A stretch of 64,000 bases of DNA from Candidatus Nanohaloarchaea archaeon (GCA_014297435.1 JACOQA010000002.1:1-64000), one strand, 5' to 3'. Positions 1 through 64,000 are shown, numbered from the stretch's first letter. Translations and numbers: made by a program. The notes: generated by a model not told the origin, from the sequence alone.

Positions 1-297
1 GACTGGGTGATGGTGCCGAACATCTACGGCATGAGCCAGTACGCCTACGAAAACATGATGACCAAACCCTACATCTCATCCTCAAACTACATCAACAAAA
101 TGAGCCACTACGAAGGCGGAGACTGGGAAAACCACTGGGATGGTCTCTACTGGAGCTTCATCAAGAAACACGAGGAGAAAATCTCCGGTATTCAGAGGAT
201 GAGATTCATGACCTCCACGCTAGAGAGGATGAACAAAGAGACAGTAGAAGAGCATCTAGAGAATGCAGAAGAATTCAAAGAAAAATTACGGCAGTAA
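1..297 (+). CDS. Cryptochrome/photolyase family protein (prokaryotic (6-4) photolyase-like), C-terminal part; truncated by window start
   Basis: Frame open from base 1: DWVMVPNIYGMSQYA...TKPYISSSNYINKMS...LYWSF...RM, typical of the photolyase-related (FeS-BCP/CryPro) C-terminus. Confidence 0.85.
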   Translation, partial: DWVMVPNIYGMSQYAYENMMTKPYISSSNYINKMSHYEGGDWENHWDGLYWSFIKKHEEKISGIQRMRFMTSTLERMNKETVEEHLENAEEFKEKLRQ

Positions 298-318
298 GAT
301 ATAATTTCTACTTCAGAA

Positions 319-1059
319 TTATTCTTCTTCCCATTTTTTTACTATATTATCAGCCAACTTCTCAGAATATCTATGACTTTTTCCTTTTCTTACTTCTCTG
401 GCTATTTCTCTAGCCTTTTGAGCACTGCTCTCAGACCATCCTTCTTTTTTCAGCCAGCTCCAGATTTCGTCCGGAGTCCAATCATAGCCATTCTCATCAA
501 GACGATGGAATCCATCCTTTAACCTATCTATATCCATCGAATGCAACATACTCGAGTTGCAAGTCAAATCAAAACTCTCCAACGCATTTTCAACTACAGA
601 ATTCAATGATGTCTCGTTTGAGATGTCTTTTCCAGGACCTGCTGTTTCAGCTTCATTTGCCTTAATCCATGGTCGAATTTCATCCATTCTATCTGAAACC
701 ACACAAACAGCTGATGCAGTATCCAAATCCTCATCAACCTTCTCTAATAGGTCTCTACCAGCATATAAAGTTAAAACCGGACCTGAAGTGTATCTGAAAT
801 TATTTCTTTCAGTAAAAAGCTTCAACTGAGCTCCGCTCCTACTAAGTTCGACACCTTCACCTTTCTTTAATCCTTTAACAGGATTTTTACCTAGAACATT
901 CTCTATTGTTCCCTCTAAATTACTTTTAACTGGAACAGCGATAACTGCTTCATCAAAATCTTCTGACTTCTGATTTAACCACAATAAACCTGCAGTTACC
1001 GCATCCTCATCAACCTGATCTACATCCATGTAGAAGTTTTCTCTACTCTCAGAACCCAT
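319..1059 (-). CDS. Hypothetical protein; C-terminal helical domain resembling DUF1889/YoaC
   Basis: 246-aa acidic ORF; VVENALE...HSMDIDRLK...F..L...G...EI...KEGW resembles YoaC by recollection only. Confidence 0.6.
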   Translation of the reverse strand: MGSESRENFYMDVDQVDEDAVTAGLLWLNQKSEDFDEAVIAVPVKSNLEGTIENVLGKNPVKGLKKGEGVELSRSGAQLKLFTERNNFRYTSGPVLTLYAGRDLLEKVDEDLDTASAVCVVSDRMDEIRPWIKANEAETAGPGKDISNETSLNSVVENALESFDLTCNSSMLHSMDIDRLKDGFHRLDENGYDWTPDEIWSWLKKEGWSESSAQKAREIAREVRKGKSHRYSEKLADNIVKKWEEE

Positions 1060-1191
1060 ATCTAATCCTTACAGAAAAATTCTATTATATTTTGTCCAGA
1101 CAGACCAGAAAAACCAGGAAAATTCCCTTCTCTACTTCTATTGTACTGTTCGTTTAATTATTCAATAAAACCCTCCTTGGAAAGTCATCAA

Positions 1192-1199
1192 CTTTATAA
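1192..1199 (+). promoter_or_regulatory. Putative TATA box of the HerA-like ATPase gene (leaderless)
   Basis: CTTTATAA about 25-30 nt upstream of ATG 1223. Confidence 0.5.
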
Positions 1200-1222
1200 C
1201 AAATTTGGTACAAGATTTATTT

Positions 1223-2731
1223 ATGTCAGAACAAACTATTAGACCGGCTAAAGAGGAAATAGATTTCCCAGTTGTTGAACTTTTGACAGGAAGAGGGTTT
1301 ATTACAGGTAAGTCTGGATCAGGTAAGTCGAACACTACCGGAGTTATCCTTGAGCAGTTACTGGAACAGAACTTTCCTTTCTTGATTGTAGATACAGAAG
1401 GAGAGTACTATGGTCTGAAGGAAGAATACGAGATACTGCATGTGGGCGCTGATGAGAGCTGCGATGTTAGAATTGGAAAAGAGCATACTGGAAAAATCAT
1501 AGATTTAGCTCTAGAGAAGAACCTGCCGATAGTTCTGGATGTTTCCGGCTACCTCAGTGACGATGATGCGAAAGATATAGTAGGAAGTGTGGTGAAAGGT
1601 CTCTTCGACAAGGAAAAGAAGATGAAGAAACCATTCCTTCTCGTAATCGAAGAGTGCCACGAATATATTCCTGAACAGATGAAGCTCGATGACTGTGGCC
1701 AGGCAATAATCAAAGTAGCCAAGAGAGGAAGAAAGAGAGGTCTCGGAGTACTAGGCATATCTCAAAGACCTGCAGATGTAAAGAAGGATTTCATTACGCA
1801 AGCCAACTATAAGATCTGGCATAACTTAGATTGGGATACGGACTTGAATGTTGTAAGAAGAGTTATAGGGAAAGACTCTGTAGACACAGTAAAGGAGCTA
1901 GAGACGGGAGAGGTCTTGATAGACGCAGACTTCCTAGATGGTTTACAGAAGGTTAGTTTCAAGGAGAGAGAAACTTTCCATGCCGGTCAGACCCCAGACC
2001 TTTCTGATTTTGAAACACCTGATCTAAAGAGTGTTTCAAGCGACCTAGTTGATGAACTGCAGCAGATAACAAAGGAAAAAGAAGAAGAAAAAGACAGGAT
2101 TTCTGAACTAGAAGAAGAATTGGAGAAGAAGAATAAGGAGATTGAGAACCTGGAAGAGAGAATTAACGATCTTAAGGATCATAACAGCTTCGCGGAGAGA
2201 TTTGTCTCAGCTATAGAACATGAAGTTGGAGATGAGGAGAGAGAGGAAATAACCCAAGAGATTGAGAACGCGAAGAGAACTTCTCTGAACCAGGAAGTAC
2301 TCGAGAAACTGGATCAGATATTGGAAAAAATCTCTAGCCCGGAGCAAAGAGCTGTAGAGCAAGAACAGAGAGAAACGGAAAAAAAGGAAGAGAATATGGC
2401 AGAGCAGAACATATTAGATAATGAAGAATTCGTTGAGGAATTAAGCCGGATTGCTTCTTCATCCAACGCCTCAAAGAAGGCCTTGATATCCACAGCCAGC
2501 TATCTTGAGAATAATAAAGGCACACAGAAGGAAATAGCTAATTTTTCAGGATATTCTGATACTACAGCAGTTTCAAAAGCGGTCAAGAGCCTGAGGGATG
2601 CAGGACTGATTGAAAAAGTAGGCAACAGGAATCGGAAAGGAGTTTATGCCCTAGCAGATGATGCTATTACAGAAATAGACTCAAGGGTTAAAAGTCGTGA
2701 AAGAGCTAAAAAGCTACAGGATAGAGTCTAA
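1223..2731 (+). CDS. HerA/FtsK-superfamily (DUF87) ATPase with coiled coil and C-terminal winged HTH
   Basis: Walker A GKSGSGKS, DTEGEY, Walker B LLVIEECH, KRGRKRG, SQRPA; heptad E/K coiled coil; C-terminal QKEIANFSGYSDTTAVSKAVKSLRDAGLIE wHTH. Confidence 0.85.
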   Translation: MSEQTIRPAKEEIDFPVVELLTGRGFITGKSGSGKSNTTGVILEQLLEQNFPFLIVDTEGEYYGLKEEYEILHVGADESCDVRIGKEHTGKIIDLALEKNLPIVLDVSGYLSDDDAKDIVGSVVKGLFDKEKKMKKPFLLVIEECHEYIPEQMKLDDCGQAIIKVAKRGRKRGLGVLGISQRPADVKKDFITQANYKIWHNLDWDTDLNVVRRVIGKDSVDTVKELETGEVLIDADFLDGLQKVSFKERETFHAGQTPDLSDFETPDLKSVSSDLVDELQQITKEKEEEKDRISELEEELEKKNKEIENLEERINDLKDHNSFAERFVSAIEHEVGDEEREEITQEIENAKRTSLNQEVLEKLDQILEKISSPEQRAVEQEQRETEKKEENMAEQNILDNEEFVEELSRIASSSNASKKALISTASYLENNKGTQKEIANFSGYSDTTAVSKAVKSLRDAGLIEKVGNRNRKGVYALADDAITEIDSRVKSRERAKKLQDRV

Positions 2732-2946
2732 TCAATTTTAATTTTTACCTAGATGTAAATGTTGAATCGTTAAAAACAAATGCAACACGATTTCTAAAAA
2801 TCCGTTAGAGGCTTTCTGTGCTTGCTTTTTGTCTTCTAATCTGATTCTGATATCAAAGATAGTTTTTTGAAGTACAGGATAGGAAGGATTTAAAAGATTC
2901 GAGGGTCTTAAATTGAACAACCTCTAGGGAGGAGGGTGAGAAAAAC

Positions 2947-3348
2947 ATGACGCAAGAAGACGAAGATCAAGACCCGCTTGAACGACTACTGTTGGACAAG
3001 AATTCCATAAACCGAGAGAAGCTTACTGAGGCACTGGAAGATCGTATTGGTATAGATCAAGATTCAGCCGATCCAGTTTACAGAGCAGGATGGCAGAATC
3101 TTTCTAACAAAAAGAAAACTACATACTTTCTTCTCTACCGAAAGGCAGTTGTTGCCCTAGGCATGGAGAAAGAAGAGAACGAGGGAATGTCTTCCCGGGA
3201 AATATCAGACGAAACTGGAGTAAACTATGATACCCTCCGAAGTATTCTCTCTCGAGCCGAATACATAGAAAAGGACGAAGAAAAAGGAGGATACATCATA
3301 CCTGGACACTCTCTAGATAGAGCAATAGAGGTGGTCGAAGATGAGTGA
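2947..3348 (+). CDS. Winged-helix HTH protein
   Basis: SD GGAGGGTGA; MSSREISDETGVNYDTLRSILSR...EKGGY wHTH pattern. Confidence 0.7.
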   Translation: MTQEDEDQDPLERLLLDKNSINREKLTEALEDRIGIDQDSADPVYRAGWQNLSNKKKTTYFLLYRKAVVALGMEKEENEGMSSREISDETGVNYDTLRSILSRAEYIEKDEEKGGYIIPGHSLDRAIEVVEDE

Positions 3349-3745
3349 TCAAAAAATCCGAAAGATAGAGAAGCGCCTCAATCAACACGAAGAAAGAATT
3401 CAGGAACTCGAGGAGAAAGTTGAAGATTCCGTGTCCCTAGACATGGAACTCAGTATGCCAGAGTTTGTAAATAACGAATGCGAGGCTTCAACACACAAGG
3501 AAAGAGTAATTTCCATCTCTTACTATCTGAAGGCGTACGAGAACCAAGACAGCTTTACAAAGAAAGATCTTGAACAGGCCTACCAGAGATGCGGTGAGAG
3601 CAGCACCAACTTTAGCGCCAGGGCATCAGAGGCAGTAAAAGATGGTTTGCTGAAGGTAGATGATAATGGGAGACCTCGACATTGGAGTCTTACAAAAACA
3701 GGAGCTGAAGAAGTAGAGACTATGCAAGGTGAGGACAATGAGTGA
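3341..3745 (+). CDS. Coiled-coil + winged-helix protein (paralog A)
   Basis: N-terminal heptads IRKIEKRLNQHEERIQELEEKV; YYLK.YEN...FT..DLE..Y and W.LTKTG.E.VE; overlaps upstream gene. Confidence 0.7.
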   Translation: MSDQKIRKIEKRLNQHEERIQELEEKVEDSVSLDMELSMPEFVNNECEASTHKERVISISYYLKAYENQDSFTKKDLEQAYQRCGESSTNFSARASEAVKDGLLKVDDNGRPRHWSLTKTGAEEVETMQGEDNE

Positions 3746-4145
3746 TGAAAGAATCGATGAGCTTGAGAACCGAGTGGAAGAACTTGAAGAGACCGTCTTC
3801 GAGACCGCTGGACCCCATACACATTCTTCCGGAAAGAAGCTTTCGGTCAGAGAATTCATGAATAACCACGATACCTCATCACATAGGAAGAAAGTCCTCG
3901 TGATAGGATACTACCTAGAAAAATACGAGAATTATCAGAACTTTACTTCCTCCGATCTAGAGGACTACTACAGGAAGGCGAAGGTTCAAGTTTCCTCAAA
4001 CACTTCTAAGTTCATTAATGATTGTGCTGAGAAAGGATGGATGATGGAAGGAGAAGAAAGGACAGAAGACAATGAGAAGACTTGGATTGTAACCCAAACT
4101 GGAGAAGAAAAAGTCGAAGGCGATTTCAAGGAAGGTGGAAACTAG
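3738..4145 (+). CDS. Coiled-coil + winged-helix protein (paralog B)
   Basis: SD GGTGAGG, ATG 3738; IDELENRVEELEE; YYLEKYENYQNFTSSDLEDYY and WIVTQTGEEKVE match the preceding ORF. Confidence 0.7.
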   Translation: MSDERIDELENRVEELEETVFETAGPHTHSSGKKLSVREFMNNHDTSSHRKKVLVIGYYLEKYENYQNFTSSDLEDYYRKAKVQVSSNTSKFINDCAEKGWMMEGEERTEDNEKTWIVTQTGEEKVEGDFKEGGN

Positions 4146-4942
4146 TGCTAACAAAAAGTGAAATTCTTTCCGAGGTCGAAGAAAGTGAGCTTGATCAAAA
4201 ACTCTTTGAAGAGCTACTTGAAGAGCATGATGGTATTCGGAAAGCCTTCAACAGAAAAGACTACGAGAAAACCTTACTGAAAACAGGCAAGTTCTGCGAG
4301 ACAACATATCAGTTGCTTCAGGAAATAAAAGACGGAGAACATAGTCAGCAACCAGATCGCACTGAGCTTACGGAGAAACTTGAGAACCTTCCAAGCAAGG
4401 ATTACCCAGAGAGCATCAGAATTCTCATTCCGCGGGTAGCAAACTCAATGTATGACTTTCGAAATAAGCGCGGCGGAGCCCATATATCCCCTATTAATCC
4501 GCAATACATAGATGCACATCTTATTGTCCAAGGATCCCGTTGGATAATCGCAGAGCTTCTCAGGGTTTACGGTGACGGAGATATTGAAGTAGAGACTCTC
4601 AGGTCACAGGTTCAGCACTTGGCAACCCGAAGCCTTCCACTTGTTGAGGAGTTTGAGGATGGGGATGTAATGGTCCTTGCAGAAACAGAATCTTGCAAAG
4701 AGGACATACTGATGATTCTGTATCATTTCTATCCTGACAGAGTTACCAATAATGAACTGGATGACATTATCTCCGGTGAATCTCGGAAAAATGTGCTAAC
4801 CAGTCTGAACCAACTCTACAAGAACAAGAACTATGTACACAGAAATGATTCAGGAGCTAAGCTAACTCAGAAAGGGCGTGAGCATGTAGAGAAAACATAT
4901 GGAGAGGAAACAAAAGAGGAACAAGTGGAGGGTGCACAATGA
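4145..4942 (+). CDS. HEPN/Abi-C-like helical domain + C-terminal wHTH (putative RNase effector)
   Basis: GTG start overlapping TAG (TAGTG) after GGTGG; GKFCE helix and YDFRNKRGGAH (Rx4-6H); C-terminal LTQKGREHVE wing. Confidence 0.6.
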   Translation: MLTKSEILSEVEESELDQKLFEELLEEHDGIRKAFNRKDYEKTLLKTGKFCETTYQLLQEIKDGEHSQQPDRTELTEKLENLPSKDYPESIRILIPRVANSMYDFRNKRGGAHISPINPQYIDAHLIVQGSRWIIAELLRVYGDGDIEVETLRSQVQHLATRSLPLVEEFEDGDVMVLAETESCKEDILMILYHFYPDRVTNNELDDIISGESRKNVLTSLNQLYKNKNYVHRNDSGAKLTQKGREHVEKTYGEETKEEQVEGAQ

Positions 4943-5457
4943 TTGGACAAGATGAACTAGAAAAGTTGGAAAAAACACAGGAAGAACTTCAGAACTCAGA
5001 TATAAAGGAGGAGTATATTCCAGAAATCTTAGGCAGTCTAGTAGAATCAGAACCAGAGATAAGCAAAATTTCGACATCAAATAATGTTCAAATCAAACAG
5101 AAGAACGAACCTATTAAGATAGAGTTAGAAGAGTCAATACTGGAAGCAGAAGAGGGTAAAGAAGCAGTCAATCATATCTTCGAAAATACAGAGGCTACCA
5201 AGAAGGCACTCACAAGCACCTTAATTCTAGTAGAGGACCAAGAAGAAGTTACAAGAGAAGACATAACAAAATTCTCAGATTACAGTGACGGTACTGAAAT
5301 TTCGAGGGCTTGCAGTGTTTTAGAGGACAGAGGCATACTGGAAATTGACTCTTCCGGAGAGGTAAACAAAATTAGTTCGACAGAGAATTGGATTCAAAAT
5401 CTAATAAAGCTACCTGAATTAAAGAAGAAACAGCAGGAAGTAATGGATTATCTATAA
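4939..5457 (+). CDS. Winged-helix protein resembling the C-terminal domain of the HerA-like ATPase
   Basis: ATKKALTST...TREDITKFSDYSDGTEISRACSVLEDRGILE versus ASKKALIST...TQKEIANFSGYSDTTAVSKAVKSLRDAGLIE; ATGA overlap. Confidence 0.7.
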   Translation: MIGQDELEKLEKTQEELQNSDIKEEYIPEILGSLVESEPEISKISTSNNVQIKQKNEPIKIELEESILEAEEGKEAVNHIFENTEATKKALTSTLILVEDQEEVTREDITKFSDYSDGTEISRACSVLEDRGILEIDSSGEVNKISSTENWIQNLIKLPELKKKQQEVMDYL

Positions 5458-5544
5458 CTCAGTATTATTGTAGTTGTAATCACTAGTGTTTTGGAGAAGA
5501 ACCAAAGACGAGTTCTGGGAAATTAAAGATACATCAGCTAGAAT

Positions 5545-6150
5545 TTAGACTATTTCAAATATGTCTTCCCCCTTTCTTCTCCAGTTTCTGTCCTCCCCCT
5601 TCGGATAACCGATTGGGAAGATGAAAATAGGTCTTTCAGTTTCCTTCAGATCTAGTTTCTCAGATAATTTCTCCTGATCAAAGCCTCTCACTGGGCAGGA
5701 GCCGATTCCCTGTGTTTTGCATGCGAGCATGAAGAATGTGGCGGGTATGACGGTGTTTCTGGTGAGCCAGCCTGTCATGAACTCGCTGTCTCTGTTCTTG
5801 TAGTCGGAGTACATTTTACGCAAGTTCTCTGCTTTCTCCTCGTCGATCCTGCCTTCCTCCAGCTTGTGTTCCAGTACCTGTTCGGCGTTCACATCTATAT
5901 CTTCATCTCCAACTAGTACTACTATCTTGTCGGCGTATCTTACCCAGCCGTTGACCGGTATTACGGAACTTGTAGCTTTCTCCATCGCCCCCTCGGAATC
6001 CAAGACTATGAACCTGTACGGCTGAAGGTTGAATGCGGTCGGCGCTTTGGTCGTCAGTTCGAAGATCTTCTCCAACTTCTCCCTCTCTACTTCTTCATCT
6101 TTGAACTTCTTGACCGATGACCAGTTCTCCATCGCGTCTTCCAGATCCAT
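5545..6150 (-). CDS. Nitroreductase family protein
   Basis: SVKKF, APTAFNLQPYRF, GIGSCPVRGFD, PIGYP motifs. Confidence 0.9.
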   Translation of the reverse strand: MDLEDAMENWSSVKKFKDEEVEREKLEKIFELTTKAPTAFNLQPYRFIVLDSEGAMEKATSSVIPVNGWVRYADKIVVLVGDEDIDVNAEQVLEHKLEEGRIDEEKAENLRKMYSDYKNRDSEFMTGWLTRNTVIPATFFMLACKTQGIGSCPVRGFDQEKLSEKLDLKETERPIFIFPIGYPKGEDRNWRRKGEDIFEIV

Positions 6151-6866
6151 TATTCCAAATCCTCCGGAGGGTATTCTTCAGGTTTTAAGTCGCCGTTTTC
6201 CACCAGTTCGTATCTCGAGCAGTACTTCTTGAGCTTAGTTTCTTCGCATGTCGGATTTCTGGCGGAGCAGTTGTTTTTCCCATGTTCGATTATCAGCATG
6301 TGGAAGCTGTTCTTGATATCATGCGGTACGGCCTCATTCAGCAGTTCATGTGCTTTTCCGTTGGAAGCTGAGAAAGGAATAAGTCTGAAACGTTTGGCGA
6401 TCCTTTCTACATGTGTATCGACCGGCATTACATCTGCGTCGAAGTGGAAGTTGAGTAAGACTGATGCGGTTTTTGGTCCGATTCCTTTGATCTCTTCAAG
6501 CCAGTCTTGCGCATCTGAATCCTCCATCTCACCAAGGAACTCTACCGAGTATTCTCCTGTTTCTTCTCTTAGTGCTTTCAATGTTCTCTGTATCCTCTGT
6601 GCTTTGGTCTGTGGCAGTCCTGCCGGATTAATCGAGTCGGCCAGTTCTTCGACTGATGCTTCCTCTATCTCTTCGTAGTCTTTGAAGTCGTTGAACAGGT
6701 TTTCAGCTGCTCTTGCTGTGTTTTCGTCTGCTACATTCTGTGATAGTATTGTGATTAGGAGTTGTCTGACTCCGTCTTTGTCGTCGTGCCAGTCTTGTTC
6801 TCCGTAAACCTCAAGCAGGTCTTGGTGAATGTTTCTGATTCTTTCCTCGGAGTTATCGAGTTTCAT
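6150..6866 (-). CDS. nth: Endonuclease III (HhH-GPD DNA glycosylase/AP lyase)
   Basis: LLITILSQN, HhH IKGIGPKTA with catalytic Lys, VDTHVER; ATG 6866 chosen as start. Confidence 0.9.
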   Translation of the reverse strand: MKLDNSEERIRNIHQDLLEVYGEQDWHDDKDGVRQLLITILSQNVADENTARAAENLFNDFKDYEEIEEASVEELADSINPAGLPQTKAQRIQRTLKALREETGEYSVEFLGEMEDSDAQDWLEEIKGIGPKTASVLLNFHFDADVMPVDTHVERIAKRFRLIPFSASNGKAHELLNEAVPHDIKNSFHMLIIEHGKNNCSARNPTCEETKLKKYCSRYELVENGDLKPEEYPPEDLE

Positions 6867-6980
6867 GGTTTTTTGTTTGCTGATTATTGGTTTATACTTT
6901 GGAATGAACTCAGACCGCACAGTAAATTGTTCACCGTGACGAGACGACACTAATTTAATAGTTTACGTAGAATCGGTTGT

Positions 6981-7499
6981 ATGGCTTACGAAATCCTTGA
7001 ATTCGACTATACAGAGCTGCACGAACTGGCTGAAGATGTAGATAACGAGGACTATTTCAGCCAAGAAGTCGAATTAAACGGTTTTGCCGAAATCCCGACG
7101 ACAGAAAATAAAAGAAACTATCTAAACCGGCTTTCCTACATCGACACATTTCTTGGATTTCTGGGTAAGAGCATGGACGGCAACTATGAAAGAAAAGCAT
7201 ACAACGAACGGACTAGAAAGCTTGGGAGAGAGGAAATAACTAAAGCCGGGGAAAAAGCTTTGCTGGAATTTGGAAGGGTCGTAGAATGGACAGAAAAACC
7301 TGTTGACGATGAAAAATGGGCCGATCACCTAAAGAAAACATATGAAGAACTCCTGAAGCCCGGCTTGGCAGAGACAATCCTCATGAACTCAGTATCAGAA
7401 GATAGAGAGCTTCAGGAGCTAGAAGAAAATACGTACGAAGACACGGAAAAAATGATTAAAAATATGGAAAAGATTGAAAGCGCGTTAAAAGAAATTTAA
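6981..7499 (+). CDS. Hypothetical protein
   Basis: 172-aa acidic ORF with TTTAATA about 25 nt upstream. Confidence 0.6.
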   Translation: MAYEILEFDYTELHELAEDVDNEDYFSQEVELNGFAEIPTTENKRNYLNRLSYIDTFLGFLGKSMDGNYERKAYNERTRKLGREEITKAGEKALLEFGRVVEWTEKPVDDEKWADHLKKTYEELLKPGLAETILMNSVSEDRELQELEENTYEDTEKMIKNMEKIESALKEI

Positions 7500-7503
7500 A
7501 TCC

Positions 7504-8283
7504 TTAGAATATTGATTTCTCTAGTTTATCAAGAAGTTCTTCCGGATTTTCCCTTTGAAACATGTTTCTGCCGACAGCTAGTCCGTTCCCACCAGCCTCG
7601 ATAACATTCTCTACATCCGATATGAACTCTTCATCCGAGCGCTTGCTTCCTCCACTCATAACGAATTTCATCTCACCCGTTACTGAGATAATGTCTTCTA
7701 CTGCTTCTCTCGAACCAGGGTACTTGCATTTGACCACGTCAGCGCCAAGCTCAAGTCCGAGCCTTGCGGCGTAAGCTATCAAATCCGGATCGTTCTGTCC
7801 TTCGTACTCACTATCGTTCTCTACCCCATGACCTCTAGGATATGCCCACATAACCACAGGAACTCCGTACCTTCTTGCTTCTTCCTGTACTTCTCTGAAT
7901 TCTTTCCACATCTCATCTTCATGATCTGAACCTGCATACATCGTGTAACCTACCGCTTCGGCACCAAGCTCCTCGACCGCGTACTTCACGGAGCACTGTT
8001 TCGGAGAGTAGTAGTCTTCACGTTGTCCAAGACTAGAGTTACCGTTAAGCTTTACCATGAGATTTACTTCATCTTCATACTCTGGGTAGTAAGTTTCTGC
8101 GACACCTTTCTGAACCGCCAGACATGTTACCGCATCATGCTTTGCGATTTCAAACACGTGTCTTGGGTCTTTGCTTTCAGGGTTTGGTTCAAAGTCTGAG
8201 GGTCCGTGTTCAAGACCGTGATCGTAAGCTAGGATTAACGAGTTTCCGTTCCGAAATATCGGAGAGTCTTGATCTGGCTTCAT
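7504..8283 (-). CDS. fba: Class I fructose-bisphosphate aldolase (archaeal DhnA type)
   Basis: LAYDHGLEHGP, VMWAYPRG, AARLGLELGADVVKCKY (Schiff-base Lys), SGG, AVGRNMFQ. Confidence 0.9.
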   Translation of the reverse strand: MKPDQDSPIFRNGNSLILAYDHGLEHGPSDFEPNPESKDPRHVFEIAKHDAVTCLAVQKGVAETYYPEYEDEVNLMVKLNGNSSLGQREDYYSPKQCSVKYAVEELGAEAVGYTMYAGSDHEDEMWKEFREVQEEARRYGVPVVMWAYPRGHGVENDSEYEGQNDPDLIAYAARLGLELGADVVKCKYPGSREAVEDIISVTGEMKFVMSGGSKRSDEEFISDVENVIEAGGNGLAVGRNMFQRENPEELLDKLEKSIF

Positions 8284-8344
8284 GTTAATGAGTTCTCTCC
8301 GGTCGTTTTTATCACCTAGCAAGGTCTTTACCGAGTTTTTATAA

Positions 8345-8800
8345 AACTCAAAAGAAATATTCAGTAAGCCAGATAGAAAACCTGGAGCGGATGAAATCTA
8401 CTGCAGCAGTTGCGGCGAGATTATCAAGAAACAAGCTGAACTATGCCCAAACTGCGGAGTCCCAAACAAAGAATCTAAACAAGACAAAAAGAGAGAATTT
8501 GAAACCACGGTTTCCGGCGACTGGTGGATAGGCGTTGCTGCAGGCACGGCTCTCTGGACCTTTCTAGTACTGCTTGCATCGATCGACCCCGTTCAAGGAT
8601 CCCTTACAGGCTTCCTGGTTCTAACCGCCTGGATCGCTACGCCTCTGGCAGCTTACTACGACATACAGTATGTTAGGGCTAACAGCGACTGGAACCCTGA
8701 TGAAGGATTATGGATGCTTTTACTGCTTCTCTGGATAATCAACATACCCGAAGGCATCGTTTACCTCGTAAGAAGACGTGAAGCTGTCGGAACTCCTTGA
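8345..8800 (+). CDS. Zinc-ribbon + membrane protein lacking a canonical start codon (absent from ORF track; may be pseudogene)
   Basis: Manual translation: ...KPGADEIYCSSCGEIIKKQAELCPNCGVPN...WWIGVAAGTALWTFLVLL...YYDIQYVRANSDWNP...YLVRRREAVGTP*; in-frame TAA at 8342, no ATG/GTG/TTG before the Zn ribbon. Confidence 0.7.
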   Translation, partial: NSKEIFSKPDRKPGADEIYCSSCGEIIKKQAELCPNCGVPNKESKQDKKREFETTVSGDWWIGVAAGTALWTFLVLLASIDPVQGSLTGFLVLTAWIATPLAAYYDIQYVRANSDWNPDEGLWMLLLLLWIINIPEGIVYLVRRREAVGTP

Positions 8801-8837
8801 AACACTAACTTAATCCTTGCGGACAAAATTCTGATTC

Positions 8838-9533
8838 ATGGAGCCCGAAGGAGGACTTCACCGAGGAGAATCTGTCAAAACTTTCTGCAGACCTAGCCCT
8901 TGGCAGTACAGCGCATGGTACGTACTAGGCGTTCTGCTAATGCCCTTCATGTTCCTCGGTCTACCCGTAATAATTATAGCTGAACTTCATAGGAGAGGCA
9001 ACAGGTTCTACGTCACCAGCGACAGAGTTATACGCGAATTCAGGTTTCTTAGCAGAAACACTGAGGAAGCCACGTTCGACCTGGTGACAGATATTTCTAT
9101 AGATCAGAGCCTTGTGGCGAGATCTCTTAATCTAGGTAACGTGAATATCAACACTGCTTCCGGAGAAGTAATAGAGTTTACCGGAGTCAAGAAACCGAAG
9201 AACCTGAAAAACACTCTTACAAAGTCTAAACACAAGGAAAGAAACTCGGTTCAGCAGGTTGAAATGGTTAACAGCGAGGGAACCTCTTACTGTCCGGATT
9301 GCGGTGAGAAAGTTTCAAACTCCAGCAAGTTCTGCTCAAACTGCGGTCACAAACTTGAAAGCTCGGAATCCAGTTCAAACCCCGATACTGAAAAAGTGTT
9401 GAAGGGCAGCATTCCTGAGGTAAAGGATGATGTCCGGAGCATGGAGTCACCTAATATAGAGGATTTTGAGCAGAAGGAGAAGACGGGTAAGAACAGGAAG
9501 ACCCTGCTCGACTGGCTTGAAAAACAGAAATAA
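8838..9533 (+). CDS. Membrane protein with bacterial PH domain and double CxxC zinc ribbon
   Basis: TM hairpin, FYVTSDRVI...QSLVARSLNLGNVNINTA (bPH), YCPDCG...FCSNCG, C-terminal E..GKNRKTLL helical motif. Confidence 0.8.
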   Translation: MEPEGGLHRGESVKTFCRPSPWQYSAWYVLGVLLMPFMFLGLPVIIIAELHRRGNRFYVTSDRVIREFRFLSRNTEEATFDLVTDISIDQSLVARSLNLGNVNINTASGEVIEFTGVKKPKNLKNTLTKSKHKERNSVQQVEMVNSEGTSYCPDCGEKVSNSSKFCSNCGHKLESSESSSNPDTEKVLKGSIPEVKDDVRSMESPNIEDFEQKEKTGKNRKTLLDWLEKQK

Positions 9534-9619
9534 CAGTCAATAAGAACTCGATACCGGAAGCTCGAGATCTTTGAATAAACGCCACTTATTTTAATTTTCG
9601 AGTTTTAACCAGTTAATGA

Positions 9620-10096
9620 ATGTTTTTGGGTTTGGATGAGACCGCTGTTAACTATATTAGCAGGAGAAGAAAGCGTTTCATAAACGAATTTATGATTTCC
9701 TATACCTCTCTTGGTTCTGTACCTGTCTCAACAGTGCTGGCGTCACTTACATATTTTTTCAGCGGTAAAACACTTTTTATTACGCTAAGTACAGGCCTTG
9801 TGACAACTTGGATCCTGGTGGAGTCGCTAAAACAGATTGTAGATAGAAAAAGACCTTCAGACCAGGTTATAGAAGCATCAGTATCATCCTCATTTCCTTC
9901 AGGTCATTCCGCAACCGCCTTCGTATTTGCCACAATTATCGCCTTGACCTTTACCGGCATAGCACCAATTCTATACTTTTTAGCATCTCTAGTCGCCTTC
10001 TCCCGGGTTTACCTAGGCGAACACTTCCCTACTGATGTTGTAATCGGATCCGGCTTAGGAACAGCTATAGGATTCCTGACCTTACTGATGATTTAA
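9620..10096 (+). CDS. PAP2 family membrane phosphatase
   Basis: K...RKRP, SFPSGHS, SRVYLGEHFPTDV. Confidence 0.9.
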   Translation: MFLGLDETAVNYISRRRKRFINEFMISYTSLGSVPVSTVLASLTYFFSGKTLFITLSTGLVTTWILVESLKQIVDRKRPSDQVIEASVSSSFPSGHSATAFVFATIIALTFTGIAPILYFLASLVAFSRVYLGEHFPTDVVIGSGLGTAIGFLTLLMI

Positions 10097-10126
10097 CATA
10101 AGAGTCTCTGTGTAAAAAAGTCTGAT

Positions 10127-10678
10127 ATGTCGCTCAAACAGTCAGACTCAGAGCTTGAAATCGGGGAAACCGCGCCAAAGTTCGAACTCGAAAACTACAA
10201 AGGCGAGAAAGTAAATCTAGAGGACCTGAACAACTACGACGGCGTTCTAGTAGTCTTCATGTGCAACCACTGCCCCTACGTCAAGGCACAGACAGAAGAA
10301 CTGAGAAAGCTGGACGATGAATTTCAGTCAATAGCGATTGTAGCAATAAACCCGAACGCCGAGACACATCCCGGCGACTCAGTAGATAAAATGAAAGATT
10401 TCATGGAAGAAAACGATCTTGAATCCGAACACTTCTACTACCTGGTTGACGAAGAACAGCAAGTTGCTGAAGAGTACGGAGCTACATGCACACCAGACCC
10501 GTTCCTCTTGGACTGGAGGCACCGGCTCTACTACCATGGTCGTCTGAACGACAAAATGGGTCCTGACCAAGAAGTGGAGGAAAGAGACATGAAAAATGTG
10601 CTCGAGGACATGTTAAAACGGAGAGAACCCCCTAAGGAACAGAAACCAAGTCAAGGATGTTCAATAAAGTGGGATTAG
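10127..10678 (+). CDS. Thioredoxin-fold redoxin (AhpC/TSA-like)
   Basis: FMCNHCPYV, YGATCTPD, YHGRLND, SQGCSIKW. Confidence 0.9.
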   Translation: MSLKQSDSELEIGETAPKFELENYKGEKVNLEDLNNYDGVLVVFMCNHCPYVKAQTEELRKLDDEFQSIAIVAINPNAETHPGDSVDKMKDFMEENDLESEHFYYLVDEEQQVAEEYGATCTPDPFLLDWRHRLYYHGRLNDKMGPDQEVEERDMKNVLEDMLKRREPPKEQKPSQGCSIKWD

Positions 10679-10680
10679 AC

Positions 10681-11331
10681 ATGAAACTAAACTTCAAACC
10701 CGAAGATTCCGATATAGAGAAAGCTAAGAACCTGATTAGAGAAGGAATTAAGGAGGCAGAAGATGTTCTGCCGAAAGAGAAGAATCTTGACTTCGGAATA
10801 GCATGGACCGAAGATAGATTTGTGAAGCAAAACATGGGCGGTGTCAGCGGCATGGCTTGGCATCCAACGTTTATTGAACTCAAGTTCAACTCGGACGTGG
10901 AGAACTGGAAAAAGAACGTTAAGGTAACAACCGTTCATGAATTCGGGCATAGCTGGTTCTATGAAAAGATCGGTCACAACCACAACGATCAGGATCTATT
11001 GATCTGGAGATATATACTCGACGAAGCATTAACCCAAAATTTAGTGGAGAAAATCTATCCAGACTCTGTAGAAAAATGGGCTCTAAAACATACGGCAGAG
11101 GATATAAAGCCGTTCTGGGAGGAGATAAAGAAAGAAGAGCTAGATAGAGATTACAGTTACCCCGACCCACTTTACATCAACCAGTCTGAAGGCGGATATC
11201 CAAACTGGCTCGGCTACTCGATGAGCTACCTGATAGGTCAACATCTTCTTGAACAGGGATATGAACTTGAGGACTTCCCCGAGCTGGAGAAAGAGGATGT
11301 GGTTAAGGCAGGTAATAAATTGTTTGGATAA
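10681..11331 (+). CDS. DUF2268-like Zn-dependent metalloprotease
   Basis: HEFGH zincin motif, downstream DEAL, GYPNWLGYSMSY. Confidence 0.8.
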   Translation: MKLNFKPEDSDIEKAKNLIREGIKEAEDVLPKEKNLDFGIAWTEDRFVKQNMGGVSGMAWHPTFIELKFNSDVENWKKNVKVTTVHEFGHSWFYEKIGHNHNDQDLLIWRYILDEALTQNLVEKIYPDSVEKWALKHTAEDIKPFWEEIKKEELDRDYSYPDPLYINQSEGGYPNWLGYSMSYLIGQHLLEQGYELEDFPELEKEDVVKAGNKLFG

Positions 11332-11343
11332 GAACTTCGAATT

Positions 11344-11925
11344 ATGAGTTACAGGATTAAACCCTCGACAGAGGAACTGAAGAAAACCCGGAAAGCGATT
11401 TCAAGCGCTCTTGACACGTGTGAAGCTGTCTTTGAGCCGATGGACTTTGAGGTTGAGACCCTTTTCTCTACAAGAGACGAAGTTGCGGCAGCAGCAGATA
11501 TCGAAGCATTATTCGTAACTGTTGATCCGGACTCAGAGCTTTTCGAGGAACGTGTTTTCTCCGAGATTGCGCATGCCTACTCCGAGATGATTTTTTTGCG
11601 GAGAAGAGGCGAAGAACTGATGTTCGAATGGCAGGAAGTCTTGATGTACGCATTCTCCAGGCTTAACTCCCAAGCAGTCCTAGACACTGATTCAAGTCGC
11701 GTGGATGTGAACCAGGCGAAGATCGCCGAGTTCTGGGACGAAATAGAGGAAGACCTATCTGACGAGCTTGTGGAAGAAAATCGTTTGACAGAGGAGATCA
11801 AGATTAAAATCGGAGAACTTATTGCCCCTGAACTTAACGAAATCAGAGATATTGAGCATTTCCACAAGGCAAAGCGCTCAGAAGTTTTAAAGGTTGGAAA
11901 CCGTTTATTCGGTGAAGAAAAATGA
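11344..11925 (+). CDS. Degenerate paralog of the upstream metalloprotease
   Basis: Collinear similarity (FWDEI/FWEEI; VLKVGNRLFG/VVKAGNKLFG) but HExxH replaced by SEIAH. Confidence 0.6.
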   Translation: MSYRIKPSTEELKKTRKAISSALDTCEAVFEPMDFEVETLFSTRDEVAAAADIEALFVTVDPDSELFEERVFSEIAHAYSEMIFLRRRGEELMFEWQEVLMYAFSRLNSQAVLDTDSSRVDVNQAKIAEFWDEIEEDLSDELVEENRLTEEIKIKIGELIAPELNEIRDIEHFHKAKRSEVLKVGNRLFGEEK

Positions 11926-12452
11926 CAAAAGTCTTTCTCGGACGTTTTCAGCCACTCCATCTCGGACACAAGAACGTTATCGAGAACCAAGACGATCTAG
12001 TGGTTGCTGTAGGAAGTTCGGGAAAATCGGGCGAGGAAGAAAACCCCTTAAGTTTTGAACAGAGGAAAAGACTGATCAAGGACTGTTTTCCTGATGTTGA
12101 AGTCGTTGGAGTTGAAGATACTGAAGATGATGTCGAATGGCTTCGGAACTTACTCGAAAAGACTGGAGCTGACACTATTCTTTCGAGAAATTCAAATGTA
12201 AGAGCGATAGTTGAGAATTCAGATCGAGATGTCAAAGTTGTTAAGCAAGAGCTTTACGACGAGGAGATCTATTCCGGAACCGAAGTTAGAAGAAGAATAC
12301 GAAGCGGGGAAGAGTGGCGTTATCTGACACCGCCTTGTTGCAAAGAAAGCCTGGAAGAGTTCCTAGAGGATATCAAAGATTCTGGCATACAGCATGAGTT
12401 TGAGCCCGGCTGGAAACGAGAGAACGCGAGTTACGACACCGCTGAGAAATAA
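11922..12452 (+). CDS. nadM: Nicotinamide-nucleotide adenylyltransferase
   Basis: GRFQPLHLGH, ENPLSFEQR, SGTEVR. Confidence 0.85.
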   Translation: MTKVFLGRFQPLHLGHKNVIENQDDLVVAVGSSGKSGEEENPLSFEQRKRLIKDCFPDVEVVGVEDTEDDVEWLRNLLEKTGADTILSRNSNVRAIVENSDRDVKVVKQELYDEEIYSGTEVRRRIRSGEEWRYLTPPCCKESLEEFLEDIKDSGIQHEFEPGWKRENASYDTAEK

Positions 12453-12467
12453 AAAATTGTTTTAAAC

Positions 12468-13256
12468 TCATTCTTGCATTGAAATAGCTATTTCATCCAC
12501 CATATCGGTAGCTAATGCGCCTTTACCATACTTTTCAAATGCTTTCTCTCCGGCTTTTCCGTTAATCCAGCAACCAAGTCTCGCCGCCTCTTTTAGATTA
12601 AGATCCTGTGATATAAGTGAAGCGATTACACCAGTCAACATATCTCCTGTTCCGCCGACGGTCATCGCACTACAGCCTGTAATGTTTTCATAGACCATAC
12701 CTGGCGCGTATATCTTGTCTTTATTTCCCTTGACAACCACTAAAGCTTCTTTTTCATCCACAAAACTTTCTATAGAACCAAATTTTTCTTCTATAATTTC
12801 AGCTTCGCTTTTGTGCGGCGTAAAAATTGCATCTCCAAAATCCGAATTAATAGCTGGCTCAATAGCATCAGCATCGATAACAAGTGGCTTTTCAGCTCTT
12901 CCAACTATTCGTCTTACTGCTTCTTCGTCAGGTGAACCAAGCCCGGGACCCAGTACCGACACGTCCAAGTTTTGGATCACTTCTATTGCAGGTTCGACTC
13001 CGGAAAGACCAAGATTTCCCGAAGGATATGAGTTTACAATTAAATTTTCCGAGTAACCAGCCACCACGTTTTTGACGTGCTCGGAAGTAACTATCTCTAC
13101 TAGATCGGATCCTGTTCTTAACGCCGATTTTGCCGAGATTGCAGGAGCGCCAGTGTACTTTTCGGAGCCTCCAATAACCCCTACTCTTCCGTTCTGCCCT
13201 TTGTGGGTTTTCTCCGGTCTTGAAAGCTTTTTCAGAAGTTTTTCCGGTTCCTCCAT
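12468..13256 (-). CDS. nnrD: ADP/ATP-dependent NAD(P)H-hydrate dehydratase
   Basis: HKGQNG, GGS..YTGAP, GPGLG, IDADA, TPH..E, GGTGDML. Confidence 0.9.
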   Translation of the reverse strand: MEEPEKLLKKLSRPEKTHKGQNGRVGVIGGSEKYTGAPAISAKSALRTGSDLVEIVTSEHVKNVVAGYSENLIVNSYPSGNLGLSGVEPAIEVIQNLDVSVLGPGLGSPDEEAVRRIVGRAEKPLVIDADAIEPAINSDFGDAIFTPHKSEAEIIEEKFGSIESFVDEKEALVVVKGNKDKIYAPGMVYENITGCSAMTVGGTGDMLTGVIASLISQDLNLKEAARLGCWINGKAGEKAFEKYGKGALATDMVDEIAISMQE

Positions 13257-13315
13257 GCCGGCAAATTGGTTTAGGAATCCTTTTAATCCAGCGCCGCCAA
13301 TCGTTCGATGTAACC

Positions 13316-14341
13316 ATGGTAAACGTTGCAGTAAACGGTGTCGGAACGATCGGGAAAAGGGTCGCGGAAGCGGTCAAAAAACAGGAAGACATGACTCTCT
13401 ACTGTATCTCAGATGTACAGGCAACAGGACAGCTAAGGAGTATTCTATCCGAAGACGGATCCCTACACGGAACACCGCTTTACGGCTCTACCGAGGACGG
13501 AGCCCAGAATATGGCAGACGAAGGAATGCATGTTGACGGAGTTCTTGAAGACGTTATCGACGAAATCGACGTTGTAATTGATTGTACACCTCCTGGTATT
13601 GACCAGAAGAACAAAGAAAATCTTTACGAGCCTAATGACGTTAAAGCTGTGTTCCAGGGTGGCGCACCCGATGAAATAGCGGAGGTAAAGTTTAACGCGG
13701 ACGCAAACTACGAAGAAGCCAGAGGAGAGGACTTCGTTAAAGTAGTTTCTTGCAACACAACATCACTTTCAAGAACTCTAAGTGCAGTTGATGAAAGCTT
13801 TGGAATTGATAAGGTTACCGCCAACCTGGTTAGAAGAGGCGGAGACATACCTCAAGACTCCCGAGGACCTATTAACTCCACAATACCAGTAACAGAAGTT
13901 CCATCTCACCACGGACCGGATGTTCAGGCAGTTATGCCCGAACTTGATATTACAACTCTAGCAGTAAAAGTCCCTGTAACTTATGGTCACGTTCACATGG
14001 TCACTGCCGAGCTTGAAAAGGAAACCTCTGAAGAGGATGTAAAACAGGCTTTCCGCAATCAGCCCCGTGTAAACCTTGTTTCAGCAGGGGAAGGATACGA
14101 TTCAACCGGCAAAATTCATGAGAAGATGCGCGACATCGGAAGAAAGAGAAGTGATATGCAGGAAGCCGGAGTCTGGGAGGAAACAGTTTCCGTAGACGAA
14201 GAGAGGGTTCACTGGATCCACATGGTTCATCAGGAAGCGATCGTAGTTCCGGAGAACGTGGATGCGATCCGTTCAATGTTTGAGATGGAGGAAAAACAGG
14301 ATTCAATCGAGATGACAAGTAGCTCCATGGGTATCGAGTAA
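13316..14341 (+). CDS. gap: Glyceraldehyde-3-phosphate dehydrogenase, archaeal type II
   Basis: NGVGTIGKRVA, VVSCNTT, PSHHGPDV, HQEAIVVPENVDAIR; ATG 13316. Confidence 0.95.
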   Translation: MVNVAVNGVGTIGKRVAEAVKKQEDMTLYCISDVQATGQLRSILSEDGSLHGTPLYGSTEDGAQNMADEGMHVDGVLEDVIDEIDVVIDCTPPGIDQKNKENLYEPNDVKAVFQGGAPDEIAEVKFNADANYEEARGEDFVKVVSCNTTSLSRTLSAVDESFGIDKVTANLVRRGGDIPQDSRGPINSTIPVTEVPSHHGPDVQAVMPELDITTLAVKVPVTYGHVHMVTAELEKETSEEDVKQAFRNQPRVNLVSAGEGYDSTGKIHEKMRDIGRKRSDMQEAGVWEETVSVDEERVHWIHMVHQEAIVVPENVDAIRSMFEMEEKQDSIEMTSSSMGIE

Positions 14342-14373
14342 TAACTTAATTACTTCTCTCCATCTTTTTTCTT

Positions 14374-15408
14374 GTGGAAAAGAGAGTTCTCTTAGTAGGG
14401 TGGGGCTATCCCCCAAATATCGATGGCGGTCTCGACATACACATCAAGCATCTTTTCGATGAACTGAAGAAAGATGCTGAAGTCAAATTAGCAGTTCCAA
14501 AAGAAAGAGCTCCCGAAAGGGAAGATGTAATCGGATTAGAGACCGGAGATGGCGATATGATTCAGAAAGCCAGGAAAATGAGCGCAGAAGTAGCCGACCT
14601 AGCCGAAGACTTTGATATAGTACATACGCACGACTGGTTTGGTGCCGAAGCAGGCTTCAAAGCCCAAAAATACTCGAATGCCGACTGGGTTGCAACATTC
14701 CACTCCTTAAGCACCAGCAGATCAAGAAAGCCATGGGAAGAACTGAAAAGATTTGAGAACACGATGGCAGAGGAGGCAGATACTCTGACAGCAGTAAGCG
14801 ATAAACTGGCTACTGAAGTTGAGGAAGAGTACGGTAAAAAACCCAAAGTTATCCACAACGGCTTTTCAGTTCCTGAAAGCTCCGGCATAGAAGTCAAAAA
14901 CAGGCTTGGCGTGGAAGGAGACATGATTTTTTATGTCGGAAGACATTCTGAGCAGAAAGGAATTGAACACTTGCTTTATGGATTCAAGAAACTTCTCGAG
15001 ACTCAAAACGCTACAATGGTTATCGGAGGGGAGGGAGAGATGACATCTTCCCTGAAGACCTTTACCGAGATACTCGAAGTAGAGGAAAATGTAAAATTTG
15101 TAGGTTTTATCTCTGCTGAGGAGCTAGGGGACTACTACAGAGAATCTGATGTCTTTGTTTCGCCCTCGATAAATGAACCGTTCGGTCTGACAATCACTGA
15201 AGCACTAGAATCAGGAACACCTGTTGTTGCAACCACGAATGGTGTTGAAGAAATCGTCAGTTCAGGCATAATCTCTGTCGAACCCGAGTCAAATTCGATT
15301 GCTGAAGGAATAAAGAAGGCCTTGGAAAAAGATAGAGAAGTTCCTAAAGACTCAAGAGATTGGAAGGAGATGACTGAGGACTTTCTTGAGCTCTATGAAG
15401 AGTTCTAG
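14374..15408 (+). CDS. GT4 glycosyltransferase (glycogen-synthase-like)
   Basis: PPNIDGGL, HTHDW, VGR..QKG, EPFGLTITEA. Confidence 0.9.
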   Translation: MEKRVLLVGWGYPPNIDGGLDIHIKHLFDELKKDAEVKLAVPKERAPEREDVIGLETGDGDMIQKARKMSAEVADLAEDFDIVHTHDWFGAEAGFKAQKYSNADWVATFHSLSTSRSRKPWEELKRFENTMAEEADTLTAVSDKLATEVEEEYGKKPKVIHNGFSVPESSGIEVKNRLGVEGDMIFYVGRHSEQKGIEHLLYGFKKLLETQNATMVIGGEGEMTSSLKTFTEILEVEENVKFVGFISAEELGDYYRESDVFVSPSINEPFGLTITEALESGTPVVATTNGVEEIVSSGIISVEPESNSIAEGIKKALEKDREVPKDSRDWKEMTEDFLELYEEF

Positions 15409-15719
15409 ACCGTAGTATTCCCTGCTTCTTTCCAGCCTTTCAATCCGACTTCATAGTCCTTTATATTCTGAAAACCTAGCTTTTCAAGTTTCTTCGCTGC
15501 TTTCGGACTTGCTGAGCATTCTGTATCTTTACAGTAAACAACGATTTCCTCGTCCTTGTCAAATTTTTCCAGTGCCTTAGAACCTATCTCGTCAAGTGGA
15601 ATGTTAATTGCTCCTTCGATATGTTCATTTTCGAAGTGTTCTTCCGATAGAACATCAACGAGATTTACTTCTTTTTGTTCACGCATAGATTCAAGCTGTT
15701 CTGTAGTTAGTTTTTCCAT
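15405..15719 (-). CDS. Rhodanese-like domain protein
   Basis: LVDV, HIEGAINIP, VVYC, GLKGW; ATG 15719. Confidence 0.85.
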   Translation of the reverse strand: MEKLTTEQLESMREQKEVNLVDVLSEEHFENEHIEGAINIPLDEIGSKALEKFDKDEEIVVYCKDTECSASPKAAKKLEKLGFQNIKDYEVGLKGWKEAGNTTV

Positions 15720-15768
15720 GTAGAAAAACTCCGCAATCTTGGTTGATAAGTTGGCGGTTTCGAACCGG

Positions 15769-16002
15769 TTATCCCAGTACTTCGATACTGGATCGGTCGA
15801 CTTCTTCAGTATGGACAACCTTGTAACCATCTTCAGTCTCAACTAGGGATTCTACTTCTTCGACGTAGTATGTTGAGTCGGATCCTCGGGCTTCCGGAAG
15901 ATAGATTCTTTCCTCATCAGTATTCACCACCACCGCGATTTCGTCGTTGGTCCGGACATTTATCTCGGTTCCTTCCTCTACTTCCCGGGTTTGAATTTCC
16001 AT
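15769..16002 (-). CDS. Small hypothetical protein
   Basis: 77-aa acidic ORF (AVVV..ERIYLP), divergent from GH57 gene. Confidence 0.65.
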   Translation of the reverse strand: MEIQTREVEEGTEINVRTNDEIAVVVNTDEERIYLPEARGSDSTYYVEEVESLVETEDGYKVVHTEEVDRSSIEVLG

Positions 16003-16085
16003 GTAGTACAGTTCTTGAACTTCACTTTTAACCCTTCATTTTATCGCACCTGTCAGATTATAAACGACCGCGAGAATTCTCGGTT

Positions 16086-17300
16086 ATGTTACCTGTAACC
16101 CTTTCATTCGAGGTACATCAACCTCACCGCTTGAGAATTGACGGAGTAAACGAGGACGCAAACACACTCTACGGCAGATACTTTGACGACGAACAGAACG
16201 AACACTTCTTCAGGGACGTCGCCGAAAACTGCTACTTCCCAGCAACCGAGAGGCTGTTAAGAGAAGCAAAGCGAATGGAAGGAAAGGATCGACAATTGAA
16301 GGTTAACTTTTCAGTTTCCTCGAGCTGGATCGAACAAGCCAAAGAATACCATCCAGAACTTATTGATATGTTTAACCGTTTTCCTGACTCAAGCATCGAC
16401 TTTATTGGACAGGCACATTATCACTCGCTTGCAGGTCTTTTCAACGATAAGAAAGAGTACAGAAACCAGCTCAAGACTCACAGAAACATTATCGAAGACA
16501 CTTTCAACACCAAACCGCAGGTCATGACAAACACTGAACTCATCTACCACAACGAGATAGGAAAGATCAGCTCCGAAGTCGGATATGATGGAGTATTTAC
16601 GGAAGGCGTCCCAAGAATTCTGGGATGGCGTTCATCACATCACGCCTACACACAGCCAGATTTCGTGACCGAGGACGGAAATAACATACTACTCAGAGAC
16701 AGAAAGCTTACTGACGATGTGGGTTACCGTTTCTCCGCCGAATGGTGGGACGAACAGCCTTTAACCGCCGAAAAATATGCGGCTTGGCTTTCAGCATGTC
16801 AAGGTGACATGGTCAATCTTTTCATGGACTATGAAACTTTCGGGGAACACCACTGGGAAGGCACCGGAATCTTATGGTTCCTCGAAGCCTTGCCAAAAGA
16901 GGTTATGAAGCACGACGATCTCAAGTTTGCGAAGGTTCGAGAGGTCGCACAGCAGGATCCGGTAGGTCAGTTTGACGCTTTCGAATACAATACAGTTTCT
17001 TGGGCGGATCAGGAGATGGATGCATCCGCCTGGCTAGGGAACCCTATGCAGAAAATGCTTTTCGAAAAGATTCAGGAGCTTGAGTCAAAAGTAAAACAGC
17101 TTGATGACGAGAGAGTTCTTGATGTCTGGAGAAAATTCATCACGTCAGACCATCTCCACCACATCTGCACAAAAAGCTATGATGACGGTAGCGTTCACAA
17201 CTACTTCTCTTACTTTGATCATCCCCATCAAGGCTTTGCGTGTATAACCGAGCACCTTATGGACTTCCAACAACAGGTCGAAAAAAGACTCAGGAAGTAA
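16086..17300 (+). CDS. Glycoside hydrolase family 57 (alpha-amylase-like)
   Basis: FEVHQP, HYHSL, NTELIY, MDYETFGEH, SWAD..SAWLGN, TSDH. Confidence 0.9.
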   Translation: MLPVTLSFEVHQPHRLRIDGVNEDANTLYGRYFDDEQNEHFFRDVAENCYFPATERLLREAKRMEGKDRQLKVNFSVSSSWIEQAKEYHPELIDMFNRFPDSSIDFIGQAHYHSLAGLFNDKKEYRNQLKTHRNIIEDTFNTKPQVMTNTELIYHNEIGKISSEVGYDGVFTEGVPRILGWRSSHHAYTQPDFVTEDGNNILLRDRKLTDDVGYRFSAEWWDEQPLTAEKYAAWLSACQGDMVNLFMDYETFGEHHWEGTGILWFLEALPKEVMKHDDLKFAKVREVAQQDPVGQFDAFEYNTVSWADQEMDASAWLGNPMQKMLFEKIQELESKVKQLDDERVLDVWRKFITSDHLHHICTKSYDDGSVHNYFSYFDHPHQGFACITEHLMDFQQQVEKRLRK

Positions 17301-17472
17301 ATCTTGGCTTATTTGGGCATTAAACACTCCAAAAAATCTGAAACATCTAAAAATATCATATATATTATTGTAACCGCTTTTTTGTCCTCATTCAAACGCT
17401 TTCTCCAATCTAAATATAGAGTCAAAAAATACCACGGAAAAACTAACAAAAAAGAATCACAGAGACTGAATC

Positions 17473-18180
17473 ATGAGCGAAAAATATTTCGTAGAAGTTG
17501 AAAGTGAAGAATCAGTTTCGGCAGTACACCACAAAGCCGATTCGAACAAATGGATCTTTTTCTGCCACGGCTTCGGCAGTAATAAGGAAGGAAGCTACGA
17601 GAGAAGATGTGAAAGAGCTGTCAAGGAAGGATGGAACGCCGTAAGATTTGATTTCCGTGGAAACGGAGAGAGTGACGGAGAGTTCATAGACCAGACGTTA
17701 AGCTCAAAGATCAAAGATCTGGAATCAGTTATCAAATTCTTTGACCCTGAAAATTTCGTAACATTCGGAATGAGCTTCGGCGGGAAAGTGGTTTTCCATC
17801 AGGCTATAGATTCAAAGCCTAAAGCAGTGATAGGGAAATCTCCCGCCACCTACAACGACACTATGGATAAGTTTGTATCAGTAGTGAAGGAGAAAGGAAG
17901 TTACACTCATTTCGGCGAGAAAAAAATTGATGAAAGATTTGTCAAAGATCTAGAAAAATACAGTTTCGAAGAGGTGGCAGAAGAGCTATCTGTGCCGGTT
18001 GCTCTCTTCCAGGGTCGATCAGACACCACAGTTCATCCCAGATGGACATGGAAAGCAGCGCAAAACCTGAATAAAGATGTCAGAGTTGAAATGTACGAGA
18101 ATGAAAGCCATAAGATGAGCGAAGTAGCTAATGAGAGACTGCTGGATTCAATGTTCGAGTTCCTTGATCGAGTTATTTAA
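17473..18180 (+). CDS. Alpha/beta hydrolase
   Basis: CHGFGS, FDFRGNGESDG, GMSFGG nucleophile elbow, QGRSD, ESH. Confidence 0.9.
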   Translation: MSEKYFVEVESEESVSAVHHKADSNKWIFFCHGFGSNKEGSYERRCERAVKEGWNAVRFDFRGNGESDGEFIDQTLSSKIKDLESVIKFFDPENFVTFGMSFGGKVVFHQAIDSKPKAVIGKSPATYNDTMDKFVSVVKEKGSYTHFGEKKIDERFVKDLEKYSFEEVAEELSVPVALFQGRSDTTVHPRWTWKAAQNLNKDVRVEMYENESHKMSEVANERLLDSMFEFLDRVI

Positions 18181-18203
18181 TCAATGATCGGACAAATAGG
18201 TCT

Positions 18204-19274
18204 ATGGATCGAATCAAAGAACTGATAGAAACCTCACGCGAGGTAATAAAGGACTGCCAGGTTGAAAATGGCGCCATAGTGGCAGCCAATTCGGACAAAG
18301 AATACTACCCTGAAAACGTTTCGAACTATCGCTTTGTCTGGCCACGTGACGCAGCCTTTGTTATCTACGCTGAGAAGCTTCTGGGAATGGAAGAGCTGGA
18401 AAATGAGTTTATTGAGTGGCTTCACGATAGAGCGGAAGGATTTTCCGACTCAGGACTGATATTCCATCGCTACGCTACGAACGGTCCTAGAGACACGGAC
18501 TTCGGACACCAGTATCAACCCGATCAGGCAGCAGCACTTCTCTGGTCAATACTTGAAACACACGAAGAGCTTAATGAAAAAATGAGTGAGACTGTACATC
18601 TTCTGGCTGACGGTCTCTGGAGCCAGTGGCACCAAGATCACTTCCATCAGGATACACACGACCTATGGGAGGAAAGAGCTGCTTATCATGATAAGAAGGA
18701 GAACTTCACCTATACTTTAGCAGCCTGTTCTAAATCTTTGTTCATGGCTGCAGAAAGGTTTGATGAGGAAAAGTGGAGGAAAACCGCGGAAGAAATGCAG
18801 GCAAGACTCAACCAACACGGCGAAGAATACTACTACCGTTCATATGGAGAGGTTTCCGATGAGTCTATAGATGCATCAGTTTTGGGACTTGTTTGGCCTT
18901 TCAATATAGTTGAGAAGGATAAAATGCTGGAAAATTCGATCAATATGGTTGAAGAAAATTTGATGAATATAAATGGCGTGATGCGTTACGAAGGTGATAT
19001 GTACGATGGTATTATACACCACACAGAGCATCTTGACAAAGGTGCTGGCGCTTGGCCTCTTCTAAGTTTCTGGCACGTTATAGCGCTCTCAAAAATGGGT
19101 GAAAGAGATCGTGCTGAAGCATTGTTCCATGATCAGATCGAGAAGATAGATGGCGATTATATTCCAGAGCAAATTTTTGAGGATGACAGAGAAGGTATTG
19201 AACCTCTGGCTTGGTCGCATGCTATGTTTGTTATCGCTGCCGACGAGCTAGGATACTTGGAGACGGAAGACTAA
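18204..19274 (+). CDS. Glucoamylase-like glycoside hydrolase (GH15)
   Basis: GAIVAA, Y.FVWPRDA, QPDQ, DLWEE, IDAS, RYEGD.Y, IPEQ, PLAWSHAMF. Confidence 0.9.
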   Translation: MDRIKELIETSREVIKDCQVENGAIVAANSDKEYYPENVSNYRFVWPRDAAFVIYAEKLLGMEELENEFIEWLHDRAEGFSDSGLIFHRYATNGPRDTDFGHQYQPDQAAALLWSILETHEELNEKMSETVHLLADGLWSQWHQDHFHQDTHDLWEERAAYHDKKENFTYTLAACSKSLFMAAERFDEEKWRKTAEEMQARLNQHGEEYYYRSYGEVSDESIDASVLGLVWPFNIVEKDKMLENSINMVEENLMNINGVMRYEGDMYDGIIHHTEHLDKGAGAWPLLSFWHVIALSKMGERDRAEALFHDQIEKIDGDYIPEQIFEDDREGIEPLAWSHAMFVIAADELGYLETED

Positions 19275-20420
19275 CTATTCAGTAGCACTTCTGTAAATGC
19301 CTGTAGTCCAACCTGCTATCTGTTCCCATCGGAAGTTGTCCTCTACTCTTTCTCGAGCATTATCGCCCATCCAGTCATTCCAGCCAGGATCATTCAAAGC
19401 ACGATTGACCTGGTAAGCAATTGAACCAGAGTCTTCAGGATAAGTATGAAGCCCGGTATATTCGTGTACGATCGTGTCCTTCATTCCCCCCGTATAGCTT
19501 CCTACAGTGGATGTTTCACAGGCTGCAGCCTCAAGGGGCACAATACCGAACGGCTCATAAACCGATGGCGTTACCATCATCTCAGCATTCTTCATCAAAG
19601 CAATCAGCTCTTCATCAGAAACATAACCAGGGAAGTGAACTTTTTCACCAACCTTTGATTTGGCGATACCTTTGTAGTGTTCCGTAGCTCCAGAACCACA
19701 CATCACGAACTTTGCTTCAGGTCTTGAATCGAGTATCTCCGGCATCGCCTCTATTAGGTGCCCTGGACCTTTTTGAGGGTACATCCGCCCAACGAATAGC
19801 ACAATATTTTCCCAGTCGAGCGCGTAATTTCCTCTGTTCAAGCTTTGAGAATGATTGTCGAACTTTTCCAGATCCACTCCATTAGGAATATAGTTTACCT
19901 TTTCATCCGGAACATCGAAAGTGCTTTTTACCTCGTCCGAGAACTCTCTGCCTACCGTAATAACTTCTTCAGCTTCGTAGGTCCCGTACCATTCTAGGTT
20001 ATGTTTTGTTTTCTGGTAATCTCCTTCTAAGGTACCATCTCTTCCTTTCGTGGTTGAATGGACTGTGAACACCATCGGAACGTCTAGTGTCTTCTTTACT
20101 CCGATCGCTCCTGGAACTGTCATCCAGTCATGACCGTGGACTAGGTCAATATCTTCTTTCTTGTGGATCTCAATAGCTTTCTTTTCCATCTCGTGGGAGA
20201 AACGCATCGCCCATGAAAGCGTATCGGGCGCAGAAACATTTGTGTTAACTCTGACTATTTTTACGCCGTCACGGTGCTCGACTTTTTCTTCTTCGCCTCT
20301 GGTGACGACTATAGGTTCGTGTCCCTGTGCTGCGAGCGTTGTCGCGAGATCTTCACAGTGTGCCGCTATCCCACCTGCCTTGTATGGCGGATATTCCCAG
20401 GTGAGAAATAGCGGCTTCAT
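19275..20420 (-). CDS. GT4 glycosyltransferase
   Basis: WEYPP..AGG, HGHDW, HST, VGR..QKG, YEPFGIVPLEA. Confidence 0.9.
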   Translation of the reverse strand: MKPLFLTWEYPPYKAGGIAAHCEDLATTLAAQGHEPIVVTRGEEEKVEHRDGVKIVRVNTNVSAPDTLSWAMRFSHEMEKKAIEIHKKEDIDLVHGHDWMTVPGAIGVKKTLDVPMVFTVHSTTKGRDGTLEGDYQKTKHNLEWYGTYEAEEVITVGREFSDEVKSTFDVPDEKVNYIPNGVDLEKFDNHSQSLNRGNYALDWENIVLFVGRMYPQKGPGHLIEAMPEILDSRPEAKFVMCGSGATEHYKGIAKSKVGEKVHFPGYVSDEELIALMKNAEMMVTPSVYEPFGIVPLEAAACETSTVGSYTGGMKDTIVHEYTGLHTYPEDSGSIAYQVNRALNDPGWNDWMGDNARERVEDNFRWEQIAGWTTGIYRSATE

Positions 20421-20422
20421 TT

Positions 20423-21028
20423 TCAGTGCTTGACCTCCTTCTTATTTCGAATAATACCCTTATACCTGTTTAAAACTGTTCCTTCCCATCCATCTCCAAA
20501 GGGGTTTACCTGTTCGAGTTTCTCATCAGGAACATCCAGATCAAAAATAGCCGAGTTACGGGTCTCATCCCGAGTCACGAAAACAATATCAGACTCATAT
20601 CCGCCTTGCCATTCAAGCTCCGAGATCATCTCAGCGTGATCTCCCTCAAAACCTCGCTCATTCTCCGTCGAGTGTAGAGTTAAGACAAGAGGTTTCTCTG
20701 CCTTCTTCGAAACTGCGGTACCTGCAGGGATAGTAGTCCAGTCATTCGCATGGATTAAATCAAACTCCTCCTCTTCAAGTAATGCGACAGCCTTCTCCTT
20801 CAACTGGTTATTCATCATAAGACTCCAGTTGTAAAGATTGTCGCCCTCAAAGTGCAGAGGCATCCTAGAAACCTCAACCCGGTCATCGATCGAATAGTAA
20901 GAACCGTCATCAAAAGAAATAATATGAGCTTCATGACCTTTGTTAACCAGGAATTCAGCTATAGACTTGATATGTTCCGAAATTCCTTCACCATCCCTGA
21001 AACTTTTCGAGAGCAAGGCTACCTTCAT
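20423..21028 (-). CDS. GT4 N-terminal-domain-only protein
   Basis: HANDW, LHSTENERG, LEWQG; ends after about 200 aa without the EPFG domain. Confidence 0.75.
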   Translation of the reverse strand: MKVALLSKSFRDGEGISEHIKSIAEFLVNKGHEAHIISFDDGSYYSIDDRVEVSRMPLHFEGDNLYNWSLMMNNQLKEKAVALLEEEEFDLIHANDWTTIPAGTAVSKKAEKPLVLTLHSTENERGFEGDHAEMISELEWQGGYESDIVFVTRDETRNSAIFDLDVPDEKLEQVNPFGDGWEGTVLNRYKGIIRNKKEVKH

Positions 21029-22197
21029 TCAAACCTCTCCTCGAACCCTATCTGCTTTGACTTTTCTACATCAGGCTGATTAAACGGATCAACATCTCTC
21101 AGCCAGGCCGAGTAAACAGCTATATACTGCATGAAACCCACAAGCATACCTAAAGTTTTATGCGAGACATCAGTCAAATTGATAGTTATGTTTGGCATAT
21201 CTGCCTCATCCATAGCATCTTTAACGCCCTGATACTCAGATTTAAGCGACTCACTTAGCTCAATCCCGTCAAGATCCTTTAACTTTCTGTCTCTCAACTC
21301 GATATTCTTCAGGTCTTGTGGAACATCTATTGTCTGCATCTCGTGAGCATCAGTTCTGAAGAACATCGTTGCCACGTTTTCATCTCCGCCGAAAACTCTC
21401 TGATTGGTGTGATGCTGGCACTCAGGACCCATGTCACCGTAGAAAGTCTGTCCTTCGCCCTCCTTACAGACTGTTTCGTGCATCAACTGGACGAAAAGAG
21501 GGTAGAATCCAAAGAGTCTTGAAGAGTAGAAAGGTGTGAAGACTTGGTCGAAACCTTTTTTCTCCGAATCGTATAACGCCGATGCTACGTTTAGAGCCGG
21601 GTTATACTTGTTTTCAGGGGAAAGTTTCTCGTATATCTCTTCCCCGCCCTCTCTTATTTCGTGAACATCTATTCCTGCAAATGCTGCGGGCACTAATGCA
21701 GTTTCTGTTAAACCGGAGAATCTTCCTCCTACATCAGGGTGTTCGATCCAGTCAAAATCTCTTTCCTCAATGATATTTCTTAATGCGCCGTCATTATCCG
21801 AAGTTACGGGGAAAAGTTCGTAACCATGATCCATGAAGAAAAGAGATGCTTCGATTACACCTGCAGTTTCGCCAGACTTGCTTATAGGCATTATAAGCGT
21901 TTCTTCCTCATCCAGCTCTCTTTTCAGAGTGTTGAGATAGTCTGGATCCATAGTAGTTACGAGCCGGACGTTTTTCTCCGCTTCTCTAAGAAAAGCGTAC
22001 AAGTAAGCCCGGAAACTGGTTATTGAACCGCCGTTACCTATAACCACAAGGTTCTCGTATTCTTTTTGATCTCTCTTCTCGATTATGTTTTCGATATCGG
22101 GTTCGTATTCTGCAAAGTCTGGTTTTTGTTTCCTCGGAAGTTTCTGAACTGAACGTGTTTTCTCGTTTACGTGATCTATCTCGATCTGTATGGACAT
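21025..22197 (-). CDS. pgi: Glucose-6-phosphate isomerase (SIS fold)
   Basis: GNGGS, SKSGET, VGGRFSGL, DPFNQPDVEKSK. Confidence 0.88.
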   Translation of the reverse strand: MSIQIEIDHVNEKTRSVQKLPRKQKPDFAEYEPDIENIIEKRDQKEYENLVVIGNGGSITSFRAYLYAFLREAEKNVRLVTTMDPDYLNTLKRELDEEETLIMPISKSGETAGVIEASLFFMDHGYELFPVTSDNDGALRNIIEERDFDWIEHPDVGGRFSGLTETALVPAAFAGIDVHEIREGGEEIYEKLSPENKYNPALNVASALYDSEKKGFDQVFTPFYSSRLFGFYPLFVQLMHETVCKEGEGQTFYGDMGPECQHHTNQRVFGGDENVATMFFRTDAHEMQTIDVPQDLKNIELRDRKLKDLDGIELSESLKSEYQGVKDAMDEADMPNITINLTDVSHKTLGMLVGFMQYIAVYSAWLRDVDPFNQPDVEKSKQIGFEERFE

Positions 22198-22200
22198 TCT

Positions 22201-23940
22201 CTATTCACCTAGTGCCTTGCTGTGAGCTTCAAAGTAGTTTTCTGCCAACTTATTCCATGATGTAAGCTGTGCAAGTTTTCTTGCGTTGTGCTTCCTCTCC
22301 GTAATCTCAGTCTTTTCATATGAGACAAAATCATCTAGCATCTGGGCTAAATCCTCTGATACCTCTTCATCCTCTCTCCCGGCGCGTTCAAGAACTTTGA
22401 TCCCTTTTCTCTCCTCTTCTACCGAGTTTTCTTTCAAGTACTTTCCGAAACCTGCCATGTCTGTCGTTATAGAAAGGGCTCCGTTTGCTGCCGTCTCTAC
22501 AGGAGTGTATCCCCAGGGCTCGTAGTAGCTCGGGAAGATACCTGCGCTTGAGGCAACCATGAAGTCGTTGTAGTCCATTGAGAGAAGTCTATCGCCTACT
22601 GATAGGTAGGTAGGGTAGAAAACTACTTTGACTCTGTCCTCTTCTCGGTTTCGTAATCCTTTCTCCCATAGTGTTTCTAGTATTTCGTCTTCGGCATAGT
22701 TTAGTTCGAATGCTGATAGAGGCGGTCTACCCTCTTTAGCCATGAAGTTTTTCCTCAAGGAGTCTAACGTGGCAGAGTTATCGCTGAAGATTTCTTCCAG
22801 CTCATCGACTACTTTGTCACCGGAAGTTAGAGTATCTAGCATCCTGGATCGGACTTCTGGGAGAACGCTCTCTATGTAGTCATCAAGTTCGTCATAGAGC
22901 GAGACGTTTTCGAGAATTTCTTTGTTTGGTCCCTTAGTATCTGTAGGGACTAGTATGAATACGAAGAAGTCTTCTCCTTCCTGCTGGTTAAGTTTTGAAA
23001 GCGCATCTATGAAGACGTCTACACCCTTGTTCCTGAATTCGTATCTTCCGGACGTAAAAAGTATTCTCGGGTCATTTTCAAGATCTACGTCGTAATAAGG
23101 CTTGAAGTATGCTCTCAGGAATTCTTTGACATTTTGTTTCTTTTTCTTGTGTTCGTAAGATAGTTCTTCTAGACTAGGGAAGTCTTCAACGTTGAATCCA
23201 TTTGGAAGTATAACATCAGGCTTAGTTTCTAGTACTGCTTCAGCTTCCCTTCCTGTATTCTGGCTTACAGTGGTGAAGACATCTGCTTCACTTGCCGAAG
23301 TTTTCTCCATCTGGTGCTTGCACTTTACGCCGTGCTGTTCAGCTCTTGATTGATCTATATTTCCTTCTTCCACGGCAGATTCTAGATCGTAATCGGAGTT
23401 TGATAGAACTCTTCCGAGGAACGTCGCGTGTGTTGTGAAGACCGAAGGCAGATCGTTATTCAGTATTGCGGGTCCTGAAAGCCATTCATGGGCTTGGACG
23501 ACAGTTTCTCCCTCCATGTTTTCCGCAAGTTTTTCCACGACTTTTCCTACTGCATAGCTCCATTTGACAGGCTCATCAAAGTCATGCCCGGCATTCATGG
23601 AGTCTATTCCGTGTTCTTCCCATAGTTCTTGTTTTATTTCTTCAATATCTTTTTCCATGCCCGAAGGATCTACGAGAATACATCTTGGCGAGCCTGGTAC
23701 ATTCCATACGCCGCAGTGGATTTCGATACCCTCTAGATCTGTTAGGTTTTCTGCGAACTGCGGGCATTCTCGAGGCACGAATTCGCTGTTATCGGATTCG
23801 GGGTCGTAACGTCCTATTGCGACGTAGTTTTCGCCGTACTGCTGTTTCATTTTGCCGGCTTTGGATTTGAGCACTTGGTGGATGCCCCCTACCTTGTTTG
23901 CGACCTCGAACGAGACCTCGAGAAAGTTGTCGGGCTGCAT
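22201..23940 (-). CDS. Glycogen synthase, GT3 family
   Basis: EVSFEVANKVGGI, AHEWL, TTHAT.LGR, SGRYEFRNKG.D, FPSYYEPWGYTP; ATG 23940. Confidence 0.92.
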   Translation of the reverse strand: MQPDNFLEVSFEVANKVGGIHQVLKSKAGKMKQQYGENYVAIGRYDPESDNSEFVPRECPQFAENLTDLEGIEIHCGVWNVPGSPRCILVDPSGMEKDIEEIKQELWEEHGIDSMNAGHDFDEPVKWSYAVGKVVEKLAENMEGETVVQAHEWLSGPAILNNDLPSVFTTHATFLGRVLSNSDYDLESAVEEGNIDQSRAEQHGVKCKHQMEKTSASEADVFTTVSQNTGREAEAVLETKPDVILPNGFNVEDFPSLEELSYEHKKKKQNVKEFLRAYFKPYYDVDLENDPRILFTSGRYEFRNKGVDVFIDALSKLNQQEGEDFFVFILVPTDTKGPNKEILENVSLYDELDDYIESVLPEVRSRMLDTLTSGDKVVDELEEIFSDNSATLDSLRKNFMAKEGRPPLSAFELNYAEDEILETLWEKGLRNREEDRVKVVFYPTYLSVGDRLLSMDYNDFMVASSAGIFPSYYEPWGYTPVETAANGALSITTDMAGFGKYLKENSVEEERKGIKVLERAGREDEEVSEDLAQMLDDFVSYEKTEITERKHNARKLAQLTSWNKLAENYFEAHSKALGE

Positions 23941-24044
23941 GGAAACGATTGCGGAAGATTGGTATAAAAACTCCGTACACCTTTCTTTTGCCACTGAAGA
24001 GTTAAAATAAGGTCTTTTTAGTCGAACCAGGACAAGTTGAGCGT

Positions 24045-25769
24045 ATGAAGTACACCTTGGAACAAAACCTTGACTCCCGAAAAGGCGTGGCATCCAACCT
24101 CCACGGATTCATAGAACGCTACATGGACACCGGTTTCAAATCAAAATGGTCAGGCTACTGGTCTCCGCCCTACAAATTTCTCGATTATTACGCTTTCAAA
24201 CTGAACGGGGTATGGCTCGGACCAGAAACCTTAAACGCTACTGAATACGGTGAATCATTTGCATACCACCACGAAACAGATTCATTACAGATAAGAGAGA
24301 ACTTGAAGCTCCCTGAATCTCATCCAGGATTCAAAGTAGAGCTAAAAATACAGAACAGAACCGAAGAAAAGAAGGCAGTCCAGATAGGACTCGAACTAGG
24401 TCTCGATATAAGAAGAAAAGATCAAGATATCGGTCCAGAAGACTATAATATAGAGAAAAATTCAGGTCGAGTAACATTTTCTTCTGACGACAAAAAACTT
24501 GTTTTGAGCACGAAAGATGAAGTTAAGATCGAAGGCAACAAACACGTCAAGGAACACTATCCTGACGATAGACAGAGAGCGGTCGTCCCAGGACAGCTAA
24601 CAATAAGGAAAGAACTTGAGCCGAACGGTTCGAAAACCCTAGAACTTGATTTCTCAACCACGGAAGTAAGCTTCGGAAAACTCGATGGAACCGATTCAAG
24701 AATGGAGGGAGATCTATCCAGGTGCTTCAACTACTGTATAGATAGCATGGAGAATCTTGTATACGACAGGGAGGGAAAAGGAATTATCGCCGGACACCCA
24801 TGGTTTCAGAGCTACTGGGCGCGTGACAGCCTGATTTCTGTCTTGGGACTTGTGGATGCCGGTCATTTCGAACTTTCACGTGAGATACTGGAAAACTTTG
24901 CTGAAGAGAATCTAACCGGCAAAATAAACCTCGATGGAACTACAGAGAAGACAGGGAGAGAGGACCATTACCCCCTATACATCTTAACCTCTGAAAAACT
25001 AAAGAACCACGACAGCATCTCTAAAAAAATTGAGGAAGCTAGAAAAGAGGCGATGAAAAATTTGGATATCAAAAATGGTGTCGTGCAACATGATCCTTCC
25101 GGCACCTGGATGGATACGATAGAGCGAGAGGAAGCAATCGATATACAATCCCTTTGGTTAGAAGCTGCCGACATCATGGACGACTACCGAGTTAAAGAAC
25201 TTGAGAAAGGAATGAAGAATTTTGTAAAGGAAGATAAAGTAGTTGACGAGCTAGGGGAACCTAAAAACACTTTTAACGTCATTGTGCCTGTAATATTTGG
25301 ACACTTTGATGATAAAGTGGCGCAAAAAGTTATGGAACGTATTAACGGAGAGTTCATCTCACAGTATGGAATGAGGACGCGTTCAGCTATGGATCCAGGC
25401 TACGAATCAGACGGATATCACACCGGCAGCGTCTGGGGTCTAACAACAGCCCTAGGCGCCGCAGCAAACTTCAAAGTAGGAAACAACACACAAGGTCTGA
25501 ATCTGTTGAAGAAGATGGAGAAATTCCTTGACCAGAACCAGGTCGGCGCACTGCCCGAAGTGGTTGATGCAGAGACCGGAGAGTCACTAGGTTGTTCCGA
25601 GCAAGCTTGGAGTGCAGCCATGTTCGTTCATGCTATAGATTCCTACCTTCTAGATGAGAAAGATGGCGTTCCTCAAAGCTTCTCAGCGAAGAGAACGAAC
25701 AAAAGAATAGATGGCGAAAAACTCGAGATAACTTCTTCGGAAGGCGAAATAAACGTAGAGGAAATGTAA
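24045..25769 (+). CDS. Amylo-alpha-1,6-glucosidase (glycogen debranching enzyme)
   Basis: IAGHPWF..WARD, TWMD, YHTGSVW, LPEV, GC.EQAWS. Confidence 0.88.
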   Translation: MKYTLEQNLDSRKGVASNLHGFIERYMDTGFKSKWSGYWSPPYKFLDYYAFKLNGVWLGPETLNATEYGESFAYHHETDSLQIRENLKLPESHPGFKVELKIQNRTEEKKAVQIGLELGLDIRRKDQDIGPEDYNIEKNSGRVTFSSDDKKLVLSTKDEVKIEGNKHVKEHYPDDRQRAVVPGQLTIRKELEPNGSKTLELDFSTTEVSFGKLDGTDSRMEGDLSRCFNYCIDSMENLVYDREGKGIIAGHPWFQSYWARDSLISVLGLVDAGHFELSREILENFAEENLTGKINLDGTTEKTGREDHYPLYILTSEKLKNHDSISKKIEEARKEAMKNLDIKNGVVQHDPSGTWMDTIEREEAIDIQSLWLEAADIMDDYRVKELEKGMKNFVKEDKVVDELGEPKNTFNVIVPVIFGHFDDKVAQKVMERINGEFISQYGMRTRSAMDPGYESDGYHTGSVWGLTTALGAAANFKVGNNTQGLNLLKKMEKFLDQNQVGALPEVVDAETGESLGCSEQAWSAAMFVHAIDSYLLDEKDGVPQSFSAKRTNKRIDGEKLEITSSEGEINVEEM

Positions 25770-25771
25770 AA

Positions 25772-26404
25772 ATGATAATTGTTAACCTGAAAGCTTATGA
25801 TCGAGCTATCGGTAAAGGAGCTAGAGAAGTTGCGGAAATCTGCGGAAAAGCGATGAAGGAATCCGGTGAAGAGGTTATAGTTGCGCCTTCTCCCGAGGAC
25901 ATACCAAGAGTTAGTCATACTGACGCCGAAACATTTGCACAACATATTGACCCGGTAGAACCAGGAAGCAAAACCGGTTCAGTTCTAGCTAAGGGCGTTA
26001 AAGAGGCTGGGGCTTCCGGCACACTCATCAACCATTCAGAGAGGAGAATCGAAGAGGTTGGGAAAGCAGTACAGAAGGCTAGAGACCAAGAACTAACCTC
26101 CGTAGTCTGTGCTCAGACGCCCAGAGAGTGTGAAAAACTCTCAGAGTACCGTCCAGACTATATTGCTTTCGAACCACCTCAGCTGATAGGCGGCGATGTC
26201 TCTGTATCTTCAGCCAAACCCGAAATGATAGAAGAAGCCGTAGAGAGAAGTGAAGTACCGGTTTTAACCGGTGCGGGAATTAAAGATCAAAAAGACGTGG
26301 AGAAAAGTATTGAGCTTGGATGCGAAGGAGTTCTAGTTGCGTCAGGCGTTGTAAAAGCAGAAGATGTTTATGAGGAAGTGATGGATCTTTGCAGAGGGCT
26401 CTAA
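25772..26404 (+). CDS. tpiA: Triosephosphate isomerase, archaeal type
   Basis: VNLKAY, AQHID, LINHSERR, AFEPP, GAGI, LVASGV. Confidence 0.95.
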   Translation: MIIVNLKAYDRAIGKGAREVAEICGKAMKESGEEVIVAPSPEDIPRVSHTDAETFAQHIDPVEPGSKTGSVLAKGVKEAGASGTLINHSERRIEEVGKAVQKARDQELTSVVCAQTPRECEKLSEYRPDYIAFEPPQLIGGDVSVSSAKPEMIEEAVERSEVPVLTGAGIKDQKDVEKSIELGCEGVLVASGVVKAEDVYEEVMDLCRGL

Positions 26405-27666
26405 AAGGAGAATGGTTAGATAAATACAATGAAATAGACTCAGAGAGGATAGAAAATACCATAGTTCTGACAGCTTACAACGCCAACATTGATGTTATCT
26501 CGCGTGTAGAGGATCTAAATCTGGAGATTTCAGAGGTTAATCCAAAGTTACACGAAAAGATTAATACGAAAGCACAGTTAGAACAGGCGTTAAAGTACTG
26601 TATGGAAAACGAGGAAAACCATGAAATCGACAAAGGAAGCTTGGAATACGAACCAGAAGGCGATGCAAGAATCGGAGGACAAGCCGGAATAGTCGCCAAT
26701 CTTCTATCTAGAATAGGCAGCAAACCTATATTCTACACCCCTCTGCTCTCAGAAGAGCTCACATCAGTCCTAGATAATGAAGTAAGCTATCCTAAAACAG
26801 GAAAAAACCGTATAATCGAAGAGAAAGTGAATGAATGTGCTAACTCGACACGGACAAAAAAGAACCTTATCTTTGAGTTCCAGTCAGGTAGAACAGGCAG
26901 ACTAATACTTTCAGATACCTTAAAGGGTTTTGGACCTTATTTTAACTCCGATCTAGAGGATAATATCAGCGAACTAGACGCTAAGATCGACTGTGGATTT
27001 CTATCCGGTTTTCACAATGTTACAGGAAATAAAGAATCAAAGATAAAGAAGTCGGAGCGCCAACTAAAAGCAATTGAATCTCCCTTGCATCTTGAGTTCG
27101 CTTACAAAGGCAAAGAAATAGCTGAACTAATGTTAGATTTTATAGTGCCTGAAGTTGATAGTATAGGAGTTGATGAAAACGAGATACACAAAATACTTGA
27201 AATAAAAGATATTGAGGCAAGTGAAGACCTCGATCTGGTTGAAGGATTCGAAAAATGCTCTCAGCTATTAGAAAAACTAAACATATCAAGAATCCACTTC
27301 CACGGCTTCAGTTACCACCTCATAGTTGCCGAGGAAGGCTACAGTTTGGAAAGCAGCAAGATCCGCGATTCAATGCTTTTGGGTGAAATGACAGCTATAC
27401 AGGAGGCTGAAACCGGAAAAATACCTTCAAAACGGACTTTGGAGAAGTTCGACTCCCAAGATGAGAATTTGTCTTTGAAAGGGATAGAGCAGCTTTCAAA
27501 GTTTGAAGAGGTACACGATATCGAGAAATTTGGTAGTAAGGGTTTTGCCGAGATTGAAGGGAAGAAAGTGGCAGCCATTCCAATCCTGATACATCAAGAT
27601 CCGGAAAAAACTGTAGGGATGGGAGATATTATCTCCGCCACCACCTTTACATCCGAGAACTCCTAA
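26389..27666 (+). CDS. ADP-dependent glucokinase/phosphofructokinase
   Basis: YNANID, RIGGQAGI.AN, HLEFA, SIGVDENE, TVGMGDIISA; start position uncertain. Confidence 0.88.
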   Translation: MQRALKGEWLDKYNEIDSERIENTIVLTAYNANIDVISRVEDLNLEISEVNPKLHEKINTKAQLEQALKYCMENEENHEIDKGSLEYEPEGDARIGGQAGIVANLLSRIGSKPIFYTPLLSEELTSVLDNEVSYPKTGKNRIIEEKVNECANSTRTKKNLIFEFQSGRTGRLILSDTLKGFGPYFNSDLEDNISELDAKIDCGFLSGFHNVTGNKESKIKKSERQLKAIESPLHLEFAYKGKEIAELMLDFIVPEVDSIGVDENEIHKILEIKDIEASEDLDLVEGFEKCSQLLEKLNISRIHFHGFSYHLIVAEEGYSLESSKIRDSMLLGEMTAIQEAETGKIPSKRTLEKFDSQDENLSLKGIEQLSKFEEVHDIEKFGSKGFAEIEGKKVAAIPILIHQDPEKTVGMGDIISATTFTSENS

Positions 27667-28994
27667 CCAGCTTCTTCAATAAATTCTCTCACGTTATTTT
27701 CAACCTCTTCAAGAAGCCTTTCCACATCTTCTTCTGTGTCTGCCTCAACCCTTACTGACATCTTTTCTTCAGTGCTTGAAGGTCTGATTAATGCCCAGCC
27801 CTTTTCGAACCCTACTTTTACACCGTCCACGGTTGAAAGATCATGGTCGGAATACTCGAGTTTCATCTGTTCTATTACAGGCTGTTTCGCCCCTTCAGGA
27901 CAGTCGATTCTTAACTCGGGAGAAACCGGATAATCAGGATAATCTTCCAGTTTCTGCTTTAAGTCTGCCTCGGAAGCAATTTTACACATCAAGGCTGCTG
28001 CAAAGAGACCGTCGTCCCACGGAAAACCGTATGTAGGGAAGTAGAAGTGTCCTGATAGCTCTCCTGCGAATACTATGGATTCGTCCTCGTGGATTTCTTC
28101 GGAGAAAAAGGTATGTCCTACACGAGTAACTATTGGTTCGCCTCCGTTCTCCTCTACAATTTCGGGCACTAGCTTCGAAGCTCTCAAGTCATGGAGGATT
28201 TTTCCTTCTCTTTTCCTGAGAGATTCTTCTGAGTAAAGCGCTATTAGCTCATCTCCTTCTATGTGACCGCGATCCGGAACTATGAAACCTGCCCGGTCGC
28301 CATCGCCGTCGAAAATTATTCCTAGATCTTCATCCTCCATCTCCTCTTTAAGGGCTTCTCTAGCCTCTTCCTGCGTCGGATCAGGCAAGTGGTTTGGAAA
28401 GTCGCCATCTATCTCTTTGTTTACAGAATTAACGTTGCAGCCTATCTCTTCCAGCATTTCTCTTCCAAGAACCGAAGTAACCGCGTTACCAAAGTTAACC
28501 GCGACATCTAACCCCTCAACACCTATTTTTTCCGAAACTGCGTTAATGTAATCCTGTTTTACGTCTATCTCTCTGTAATCTCCTTCGCCGGTTTCAAAGG
28601 ATTCTGACTTATAGAGAGCCTGTATCTGTTTCATGCCCCCGCTTCTGGACATCGCCTTCGCATTCTTCTTGCAGAATTTGAATCCTGTGTACTCTGGAGG
28701 GTTGTGTGAGGCAGTTACTACTGCAGCTGATTTAATTCCGCGGTCACATTGGGCGAAGTAAACTACGGGCGATGGAACCATTCCAACGGAAACGACATCG
28801 GTTCCTGTCGATCTTATCCCCTTCACAAATGCTTCAGTTATTTTTTCTGAATGTTTTCTTCCATCTCGCCCAATAAGTACTTCTTCAGCATCAGTAAAGC
28901 TTCCGTACGCCTTACCGATTTTTTCTGCTTCTTCGACACCTATCTCGGAAGGATGTTTTCCTCTGAGATCGTAGGTATGGAAGAAGGAGGTCAT
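27663..28994 (-). CDS. Phosphoglucomutase/phosphomannomutase
   Basis: YDLRG, TASHNPPEY, FDGDGDR, GELSGH, RPSSTE. Confidence 0.95.
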   Translation of the reverse strand: MTSFFHTYDLRGKHPSEIGVEEAEKIGKAYGSFTDAEEVLIGRDGRKHSEKITEAFVKGIRSTGTDVVSVGMVPSPVVYFAQCDRGIKSAAVVTASHNPPEYTGFKFCKKNAKAMSRSGGMKQIQALYKSESFETGEGDYREIDVKQDYINAVSEKIGVEGLDVAVNFGNAVTSVLGREMLEEIGCNVNSVNKEIDGDFPNHLPDPTQEEAREALKEEMEDEDLGIIFDGDGDRAGFIVPDRGHIEGDELIALYSEESLRKREGKILHDLRASKLVPEIVEENGGEPIVTRVGHTFFSEEIHEDESIVFAGELSGHFYFPTYGFPWDDGLFAAALMCKIASEADLKQKLEDYPDYPVSPELRIDCPEGAKQPVIEQMKLEYSDHDLSTVDGVKVGFEKGWALIRPSSTEEKMSVRVEADTEEDVERLLEEVENNVREFIEEAG

Positions 28995-29509
28995 CAGTAG
29001 TCCTCCAGGATATCTTTTCTTTCTCTGTACTCTTCAGCCATATCCATTATCGATTTCTTCATGACCTTGGTGTCAAGAGCAGTCTCCATAAATCCTCTGT
29101 CTTTTTCGTAGATTGGAACCAGCTGTACGTGCAGATGCGGGATTGATTCTCCTGCCTCCTTCCCGATATTGATTCCTACGTCGATTCCAGCCGGATCAAC
29201 TACTTCACGTTGAAGCTCTTCTACATTAGAGACCATTGAGAACAGTTTGTTTCTTTCATCGTCCTCAAGCTCTGTCATCGAGTTAACGTGTTTCTTAGGC
29301 ACCACCATCAGGTGTCCTGTATTATATGGGAAGATGTTTAGCTCGACCATCAGAAAGTCGTCTTCATAGACAGTAACCTTTGATACACGGTCATCGTTGT
29401 TTGCCTGTGCGCAGAATATACAGTCTATGTCCTCGGGTATTTCTTTGGCTTCGTATTCTTCACGTTTTGGACTCCAGAGATAGGTCTCATAAGGCTTAGT
29501 ATCAGTCAT
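28994..29509 (-). CDS. HIT-family nucleotide hydrolase/transferase with HxHxQ motif
   Basis: CIFC, NIFPYNTGHLMVVP, AGESIPHLHVQLVP; overlaps the PGM start. Confidence 0.85.
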   Translation of the reverse strand: MTDTKPYETYLWSPKREEYEAKEIPEDIDCIFCAQANNDDRVSKVTVYEDDFLMVELNIFPYNTGHLMVVPKKHVNSMTELEDDERNKLFSMVSNVEELQREVVDPAGIDVGINIGKEAGESIPHLHVQLVPIYEKDRGFMETALDTKVMKKSIMDMAEEYRERKDILEDY

Positions 29510-29552
29510 AATACCGAAAAATTAGTTTCGCCGACTTAAACAGTTGTTGATC

Positions 29553-30314
29553 TTAGAAAGGATTGACTTCTTCCATCCGGGCTTTCAACTTCTCCTTTAC
29601 AGTTCTCTTAGGAGGCTGATTGCCATTTATTCTATGCGCTACATCCTTAATAGCGTAAGATGCCTTTGATTCAGGCTTGTAAGAAACAACCGGCTCTCTT
29701 AATGCAATGCCTTCTCTGACATGTTTATGATCAGGCACTTTCCCTATAATTTCTTCTTCAACCAGTTCTTCAATATCTTCATGTTCGACTTCAGCTTTCT
29801 CCTCTCTAACCATGTTCAGCACTAATCCAAGAATATCACGATCCATCTGTTCCGCAAGCTTCTTGGCTCCCAGACAGTTCGTTAATGAAGGTAGTTCTGG
29901 GTGTGAGACCAGTAAGACTTCATCGCTTGTCTCTATCGCGGCTTGAACCTCATCATCTGTTCCCGCGGCCGCATCCACAAGCACGAAATCTTTGTCTCCA
30001 AGAAAGTCAACTATCGAATGTTTCAGGCTTTCCGCTTTTCCTTGGAATTCTAGCGTGGAAGCTGGTAGAACTGATACGCCTTCCGGGTGCTTAGCTACAG
30101 CCTGCGTAATATATGCTTCGCCTTTCAGCACATCGTTTAGTGATGTGTCCTGGAACCCGAGTCCGAAGTGCTGCGCCATGTTCGCACCGGTAAAGTTTCC
30201 GTCTATCAATAGAACGTCGTGGCCTTGTTTTTGGAGAGCTAGTCCGAGGTTGGCCGTTAATGTCGTCTTTCCTGCGCCTCCTTTTCCGGAGACTACAGAT
30301 ATTACCCGGGTCAT
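29553..30314 (-). CDS. minD: MinD/ParA family ATPase
   Basis: SGKGGAGKTT deviant Walker A, VDAAAG, EPVV. Confidence 0.88.
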   Translation of the reverse strand: MTRVISVVSGKGGAGKTTLTANLGLALQKQGHDVLLIDGNFTGANMAQHFGLGFQDTSLNDVLKGEAYITQAVAKHPEGVSVLPASTLEFQGKAESLKHSIVDFLGDKDFVLVDAAAGTDDEVQAAIETSDEVLLVSHPELPSLTNCLGAKKLAEQMDRDILGLVLNMVREEKAEVEHEDIEELVEEEIIGKVPDHKHVREGIALREPVVSYKPESKASYAIKDVAHRINGNQPPKRTVKEKLKARMEEVNPF

Positions 30315-30468
30315 GTTCTAGATTTCCGCCAGCCCGAATAAAAACCTATTCCTCTCAAACTGGAATGCTAATAATATTCTATAAACTTCTTCTAAATCTC
30401 GAATTTTTGATCTTTGTAAGGAGTAATAAATAGGATTCAAAAACATTTCAATCAAATAATTATCTATT

Positions 30469-30861
30469 TTAACGCCTAAATACCTTGGCGCAGCCCTCTG
30501 CTTTTAAGTAAAGCTCCGAGAGGTTAGAAACCCTTGCCTTAACCGTTCTAAGAGAACCCGGAGCCGAATCCGCTACCTTCTTGGTAACATTTCTATCGCC
30601 CTCAAAATTGACATAGATCGTATCCATCTCTTTGTTAACTTTGAAGAAAGCGCTTACGTTATCACCCTCAATATCAACATCCACTATTTCCACATCAAGA
30701 CCGCTACACTTTTGCAAATCCTTACTTTCCTGCGAGGTCTTTCTGTCCGACTTCTGTAAAAAACCGGAAGCCCAGTTGAACATTATCAGACCAAGCGAGA
30801 TCATGAAAACCGCAAGTAGTATTGTGCCCGGCTTAACAAGAACTTTGTCCCCCCAGCCCAT
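30469..30861 (-). CDS. Membrane-anchored hypothetical protein (pilin-like architecture)
   Basis: N-terminal hydrophobic helix, beta-rich tail, two Cys, NxS/T sequons. Confidence 0.55.
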   Translation of the reverse strand: MGWGDKVLVKPGTILLAVFMISLGLIMFNWASGFLQKSDRKTSQESKDLQKCSGLDVEIVDVDIEGDNVSAFFKVNKEMDTIYVNFEGDRNVTKKVADSAPGSLRTVKARVSNLSELYLKAEGCAKVFRR

Positions 30862-30867
30862 TCTCTT

Positions 30868-31635
30868 TTACCTTAATTTGTTCATGAGCTTCGAGATGAA
30901 CCCTTCTTCCTGAATATCCGGTTCATAATCGACGTTGGCGATGTCTGCCGCTACTGCCCTGAACCTTTCTGAAACATGGTGGTCGGGTTCATGGTGTACT
31001 ACCGGCTTCTTCACAGAAAGTGCTTCCTGAACCTTTTCGTGTTCGGGCACCTCCATGATTACTGGATGCCCAAGCATCGATTCAACTTCATCCCTGCCAA
31101 GCTCAGAATCATGACCGTTAACACGGTTAAGTACTACCCCGGTTACATCAGTTCCTGCCTCTTCTGCTATGTTAACAGTCTTCAAAGCGTCGGTGACTGC
31201 AGGGAGGTTAGGGTTTGTTACGATTAGTGTTTCGTCGCTGGCTTCGATCGCGTTGATCGATTCGTTTCCTAATCCGGCTGCTGAGTCAACCAATACAAAG
31301 TCCGGCTCGCCGATAGTGTCGAGTAGAACATCGGAAAGGTTTTCCGGCGAAGTATCAACAAGATCTTCGATCGATAGTCCGGCAGGAACAACCCTTAATC
31401 CTGAGTTATGGATGTACATTGCTTCAGTGATATGTGCTTCGCCTTTTAGCACATCGTGCAGCGTATTTGGGTAGAGCGGGATACCTAGGTGAAACCCGAG
31501 ATTCGGATTAGTAAGGTTTGCATCGAGAACGATGGTATCCGTTCCAAACTGCGTCAAGGCCGCACCTACGTTAGACGTTACTGTTGTCTTTCCGGTGCCA
31601 CCCTTTCCTGCACTCACACATATCAGCCGGGTCAT
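30868..31635 (-). CDS. minD: Cell division ATPase MinD (archaeal)
   Basis: AGKGGTGKTT, DANLTNPNL, DSAAGLG, TDALKT; ATG 31635. Confidence 0.92.
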   Translation of the reverse strand: MTRLICVSAGKGGTGKTTVTSNVGAALTQFGTDTIVLDANLTNPNLGFHLGIPLYPNTLHDVLKGEAHITEAMYIHNSGLRVVPAGLSIEDLVDTSPENLSDVLLDTIGEPDFVLVDSAAGLGNESINAIEASDETLIVTNPNLPAVTDALKTVNIAEEAGTDVTGVVLNRVNGHDSELGRDEVESMLGHPVIMEVPEHEKVQEALSVKKPVVHHEPDHHVSERFRAVAADIANVDYEPDIQEEGFISKLMNKLR

Positions 31636-31765
31636 CGTATGAATGACATTAATCTCGACCATTTAAATTATGTGGTGAACCAACTGCTTCTCGAAATACT
31701 ACCTCAAATTAATTCTAACAAGAAATGTCCTCAGATTGAAATAAGTTCTCGAGAAGTCTTCCTGC

Positions 31766-34612
31766 ATGACAGAAGAATTTTCGAACAAACTCAACACAAT
31801 CGAAGAAAAATGGCAGGAAAAGTGGAACGATGAAAGAATATTCGAATCAGATCCTTCCGAAGAAGACAAGTTCTACATTACTGTCGCATATCCCTATCCT
31901 TCAGGCGGCATGCACATCGGTCACGTGAGAACATTTACACTGCCTGATGTCTTCGGACGTTTCAAACGGATGCAGGGAAAGAACGTTTTGTTCCCAATGG
32001 GATGGCACGTTACCGGAACACCAATTATTGGCGCTCTTGAACGTTTGAAGGACGGCGAGGAGAAACAAATCGAAGTCTTGAGAGATGTCTACAACGTTCC
32101 CGAGGAAGAGATGAAATCTTGGGAGGAACCGATGGACTACGCGAACTACTTTATCGAGAATAGTTACAAGCCGAACATGAAGAACCTTGGCTTCTCCGTT
32201 GACTGGAGAAGAGAGTTTACGACAAACGATAACGATTACAACAAGTTCATCGAATGGCAGTACAAAACTTTGAGAGAGAAAGGCTTGGTGAAGAAAGGAC
32301 TTCATCCGACAAAGTACTGTTTGAACGATCAGAACCCTGTAACCACACACGATCTTCTTGAAGGAGAAGACGCAGAGAAGCAAGAATATTCGCTTGTCAA
32401 GTTCGAATCAGACGATACAATCTTTCCGATGGCTACACTTCGTCCTGAAACCGTTTTCGGAGTAACGCATACCTTGATCAATCCTGAAGGCGATTATATC
32501 AGAGCTGATGTTGATGGAGAAGAATGGATTGTTTCAGAAGATGCAGCGGAAAAACTTGACCATCAGGACCGTGAAGTCGAAGAGGTTGAGAAGGTTAAAG
32601 GAGAAGAGTTTGTCGGCGAAAAAGTCCGAAACCCTGTTACCGGAGAAGAAGTTTTGATTCTTCCTGCATCGTTTGTTGATCCTGATTCAGGTTCCGGTAT
32701 CGTTATGTCTGTTCCAGCTCATGCGCCTTACGACTGGATCTCTTTGAAGGACATTCAGGAAGACGAAGAAAAACTCAGAAAGTTCGATCTCGACGTGGAT
32801 GAGGTTCAGTCAATCGAACCTAAAACTATAATCGACGTTGAAGATTACGGTAAAGTTCCGGCAAAAGAAGTTTGCGAAGGACACGGAGTTGATTCTCAGG
32901 ACGATGAAGAAGATCTTGAGAAGGCGACGGAAGAAATCTATGAGAAAGAGTTTCACACTGGCACATTAAATTCAGAGTGTCAGGACTTTAGCGGAGAAAA
33001 AGTTAACGCGATCAAAGATAGATTGATCGAACAGTTTGAGAACCAGGATCGTTTCGACTCGATGCATGACTTCTCGGAAGAAGTAGTCTGTCGGTGCGGA
33101 GGAAAGGTTATCGTCGCCCAGCAGGACTCATGGTTCCTCGAGTACGGCGACAAAGCCTGGAAGGACAAAGTCCACAAATGTCTGAATGATATGGATTTGA
33201 TCCCGGAGAATATCAGGGAGCAGTTCGACCATACTGTTGATTGGCTCGAGTCTTGGCCCGCGATCAGGAACTACGGTCTCGGAACAAAGCTTCCTTTCGA
33301 CGAGGACTTCGTTATTGAACCGCTTTCCGACTCAACGATTTACATGGCGTTCTATACGATCCGCCATATAATAGAAGACATTGAGGACGATAAGTTGAAA
33401 CCAGAGTTCTTCAGTTATGTGTTCAACGAGGAAGGATCTGTGGAAGAGGTTTCGGAATCAACAGGTATTGAAGTCAAGAAGATTGAGGAAGCCAGAGAAA
33501 GCTTCGGTTACTGGTATCCTCTTGACTGGAGAACTACGGCGAACGAACTCATCCAGAACCACTTAACGTTCTTCATGTACCACCACACCGCATTATTTAA
33601 TGAGGAGAACTGGCCTAACGGTATTGCAACCTGGGGAATGGGATTGCTTGAAGGAGAGAAGATGAGCTCATCAAAGGGGCACGTCGTTCCGGCAGAGGAA
33701 GCTATCGATGAGTATGGCGCCGATACTTCTAGGTTCTTCCTCTTCGCATCAGTTGAACCTTGGCAGGATTTCGACTGGAGAAGCGACGAAGTACAGCAAT
33801 ACCAGGACAAGCTTGAAAGCTTCTACGAAAGAAGCATCGAAATCTATGGGGCAGGAGAAGAAAGAGAACCTAACACTCTTGATAAGTACGTACTTTCCCG
33901 ATTGCAGGGAATTATTGAAGAAGCCACGGAAGGACTTGAAGAGTTCCAGACCCGTAAAGCCGGTTTGAATGCGTTCTTCGAGTTGAACTCCTTGATCAAC
34001 ATGTACCGGAATCGCTCCGATAATCTGAACGTTGAAGTTGTAAACGAGCTCGTAGAAACCCAAGTTCGTTTGATGGCGCCTTTCACCCCTCACGTCTGCG
34101 AAGAAATCTGGACAGAGATCGGAAAAGAAGGTTTTGTTTCAGAGGCAGACTGGCCTGAAGCTAATCAAGAAAAAGTAGATGAAGAGGTCGAGAAAGCGTT
34201 CGAGCTGGTTGATAACACAGTCGAAGACATCCGTGAAGTCGAAGAGTTCGTTGACAGCTATGAAAAAGTGAAGATTATCGTTGCCGAGGACTGGAAACGT
34301 GAACTCTTCGAAGAGTTGAAAGATGTTGTCGATGAACGTCCTGAGTTTGGTGAAGCTATGGGAAGGTTAGTCTCAGGAAGAAAAGATCATGCTGACACGA
34401 TCAAGTCCTATCTCCAGGAGTATCTTGAGGAACCGGGAGAGCTTCCATCCGAGATTTTCTCAGTCGAGAGAGAAGAAGAGATTCTTGAGGAGAACCGTGC
34501 ATTTATCGAAGAAGAATTTGATGCAGAAGTAGAAATTGAAAGAGAGAAGAACTCGAGCGAAGATAAGGCTTCAAGGGCAGAACCCGGAAGACCTGCGATA
34601 GTAATGAATTGA
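31766..34612 (+). CDS. leuS: Leucyl-tRNA synthetase (archaeal type)
   Basis: YPYPSGGMHIGH, ATLRPET editing domain, KMSSSKG, C-terminal AEPGRPAI. Confidence 0.97.
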   Translation: MTEEFSNKLNTIEEKWQEKWNDERIFESDPSEEDKFYITVAYPYPSGGMHIGHVRTFTLPDVFGRFKRMQGKNVLFPMGWHVTGTPIIGALERLKDGEEKQIEVLRDVYNVPEEEMKSWEEPMDYANYFIENSYKPNMKNLGFSVDWRREFTTNDNDYNKFIEWQYKTLREKGLVKKGLHPTKYCLNDQNPVTTHDLLEGEDAEKQEYSLVKFESDDTIFPMATLRPETVFGVTHTLINPEGDYIRADVDGEEWIVSEDAAEKLDHQDREVEEVEKVKGEEFVGEKVRNPVTGEEVLILPASFVDPDSGSGIVMSVPAHAPYDWISLKDIQEDEEKLRKFDLDVDEVQSIEPKTIIDVEDYGKVPAKEVCEGHGVDSQDDEEDLEKATEEIYEKEFHTGTLNSECQDFSGEKVNAIKDRLIEQFENQDRFDSMHDFSEEVVCRCGGKVIVAQQDSWFLEYGDKAWKDKVHKCLNDMDLIPENIREQFDHTVDWLESWPAIRNYGLGTKLPFDEDFVIEPLSDSTIYMAFYTIRHIIEDIEDDKLKPEFFSYVFNEEGSVEEVSESTGIEVKKIEEARESFGYWYPLDWRTTANELIQNHLTFFMYHHTALFNEENWPNGIATWGMGLLEGEKMSSSKGHVVPAEEAIDEYGADTSRFFLFASVEPWQDFDWRSDEVQQYQDKLESFYERSIEIYGAGEEREPNTLDKYVLSRLQGIIEEATEGLEEFQTRKAGLNAFFELNSLINMYRNRSDNLNVEVVNELVETQVRLMAPFTPHVCEEIWTEIGKEGFVSEADWPEANQEKVDEEVEKAFELVDNTVEDIREVEEFVDSYEKVKIIVAEDWKRELFEELKDVVDERPEFGEAMGRLVSGRKDHADTIKSYLQEYLEEPGELPSEIFSVEREEEILEENRAFIEEEFDAEVEIEREKNSSEDKASRAEPGRPAIVMN

Positions 34613-34618
34613 GGGTGT

Positions 34619-35200
34619 TTAATGACCCTTTAAATCTTCGAGCTCGGAGATAAGGTCTTTGTAGCATTCTCCTACCGAGGAAAGCGCATAAGTTCCATCG
34701 ATATGACCTTCTTCTACATCTTTAAACTCTCTTGCGGCACCATGAGCCGTGTCTTTTCGGTGGGAGGGGGGATTAGATATACGAGCCTGAAGATGCTCCC
34801 AACCTTCTGGAGGGCTTCTTAAACGGTTCAGCACTAGAAGGCCTGATTCATCCATCGAGTACATCGTGTGTCTAGCCCCATCACTAATTCTGTCGTAATT
34901 GCCTACAACATCTTCGAACTCATCCGCAGGAAGTTCAAGATTGTCGATTATCGCGGCTTGTCTTTCATCATTTAGTGGCGGTACAGCCTTATGTCCCATG
35001 ACTTTATCTTCTATTTCTTCCGCAAATCCGTCTATTACTGAGACGAACTCATCATAGGTTTCAATAGACGATTCAAAGTCCGCGTTTTGGTATTGGTTTT
35101 CGAACCATCTTTCATCAGCATAGCCGTTACATAATGCTTTACTTATCTCTGAAACCTCTGTATATAGGTCAGAGTTTGCAACCTCTAGTGATTGAGTCAT
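34619..35200 (-). CDS. Hypothetical protein
   Basis: 193-aa acidic ORF; no family recognised. Confidence 0.6.
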   Translation of the reverse strand: MTQSLEVANSDLYTEVSEISKALCNGYADERWFENQYQNADFESSIETYDEFVSVIDGFAEEIEDKVMGHKAVPPLNDERQAAIIDNLELPADEFEDVVGNYDRISDGARHTMYSMDESGLLVLNRLRSPPEGWEHLQARISNPPSHRKDTAHGAAREFKDVEEGHIDGTYALSSVGECYKDLISELEDLKGH

Positions 35201-35280
35201 GTAATTACTTTACTACAACAACATTTAAATTTCTGTCTATTATCGCCCTTCAGCCAGCCACGAAAAAGGAAAAAATACCT

Positions 35281-35544
35281 CTAATAATTCTTCAGGCTGT
35301 CCTCCAGTTCATTATCTAGATGTCTGTCGACATCGATATCAGCTTCTCTCAAAGCTTTTCTGTGGGCTCTGACCATATCCTCCATCTTCTCAAGTCTCTG
35401 ATTCATGGTTGCCATACCGACCCAGATCTGTCCGACCGAAGCGTTCTGGGCTTCCATGTAGGAGTCTTCATGGTTTTCAACATCGTCTAGAAGCCTTTGA
35501 AGTGATGATTCCAGTCTGTCCGGAAGCTTCTCAATCCACTGCAT
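35281..35544 (-). CDS. Small coiled-coil hypothetical protein
   Basis: Acidic helical ORF (Y..A.N.SVGQIW); ATG 35544. Confidence 0.65.
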   Translation of the reverse strand: MQWIEKLPDRLESSLQRLLDDVENHEDSYMEAQNASVGQIWVGMATMNQRLEKMEDMVRAHRKALREADIDVDRHLDNELEDSLKNY

Positions 35545-35637
35545 AGAACCTCTGTTTTGGATCAAAGCTTTTATCGTGTTCGAACAACGGTCTCGGTTTT
35601 TTAACTTTCACTCGACTTTTTGGTAACGTGAACTATA

Positions 35638-36285
35638 ATGGAAAAAGGCGACATGGTACTTGTTGACTACGTTGGAAAGTCGGACGGAGAGATCTTCGAC
35701 CTGACAGTAAAGGAAAAAGCCGAAGAGGAAGGAATGAATATTGAAGAGATGGACTTCGAGTCTATTCCTGTACTTATCGGAGAGCAATACGTTATCGACG
35801 GTTTTGAAGAAACACTAGAGGAAATGGAAGTTGGAGATGAGAAAGAAGTCGATATTCCAAAGGATAAGGCTTACGGAGATCGTTCATCCGAGAATGTGGA
35901 GACTTACCCCGAGAAAGAGTTCAAGAAGCAGGGCGTTGACGTCAGAAGAGGCGAAGAAGTTATGGTCGGAAACCGTAGAGGCAAAGTTATATCCGCATCA
36001 TCCGGAAGGATCAAGATCGACTTCAACCATCCTCTCGCAGGAAAGGACCTGGAGTACTGGATCAAGGTAAAGGAAAAAGTCGAAGAAGATGAGGAGAAAG
36101 CAAAGTACATCTTTAACTACCGTGTTGGACACGGCGGAGACGATTTAGAGTTTGAAGACGGAACTGTTAAAGCCGAAAAGACGCATTCACATGAGGGACA
36201 CGAGCATGAACTACCTGAGCAGCTGAGAGAGAAAGTGAAGGAAGAAATTGAAGATCACACTGATTTTGAGGTAGAGTTTGTCTAA
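35638..36285 (+). CDS. slyD: FKBP-type peptidyl-prolyl isomerase (SlyD-like)
   Basis: VLVDYVG, IDGFEE.L, AYG.R, IDFNHPLAGK.L, His-rich HSHEGHEH. Confidence 0.93.
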   Translation: MEKGDMVLVDYVGKSDGEIFDLTVKEKAEEEGMNIEEMDFESIPVLIGEQYVIDGFEETLEEMEVGDEKEVDIPKDKAYGDRSSENVETYPEKEFKKQGVDVRRGEEVMVGNRRGKVISASSGRIKIDFNHPLAGKDLEYWIKVKEKVEEDEEKAKYIFNYRVGHGGDDLEFEDGTVKAEKTHSHEGHEHELPEQLREKVKEEIEDHTDFEVEFV

Positions 36286-36668
36286 CGCCGGAGGCATTAA
36301 GTCTCCTCTTAACTATTTCTTTATTCCTGTAGATGATGGCTCTCCTACAGCTAATGAAACGCAGGGAGGCATGGGGCTGGTTTTCACTTATTCACTAGCT
36401 ACGTGCTAGCCTGGTTCACAAGTTATTGCAGCTTGGGAATAGCCGAGTACCTCAGAAACCACGCAGAAGCCGATAGCAGCACCTGTTACTGTTGCGGCAA
36501 GGTTTATGCTGAGAGATCTGATGATGAGCTACAAAGTTCTTGGAATGTTCTTCTAAGCCGAGAAACCGTTAAAGTCGGGCTGGAGAACCGGAAGACCATT
36601 TTTATATAGTTTGAGGATAACTTCGTATACATAGCAACAAAGAAATAATTGTCAAGGGTTCTGTTTCC

Positions 36669-37778
36669 ATGGAAGATAAGATACGAGAAGCGAAAAATAC
36701 CGGTTCGGGAGTACCACAATCAAAGCAGAAAAACCATGATATCGACGAAGAGCTGGAAGAACTTATACAGCAGAGAAAGGCAGATATCAAGGTCGTGGGC
36801 TCCGGAGGCGCCGGAAACAACACGATCTCACGCCTAGTAGAAGTAGGGATCGAAGGATGCGAAACAATCGCGATGAACACAGACGCACAGGACCTTCTCT
36901 ATGCTAACGCCGACAAAAAAGTCCTTATCGGCAAAGAACTTACAGGAGGGCTCGGCGCAGGAGCCGACCCAAAGGTCGGAGAGGAATCCGCCAAAGAGTC
37001 CCAGCAGAAAGTTAAGGATGCTATTGGAGGAGCAGACATGGTATTCGTAACCTGCGGACTCGGAGGAGGAACAGGAACAGGATCCGCACCTGTCATCGCA
37101 CAGCAAGCCAAGAAAGAAGGCGCACTAACAGTCGGAATCGTCACACTGCCTTTCGAAATGGAAGGTCAAGCAAGACAGGAAAACGCAGAATACGGGCTCG
37201 AAATGCTTGAGGATACGGTCGACACACTGATCGTAATTCCAAACGACAAGCTTCTCGAAATCGTTCCAGACGTTTCTCTGAACACGGCTTTCAAGATTGC
37301 GGACGAAATCCTAGTTAACGCAGTCAAAGGCGTAACAGAGCTTGTTACAAAGCCTGGACTTGTCAACCTAGACTTCGCAGACATACGAGCTGTTATGGGC
37401 GAAGGAGGAATCGCCATGATCGGAATGGGTCAAAGTGATACAGACTCAAGAGCCTCAGAAGCAGTACAGAAAGCGCTTTCCAACCCGCTACTCGACGTAG
37501 ATATCGAGGGCGGAAAAGGCGCACTCGTAAACGTAACAGGAGGAACCAGTCTCTCCTTGAACGAGGCACAGGAAGTTGTCAACACGGTAAGCGGAAAACT
37601 TTCAGAGTCCGCGAAAGTTATCTGGGGAGCACAGGTAAGAGAGGACATGGACAACACACTCCAGTCGATGATTATTGTAACAGGAGTCGACAGCCCTCAG
37701 ATCTACGGACCTGAGAAAACTCATTCGGACGAGTACGAGGAAGAGATCGAGCAGGAGCTAGGAGTCGAGTTCATCTAG
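36669..37778 (+). CDS. ftsZ: Cell division protein FtsZ
   Basis: [30 protein letters not shown]. Confidence 0.98.
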
Positions 37779-37824
37779 CTCCAGCAGATTCTTTTTTATC
37801 CTACTATCTCCACTATTTTCTCAT

Positions 37825-38073
37825 ATGATTCCCGAGATTGTCTTTGGCGCAGGATTCGGATTTCTCTTCCTGTTCATACTTGCACTAGGCGTAATAGAGC
37901 TAATAGGTAAAATATACGGTACTTACAACTCACTGTCGAGAAACGATCTTACATCAGAGCAGAGACTGATCTATCTCGGTATAATCTGGTTCATACCTCT
38001 AGGATGGCTTATCTACCTGATCCTAGGGAAAAAGAAAACCGGAGAGCTTTTCTCAGAGGTTAAATTCCTCTAA
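37825..38073 (+). CDS. Small membrane protein (PLDc N-terminal-like)
   Basis: Hydrophobic helices, IIWFIPLGWLIYLILGK. Confidence 0.7.
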   Translation: MIPEIVFGAGFGFLFLFILALGVIELIGKIYGTYNSLSRNDLTSEQRLIYLGIIWFIPLGWLIYLILGKKKTGELFSEVKFL

Positions 38074-38092
38074 AAAAGCCTCCTCAAATTTT

Positions 38093-38407
38093 TCATGTCT
38101 TCGGGATACTCTTCTTCGCTTCAAAAAGCTTCTCGTTCACTTCATCATCCTTCGCTAAAACAGCTTTCAGGTTGTAGAAGTGATCATCCGGATCATCTTC
38201 TCTATCGACAACGTAAAGATCTACTTCAAGGTTTCTGTAGGTCTGGGCGAACCTTTCGACCTCTTGTTTCCAGTCCCCTTCCCATACGAAAACCCATTCT
38301 CCATCAGGGAGAACCAGTGCGGTGTACTTGTTTCCGTTCTTACTTTCCCGATCAGCAACTATGTTCTCTATCCGGGTTTCCAGCTTAAGCAGTTTTTCAT
38401 CTCCCAT
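38093..38407 (-). CDS. Hypothetical protein (possible OB-like beta fold)
   Basis: 104-aa ORF, ESKNGNKYTALVL..GEWVFVW. Confidence 0.55.
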   Translation of the reverse strand: MGDEKLLKLETRIENIVADRESKNGNKYTALVLPDGEWVFVWEGDWKQEVERFAQTYRNLEVDLYVVDREDDPDDHFYNLKAVLAKDDEVNEKLFEAKKSIPKT

Positions 38408-38587
38408 AATATAATCTTGGATCCTGAGCTCTATTAAACTGAGTCCGAAGTCTTCCGGAAGTGCCGGTTGAGGGTTTGCTTATAAAATTTGTTCTCACTT
38501 CTAAGTTTATACCCGTCCGGACCACCTCTGGTGGGAGGGAACTAGAGTTAAAGTTAAACGGCTAGTTCTCTTTATCCGGTTTACGAG

Positions 38588-38800
38588 GTGCCTAAAAATA
38601 TGGATATAAATCCCAGCAAGTGGAAGAACGACCTAAAAGCCAAGCTTAACGAATACAAGCGAGTGCTGAAGATTTCCAGCAAGCCTGACCGCGAAGAGTT
38701 CGAGATGTCCGCGAAGATTACAGGCGCAGGAATGATAATAATCGGAATTATAGGTTTCTTCTTCTACCTGCTGGCTAATCTAGTTCCAAGCCTGGTGTAA
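38588..38800 (+). CDS. secE: Protein translocase subunit SecE (Sec61-gamma)
   Basis: EYKRVLKISSKPDREEF + TM helix; precedes spt5. Confidence 0.93.
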   Translation: MPKNMDINPSKWKNDLKAKLNEYKRVLKISSKPDREEFEMSAKITGAGMIIIGIIGFFFYLLANLVPSLV

Positions 38801-38802
38801 CC

Positions 38803-39237
38803 ATGATTTTGACAGCAAGAACCACAAGAGGACGTGAGAAGACAGCGATCGACGAGATGAGAAGCCGCATAAAGTCTCAAAACTACGATATAAACGCAGT
38901 CTTCAAGTCCGACGACCTGAAAGGCTACGTCTTCATCGAAGGCGAAGAAAGCGCAATCAGGGACTTAGCGGACGACATAAGACACATCAACGGGATAATC
39001 GACTCCGAAGTCGACGTTGAAGAGATCGAGTCAAGACTTTCCCAAGAAGAGGAAGACATCAAGCTCGAGGAAGGAGACGAAGTCGAAGTTGTCGGCGGCG
39101 CATTCAAGGGCGAGGAAGCCAAAATCAAGAGGATCGACGAAACCAACAGGGAAGTTACGATCGAGCTGCTTGACGCAGCAGTACCTATCCCGACAACAGT
39201 CGATGTGGATACCGTGAGGAAGAAAGCCTCTCGGTAA
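38803..39237 (+). CDS. spt5: Transcription elongation factor Spt5
   Basis: TTRGRE, KGYVFIE (NGN), GDEVEVVGGAFKGE (KOW), AAVPIP. Confidence 0.96.
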   Translation: MILTARTTRGREKTAIDEMRSRIKSQNYDINAVFKSDDLKGYVFIEGEESAIRDLADDIRHINGIIDSEVDVEEIESRLSQEEEDIKLEEGDEVEVVGGAFKGEEAKIKRIDETNREVTIELLDAAVPIPTTVDVDTVRKKASR

Positions 39238-39266
39238 CAAAATTAATGCTTAAAACGTGATTAACT

Positions 39267-39764
39267 ATGGGAGATAAGACCACTATCAACACTTTGGTGG
39301 AAGGAGGCGCAGCCTCCGCAGGACCTCCCCTCGGACCTGAACTAGGTCCACTACCTACGGATGTAGGCGAGGTCGTGTCAGAAATAAACCAGAAAACCAG
39401 TGATTTCGAAGGAATGGAAGTACCTGTCGACGTTATTGTCGATGAGGATACAGGCGATTTCGAGGTAGAAGTCGGAAAGCCGCCTGCAGCCCAGCTCATC
39501 TTTGACGAGCTAGGTATTGACGGAGGTTCCGGAGAACCGAACAAAACGAAAGTTGCGGACATGGAGTTCGAGACCGCATGCAAGGTTGCGAGGATGAAAG
39601 CTTCCGACCTTCTTGCTATGGATCTCAGAGGTGCAGTCAAAGAGATCATCGGTTCAGCCGACTCCGCAGGCATCACAATCGACGGAAAAGATGCCAGACA
39701 GGTACAGCAGGAAATAAGCGAAGGAAAGTACGATGACCGCCTTGAAGCGGAGGAAGGAATCTAG
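39267..39764 (+). CDS. rpl11: 50S ribosomal protein uL11
   Basis: GGAASAGPPLGPELGP, GMEVPV. Confidence 0.97.
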   Translation: MGDKTTINTLVEGGAASAGPPLGPELGPLPTDVGEVVSEINQKTSDFEGMEVPVDVIVDEDTGDFEVEVGKPPAAQLIFDELGIDGGSGEPNKTKVADMEFETACKVARMKASDLLAMDLRGAVKEIIGSADSAGITIDGKDARQVQQEISEGKYDDRLEAEEGI

Positions 39765-39776
39765 AGGTGACCAAGA

Positions 39777-40400
39777 ATGAACTTTGAACAAGCAGTAGAA
39801 GAAGCAGTCGACGTATCCGACGAAAGAGGTTTCAAGGAGTCTGTCGACATGGTTATCAACTTCAAAGGACTAGATCTTTCCGATCCTGAAAACCGTTTCA
39901 ACGAAGACATCAAGCTTCCTTACCAGGCGGACGAAGAAGTAAAGATCGCAGTGATTGGAGACACCATCACAAACGACGCGGACAACGCCGACAGGAAGAT
40001 TTCAAAGGATGAACTCGAGGAAATGTTCGAGGATCCTTCGAAAGCCAAGGACTTGGCTGAAGAGTTCTCATTCCTACTTGCTGAGGCACCTCTGATGCCT
40101 AAGATCGGTCAGCAGCTAGGACAGGTCTTCGGACCTAGAAACATGATGCCTGACCCGGTACAGCCCGGAGAAGACCCTTCGGACGAGATCGAGTCTTTGA
40201 GAAACACAGTTACTCTCAGACTAAAGGAGTCTCCTCTACTCCAGCTAAAAATTGGTAACGAGGAGCAGGATCTCGACCAGGTCGAAAGAAACGCTTCCGC
40301 AGTCTATGATTTTGTGGAAGGACAGCTACCTCAGGGACAGAACAACATCAAATCAGTTATGATAAAGACCACTATGGGTCCGACAGTGGAGGTGGAGTAA
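39777..40400 (+). CDS. rpl1: 50S ribosomal protein uL1
   Basis: FKESVD, LGQVFGPRNMMP, IKTTMGP; SD GAGGTGA. Confidence 0.97.
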   Translation: MNFEQAVEEAVDVSDERGFKESVDMVINFKGLDLSDPENRFNEDIKLPYQADEEVKIAVIGDTITNDADNADRKISKDELEEMFEDPSKAKDLAEEFSFLLAEAPLMPKIGQQLGQVFGPRNMMPDPVQPGEDPSDEIESLRNTVTLRLKESPLLQLKIGNEEQDLDQVERNASAVYDFVEGQLPQGQNNIKSVMIKTTMGPTVEVE

Positions 40401-40401
40401 G

Positions 40402-41361
40402 ATGGTGCAGCCAACCCCGAAGAAGCTTTCAAGAAGCCAGAAAGAAGAACTTGTAGAAAAAATGGCAGAGCAGATCGAGGAGAAACCTGTCGTAGGTATT
40501 CTCGACATGCAGAGCCTTCCAGCGAAGCAGCTCCAAGAGATCAAGAAGGAGATGAAAGAGTTCGCAAGCGTACAGATGCAGAGAAAGACCTTGATGAAGC
40601 TTGCAATCGAACAGGCAGACAGAGACGGCATCGACCAGCTTGAAGACAACGATGCTATCCAGCCAGCATTCATCTTCTCTGAAAAGGATCCTTTCCAGCT
40701 CTACAGCTTGATCCAGAACAACAAATCAAGTGCAGCCGCTGACGGCGGAGAAACAGCTCCTAACGACATCGAAGTTCCTGAAGGAGACACAGGGATCGGT
40801 CCAGGACCGATGCTTGGAAAGCTTCAGGGCGCAGGACTACAGGTTCAAGTCGATGATGGATCAATCCACGTCCAGAAACCTGGCGTAATCGTTGAAACCG
40901 GAGAAACAATCACAGAGGACGACGCCGAAATTTTGAACCAGATCGGTATCGAACCGCTAGAAATCGGTCTCGATCTTGATATTGCGTTCAGCGAAGGAGA
41001 GATCTTTACAGCTGAAGAGCTTGACATCGACACCGAGCAGTACAGAGCAGATGTTGAAGCCGCAGCCTCACAGGCATTCAATCTTGCGGTCAACGCAGGA
41101 GTTGTCAACGAGACAACAATCGAAACGATCGTCTCGGAAGCAGCAAAGAAGGCAAAGAACGTTTCGATCAGCGAAGGAATCCCAACGGAAGAAACGATCG
41201 AAGAGATTTTGGCATACGCATCTTCGAACGCAGAGGGAGTCGACTCACAGGTCGACCTCGACTCCGTTGAAATAGAGACAGAAGATGAAGGAACTGAAGA
41301 GGAAGGAAGCGAGGAGGACAACAAAGAAGAATCCTCGGAAGAAGACAAGTCAGAAGAGTAA
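40402..41361 (+). CDS. rpl10: 50S ribosomal protein uL10 (P0)
   Basis: LPAKQLQEI, GDTGIGPGP, IEPLEIGL, acidic tail. Confidence 0.96.
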   Translation: MVQPTPKKLSRSQKEELVEKMAEQIEEKPVVGILDMQSLPAKQLQEIKKEMKEFASVQMQRKTLMKLAIEQADRDGIDQLEDNDAIQPAFIFSEKDPFQLYSLIQNNKSSAAADGGETAPNDIEVPEGDTGIGPGPMLGKLQGAGLQVQVDDGSIHVQKPGVIVETGETITEDDAEILNQIGIEPLEIGLDLDIAFSEGEIFTAEELDIDTEQYRADVEAAASQAFNLAVNAGVVNETTIETIVSEAAKKAKNVSISEGIPTEETIEEILAYASSNAEGVDSQVDLDSVEIETEDEGTEEEGSEEDNKEESSEEDKSEE

Positions 41362-41443
41362 GGGTGCTACTCCCTTCTCCGAATTTCTTCTTTTCTTAAC
41401 GTATTCAAAGGATTTTTATTCGACCAAATAAACCGTGTTATTA

Positions 41444-44266
41444 ATGCCTACTACCAGAGTAATCGCTTTTTCATTCCTTACTGCAGCACTTCTAGCATTC
41501 TCCAGCTCAGCTTCCGCACAGAATATAGATCTAGAAAGCCTGAATACCCCTAATTCATGGAGCGGCGGCGATAAAGAAGGCGATATTCTACATATAAAGG
41601 CAGATCTCAATAACCAAGATACAATCCAAACTCTTTGGTTCGGCTCTCACATAAAAGGTACTGAATCCAAAGAGCTAGCTGCCGGAGGTTCAGGACACGA
41701 ATGGAAAATGAATGGTGTAAATACACGTCAAGATGGGCGTGTCACTGAATCATACCTGAATATTGGAAGCAACACGTGCGGTCTTTACCTAGTAGAGAAT
41801 GATGGTTGGGGATATCAGCGAGGTATGGTCCAGTATGGAGAAGGAACAATTATAGATGCCGATGGTCAACTAAGAGAACGAAACACCGTAAATTACCTGC
41901 TTCAACAGGATACAGACGGAAGCGGAACCCCTGCAGTCCACGACACATTGAAAGAAACCGGTTTTAGAGGTATGTCTTTCAATAATAACCTTGACTTTAA
42001 GCAAAGCGGTCTAAAAGAAATAAGATACTCTCTTCTCTGTGCGCCTGAACAGAACACTGACTATAATTCATGGCGTACGTGTCAAGGATCTAAGACGACT
42101 CATTTCGAAGATACGGTGACCGGTGATGTTTATCTTTGTGGAAGTGGAGACGATGACTGGGAAGTTAGAGAGGGTGCTGTAGGAAGTTGTGATAACGAAG
42201 GTGAGATAAAAAGTGTGGTAGCCCGAAGCTATCTCTGTGCGCCTAATTCTGATGGCGGAGGTAGTAGCTGGACTTACTGCTCAAATAGTGTGGAAGATAA
42301 GGTAATTGACTCAACTAGATATAGCTGCAATAACAATGAATGGAGTAAAGGCTCTGGCGTATGCAACACAGGTAATACGAAGACATGGGGCTCACAACTA
42401 AAATCGTCAGTAGAAGTGATTTGTAATGAAGATAGGGATTTCAAGTCTTGTGACCATACCTCAATCAGTCAAACAGTAGATATTGAGGGAACAACTTATA
42501 CTTGTGTAGCAGAACCAAGTTCTGGAGAACACAGCTGGGAATATACATGGACTAGTTCCCCCCCATCCACCGGAGAAATCGATACCGGCGTCACAGAACC
42601 CACAATAGTATTTAGTTCACCCAACTATGAGGACGCAACCTTTAATGCATGGGATGACCGAGAAAATGGAAATCCATCACTTACTCAGCATATTTACGGT
42701 AATGATGGATGGAAACAATGTAAAAGCGATACTGAGGAAGCCGCAAGTGTAGGAACCGATCTATATTCATGCCAGGAACAAGGCAATGATTATCTCTGGC
42801 AGCCTGCCGAGGTATCCTGTGATGCTGGCGCTACGAAAGATTCTCCTGATGGAATAAACGACAATTATCTCTGTACTGGGGATAACTGGATATCCTGCAC
42901 CACCGATACTTCTGTAGATGAAACTTACGGCGGGAAAACTTTCGCTTGTAACGTGGAAGAAGGTGCTAGAGGAAGCTTTGAGACCACTGGCTTCAGTTGT
43001 GGAGATACCACAAGCATAGCAGCCAGTATCTCTGAGAACAGTTATTCAAGTTTCCCTATTGAGATAAACGGCTGTACCTCTCAGAAACACTTTGTTGTGA
43101 AGCTGAAAAGCGGACTTCACGATGTAGAGTGGAACTACAGATACAACAAGGATCTAGACAATGCGGCTGAGAACGGCGTTCAATGTCTTCACCCCGCAAG
43201 CGTTGATTGCAGGATTGAAAACTTCGATATGGAAAGAGATGGAGACGAATTCACTATAACAATAAGTAACGACGATAACTCTCTACCTTGGGGTCCCAAG
43301 GATAATCCGAAAAGCGAGGGTCAGCCCGTACCTTACGATATCTCTCTTGTAGCATATGACGGATCGACCTCGGGTACAACAGCTTGGAGAAACAGTCCTC
43401 TGACTGAAGTCTGCTCCTCAACCGGGATGTGTACCTCAAATGACGTGGTCAATGATTTAGAGACCACTGTAGGAATCGTCGAACACAGTTATGGAGAACC
43501 AATTACGTTAAGTCCGGGTCAACAAGTTCATCTCTCCGGAAAAAGCTCTCAAGTGGCCTGTGCTGAAAAAATAACGTTTGGCGGACCTACAACAAGCAGA
43601 GGAATTTACTTTGGAGATGGAACAGGTCCAAGGAATAGCTACACCCTTAATCAGATAGAAGACAGTTTACCTAGTTCCAGTAATTCGGATTCAAGTAGCG
43701 AACCAGTCGAGATAAATGTAGAGGATACATTTGCGGAGACAAGCAACGTAGTAACATTTGCGAGAGACACAACGATCGAAGTCTTAGGCTATACAAATCA
43801 GGGATCCGACAATCAAAGGCTTAGAATTAGACCTGTTTGTAATGAAGGAAGCGGTTCAGGTTCCGAATCCGGGGAGTCAGGTTCAGATGATTCAGCTCCA
43901 GGCTCCACGGTTGTAACTTCCTTTGAAAGTACAGATGAAGCATGGGCTGAAGCTTGTGTAGATGGTGCAGATTACGGATCATCGGACGAAAACAGTGATT
44001 CGGAGCAGTCAGATGACTCAGGCGGTTCTGATTTCTGTGAATCCGAAGATTCTCAAATCACGGTCGATGAGATTGTATCCACTTTGAGACCGTGCATAAG
44101 TGGAAATATGCCAAAAGATAAATCGCCGGCTTATACCGACATGGGATGTTATGAAATACTGAAAAGTTACTGTGAGAACGCCGGTACCTTGAGCTACAAT
44201 GGACCTTCATCGCTTGAAGGCGTTGAAACGAAGATCGATAACACTTGCAGCAGGGGTGGACCTTAG
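41444..44266 (+). CDS. Large secreted cysteine-rich surface protein
   Basis: Signal peptide (..AFSSSASA|Q), about 32 Cys by manual count in recurring YxC..W..C modules, Ser/Gly/Asp linkers; TTTTTATT about 25-30 nt upstream. Confidence 0.8.
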   Translation: MPTTRVIAFSFLTAALLAFSSSASAQNIDLESLNTPNSWSGGDKEGDILHIKADLNNQDTIQTLWFGSHIKGTESKELAAGGSGHEWKMNGVNTRQDGRVTESYLNIGSNTCGLYLVENDGWGYQRGMVQYGEGTIIDADGQLRERNTVNYLLQQDTDGSGTPAVHDTLKETGFRGMSFNNNLDFKQSGLKEIRYSLLCAPEQNTDYNSWRTCQGSKTTHFEDTVTGDVYLCGSGDDDWEVREGAVGSCDNEGEIKSVVARSYLCAPNSDGGGSSWTYCSNSVEDKVIDSTRYSCNNNEWSKGSGVCNTGNTKTWGSQLKSSVEVICNEDRDFKSCDHTSISQTVDIEGTTYTCVAEPSSGEHSWEYTWTSSPPSTGEIDTGVTEPTIVFSSPNYEDATFNAWDDRENGNPSLTQHIYGNDGWKQCKSDTEEAASVGTDLYSCQEQGNDYLWQPAEVSCDAGATKDSPDGINDNYLCTGDNWISCTTDTSVDETYGGKTFACNVEEGARGSFETTGFSCGDTTSIAASISENSYSSFPIEINGCTSQKHFVVKLKSGLHDVEWNYRYNKDLDNAAENGVQCLHPASVDCRIENFDMERDGDEFTITISNDDNSLPWGPKDNPKSEGQPVPYDISLVAYDGSTSGTTAWRNSPLTEVCSSTGMCTSNDVVNDLETTVGIVEHSYGEPITLSPGQQVHLSGKSSQVACAEKITFGGPTTSRGIYFGDGTGPRNSYTLNQIEDSLPSSSNSDSSSEPVEINVEDTFAETSNVVTFARDTTIEVLGYTNQGSDNQRLRIRPVCNEGSGSGSESGESGSDDSAPGSTVVTSFESTDEAWAEACVDGADYGSSDENSDSEQSDDSGGSDFCESEDSQITVDEIVSTLRPCISGNMPKDKSPAYTDMGCYEILKSYCENAGTLSYNGPSSLEGVETKIDNTCSRGGP

Positions 44267-44529
44267 TGAATAGAACAATAGGACTTCTACTTTCGTTCAT
44301 GGTGATGATGCTTATTGCCGTAACGGTGTTATCGGCATCAACCGGTTTTCTGTCTGACTTCGGCGATTCCGGAGATAATATCCAGGACACGGGCTGTAAC
44401 TTCCAGCAGGGACAAAACGCTGATTACGAGGATTTGAGCGATGACTGCAAGCCGGAATCAGAGCAAGATTATCATTACGGACAGGCATATTCTCTGGCTG
44501 CTGGCGGTCAGTCTGAAGATGGTGGTTGA
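44266..44529 (+). CDS. Small pilin-like membrane-anchored protein
   Basis: GTG overlapping upstream TAG (TAGTG) after GGGGTGG; hydrophobic N-terminal helix, two Cys. Confidence 0.55.
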   Translation: MNRTIGLLLSFMVMMLIAVTVLSASTGFLSDFGDSGDNIQDTGCNFQQGQNADYEDLSDDCKPESEQDYHYGQAYSLAAGGQSEDGG

Positions 44530-45203
44530 AATCTTTGAACTGACTGCTTCAGGATTTCCTCCATCTCTTTCTCATCGTTCCTCTCGATCGCAAGTCGGTA
44601 CTTTTTGTCCATCGAGTAAAGCTCTCCTTTGAAATCTTGGACTTTGATTTCTGTGCTGTTAACAAGCATTTTCCCGTTTTTGAACTCTCCTTTCTCATCA
44701 AAGAGTGCTGCTAATTCAGTTCTGTAGTTCTGTTTTTTGAGAATCTCCTGTAGGAGTTTGGGGTAGCGTAGCTCGTAGGCATCTCTGCTGTAAATTTTGT
44801 AGGGTATTTCTCCGAGCTGTTCAAGTAATTCTTTGAAGCGTTCGAGGAGCGATCTTTCCTGCGTGCGGTACACGGGTGTTCCTTCTTTGTTCACTGAGGC
44901 TGATGCGCTTATCCTTGTTAAAAGTTCAGAACTTGGTTCAAGTGGAAGTTTGAGCTTCAAGGGTTTTGCGTTCGAGCCTGCTTTCAATGCTTCTACTTTG
45001 AAGTCGTTGAGAAGTTGGTTGACAAATTTGAGTGGTATGAAGCAGTCCTTTGATCTCCAGTTGTACAGTTTGGTCCTTGAGAAATCTGTCTTTTTTGCGG
45101 TTGCGGTTACACTTTCTTTTTCTACTTTGTTCCAGAGTCTTTCTTCATCGTTCTCTGAAAGTTTAATTCTCGTGTTTTTGGGTAGGTCGCTGACCTCAAT
45201 CAT
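44508..45203 (-). CDS. HTH + degenerate LAGLIDADG-like domain protein
   Basis: TATAKKTDFSRTKLYNWR (HTH), then LPLEPSSELLTRI...EG..VYRTQERSLLERFKELLEQLG..YELRYP; basic, unlike the host proteome. Confidence 0.55.
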   Translation of the reverse strand: MIEVSDLPKNTRIKLSENDEERLWNKVEKESVTATAKKTDFSRTKLYNWRSKDCFIPLKFVNQLLNDFKVEALKAGSNAKPLKLKLPLEPSSELLTRISASASVNKEGTPVYRTQERSLLERFKELLEQLGEIPYKIYSRDAYELRYPKLLQEILKKQNYRTELAALFDEKGEFKNGKMLVNSTEIKVQDFKGELYSMDKKYRLAIERNDEKEMEEILKQSVQRFQPPSSD

Positions 45204-45273
45204 CTGTACTGATCTATGTGGAGAGTCTTTTTAAGAGTCATATCCTCTTTCTCGGGTATAAGGTGAATCAATT

Positions 45274-45585
45274 ATGGAACTAGTATACGCAGCACTTACA
45301 CTACACGAAGCAGGTAAAGAAGTAAACGAAGACAACCTAAACGAGATCGTCGACGCAGCAGATCTAGATGTCGAAGACTCCGAGATCGCAGCACTAGTCG
45401 CAGCACTCGAAGACGTCGATATCGAAGAAGCTATGGAGACGGCAGTTGCAGCAGGCGGCGCAGCCGCAGCACCAGCAGGCGGAGACGAAGAGGCTGAATC
45501 CGAAGAAGAGGAAGCAGAAGAAGAGGAAGAAGAGGACGAAGCTGACGAGGACGAAGCAGCTGAAGGACTTGGAAGCATGTTCTAA
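45274..45585 (+). CDS. rpl12: 50S ribosomal protein P1/L12
   Basis: MELVYAALTLH, ALVAALE.VDIEE, Ala hinge, acidic tail ending GLGSMF. Confidence 0.97.
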   Translation: MELVYAALTLHEAGKEVNEDNLNEIVDAADLDVEDSEIAALVAALEDVDIEEAMETAVAAGGAAAAPAGGDEEAESEEEEAEEEEEEDEADEDEAAEGLGSMF

Positions 45586-45599
45586 GTCCAAACCAGTTC

Positions 45600-45630
45600 T
45601 TCCACATTTTATTCCTTTCTTTCATTCTCT
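45600..45630 (+). terminator. Oligo-T/pyrimidine tract after rpl12
   Basis: TTTTATTCCTTTCTTTCATTCTCT directly after the stop. Confidence 0.5.
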
Positions 45631-45669
45631 CCAAGTTTTTAAACAGTTGAACGTTAATTAGATACTGAT

Positions 45670-46527
45670 ATGTCCCTAGATATTGTGGACACGATTAAAT
45701 CAACTTTCGGAAGATTCAAAACCGGCGCAGGTCTAGGCGTACTAGGAATAGTCCTAGTGCTCGGACTTTTAGGACTTGGATTCACCTTCGTGCTACCCGA
45801 CCTAGTTTCGATGGGCGGCGCAGGAATCCTAGCAGCCGGAATCGCAGCCGTTGTAATGGGCATTATCGGCCTTGTAGTAACAGTGGGTGCGATCAGAAGC
45901 CTTGAATCAGGCAGTCTTGATGTAGAGAACTTTACATCGAACGTTGTAAGACCTTCACTAAGCTACATTGGAGCTTACATAGTAATAGCTGTCTTCACGT
46001 TCATTGCTCTAATAATCGGCAGCTTCGCAATCGGCGCAGTAGCCGTTGTACTGGCTCAGCTTGGAGTAGTTGAGATGATAGGTATTTCAACACTGATGAG
46101 CCTTGCACCGACACTTGGAGCGATCGCAGCAGGAGTCGCAGGTCTTTTCGCGCTATATCCTCTTCTAACGCTTTCGATCTCGGTCCCTAGGATCGCGGTC
46201 GACGACGAGAGGATGTTCGAAGCGCTTGACAACTCAGTTGTAACCACTAGTGGTTCGAAGCTGGCTATGTTCCTAGCCTCACTTCCAATCCTAGTGCTTT
46301 ACATCGTCAATAGGGCGACAGCGAACATGGCAGTTCCATCCTCACAGATGGCTGGAACAACAGGACAGCTAGGAGCACAGTACGGCAGCCAGATGCCATC
46401 ACAGAGTTTAAGCTCTATGATGACACCTGAACTAGGACCGGCGATTGTAATGATCGTTGTCGGAGCATTCTTCACTACTTCGCTCTACTCGTTCCTAGTC
46501 GAGCTGAACCAGAGACTTCCGGAGTAA
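45670..46527 (+). CDS. Multi-pass membrane protein
   Basis: Six or more hydrophobic segments, EALDNS..T.G motif. Confidence 0.8.
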   Translation: MSLDIVDTIKSTFGRFKTGAGLGVLGIVLVLGLLGLGFTFVLPDLVSMGGAGILAAGIAAVVMGIIGLVVTVGAIRSLESGSLDVENFTSNVVRPSLSYIGAYIVIAVFTFIALIIGSFAIGAVAVVLAQLGVVEMIGISTLMSLAPTLGAIAAGVAGLFALYPLLTLSISVPRIAVDDERMFEALDNSVVTTSGSKLAMFLASLPILVLYIVNRATANMAVPSSQMAGTTGQLGAQYGSQMPSQSLSSMMTPELGPAIVMIVVGAFFTTSLYSFLVELNQRLPE

Positions 46528-46600
46528 AAACAACATTTCCATTTCTTTCTCTTTTTCTCAGACCTACACGATAAAAAATTTCCCGAGAACCTAGGTTGTT

Positions 46601-49399
46601 ATGAAAGGTCTCGAGCAGTTAAAGAAAGAGATAAAGGAGGAAGCATCCGACAACCCTGAAAAGTTCTTCGCTACTGACGTTCTTAGAGAGAAAGGGTTCT
46701 CGAGAGCCGAATGTGAGAACTGCGGCATGTACTTCTGGTCAGCGGATGAAGAAAGAAATGTCTGCGGCGAACCGGAATGCTCAGGCGGTTATACGTTCAT
46801 TAATGATTCTCCCTCTGAGAAGAATTTGAACTATGTAGAGACCTGGAAAGAATTTTCTGGTTTTATGGAGGAAAGAGGCTACCACTCCATTCCACGCTAT
46901 CCTACAATTGCTAGATGGAGAGATGATGAAGAGTTTACAGGAGCCTCGATTTACTGTTTCCAGCCCTACGTTGTTTCAGGGGAGGCAGAACCCCCAGCAC
47001 CGGAACTGGTAATTCCTCAACCGTGCCTAAGATTCAACGATGTTGATAACGTCGGTATTACCGGAAGACATTATACTAATTTTATCATGGTCGGTCAGGC
47101 ATGTTTCCAGCCACCTGAAAACTATGATCAGGATCGTTACTTCCGCGATATGTTCGAATACGTTACTGAAAGCCTTCAGATACCTGAAGAAAAACTGGTT
47201 TTACACGAGGACTCTTGGGGTGGCGGAGGAAATCTCGGGGCCTCGATGGAGTTCTTTGTCGACGGTCTAGAACTTTTTAACCAGGTCTACATGTTCTACG
47301 AGATCACCCACAACGGTTACGAGGAACTGGACCAGAGAGTGCTTGACATGGGAATGGGTCAGAACCGGATCACCTGGATCATGAACGGTACGGAGACCAG
47401 CTATGAGTCGGTAATGCATGAAACTGTGAAGAAGATGAAAGAAAGGACAGGACTCGAGGTCAATCAAGAGGTCTGGCAGAAGTTCCTTCCACACAGCTCC
47501 GAGCTTAACGTCGATGAAGTCGAGGATATCGACGATAAATGGAGAGAGATTGCTTCGGAGATAGAGGAAGATGTTGACGAACTAAAGGAATATATTAAGC
47601 CGTCTGCAGCTCTTTACTCAATCGCAGACCATACAAGAGCTTTACTTTTTGCTTTAGCGGATGGAAAGCTTCCTTCCAACACAGGAGGAGGTCACAACCT
47701 TAGAATGATCTTCAGAAGATCTATGGACTTCATCGAGAAATACGACTGGGATCTCGAGTTGACAGAGGTAGCGGAATGGCACGCAGAAGAGCTAAAGCCT
47801 TTGTTCCCAGAACTCGAGGAGAAACTACCGGAAGTTAAGGAGATAATTGAAGTCGAGAAAGAGAAATACGAGAAGTCACGGACGAACGCCGTAAAGAGAC
47901 TGAAGAAGATAAATGACCAGCCTTCAGTCGAGGAGATGGTCGAGCTTTACGAAAGCCACGGTGTTTCACCTGAAATGATGGAGGAGCACGGTTTCGAGGT
48001 GCCTGAAGACTTTTACTCTCGGATCGCATCTGAAGACGAACAGGTTAAACAGGAGGAGGAAAAGTTCGATCTTTCGGACGTTGAGAAGACCGAACTATTG
48101 TTTTACAAGAATGAGAAGCAGAGAGAGTTCGAGGCAGAGATAATCGGGGAGAGAAACAAATGGATCATACTCGATAGAACCTGTTTCTACCCTGAAGGCG
48201 GAGGTCAGGATCCTGACCACGGAACACTGAAAGTGGAAGACGGAGAGTTCGAAGTAACTGATGTCCAGAAACAGGACAATATTGTTCTACACAAAGTTTC
48301 GCGGAACAGCGAAGGAGGTCTGCCCAAGGTCGGTCAAACTGTTAAAGGAGTTATTGACTGGGATAGAAGGCTTCAGTTGATGCAGCACCATACTTCGACA
48401 CACCTGGTTAACGGCGCAGCAAAAAGTGTGTTAGGCGATCATATCTGGCAGGCAGGAGCTCACAAAACCATTGAGAAGGGAAGACTCGACGTAACACATT
48501 ACGAGAAGCTTTCGAGAGATAAGCTGGATGAGATAGAGGAAGAAGTGAGGGAAACCATCATGGGAGACCTTAATGTTGAGAAACAGGTCTTGGAGAAGTC
48601 TGTTGCCGAGGAAAAGTATGGTTTCCGGATCTACCAAGGAGGTGCACCTCCAGGAAACGAGGTAAGAATCGTTACGATCAAAGACGGAGATGAAATATTC
48701 GATGTCGAGGCGTGCGGCGGAACACATCTTGAATCTGCCTCCGAGGCCGACTGGTTTGTTGTAACCGGTTCTACCAAGGTTCAGGACGGCGTTATCAGGC
48801 TTAACTACAAGGCAGGAGAAGCCGCACAGAGCTACGTGCAGAAGGTTGAAGACCGGGTCGAGCGGATCGCGGAAAGGCTTGGAGCCAAAGAACATTCTGA
48901 CTTTAGAGAGGTTCAGAGAGAGCTTGAAACTGTTTTCTCTGTTGAACCAGACCAGTTGGAAAACACGGTTGATAACTTCCTCGAAGATCTTGACTCCTTA
49001 GAAACCAAGATAAGAAAGCTCGAACGCTACCTTGAGACAGATACGGAACTTGAAACACTTGAAGGAGAAACAATAGTGGAGAGAGCTAACTCGGTTTTCG
49101 AGGTTAGGAAGGAAAGAGAGAAACAGCTCGAAGAACTAGAATCAGAATTAGAATCTTACGTCCATCAACTGATGGAGGATCGTAGGGTTGAGGAAGAGGT
49201 TCCGACCTCGAACGTCGGCTTGTTGATCCAGATCGCGAGAAAACTAGCTAAAAAGGAATCTGCTTCAGTAACACTTCTAGGCGAGAAAGGTGCTGTATCG
49301 GCTTCGTACCATGAAGATTTCGATGCGGATGAGAACCTTGAGAAGTACTCGGAAAATGTTCAGGGCGATGAGAACTTCGCGAAAGCCTTCGATATCTAG
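46601..49399 (+). CDS. alaS: Alanyl-tRNA synthetase (archaeal type)
   Basis: ARWRDD, ASIYCFQP, QPCLRFND.DNVG.TGRH, ADHTR, HHTSTH and ACGGTH editing motifs. Confidence 0.97.
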   Translation: MKGLEQLKKEIKEEASDNPEKFFATDVLREKGFSRAECENCGMYFWSADEERNVCGEPECSGGYTFINDSPSEKNLNYVETWKEFSGFMEERGYHSIPRYPTIARWRDDEEFTGASIYCFQPYVVSGEAEPPAPELVIPQPCLRFNDVDNVGITGRHYTNFIMVGQACFQPPENYDQDRYFRDMFEYVTESLQIPEEKLVLHEDSWGGGGNLGASMEFFVDGLELFNQVYMFYEITHNGYEELDQRVLDMGMGQNRITWIMNGTETSYESVMHETVKKMKERTGLEVNQEVWQKFLPHSSELNVDEVEDIDDKWREIASEIEEDVDELKEYIKPSAALYSIADHTRALLFALADGKLPSNTGGGHNLRMIFRRSMDFIEKYDWDLELTEVAEWHAEELKPLFPELEEKLPEVKEIIEVEKEKYEKSRTNAVKRLKKINDQPSVEEMVELYESHGVSPEMMEEHGFEVPEDFYSRIASEDEQVKQEEEKFDLSDVEKTELLFYKNEKQREFEAEIIGERNKWIILDRTCFYPEGGGQDPDHGTLKVEDGEFEVTDVQKQDNIVLHKVSRNSEGGLPKVGQTVKGVIDWDRRLQLMQHHTSTHLVNGAAKSVLGDHIWQAGAHKTIEKGRLDVTHYEKLSRDKLDEIEEEVRETIMGDLNVEKQVLEKSVAEEKYGFRIYQGGAPPGNEVRIVTIKDGDEIFDVEACGGTHLESASEADWFVVTGSTKVQDGVIRLNYKAGEAAQSYVQKVEDRVERIAERLGAKEHSDFREVQRELETVFSVEPDQLENTVDNFLEDLDSLETKIRKLERYLETDTELETLEGETIVERANSVFEVRKEREKQLEELESELESYVHQLMEDRRVEEEVPTSNVGLLIQIARKLAKKESASVTLLGEKGAVSASYHEDFDADENLEKYSENVQGDENFAKAFDI

Positions 49400-50037
49400 T
49401 AAGGTCTTTCCGAGACGTAGCGCATGCACTCAGCCGGATGGAACCTTACACGGTTTCCTACGGCATCAACTATCATCTCCTTTTCTCCTATAAACGTGGC
49501 TTGAGATTCTCCAAGCTTCTTGTTGTCCTGCCAGACCTCTAATATCGCTATCGACTTGTTTCTAACAACTTCTACCTGTGCAACTGTCTGGTCGTTCTCC
49601 ACAGAAACATCTTGAACCATAACTCCTACGTCTCTACATCCTTTCAAATGCTCGTTCGAGAGAAGTCCGTTAACAGCTTCCTGACCTACAAAAGCATAGC
49701 CTCCTACCAGAAGTAGAACCACTAGTAATGCTGCTCCCGGCTTAACAAGTCTCGAGGTATCGAAATCAATGTCTTTCAACCTGTTTAGTATAATTGATTC
49801 GGATTCCTCTTTTTCTTGAGAATCGTGAGAACGTTCCTGTTCTACAGTATTGCCTGGTTCTTCTGTCTCTCCAAAGAAGTCTTCCGTTTCTTCCTTATCT
49901 GTAGCATCAAAAGGATCCTGGACTTCGTCGACTAGTGAAGGATCGTGGTCTTTCTCTTCTAAAACGTTCTTTATCCGGTCTCTCTCGACGCCTTCCTCCA
50001 ACTTCTTCTCAATCCAGGCTCTTATCTTGTCCTCCAT
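49396..50037 (-). CDS. Single-pass membrane hypothetical protein
   Basis: Acidic N-terminus, TM AALLVVLLLVGGYAFVG, extracellular beta domain with two Cys. Confidence 0.7.
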   Translation of the reverse strand: MEDKIRAWIEKKLEEGVERDRIKNVLEEKDHDPSLVDEVQDPFDATDKEETEDFFGETEEPGNTVEQERSHDSQEKEESESIILNRLKDIDFDTSRLVKPGAALLVVLLLVGGYAFVGQEAVNGLLSNEHLKGCRDVGVMVQDVSVENDQTVAQVEVVRNKSIAILEVWQDNKKLGESQATFIGEKEMIVDAVGNRVRFHPAECMRYVSERPY

Positions 50038-50077
50038 AACTGTTTCAAACCGGTTATAGAATAAAAAGGAAGAGGGT

Positions 50078-50584
50078 TTAAAGGCAGTTAGCTGCCTGAT
50101 CCCCTAAAGTCGCGAAAACTTTACATGCTGACGAGGAGATCGTTGAAGTTGAGACGTTCGAAACCGTTGTAACTCCCTGCCTTGAACCTCCTATAACGAC
50201 CGCCTTCGGAAACTCTGTGATCCCGTAGTTGTAAAGCACGTCGTTCGTACTCGAGGAGTTCACCAGGTTGACGTAGACCCTGTTTCCGAAGTCCTGGGGA
50301 ACTGATTCAAGCTGCTTCATGTCCTCGAACTGTGACTGGTTCGAGTAGAACGAGTTCACGAAAACTATGTCGTTCTGTACTGCCAGAACTCTTTGCTCTC
50401 TTGCTGAAAGACTGTAAGAGCTTTCCATATAGTTCTGTGACGGAAGCGTTGCGTTGAATTCCTGCTGCTGGTTGTTGGATCCGCCTCCGCCGGTTATACC
50501 GGAGAACTGTGCGATACCTCCGAACGCGAATCCTCCCGCGATCGAAAGCCCGATGATCAGTATAAATATCTGCTGTAAGTCCAT
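50078..50584 (-). CDS. Membrane-anchored exported hypothetical protein
   Basis: N-terminal TM helix, several NxS/T sequons, two C-terminal Cys. Confidence 0.7.
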   Translation of the reverse strand: MDLQQIFILIIGLSIAGGFAFGGIAQFSGITGGGGSNNQQQEFNATLPSQNYMESSYSLSAREQRVLAVQNDIVFVNSFYSNQSQFEDMKQLESVPQDFGNRVYVNLVNSSSTNDVLYNYGITEFPKAVVIGGSRQGVTTVSNVSTSTISSSACKVFATLGDQAANCL

Positions 50585-50703
50585 ACCACTAAAGTCGGGT
50601 GGAACGGATAAAAGCTTAGTCCTGGTTTGAAACCGCTTTTCTCCAAAACTCTGGACATAGATTGTGAACAGAGTTAAGAAGTTTCGACCCGTTTCTATTC
50701 TGT

Positions 50704-51102
50704 ATGATAGTAGGATTTAATATCGATAGCCTTGAAGCTGACAAGAAGCAGGGCGCCGCAAACGGCGACCTACAGGTCAACTATGCACCTAAAATCGACG
50801 AAGTTGAGAGAGCAACCGTAAACGCTTTCGAAGATGAAGTTGCGAAGATCGACTTCACGTTCACAGTAAACTATACTGTCGGAAATACTGTAGGTGCAAA
50901 GATCGAGATGTCCGGAAACGTTCTCTGGAAAGGAGATACAGAAGAAGTAATTGAGTCATGGGAGGAAGATGAGTCGCTTCCTGAATCTGTTGAAGCACCA
51001 CTAATGAACGATCTTTACCGTAAATGTCTCTCACAGGCAGTCGGTGTCGCGGACACGCTAGGGCTTCTTCCGCCTATCCCTACACCAAGGGTCGACAACT
51101 AG
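50704..51102 (+). CDS. Conserved archaeal hypothetical protein
   Basis: MIVGFNI...F.F.V.Y..A.I...G..L...LLPPIP.P pattern; strong codon bias. Confidence 0.7.
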   Translation: MIVGFNIDSLEADKKQGAANGDLQVNYAPKIDEVERATVNAFEDEVAKIDFTFTVNYTVGNTVGAKIEMSGNVLWKGDTEEVIESWEEDESLPESVEAPLMNDLYRKCLSQAVGVADTLGLLPPIPTPRVDN

Positions 51103-51181
51103 ACCATATTTTCTCCTAAATTTTTCTTTTTATCGTGGAGATCCAGGAAATCACTTACAGATATAACGGCGTTATACTTCT

Positions 51182-51436
51182 ATGGCTGGAACCGGAATAG
51201 ACAGGAGATTAACAGAAAAAGTATTCAAGCTCAGAGTAACAAAGAAGATTATGCCTATCAAAAAATTCCTTTCAGTAGCTTACAAGAAGTTGAAGAGAGG
51301 TAAAGAAAGCTTTTTAGAGAAAATCTCGGGACAAGATAAGCAGAACCTTGAACAGTTCAGCGGAGCCTTTCCCGAGATAGGCGAAATCGAAGAACAGCTC
51401 GAAAGCGAAAGAGAAGACCTCGAACTAAGAATTTAG
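51182..51436 (+). CDS. Hypothetical protein
   Basis: 84-aa ORF; start uncertain. Confidence 0.4.
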   Translation: MAGTGIDRRLTEKVFKLRVTKKIMPIKKFLSVAYKKLKRGKESFLEKISGQDKQNLEQFSGAFPEIGEIEEQLESEREDLELRI

Positions 51437-51599
51437 ACCTACGTTACGGTGTAACTTTCAGGAAACAAAGTTAACTTCCAAATATCAGAATACAGACTTT
51501 ACCGGCTTCCTTACATAAAGCTGCGAGAACTTCTGTGACGCAACTTTTTTAAAAGCTCGACTCGTATTTCGCTTGTTCCCAAGAACGTGATAGAAAAGT

Positions 51600-51986
51600 A
51601 TGTCGATACGGAAAAGACGAGACGACAAGCTGAAATCGCATGAAGAAACCCTTGACCAAGTGCTTGATACCTACCTTCCGCAGGTAGATCACGAGTATGA
51701 TAGCTCTGACGAGTTCGTGAGAATACCTGCGAAGAGAGAGGCTGTAGAGTATATTACAGGTATCGAGTTCAACCCGCAGGATGAGTCGGTTGAGAACTAT
51801 CTGTCGCAGGTCGAGGGCTGGATGGACAGCATGATAAGACGCGATAACGACGTCTGGGAGCCCGGAGAACCCAACGTAGCTGACGGGGACGACGGTTATC
51901 TTGAAGCGGAGTACTTTTTCGATCCGCGTATGGATCCCGGGAACATGGTTGATGAGCTGGAGGAGAGGCCTGGACCCGCAACTTAG
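51600..51986 (+). CDS. Hypothetical acidic protein
   Basis: 128-aa D/E-rich ORF. Confidence 0.6.
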   Translation: MSIRKRRDDKLKSHEETLDQVLDTYLPQVDHEYDSSDEFVRIPAKREAVEYITGIEFNPQDESVENYLSQVEGWMDSMIRRDNDVWEPGEPNVADGDDGYLEAEYFFDPRMDPGNMVDELEERPGPAT

Positions 51987-52020
51987 TTCGACATGTGTCG
52001 AACAAAAAACAGGTTTTTTG
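51986..52020 (+). terminator. Tandem hairpins/T-tract after ORF 51600
   Basis: GTTCGACA-TG-TGTCGAAC inverted repeat followed by CAAAAAAC-AG-GTTTTTTG. Confidence 0.45.
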
Positions 52021-52268
52021 GTTCTCTCCTTTGTTCATGAAAGTTCCTAAACGCATCCAAACACTTTTCAAGTCTTTAGATTCTTTCTTTTATTGTTTGA
52101 AGCATTCTAAACATGTTTCCGGTAAGCGGTTAGTAATGAGGTCGAAAGTTGGATTGAAGGGTGTTTAAACGTTTGATTCGTTGAAAGGAGCGTGCTAAAC
52201 CTTTCAAAAAGCTTTAAGGATCGTTGAGAACGGTCAAAAACGTTCTGTGAACGGTTAAAACCGGGTTC

Positions 52269-52287
52269 AAAAGCCAGCTTTTATAAA
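52269..52287 (+). promoter_or_regulatory. BRE/TATA promoter of the major S-layer gene
   Basis: AAAAGCCAGC followed by TTTTATAAA, about 245 nt upstream of ATG 52533. Confidence 0.6.
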
Positions 52288-52304
52288 GGTGGGGAAGGTT
52301 AAAC

Positions 52305-52532
52305 ACGACAAGGACTAGCAACAGCTAGAGCCTTGGGTCCCGTGATCCCAATTACAGGGAACGACCCAAACACAGTAACCGGGCGTACTTTTTTTCCGGG
52401 AATCGGGATCCCGCGGAGGAATGAACCCTCTCCGTTACCGATAACGGGTTCAGAGGTGAGTCGGCGGACGCACCTCTCGAATATAATAGAAGACACGCGA
52501 CACATCACCCCACAAGGTGAAACACACAAACT
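52305..52532 (+). promoter_or_regulatory. Long structured 5' leader of S-layer mRNA
   Basis: Consecutive GC-rich hairpins (CAAGG/CCTTG, GGGTC/GACCC, TGAACC/GGTTCA, GAGGTG/CACCTC, CACC/GGTG over the SD). Confidence 0.6.
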
Positions 52533-55331
52533 ATGAATCTAAACATCAAAAAAGTAGGAAAGGCTGTAGCAGGCTCTGCACTCCTCGTAGGCGCAACGCT
52601 TACAGGAGCGGCCGGTCTTGCAGCAGCTCAGGATTCTGGATCCAATTCGATGGATCTAGGAGACTATCCAACACCATTCGTGTCCGAGGACGGACAGGTA
52701 CAGTCCACAATCGTAGTAGGAGAAAACGCAAAAACCGCAGACGTAGTAGGCGCAATCAACGTTGCCGGATCACTAGGACAGGCAGCAATGACAGAAGAAG
52801 AAGTATCCGCTGGATCTTCAGCAGCTTCTTGGAGTGCAACAAACGGAGTATCACTAGACACTTCCAACGACCAGCTGTTCTTCAACGACAACATCGACGA
52901 AGTAAGACAGACACTAACAGAAGACCAGCTTGACATCCTGCAGAGCCACGACGTTCTAACAGGCGACGCACAGCAGGAAGTAGAACAGTACCTCTACGTA
53001 GGAGAACAGAAAGTTCAGTACACACAGCCTGGCGACTCCGACGGAGACCCAGTTCTGAACGTAATGAACCCAAGCAGCGTCGACGTAGACGGACAGAACC
53101 TCTACAGACTTCAAGCTAACTTCGAAGACGGAGTAGAGTTCGAAGAAACAGCTGGAGAGAAGAACGAGGACGTTTACGGAGAAGAAATGGACCTCTTCGG
53201 AAAGACATTTACAATCTCACAGGACTCATTCACATCCGGTAACACAGGACAGCTAATCCTTTACGGATCTAGTCAGGACGTACAGATTTCGTCCGGAGAG
53301 TCCGCAACCGTCACAATTGACGGCGAAGACCACACAATCGCTGTACAGGCTGTTAACACTGAAGGAGTAGTTTACTCTGTTGACGGCGAAGCAGCAGAAC
53401 AGGACGACCTCGACGAAACATTCGACATCGGCGACACAGAAGTCAGAATCGACTCCAAGATCGACCTACAGGACGACCAAGGATCCGCAACATTCTCAGT
53501 AGGAAGCGAAAAACTTGTTCTTGAAGACGATTCGCCTGTAATGACAGGAGACGATGAAGAAGACGTTGAAGGAACACACGTCGGACTATCAACAACAGGA
53601 GACGGAGACATTTCCGACACCAACGAACCTGTCGAGCTTTCCAGCATCGAGATCGCTGTTGGTGCTGACGACAGCGACAACGACTACGTCGCAGCAGGAG
53701 AATCATTCGAAGATCCTGTGTTCGACGACCTAGAGTTCCACTTCGCAGGACTCAACCCTGACGCAGAGTCTGACGACACACCTCAGGTAGAGTTCACAGC
53801 TGACGACGAAACAGCAACAGTCAGCTTTGAAGACGGAGACGACTCAGCATCCCTAGGCTTCGTACATCCTGCAAACACAGACAGCGATGGATTCGGAGCA
53901 AACAGTCTAGCTGACGAAGACGGAGACGCAATCCACGTCTACGAAGGAGCAGCAGTCGAAGAAGACGAGTACTTCGTCTCTGATGCAGGCGACTTCGATC
54001 ACATGTGGGAAGTTACAGGAATCGACGCAGACACAGCAGATCAGAATTCGGATCACGGAGAAGAAGCAACAGTAGACCTAGAAGACAAGGTCTCAGGAGC
54101 TTCAGTTGAAGTAGATGTAACACACACATCGTCAAACAGCAACAACGTCTATTCCGGAACGGAAGTCATCGACGGACAGACCTATGAGTTCACAGTTTCC
54201 GGCGCTGACACAGAAAATACAACAGTTTCCGCAACATACGGAGACGACACCACACATCACGTCTACTCTGCAGTCGACACAGAAAGTGGAGCTTCAGTAG
54301 CATTCCTAAAGTCACAGACTGATGCCGTTTCAAGTAACTCTGGAGATTTCAGTAGCAACGACCAGACCGAGACAATAGTCCTTCCAAGTACAGAAAGCAG
54401 TGGGACACAAGAACTAGACATCACATTTAGTGACGATAATGATGCAGTATCGGTAGCAATCGGCGACAACGCAGCTGAATCTATTTCATCAAGCTCCGAT
54501 TCAACGAGTGAACGAGAAGTAACTGTTGGATCTATGACGTACGATGTCACTCTAACTGTAGATAGTGCTCCAGCCGATGATGAGGTAGACTACTCAGTTG
54601 ACATCGACCCTCAAGTTACCGGCGGAGAGGATATTGCCGGACCTTCGGCAGCAGTCATCCAGCCTCAGGACGACGACGATAACGAGGGAAGTTACCTCGT
54701 TACACCAGGAGTCGACTCTGACGACGATGAGATGGACATCGGAAGCAGCAACGCAGAAGTCCACTACGACGGAGAGGACTACAACGGCAAGACTCTGGAC
54801 GAGACGGACGAAGACGTAGAGTCCAACTACAACACCTACGGAACTTACACCGAGCTCGACACAGATGAGCAGGGAATGTTCACTCTGAACATTCCAGACG
54901 CACAGGCTACAGCTGGTGCAGCATTCACAGGACAGGACGGAGAACTTTCCGCTTCTGGTTCCGCAGGATCTGTCACCACGATGAGTCCTACAGGATGGCC
55001 TGACGCTGCGGCTCTCGACTCAGAAGTTTCGGGATCCGACAGGAACGGCAACCTAATCCTTGTAGGAGGACCTGCAGTCAACACGCTGACTGAAGAACTT
55101 GCTTCCGCGAACAAGACGTGGACAGCAGATCAGTACAGCGAAGGAGACTACGTCCTTGACCTCACAGACGGATTCCAGAACGACGACGGCAACCACGCCC
55201 TAGTTGTAGCTGGATACGGAGCAGAGGACACGACAGCAGCAGCGAACTACCTGGCAAACTACCAGGACAACATGGACGAGATGGACGGAGAGACCACGCT
55301 GCAGAAGTCGACAGTCTCAACATCCCAGTAA
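52533..55331 (+). CDS. Major S-layer protein (S_layer_N/S_layer_C type)
   Basis: Signal peptide, IVVGENAKTADVVGAINVAGSL, NLILVGGPAVN, LVVAGY..EDT..AA; very acidic; strong codon bias; SD GGTGA. Confidence 0.9.
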   Translation: MNLNIKKVGKAVAGSALLVGATLTGAAGLAAAQDSGSNSMDLGDYPTPFVSEDGQVQSTIVVGENAKTADVVGAINVAGSLGQAAMTEEEVSAGSSAASWSATNGVSLDTSNDQLFFNDNIDEVRQTLTEDQLDILQSHDVLTGDAQQEVEQYLYVGEQKVQYTQPGDSDGDPVLNVMNPSSVDVDGQNLYRLQANFEDGVEFEETAGEKNEDVYGEEMDLFGKTFTISQDSFTSGNTGQLILYGSSQDVQISSGESATVTIDGEDHTIAVQAVNTEGVVYSVDGEAAEQDDLDETFDIGDTEVRIDSKIDLQDDQGSATFSVGSEKLVLEDDSPVMTGDDEEDVEGTHVGLSTTGDGDISDTNEPVELSSIEIAVGADDSDNDYVAAGESFEDPVFDDLEFHFAGLNPDAESDDTPQVEFTADDETATVSFEDGDDSASLGFVHPANTDSDGFGANSLADEDGDAIHVYEGAAVEEDEYFVSDAGDFDHMWEVTGIDADTADQNSDHGEEATVDLEDKVSGASVEVDVTHTSSNSNNVYSGTEVIDGQTYEFTVSGADTENTTVSATYGDDTTHHVYSAVDTESGASVAFLKSQTDAVSSNSGDFSSNDQTETIVLPSTESSGTQELDITFSDDNDAVSVAIGDNAAESISSSSDSTSEREVTVGSMTYDVTLTVDSAPADDEVDYSVDIDPQVTGGEDIAGPSAAVIQPQDDDDNEGSYLVTPGVDSDDDEMDIGSSNAEVHYDGEDYNGKTLDETDEDVESNYNTYGTYTELDTDEQGMFTLNIPDAQATAGAAFTGQDGELSASGSAGSVTTMSPTGWPDAAALDSEVSGSDRNGNLILVGGPAVNTLTEELASANKTWTADQYSEGDYVLDLTDGFQNDDGNHALVVAGYGAEDTTAAANYLANYQDNMDEMDGETTLQKSTVSTSQ

Positions 55332-55340
55332 AACGGGATA

Positions 55341-55372
55341 TCTTTTCCTTTCCTTTCCTTTTCTATTTTCTA
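55341..55372 (+). terminator. Pyrimidine/oligo-T terminator of S-layer gene 1
   Basis: TCTTTTCCTTTCCTTTCCTTTTCTATTTTC after the stop. Confidence 0.6.
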
Positions 55373-55456
55373 CCGAGAACTTTTTCTCAAGAATAACCAA
55401 AATCCCTGTAGTCATAATCAACAATAGTATTAAGTGTTGAGAATCAAATCAGGGAT

Positions 55457-55579
55457 ATGACAGAGAAGCTGGAAAATCCGGTTGAAAAGGTCAATAACCT
55501 TTCGGATGAAGAGATAAACCGGATTTCCGAGGAAAGACTTGAAAGTTTTAAGGAGAAGCTTAGAGAGTACTTTGAGTAG
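55457..55579 (+). CDS. 40-aa small protein (below ORF-track cutoff)
   Basis: MTEKLENPVEKVNNLSDEEINRISEERLESFKEKLREYFE*; TATTAAG about 25 nt upstream. Confidence 0.5.
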   Translation: MTEKLENPVEKVNNLSDEEINRISEERLESFKEKLREYFE

Positions 55580-55637
55580 ATTCCTACATACTATTAGCGT
55601 TCTTTTTCAATAAATTGCAGATTCTAAAAAAGAGAGG

Positions 55638-55982
55638 TTATGCTGTTGCAGCCGGAGTCTCTAGACTTACAGACTGAGTTATTTTCTCTCCATCCATTTC
55701 AGACTTTATTATGACTGCTACCATTTGGAAACTCCCTGCCTGATTGATCTTTTTCTCGGCTGACTGTATGTTTTCCAGCAACTCTATAGCTTTTTCGACT
55801 GAAATATCGGTCAGGCCAGATATGACTTCTGAAGCATTTAGTATCTCTACACCTACCACCTCTCTATTTGAGTTGAGCTGTAAGATAAACCCTCCTTTGG
55901 GGATACTTTCAACACTTTTCCCTTCATTTATGTACAGAACATCTCTTTCTTGGTCATATTTTGACTTTGCCATTTTATCCAT
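55638..55982 (-). CDS. DUF2283-like putative antitoxin
   Basis: YDQERDVLYI...VVGVEILNAS. Confidence 0.8.
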   Translation of the reverse strand: MDKMAKSKYDQERDVLYINEGKSVESIPKGGFILQLNSNREVVGVEILNASEVISGLTDISVEKAIELLENIQSAEKKINQAGSFQMVAVIIKSEMDGEKITQSVSLETPAATA

Positions 55983-56328
55983 ATTGTTTTGCCAGTTCTT
56001 TCGGTTTTGCGTAATTACGATTGGTCTGAAAAGCTGTCACTATCTCTACTTTCTTATCGTTAATATCTACGCCAGTTAATAAATAATATTGTGTGGACTT
56101 GTGAAAAACTATGTTGTATCTATGCCCAAACTTCTTTTCTCCTTTATAGTCAAAAGCCAGAGCTTTCTCATTCCAGGGAGTCTCAACTGTCTCTCTAACC
56201 TCTTCCTTCGTCAAATTAGGTCTATCAGGTAAAGAATCTCTGATAAAATGATTAGTGAATGTTATCTCACGTCTCTTAACTTCTCCTTCTAGTTCTAGTA
56301 ATGATCTCACAGGGTGAATTTCAGCCAT
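55975..56328 (-). CDS. DUF4258-like putative toxin (RelE/BrnT-like)
   Basis: ITFTNHF...R..LTKEEV.E.V..P...EIVTAF; overlaps the DUF2283-like gene. Confidence 0.65.
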   Translation of the reverse strand: MAEIHPVRSLLELEGEVKRREITFTNHFIRDSLPDRPNLTKEEVRETVETPWNEKALAFDYKGEKKFGHRYNIVFHKSTQYYLLTGVDINDKKVEIVTAFQTNRNYAKPKELAKQYG

Positions 56329-56507
56329 TCAGGATTCTAACAAGATAAGGTAAAAGTATCTTAAAGTAGATAATCCTCCAGGTTTAATAGAAAAAGACTG
56401 CTCAACTTTCATTTGTTGGACATCGATATCTTTTGGTGCGGATGTAGCCATGAACCGTTAAATTTATTACTCTGGTGATACTATAGAATTCATAGGTGAT
56501 TCAATTC

Positions 56508-56741
56508 ATGGCTTCAGTTTCGGTCAAACTACCTGATAACTTGAAGAAGCAGATAGAGGAAAGAACAGAGGAAGAAGGCTACATGAACACTTCCGAGTAT
56601 ATTAGACAGGCTGTGAGAGAGAAAGTTAAAGAAGAGACCCGGTTATACCCTGACGAGCTTAGAAGGCTCATTAAACAGGGAGAAGATCCAGAAAAAGGCG
56701 AGAACCACAGTTTGGAAGAAGTGAAAGAAGAGTTCAGATAA
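56508..56741 (+). CDS. Ribbon-helix-helix (CopG/ParD-like) antitoxin
   Basis: VSVKLP..LK..IE....GYMNTSEYIRQAVRE, C-terminal SLEEVKEE; SD GGTGA. Confidence 0.85.
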   Translation: MASVSVKLPDNLKKQIEERTEEEGYMNTSEYIRQAVREKVKEETRLYPDELRRLIKQGEDPEKGENHSLEEVKEEFR

Positions 56742-56744
56742 CTT

Positions 56745-57050
56745 ATGGAGGTAATTGTAAAAGAGGGAGCTCGTCAAGATCTGGCCAGTTTAGAGGAAGG
56801 ACTCAGAGATAGAGTTTTAGATGAAATAGAAAAGTTGGAGAAGAATGCAACACCCGATAACTCAACTTTTGTAGAAGTCGGCGACATGGAACTTTTCCGC
56901 CTTAAATTACAGGAAGAGGACAGGAACTCCAAGCTCACCCATCGCGTATTCTACCAAATTAAGGATAACAAGGTCTACATCAGAGGGATTTTCCACAGAC
57001 ATAAAGGATATGGAACTGAAACTAGGGAAGAACTTGAAGAAAGGATTTGA
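56745..57050 (+). CDS. RelE/ParE-family toxin
   Basis: ARQDLASL, FRLKL, HRVFYQI, IFHRHKGY; directly after the RHH gene. Confidence 0.8.
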   Translation: MEVIVKEGARQDLASLEEGLRDRVLDEIEKLEKNATPDNSTFVEVGDMELFRLKLQEEDRNSKLTHRVFYQIKDNKVYIRGIFHRHKGYGTETREELEERI

Positions 57051-57215
57051 ACCGATTGATTGGCAGAAACCTCTAGAAAAGATTAGATCCCTATAGAATT
57101 TCCTATCAGAGCTTTTCATACAACCGATTTAGATACTTGATTACAACCTGAAATTCTTCTCCCGGCTTTATCAATAACCGAGAATAATTGTTCTATTATA
57201 TTTGGTGAACTCTGT

Positions 57216-60200
57216 ATGAAGGATATCAAGAAAATTGGAAAGATCGGTGCCTCACTCCTAGTAGGCGTCACCTTAACCGCGTCAGCCGCGGCAAACCTAG
57301 ATGACTACCCACAACCGTTTGTTGATGACCAAGGAATGGTCGACTCAACCATAGTGGTGGGAGAAAACGCAAAAACAGCCGATGTTGTGGGAGCAATAAA
57401 TATGGCGGGAAGCCTCTCACAGCAAGCAACTACAACAGAAAAGGTTTCTGGGGCAGCACAGTCTTGGAGCATGTCACAGGGAGCAACACTCGATACTTCG
57501 AACGACAACCTGTTCTTCCACGACATGATCAGCTCCGTAAGACAGACTTTAACCGAAAACGATCTCTCCGCACTACAGACAACAACAGGTCTTTCGGGTG
57601 ACGCAGAACAAGACATCGAACAGTACCTGTACGTTGGAGATCAAAAGATTGAGTTCGGAAAGACAGATGACGAAGAAGACCCTGAAGTATACGTAAACAA
57701 CCCTTCAACGGTCGAGGCAGACACACCAGGAAGCTATCTATACCAGTTACAGGCAAACTTCCAGGAAGGAGTAGACTTCTACGACAGTTCAGAAACAACC
57801 AATAAGAATACGGATGTCTACGGCGAAGAACTGGAGATGTTCGGAAAAACCTTTACAGTATCACAGGACTCGTTTACATCCAGTAACTCCGGCCAGCTAG
57901 TTCTCTACGGATCCAGCCAAGACGTACAGATAAGCTCGGGAGAATCAGCCACAATTACAATCGATGGAGAGGACCACACCATAAGCGTTCAAGCAGTAAA
58001 CACCGAAGGAGTTGTCTACTCAGTTGATGGAGAATCAGCTGAACAGGACAACGTAGATGAAACCTTCGATATTGGAGATACGGAAGTACGTATTGATTCG
58101 AAGATCAACCTGAAAGATGATACAGGAAGTGCCACTTTCTCGGTAGGTTCTGAAAAACTCATTCTTGAAGACGACTCATCGGTTATGACCGGCGATGATG
58201 AGGAAGAAGTCGAAGGAACCGATGTCAAACTTGAGTTAAGCGATGATGGTTCTGACGGTGACGTAACTGATGGAGACGGAAGTATCGAACTTTCATCCGT
58301 GAAGGTTGCGGTAGGCGCAGCAGATAGCGATGAAAACTACGTAAGTTCAGAACAAAAGTTCGAGGACCCTGTTTTCGGAAGCCTTTCATTCAGCTTCGAA
58401 GGACTATCCTCACTAAACGAGGGAGAGGACATCGAAGTACAGGCACAGAACGACGAAACAGTTGAAGTTTCAACAAACGAAATAACGCAAGGATTCGCCC
58501 ATTACGATGGAAGCTTTTCCCTAGCGGATGATGATGGCGACAAGATTGTCGCGGTCGAAGGCGAACCGGTACAGGAAGACGAGTACTTCACATCTGATGC
58601 AGGCGACTTCTCGCACTTCTGGGAAGTTACAGGACTCGACGCGGACGCACAAGATCCTTCAAGCGGGGACACAGCAACAGTCGAACTCGAAGACAAAATC
58701 TCAGGATCTTCAATCGAAGTCGAACTAGATGCTAACGATGTCGAAAGCGGAGCAGGAGACTCCACACGTGAATACGAAGCAGAGAAAGTTATCGACGGAC
58801 AGACCTACCACTTCTCCTACAACACCGTCTCAAGTGGAGATGAAAACGACGACGAGGTAGAAGTTACTTGGGGAACTGACTCCGACTACTCAGCGACAGG
58901 CTCAGCAAGCTCAGGAGCCACAACAGCATTCCCAACAATCAAAACCGATAACGGAGCAAGACTAGCATTCTACGATCCGGGACAAGATCCTTCCGGTATT
59001 TCAATAGGAGCAAGCCTTACCGGTTTCAGTTCGGATGAAAAATTCTTCGATGTGGCAATTCAGACCAACGAGGGAACTAACGGCTTCGGTTCAGGAGACG
59101 ATATAGTCAGGGATATAGGGGGCTCAGGAACATACTCAGACTCGGCCGACACTAATGTAGCCGGCACAAACCCTTCAGACGGGACATCATTAACAACTTC
59201 AAATCCTTGGAGTGGGGCTACAAATCCTATCGCTTTCGTGGATGACAGTGATTCAACCTGGGAGTCCGGAAGCGACCTAATTATCGAAGACCTGAACAAC
59301 GGAGGAACTGTTTCTTTGGAAGCTGACACCACAGTCAGCCGCGGATCGGATACAACAGTCGATGTAACAGCCGGAACATCACTTAACGACTTAGATGAAA
59401 CAACCTATCTGGCTGTAGATAACGGCAACAACGGCTTCGACGCAGGAACCGATGATGATATAGTAACAGACGATGACGAAGACGGTGTTTACACCTCATC
59501 AGCCGACGTTCTAGCTGATGCAAACGGAGCATCCGGAACAAGCTTCGGAGGAGGAACACCTGCAAGCATCTCCACCGGAGACTCACTTACAGCCTTCGAT
59601 GACACCGATAACGTCTACCTTATTGACACCAACAACGACGGACTACAAGCATCAGGTAACGACGATGTACTGTTCGTTGACGGAGACGGAGACGGCGATT
59701 CAACAACGGGAACCGTAAACACAATCATCAACCAGTCAGTTGACTCGACCTTTACAGGTTCACAGCTCACTAGCTCAAACCCAATCTCATTCAACGACCA
59801 AGACTCGGATGGAACCACAGGAAACGGCGAGTATGAACTCGGACAGGACATCTACGTCGAGGAGAACACAGCGGGAGCCAGAACTTACTCTGCTTCAGCC
59901 GATACCGTGGTAAACGACGAAGGGTCTGCCGATAGAGATGCTGGAGACAGCCTTGTAAGTGTGGGTTCTAACGCCTACTACCACGATGCAGATTCAGGCG
60001 GAACCTACACTTCTGGCGATGAAATCTACCTTGACCTAGATAGTGACTCACAGTACACCGCTCAAGCCGATAACCATATCGCAGGCATCACACTATCAAC
60101 AGCAGGCGCAGGAACATCGGTTAACACCGGAAATCCTTGGAGTGCAGCTAATCCGCCTGTAGCGTTCTACGACGACGGTTCAGGATCATGGGAATCCGGC

Positions 60201-61169
60201 AACGATGTCATAGTCACAGATGACGACGGAGACAACGTCTACACAAGTCAGGCTGACACCCTAATCGACGATACCGACGGCACACAGGACGTGACGAATG
60301 GAGACCCACTTACAGGTTTCGCGGCTGCCACAAAGTACGAGGATGCCAACTCCAACACGCAGTTTGATTCCAGTGAAGTAGTGGTCGACGATTCCGATAC
60401 TGACGGAACCTACGACTCAGGAGAGACGATTCTGGCAAACGGAGGATCTTCAGGGAACATCCAGTACTGGTCCACCGATTCTTCGGAGACTTCTGGAGTT
60501 ACAGGTTTGAACTCGATTCTTCCTTCGAAGCCAGGACTTGTGGTTATTGAGGAGGAGACGGAGAACGGCGATCAGCACAGTTACACGGTCACACCGGGTT
60601 ATGATGGAGGTGATTCTGAGGTAACGGTTAATCAGCCTAGCTACAGTAGTTCGAACAGGCAGACCGCAACTCTTGAGTCGAACGATGACATTACTGCGGG
60701 AGTGGACCGTTACGGTGTCTACACAGAACATGACTCTGATGGACAGGGCTCGCTAACCCTGAACTACCCTGATTCGCAGGCAACTGCTGGAGCCGGCTTC
60801 GGAACCGGAGAATTAAGTTCGACAGGAAGTTCCAGCGTTCAGAGACCTGCCGGATGGCCTAACGCAGCAACCCTGGACACACAAGCCAGTCAGGACCAAA
60901 ACATGATTCTGGTTGGAGGTCCGGCAGTCAACACGTTGACAGAGACCTTGGCAGAGAACAACCAGACCAAGTCCTCGAGCGAGTACCAAGAGGACATGTG
61001 GATGCTTCAGACGGTTGAAAACGCTTTCAACCAGAACCAGGCATTAGTGGTTGCAGGGCACTCTGCCGAAGACACTCAGGCGGCTTCGAACTACCTTGCC
61101 AATTACCAGGACCACCAAGACGAGATGACTGGCAAGAGCTTGGAGAAGACAACGGTTTCAACACAGTGA
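57216..61169 (+). CDS. S-layer protein paralog 2 with about 520-aa inserted repeat region
   Basis: Same N motif (IVVGENAKTADVVGAIN) and C motif (MILVGGPAVN) as paralog 1; insert rich in DxDxDG and Yxx.AD repeats. Confidence 0.88.
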   Translation: MKDIKKIGKIGASLLVGVTLTASAAANLDDYPQPFVDDQGMVDSTIVVGENAKTADVVGAINMAGSLSQQATTTEKVSGAAQSWSMSQGATLDTSNDNLFFHDMISSVRQTLTENDLSALQTTTGLSGDAEQDIEQYLYVGDQKIEFGKTDDEEDPEVYVNNPSTVEADTPGSYLYQLQANFQEGVDFYDSSETTNKNTDVYGEELEMFGKTFTVSQDSFTSSNSGQLVLYGSSQDVQISSGESATITIDGEDHTISVQAVNTEGVVYSVDGESAEQDNVDETFDIGDTEVRIDSKINLKDDTGSATFSVGSEKLILEDDSSVMTGDDEEEVEGTDVKLELSDDGSDGDVTDGDGSIELSSVKVAVGAADSDENYVSSEQKFEDPVFGSLSFSFEGLSSLNEGEDIEVQAQNDETVEVSTNEITQGFAHYDGSFSLADDDGDKIVAVEGEPVQEDEYFTSDAGDFSHFWEVTGLDADAQDPSSGDTATVELEDKISGSSIEVELDANDVESGAGDSTREYEAEKVIDGQTYHFSYNTVSSGDENDDEVEVTWGTDSDYSATGSASSGATTAFPTIKTDNGARLAFYDPGQDPSGISIGASLTGFSSDEKFFDVAIQTNEGTNGFGSGDDIVRDIGGSGTYSDSADTNVAGTNPSDGTSLTTSNPWSGATNPIAFVDDSDSTWESGSDLIIEDLNNGGTVSLEADTTVSRGSDTTVDVTAGTSLNDLDETTYLAVDNGNNGFDAGTDDDIVTDDDEDGVYTSSADVLADANGASGTSFGGGTPASISTGDSLTAFDDTDNVYLIDTNNDGLQASGNDDVLFVDGDGDGDSTTGTVNTIINQSVDSTFTGSQLTSSNPISFNDQDSDGTTGNGEYELGQDIYVEENTAGARTYSASADTVVNDEGSADRDAGDSLVSVGSNAYYHDADSGGTYTSGDEIYLDLDSDSQYTAQADNHIAGITLSTAGAGTSVNTGNPWSAANPPVAFYDDGSGSWESGNDVIVTDDDGDNVYTSQADTLIDDTDGTQDVTNGDPLTGFAAATKYEDANSNTQFDSSEVVVDDSDTDGTYDSGETILANGGSSGNIQYWSTDSSETSGVTGLNSILPSKPGLVVIEEETENGDQHSYTVTPGYDGGDSEVTVNQPSYSSSNRQTATLESNDDITAGVDRYGVYTEHDSDGQGSLTLNYPDSQATAGAGFGTGELSSTGSSSVQRPAGWPNAATLDTQASQDQNMILVGGPAVNTLTETLAENNQTKSSSEYQEDMWMLQTVENAFNQNQALVVAGHSAEDTQAASNYLANYQDHQDEMTGKSLEKTTVSTQ

Positions 61170-61337
61170 TCGGCACCTCCTCTCAATCAATTTTCTCTTT
61201 CTTCTCTTGTATTCGAACTAAATTAGGAAACGTCTCAACCAAAGATACGATTGCTCCTTGTTCAAACGGTGTTCTAGGCGTATAATAATCGTTTACTTTC
61301 TGGAGAGTCCCTGTCTTTGACAGGTGGAACGAAAAAC

Positions 61338-63857
61338 ATGAAGCTAAACATAACGAAGAAGAACGTCTCGAAAGCTCTATACGGCGCAGGAACCGTTGCA
61401 GCCGCATCACTCCTGATAGCCGGAGCATCAGCACAGACAAACAACACGACCCAGACCAATCAAAACTCTGACAATACCACACAACAAAACCCAGAAAATA
61501 CTTCTACCAGCCTAGGGGATTTTCCTCAACCATACACCTCGGACAACCAACTCAACTCAATAATTGTTTACGGCGAGTCAGCCTCCGAAACCGATGTTAA
61601 CTCTGCGAGAAACCTTGCGGAAACACTTTACTCCGAAACCGGTCAGGAACCAAACGATACAGAAACCTCGAACACGACAAGCATGCAAGTACCTCTCACA
61701 ACAGAGAATGAAAGGCTTTACCTCGGATCGGGCATAGACGCTGCCAGAAACATTCTGACAGAAGACGACCTAGAACCGCTTAGAACAACCGAGTTTAACG
61801 GTGAGGAGGAGACAGAGGTCGAACAGTTCCTTAGAGTCGGAAACCAGAACATTTCTTTCGGAAGACCTGACGATGACTCCGAACCTTTCTTCTACATACA
61901 GAACCCGGTTCCAAGCCAGGAAAACCATCTCTACGAGTTAGAAGCTAACATGGATAGCCCTGTAGACTTTACATCCGAGGAAGCTTCGGGAGAGGACCTA
62001 AGTCTATTCGGCAGAACCTTCAGTGTTTCAAGCGAAACAAACGAGGACGAACTTGTTTTATTGACCGGTCAAAGAGATCTTGAGCTTAGAACCAACCAGT
62101 CCCGTACAGTAACGGTTGATGGAACCGACCACACCTTTTCCGTTGTAAGCGTTAACGATGGACAGGTCGCTATGAGGGTTGACGGAGAGCTGGAACAGTA
62201 TGAGGAAGACGAAAGCTTCGGTCTTAATGATGCGTCGATGAGAGTCGAAGAACTGATCGACTTAGAAGGAAGTAACGGCATCATACGTCTATCAGCCGGT
62301 TCAACCCAGTTAACATTTAGTAACGGTCAGATAAGCTCAGGCGGTGAAGAAATATCCGGCTTAAGTTATTCAGCGGCAGGCGGCTTCAACGAACTCGAAT
62401 CACTAAGTATCTTCATCGGAGCTACTGACGACGACAGCACCTGGATCAGGGAAGGCGAATCCTACACGTCCAACCTTTTCAGCCCTTCACTTAGCTTCGA
62501 AGGGTTTTCGAGAACCGGAACAAGCTCTGTAGAAGTAAATTCCGGTGAAACCACACAGGTCAGCTTCAACACCTCGGAAGAAAGCGCCTCAATCGGTTTT
62601 TCAACAGCAGTAGGAAACTCGACAGTTCTAGGACCTGAGGAGAACCAGACGATCGCAACTTACCAGAACCAGTCGCTTAACGAGGACGACTACATCCCTA
62701 CGGATGCCTCAGGCATCTCAAGGCTTTGGAGGATAGAAGGTGTTGATGCCGACGAAAACGTTTCAGAAGGACAGGCTTCCCTGGAACTTCAGGACGAACT
62801 ATCCGGCGCCTCTGCAAACGTCGAACTTGAGCCTTCAGAAGGCATTTACAAAGCTGAGAAAGTGGTTGACGGCAGAAGCTTCAGGTTTTACGTTACACCT
62901 GATGAAGAGGTGAGTGCGGTCTGGGATCCCGATACAACACCGCTGTTTCCCGCACTCCAGTCAGGACAGTCCGCCGTAGCCATGATTGATGACGTGATGC
63001 TTGATTTCGAAGGCGAGAGAACTTTCAGGCTTCCCGCCACGTCTGGAGAACCCACAGTAACAATCTCATCCTCAAGCGATTCGGTTGAAGCTGTTTCAAG
63101 CTCTCCAGGTGTAGAAACGAGAACGGAAAACGACACAGTTATTGCAACAGTGGAAGGCGGTCAGGAGTACGGTTTCAGGATACAGGACGGTCAGGTAATG
63201 GCAGGCGCCTACTCCGACAACAACATTATCGACAACCCTTCTCTTTTGATCGTTGAGCCTTCGAACAGCGATAACCAGCAGGAATCATACGTTGTGGAGA
63301 CAGGAGTAGATGACGAGGAAGCAGTTGTCAACGAAGCATACTACTCTGGTTTTATTCAGACAGCTGAGACGGATGACGAGGAGACTGTGGGTTACGACCG
63401 TTTCGGCGCCCGCTCCTTGTACGATGAGGATGATGGAGGTTTCGAGCTTTCGATACCTGAAACACAGGCTTACGCCGAACTAGGCTTCACCACATCCACC
63501 AACCAAACACAGGTCGATGAACAAGATTCGACTCCTGATATCGTTTACAACGCTTCAAACCCTCAGGTTTCAGAGTTGAGCCAGGACTCGAATGTAATCC
63601 TTGTGGGCGGTCCTGCAGTAAACTCTTTGACCCAAGAACTGGCTTCACAGGGCGTAACCCTTCCAGCAAACCAGTACAGTTCAAGCGGATGGCTTCTCCA
63701 GTCAACAGAAGGCTTTGGAGGAAACGCTTTGATTGTTGCGGGAACTACCGCAGAGGACACTGCCTCAGCAGCGGATTTCCTCTCGAACTACAGGGAGAAC
63801 TCTGAAATGCTTCAAAACAGATCTCTGCTCAGAAGTACCGAGGTCGAGACCAACTAA
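61338..63857 (+). CDS. S-layer protein paralog 3, sequon-rich
   Basis: Signal peptide, LGDFPQPY..IIVYGE.A..TDV.SA, NVILVGGPAVN, LIVAG..AEDT; SD GGTGG, ATG 61338. Confidence 0.85.
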   Translation: MKLNITKKNVSKALYGAGTVAAASLLIAGASAQTNNTTQTNQNSDNTTQQNPENTSTSLGDFPQPYTSDNQLNSIIVYGESASETDVNSARNLAETLYSETGQEPNDTETSNTTSMQVPLTTENERLYLGSGIDAARNILTEDDLEPLRTTEFNGEEETEVEQFLRVGNQNISFGRPDDDSEPFFYIQNPVPSQENHLYELEANMDSPVDFTSEEASGEDLSLFGRTFSVSSETNEDELVLLTGQRDLELRTNQSRTVTVDGTDHTFSVVSVNDGQVAMRVDGELEQYEEDESFGLNDASMRVEELIDLEGSNGIIRLSAGSTQLTFSNGQISSGGEEISGLSYSAAGGFNELESLSIFIGATDDDSTWIREGESYTSNLFSPSLSFEGFSRTGTSSVEVNSGETTQVSFNTSEESASIGFSTAVGNSTVLGPEENQTIATYQNQSLNEDDYIPTDASGISRLWRIEGVDADENVSEGQASLELQDELSGASANVELEPSEGIYKAEKVVDGRSFRFYVTPDEEVSAVWDPDTTPLFPALQSGQSAVAMIDDVMLDFEGERTFRLPATSGEPTVTISSSSDSVEAVSSSPGVETRTENDTVIATVEGGQEYGFRIQDGQVMAGAYSDNNIIDNPSLLIVEPSNSDNQQESYVVETGVDDEEAVVNEAYYSGFIQTAETDDEETVGYDRFGARSLYDEDDGGFELSIPETQAYAELGFTTSTNQTQVDEQDSTPDIVYNASNPQVSELSQDSNVILVGGPAVNSLTQELASQGVTLPANQYSSSGWLLQSTEGFGGNALIVAGTTAEDTASAADFLSNYRENSEMLQNRSLLRSTEVETN

Positions 63858-63859
63858 AC

Positions 63860-63882
63860 TTTTTCCTTTTTCTTCTTTTGAT
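63860..63882 (+). terminator. Oligo-T terminator after S-layer gene 3
   Basis: TTTTTCCTTTTTCTTCTTTTG after the stop. Confidence 0.55.
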
Positions 63883-63916
63883 TAATTTAACTTTTTGCTG
63901 GCAAATAATTAGTTGA

Positions 63917-64000
63917 ATGAGCCAGGTCGATCTCTCCACAGAGGAACTCACCCGATACAAAACGATAGATTTTGTCCAAAGCGTGGAAGATTACAGGTTT
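63917..64000 (+). CDS. Start of an unidentified ORF running off the window
   Basis: ATG 63917, MSQVDLSTEELTRYKTIDFVQSVEDYRF, open to the end; TTTAA about 30 nt upstream. Confidence 0.45.
   Translation, partial: MSQVDLSTEELTRYKTIDFVQSVEDYRF

Follow-up and report, generated by a model that had tools for sequence, protein, structure and literature searches.

The window analysed here is a 64,000-nt stretch of contig JACOQA010000002.1 (GCA_014297435.1), which belongs to a nanohaloarchaeon with a genome of about 1 Mb, and the start of the window is the end of the contig. Six co-directional genes, A to F, were found at 1,223–5,457 (Table 1), and the last five are coupled through overlaps and GGAGG-type ribosome-binding sites, just as an earlier note made from the sequence had described. 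B and C overlap by 8 nt, as do C and D; E starts with GTG inside the sequence TAGTG (4143–4147), and the start of F lies within an ATGA. Each of B, C, D, E and F is preceded by a GGAGG/GGTGA-type motif at 5–12 nt. No motif of this type was found upstream of A, which has TTTATAA about 27 nt upstream and is separated from B by a gap of 215 nt.

Table 1. Coordinates of the operon, its island and the downstream flank, counted from the first letter of the window
Feature	Position	Strand	Description
Accessory island	282..5554		5.27 kb; variable chromosomal slot
246-aa orphan gene	319..1059	-	Divergent from operon; candidate member only
A, 502 aa	1223..2731	+	FtsK/HerA-superfamily P-loop ATPase (DUF87), coiled coil and C-terminal winged helix
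B, 133 aa	2947..3348	+	Winged-helix protein with N-terminal beta-hairpin and helices
C, 134 aa	3341..3745	+	N-terminal coiled coil and C/D-type winged helix; paralogue of D
D, 135 aa	3738..4145	+	N-terminal coiled coil and C/D-type winged helix
E, 265 aa	4145..4942	+	N-terminal HEPN-like four-helix domain (R106-x6-H113) and MarR-type winged helix at the C-terminus; putative RNase effector
F, 172 aa	4939..5457	+	Acidic N-terminal region and winged helix of the A C-terminal type
Nitroreductase and HhH-GPD DNA glycosylase	5545..6950	-	Conserved flank, outside the system

The island is accessory, since a genome of the same genus (G064:C17) carries 1.4 kb in place of it, whose content is one unrelated 438-aa gene, and window positions 1–281 and 5555–8460 align to that genome at 87–88%. 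Consistent with this clean replacement and with the proposal that the locus is not core in its relatives, E was present in five of the 70 nanohaloarchaeal genomes and absent from the two congeners. The island is horizontally acquired, and the impression that the block is richer in AT was confirmed by a GC content of 40.3% versus 45.1% for the window. The 246-aa orphan gene was detected in one of the 70 nanohaloarchaeal genomes (the window's own) and displayed a weak DUF1889 match (E 7e-4) under the Pfam cut-off. The suggested setting between repair genes held for the downstream side, where the Pfam matches were Nitroreductase (E 1e-23) and HhH-GPD (E 2.3e-17) in a segment syntenic with the congener at 88%. 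On the upstream side a 98-aa fragment gave no Pfam match, and its resemblance to a photolyase is tentative.

All six products carry winged-helix modules, as had been proposed, on profile, structure-model or identity evidence for each. C, D and E share one winged-helix type, and A and F share another. The AlphaFold model of B (pLDDT 83.4, pTM 0.77) adopts the wHTH topology H-beta-H-H-wing-H, and its Foldseek matches, among those listed, were mostly MarR-type or other winged-helix proteins, all with E values of at least 0.025; B-like genes occur within the E loci of G039, G037, G049, G004 and one Ignavibacteriaceae genome. C is 37% identical to D and 31–32% identical to two products of the G039 locus, its D orthologue and its C copy; D shares 34% identity (E 5e-20) with the gene adjoining E in the bacterial Ignavibacteriaceae genome. 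Profile–profile alignment with hhalign connected C/D to the C-terminal domain of E (91.8%, E 7.6e-7) and to the C-terminus of the bacterial partner (90.2%, E 1.6e-6). Residues 63–135 of F are 41% identical to residues 393–464 of A, and an F orthologue of 73% identity stands at the operon end in G039. In agreement with the view that this composition is not a named system, no PADLOC v2.0.0 model matched B–F below E 8.9e-4, the value reached by the winged helix of F against a CARF3 model, with nothing below E 0.014 for B–E.

The structure model of E (pLDDT 80.6) contains helices at residues 18–36, 40–63, 89–107 and 119–142, a four-helix bundle with an insert helix (72–80) between helices 2 and 3. 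The Rx4-6H motif singled out earlier, R106-N-K-R-G-G-A-H113, is real: R106 ends helix 89–107 and H113 lies in a loop, and both are invariant in 21 relatives together with G110 and with E52 in helix 40–63. The residue following the motif Arg is N or S in the same alignment, and among 91 relatives conservation reaches 90% or more for R106, H113 and E52. Within helix 2, distant members of the family have E-x3-R/K and nanohaloarchaeal members E-x3-Q. The available part of PMC3710099 names an R-x4-6-H-type motif and a helix-2 acidic residue, often Ex3[KR], among the hallmarks of HEPN domains; since the features of E, including the helix-2 acid E52, match this description, E possesses every HEPN sequence hallmark given there. 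The fold is compatible with the predicted HEPN-like character, in that the top structural match of the N-domain was the HEPN protein 2hsb (Z 10.9, 120/126 residues, rmsd 3.7). LinB, 3c18 and sacsin HEPN scored Z 9.3–10.5 and unrelated GIT1 bundles Z 10.0–10.1, and the fold match therefore does not distinguish a HEPN domain from an ordinary four-helix bundle. The winged helix of E aligned with MarR-family structures at Z ~10, for instance with an rmsd of 1.7 Å over 70 residues. Foldseek with E gave nothing at E ≤ 1e-3 and Pfam no match. Abi_C matches occurred in 6 of 91 family members (best E 0.021), and hhalign of the family against five Abi_C proteins yielded 5.7% probability and E 0.0067, with the R..H motifs in register. 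The nearest named clusters in the atlas, Hypoth_Ymh (score 0.78) and Abi_C (TM 0.40), are leads only. Taken from its sequence features, E is probably a HEPN-type (AbiJ/Ymh-like) RNase fused to a winged helix.

A winged helix in every product would also suit a DNA-binding regulatory or chromatin-organising set, with the helical domain of E non-catalytic and devoted to ligand binding or dimerisation; the helical-bundle Z-scores do not discriminate, and non-catalytic HEPN domains such as MtlR and NTase-fused forms are described in the available part of PMC3710099. According to that same part, however, non-catalytic domains lose the motif R/H, the polar residue after the R and the helix-2 acid, all of which are conserved across the 91 distant relatives of E. 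The patchy distribution of the family and its embedding in restriction–modification (R-M) loci, detailed below, suit conflict genes and not housekeeping regulators, and a purely regulatory role is regarded as improbable.

The E family comprises 699 representative clusters without Pfam or PADLOC match and was found in 3 of 401 and 2 of 400 genomes of sampled bacteria. At all 13 E loci examined, a small, adjacent and co-directional partner gene is present, the C-terminal domain of which is homologous to the winged helix of E. The partner in most bacteria is a single protein of ~180 aa, its counterparts in the window being B, C and D. At E ≤ 5e-31, strong C/D matches were obtained in all five E-bearing nanohaloarchaeal genomes and one remnant, out of 70. 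The C/D HMM gave no direct match at E ≤ 1 to four proteobacterial partners, whose link to C/D is drawn because of the profile–profile result; Pfam returned no match for the bacterial and Ignavibacteriaceae partners. The earlier note had treated all six genes as the system and expected them to co-occur elsewhere. This expectation was upheld for E and its C/D-type partners, which were found together at every locus seen, but not for A, which accompanies E at only 3 of the 13 loci. The conserved unit is thus E plus its winged-helix partner or partners, not the six-gene set.

Defence neighbours were seen at 5 of the 13 E loci, with no recognised one at the other 8 among neighbours that were scanned selectively. 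The gene order hsdM-B-C/D-E-hsdS in G037 places the module inside a type I R-M operon, and the G004 locus has McrB-like and type IIG R-M genes nearby. The locus of one Woesearchaeota genome has a type II REase, a methylase and an integrase, and two bacterial loci adjoin PDC-S31 (E 2.8e-57) and PDC-M63A (E 1e-13). As this unnamed, cross-domain family is often found beside restriction systems, the island plausibly represents a new antiviral or addiction module.

As the earlier note had stated, A has a Walker A motif (GKSGSGKS), a Walker B motif (LLVIEECHEY) and SQRP in its translation, as well as a coiled coil, for which matches of that type cover about residues 270–430. The ATPase begins near residue 20 (Pfam DUF87, E 5.3e-11), and the winged helix at residues 427–473 matched MarR_2 (E 1.3e-4) and HTH_27 (E 1e-3), both under the Pfam cut-offs. 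PADLOC models for HerA (E 1.9e-24) and mad8 (E 2.5e-16) matched the ATPase domain; the CedD and HerA model matches were far under the model cut-offs, and the HerA models meet A chiefly via the ATPase part, for example at model positions 364–549 of 576. The description of A as HerA-like therefore stands at the level of the FtsK/HerA superfamily, but orthology to defence HerA was rejected, as the HerA matches cover mainly the ATPase part and no Sir2 or DUF4297 neighbour is present. Residues ~12–283 instead show 56–62% identity to a "DUF87 domain-containing protein" in 21 haloarchaeal plasmid records, and the closest relatives overall are on 22 such records (one a partial match) and one IMG/VR viral contig. 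Of four relatives that were scanned, two from plasmids and one nanohaloarchaeal have the ATPase/coiled-coil/wHTH build, and the fourth, shorter homologue gave no wHTH match. By build and sequence identity, A belongs to a haloarchaeal plasmid/provirus DUF87 ATPase family.

Relatives of A lie mostly in the backbones of plasmids or proviruses that carry no E, so A may act for the element and not for the module. In one alternative, the island would be what is left of an integrated plasmid or provirus, with A as the maintenance, transfer or packaging ATPase and B–F as variable cargo, e.g. an addiction toxin–antitoxin that stabilises the element instead of defending the cell. Besides the plasmid and viral records, a Halobaculum plasmid and the nanohaloarchaeal region G004:C3 fit this origin in their common layout of ATPase, small ORFs and resolvase, and in G051 tRNA-Leu and a weak integrase-like fragment adjoin a decayed pair of C/D-like and F-like genes, the F copy frameshifted. 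The Woesearchaeota pair is 3 kb from its integrase, and one bacterial pair is near IS91 and mercury-resistance-like genes. Against such an origin, no integrase or replication gene was found within the window's island, nor any att-like repeats flanking it or tRNA at it, and the core pair also resides between housekeeping genes in several bacteria and inside the type I R-M operon, where defence cargo is typically placed. The two roles, addiction and defence, can moreover coexist, and the remnant is considered an unlikely explanation.

The three loci at which A accompanies E all belong to E-bearing nanohaloarchaeal genomes (3 of 5, against 0 of 8 other loci), and in G062 and G008 A orthologues exist without E, and in G004 on a different contig. 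Together with the absence of A at 10 of 13 E loci, the 215-nt gap before B with a possible separate promoter, and the different winged-helix types of A/F and C/D/E, this would be compatible with two unrelated modules, A (with F) and B-C-D-E, that merely share a variable slot and are functionally uncoupled. Yet A adjoins the module in two arrangements, upstream of it in G000 and G039 and directly downstream in G049, where A overlaps the stop codon of E, and F, though related to A, is translationally coupled to E through the ATGA. Uncoupled modules are accordingly rated as quite unlikely.

The explanation favoured, with moderate confidence, is that the island carries a conflict module of the abortive-infection or toxin–antitoxin kind, in which E forms the core, the winged-helix proteins act as restrainers or sensors, and the ATPase is a lineage-specific addition. 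In such a module the partners would oligomerise via their N-terminal coiled coils, and the shared winged helices would keep E inactive, probably in a DNA-associated assembly. An invader trigger, which may be foreign DNA, loss of the partner or a failing neighbouring restriction system, would free or re-arrange E, and E, as a dimer, would cut RNA, leading to growth arrest. Some nanohaloarchaea may have supplemented this core with the plasmid-type DUF87 ATPase A and with F, a stand-alone copy of the winged helix of A. As the most tentative step, A and F would most likely constitute a DNA-engaging sensor or regulator layer; given the restricted occurrence of A, the translocase-driven gating that the earlier note had envisaged is speculative. 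A bolder and rather doubtful possibility is that E and its partner represent a cross-domain defence system not yet described, in which partners bearing a copy of its own winged helix scaffold and gate a HEPN RNase, and which in nanohaloarchaea might have become a multi-subunit DNA-surveying machine, with paralogous coiled-coil winged-helix subunits, a plasmid-derived translocating ATPase and a winged-helix decoy, that releases the RNase upon contact with an invader. If true, it would be one of the first examples of a multi-gene immune system typical of DPANN symbionts.

Several known systems resemble the module in part. In Sir2-HerA, DUF4297-HerA and MADS with mad8, too, a P-loop ATPase of the FtsK/HerA superfamily adjoins an effector of the nuclease type. 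Defence HerA has an N-terminal HAS-barrel domain, none of which appeared among the general profile-search matches of A, and A differs further in carrying a coiled coil and a winged helix. Pfam and PADLOC detected no Sir2 or DUF4297 in B–F, and no other mad model matched B–F or the 246-aa gene in PADLOC, the only mad8-like match being the ATPase of A. PrrC and RloC are HEPN proteins often located in R-M operons, according to the available part of PMC3710099, and the relative between hsdM and hsdS in G037 recalls them as a HEPN protein inside a type I operon. In PrrC and RloC, however, an ABC ATPase is fused into one polypeptide with the rest, whereas the ATPase here, if any, is separate and of the FtsK/HerA type, and the window operon has no adjacent R-M system. 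HEPN-MNT (HepT-MntA), common in archaea, is likewise a small two-gene module in which a HEPN toxin adjoins a neutralising neighbour (PMC12988326, in the part available). The partner of E is a winged-helix protein and not a nucleotidyltransferase, a domain that Pfam found in none of A–F.

AbiJ/Ymh-type HEPN proteins (Abi_C, PF14355; Hypoth_Ymh, PF09509) resemble E in the motif, which is R-[NT]-x5-H with a six-residue spacer in five Abi_C proteins, and they occur alone and as fusions in operons with R-M systems, as reported in the available part of PMC3710099. Unlike them, the E family has no significant profile match to that group and possesses an obligate separate partner gene, and its HEPN domain is N-terminal with the winged helix following, whereas the accessory domains of AbiJ are N-terminal. 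A type IX retron has a reverse transcriptase gene beside its HEPN and winged-helix genes, and no match to such an enzyme was found in the seven island proteins. These retrons also combine a HEPN nuclease with a separately encoded winged-helix protein, and the available part of 10.64898/2026.07.14.738597 describes this protein as lying over the active site of the HEPN and making it less toxic. The retron HEPN, in that description, does not have the canonical Rx4-6H that E has, and E itself bears a winged helix homologous to that of its partner. By analogy, the type IX retron would offer the closest mechanistic precedent for partners that restrain E.

The source genome comprises about 1.0 Mb in 15 contigs and is 99% complete; the window covers its contig C8 from the start to 64 kb. 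All six ORFs described in the earlier note were confirmed, namely an ATPase (A), three small winged-helix proteins (B, C, D), a HEPN-like protein with a winged helix (E) and a 3′-terminal winged-helix protein (F). With 1.2 kb between the operon and the contig end, the upstream context is limited. The coupling of the last five genes was likewise borne out, as B to F overlap successively and each follows a GGAGG/GGTGA-type motif; A has no such motif upstream, and TTTATAA occurs about 27 nt 5′ of it.

Features of the window, and gene order at loci carrying an E relative (C/D, the homologous C and D family; G numbers, genomes compared)
Feature	Position	Strand	Arrangement
246-aa orphan gene	319-1059	-	in island, divergent from operon; only in the window's genome (1/70 nanohaloarchaea)
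A	1223-2731	+	215-nt gap before B
B	2947-3348	+	8-nt overlap with C
C	3341-3745	+	8-nt overlap with D
D	3738-4145	+	1-nt overlap with E
E	4145-4942	+	GTG start; 4-nt overlap with F
F	4939-5457	+	GGAGG/GGTGA-type motif upstream
G039 locus			A, B, C, D, E (split across two frames), three additional small genes, one being a third copy of C/D, F
G049 locus			B-like, C/D, B-like, a small gene, C/D, E, A (overlaps the E stop)
G037 locus		single strand	hsdM (N6_Mtase E 1.5e-65), B, C/D, E, hsdS (Methylase_S E 1.2e-20)
G004 locus			C/D, 129-aa gene aligning with the B family in alignment A5 (no significance figure), E
Woesearchaeota locus			162-aa partner (C/D HMM E 3.7e-12) overlapping E
Ignavibacteriaceae locus			B-like, a pair of C/D genes (one with 34% identity to D, E 5e-20), E
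Six further bacterial genomes (including Methylophaga, Ferrovibrio, Wenzhouxiangella)			one partner of about 170-210 aa adjoining E

The operon is embedded in an island (282-5554) whose GC content of 40.3%, against 45.1% for the window, confirmed that the block is AT-richer. The earlier note sets the block between housekeeping repair genes; on the 3′ side a nitroreductase and an HhH-GPD glycosylase follow, and the upstream 98-aa fragment, which had no Pfam match, may be photolyase-related by resemblance. No convincing att-like repeats were found flanking the island, nor any tRNA gene in window 1-12000. A 231-aa ORF further downstream (8838-9533, + strand), predicted to have membrane helices and containing a zinc-ribbon-like CxxC...CxxC stretch, is unrelated to the operon. 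No RNA run was listed among the public sequencing runs, and the DNA runs carry small shares only.

The island is accessory. On either side of it, window positions 1-281 and 5555-8460 match a single contig of G064, a genome of the same genus (88% complete), at 87-88%; between these matches, G064 has 1.4 kb with one unrelated 438-aa gene in place of the island's 5.27 kb. The E family is found in 5 of 70 nanohaloarchaeal genomes, the window's own counted, and in neither of two congeners, so the locus is not core in all relatives. Strong C/D matches occurred in the same five genomes and in one remnant. In the complete genome G051, a decayed operon 3′ end (L078, G051:C1, 6510-8068) comprises a truncated C/D-like and a frameshifted F-like gene beside tRNA-Leu and a 161-aa ORF that weakly matches an integrase SAM-like domain (E 0.005), attesting gain and decay of the gene set. 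The orphan gene of the island has a weak DUF1889 match only (E 7e-4). The 438-aa gene of G064 (L057, G064:C17, reverse-complement 3520-4836), located between the match to window 1-281 and the nitroreductase, carries a C-terminal RNKRNKIMH stretch resembling the HEPN motif, with no Pfam match and a marginal one to CARF_HEPN of PADLOC (E 0.0066). This position may be a hotspot for cargo of the HEPN type.

Sequence and model together indicate that E is very probably the catalytic HEPN domain of a yet unmodelled family, fused to a winged helix. No family in Pfam, NCBIfam, PHROG or PADLOC matched E at significance. An exhaustive search recovered 699 representative clusters at E <= 1e-3 (383 at <= 1e-10) from bacteria and archaea, nearly all of about 250 aa; no longer or fused forms appeared at E <= 1e-3 among 7999 candidates, which is weak evidence, and no relatives were found in viral contigs. 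R106 and H113 of the RNKRGGAH motif are invariant in 21 close relatives and at least 90% conserved in 91 distant ones, and E52, W133 and D123 are also conserved at 90% or more in these sets. In the AlphaFold model (pLDDT 80.6), a helical N-domain is joined through a beta-hairpin linker to a C-terminal winged helix. When all representatives were searched, the top structural match of residues 12-144 was the HEPN protein 2hsb (Z 10.9, rmsd 3.7, 120/126 residues), followed by LinB, 3c18 and sacsin HEPN domains (Z 9.3-10.5), while residues 178-265 matched MarR-type winged helices (Z ~10). The HEPN assignment suggested earlier for this ORF is very probable on structure and conserved residues taken together, the fold alone not being decisive because generic four-helix bundles score within one Z unit. 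Foldseek against PDB gave nothing at E <= 1e-3, and a PDB sequence search with the E profile retrieved mainly winged-helix proteins (E >= 0.0027) and one match to the N-terminal region (E 0.017). An account of HEPN features (PMC3710099) lists, alongside the R...H motif, a polar residue that follows the R, an acidic residue conserved in helix 2, and helix 2/3 inserts; all four described hallmarks are present in the sequence and model of E. Hypoth_Ymh and Abi_C emerged from the atlas as leads only. Five proteins of Abi_C, an AbiJ-type HEPN family, share E's six-residue motif spacing, and the profile-profile comparison with E was insignificant (5.7%, E 0.0067) with the motifs in register.

C and D share 37% identity in the family alignment and are paralogues, each with an N-terminal coiled coil and a C-terminal domain of about 90 aa that is homologous to the winged helix of E itself (hhalign 91.8%, E 7.6e-7). 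The winged helix of F is 41% identical to the C-terminal one of A, and these relationships define two types, C/D/E and A/F. The claim of a winged helix in every product stood by homology or model for A, C, D, E and F; for B it relies on model topology (pLDDT 83.4), since the Foldseek matches listed, mostly MarR-type or other winged-helix proteins, all had E >= 0.025 and none in PDB reached E <= 1e-3. Two other assignments were rejected: D as SMEK_N, for which matches at E 0.0075 and 0.021 fell below cut-offs and were judged chance or generic winged-helix similarity, and A and F as CARF3, for which the PADLOC matches cover the winged helix only. The predicted complex of E with D scored 0.00, giving no verdict and counting neither for nor against.

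Examination of 12 E loci besides the window showed that the E family co-occurs with a small partner gene at 13 of 13 loci. The C-terminus of the bacterial partner matches the C/D domain in profile comparison (90.2%, E 1.6e-6), and the C/D HMM had no direct match to four of the six partners in the further bacterial genomes. The 89%-identical E orthologue of G039 (L013, G039:C90, 3048-3816) occupies overlapping frames (3048-3656 and 3634-3816), owing to either a frameshift or an assembly error. Recognised defence neighbours occur at no fewer than 5 of 13 loci, a floor from scanning selected neighbours. The G004 locus adjoins an McrB-like gene (MrcB_N E 3.4e-37) and an Eco57I/MmeI-type R-M gene (E 1e-48), the Woesearchaeota locus a type II REase (E 7.2e-85), a methylase (E 4.3e-40) and an integrase, and two bacterial loci the PADLOC candidates PDC-S31 (E 2.8e-57) and PDC-M63A (E 1e-13). 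The family is rare in bacteria (3/401 and 2/400 sampled genomes, one further genome left unscored). At one bacterial locus (L071, G748:C1, 8900-10397 and 10445-15716), E and its partner lie beside a DUF6932/PDC-M63A-like gene and an IS91-family transposase, in surroundings whose translations resemble, by eye, a mercury-resistance operon.

A contains a DUF87 P-loop domain (E 5.3e-11) and matched PADLOC HerA, mad8, CedD and a terminase-annotated PHROG only as a generic FtsK/HerA ATPase. The HerA-like label stands in that generic sense, and the tie of A to E is partial: generic matches occur in 70 of 70 nanohaloarchaeal genomes, orthologues (E <= 2e-86, 45-90% identity) in six, and these adjoin E in three (the window's genome, G039 and G049). 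Of the others, one has small ORFs and a resolvase around it in a separate region of G004, one lies between UvrD-like helicase genes in G062, and the sixth is on a short contig. The partly masked G062 locus (L049, G062:C3, 3268-12350; 50% identity) has two UvrD-like helicase genes upstream, identified from sequence reading, and downstream a 917-aa UvrD helicase with a PD-(D/E)XK nuclease domain (Pfam).

Residues 12-283 of A are 56-62% identical to DUF87 proteins in 21 haloarchaeal plasmid records, with one partial match in addition, and share 48% identity with a protein from an IMG/VR contig of 63% GC; a phage collection gave no match. The ATPase, coiled-coil and winged-helix build recurs in two plasmid homologues and one nanohaloarchaeal homologue, a fourth, shorter one having no wHTH match. 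A Halobaculum plasmid shows the layout ATPase, small ORFs, resolvase, like the G004:C3 chromosomal region (L059; L048). The plasmid identity, shared build and resolvase layouts mark A as a mobile-element ATPase that in some nanohaloarchaea has become attached to the HEPN module, in two different gene orders. The resolvase layout hints at a mobile-element backbone common to haloarchaea and their nanohaloarchaeal symbionts. PMC4158269 places a HerA-like arCOG, to which A may or may not belong, among the commonest families of 'dark matter' islands in archaea and gives it a possible role as viral pumping ATPase. In 6 of the 22 plasmid records (H6, H8, H12, H13, H14, H19) the A-like gene lies within about 3 kb of the record start or end.

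PADLOC 2.0.0 holds no model for B, C, D or E, the winged helix of F matching its CARF3 model (E 8.9e-4), and Pfam has no family for E or the partners. No description of the gene set was found in the main texts of the literature or in PADLOC 2.0.0, in agreement with the earlier view of an undescribed composition; a more recent naming is possible. PMC12988326 credits DPANN archaea, including nanohaloarchaea, with few recognised defence systems, and in such tiny genomes any 5-kb accessory operon is notable. The E family bears the hallmarks by which defence genes are nominated: patchy spread, location within R-M operons, and neighbouring genes of defence systems or mobile elements. A partner with the effector's own winged helix suggests regulation by domain mimicry or co-assembly on DNA, which is little explored for HEPN nucleases, and the bacterial two-gene form offers an easy entry point for experiments.

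The evidence best supports an abortive-infection or toxin-antitoxin-like module. E would act as a HEPN RNase, the winged-helix partners, which would oligomerise via coiled coils and share E's winged-helix type, would restrain or position it, and an invader-linked signal would free it. A and F, the weakest portion of this mechanism, could form a DNA-engaging sensor layer, serve element maintenance or be unrelated neighbours. The nearest mechanistic precedent is the type IX retron, whose winged-helix protein, according to a preprint (10.64898/2026.07.14.738597), covers the HEPN active site, and the R-M-embedded E copy recalls PrrC-type arrangements. HEPN effectors that are paired with a neutralising neighbour and sited in R-M operons follow a known logic; what appears to be new is the E family, the partner that shares its winged helix, and the archaeal form to which an ATPase has been added.
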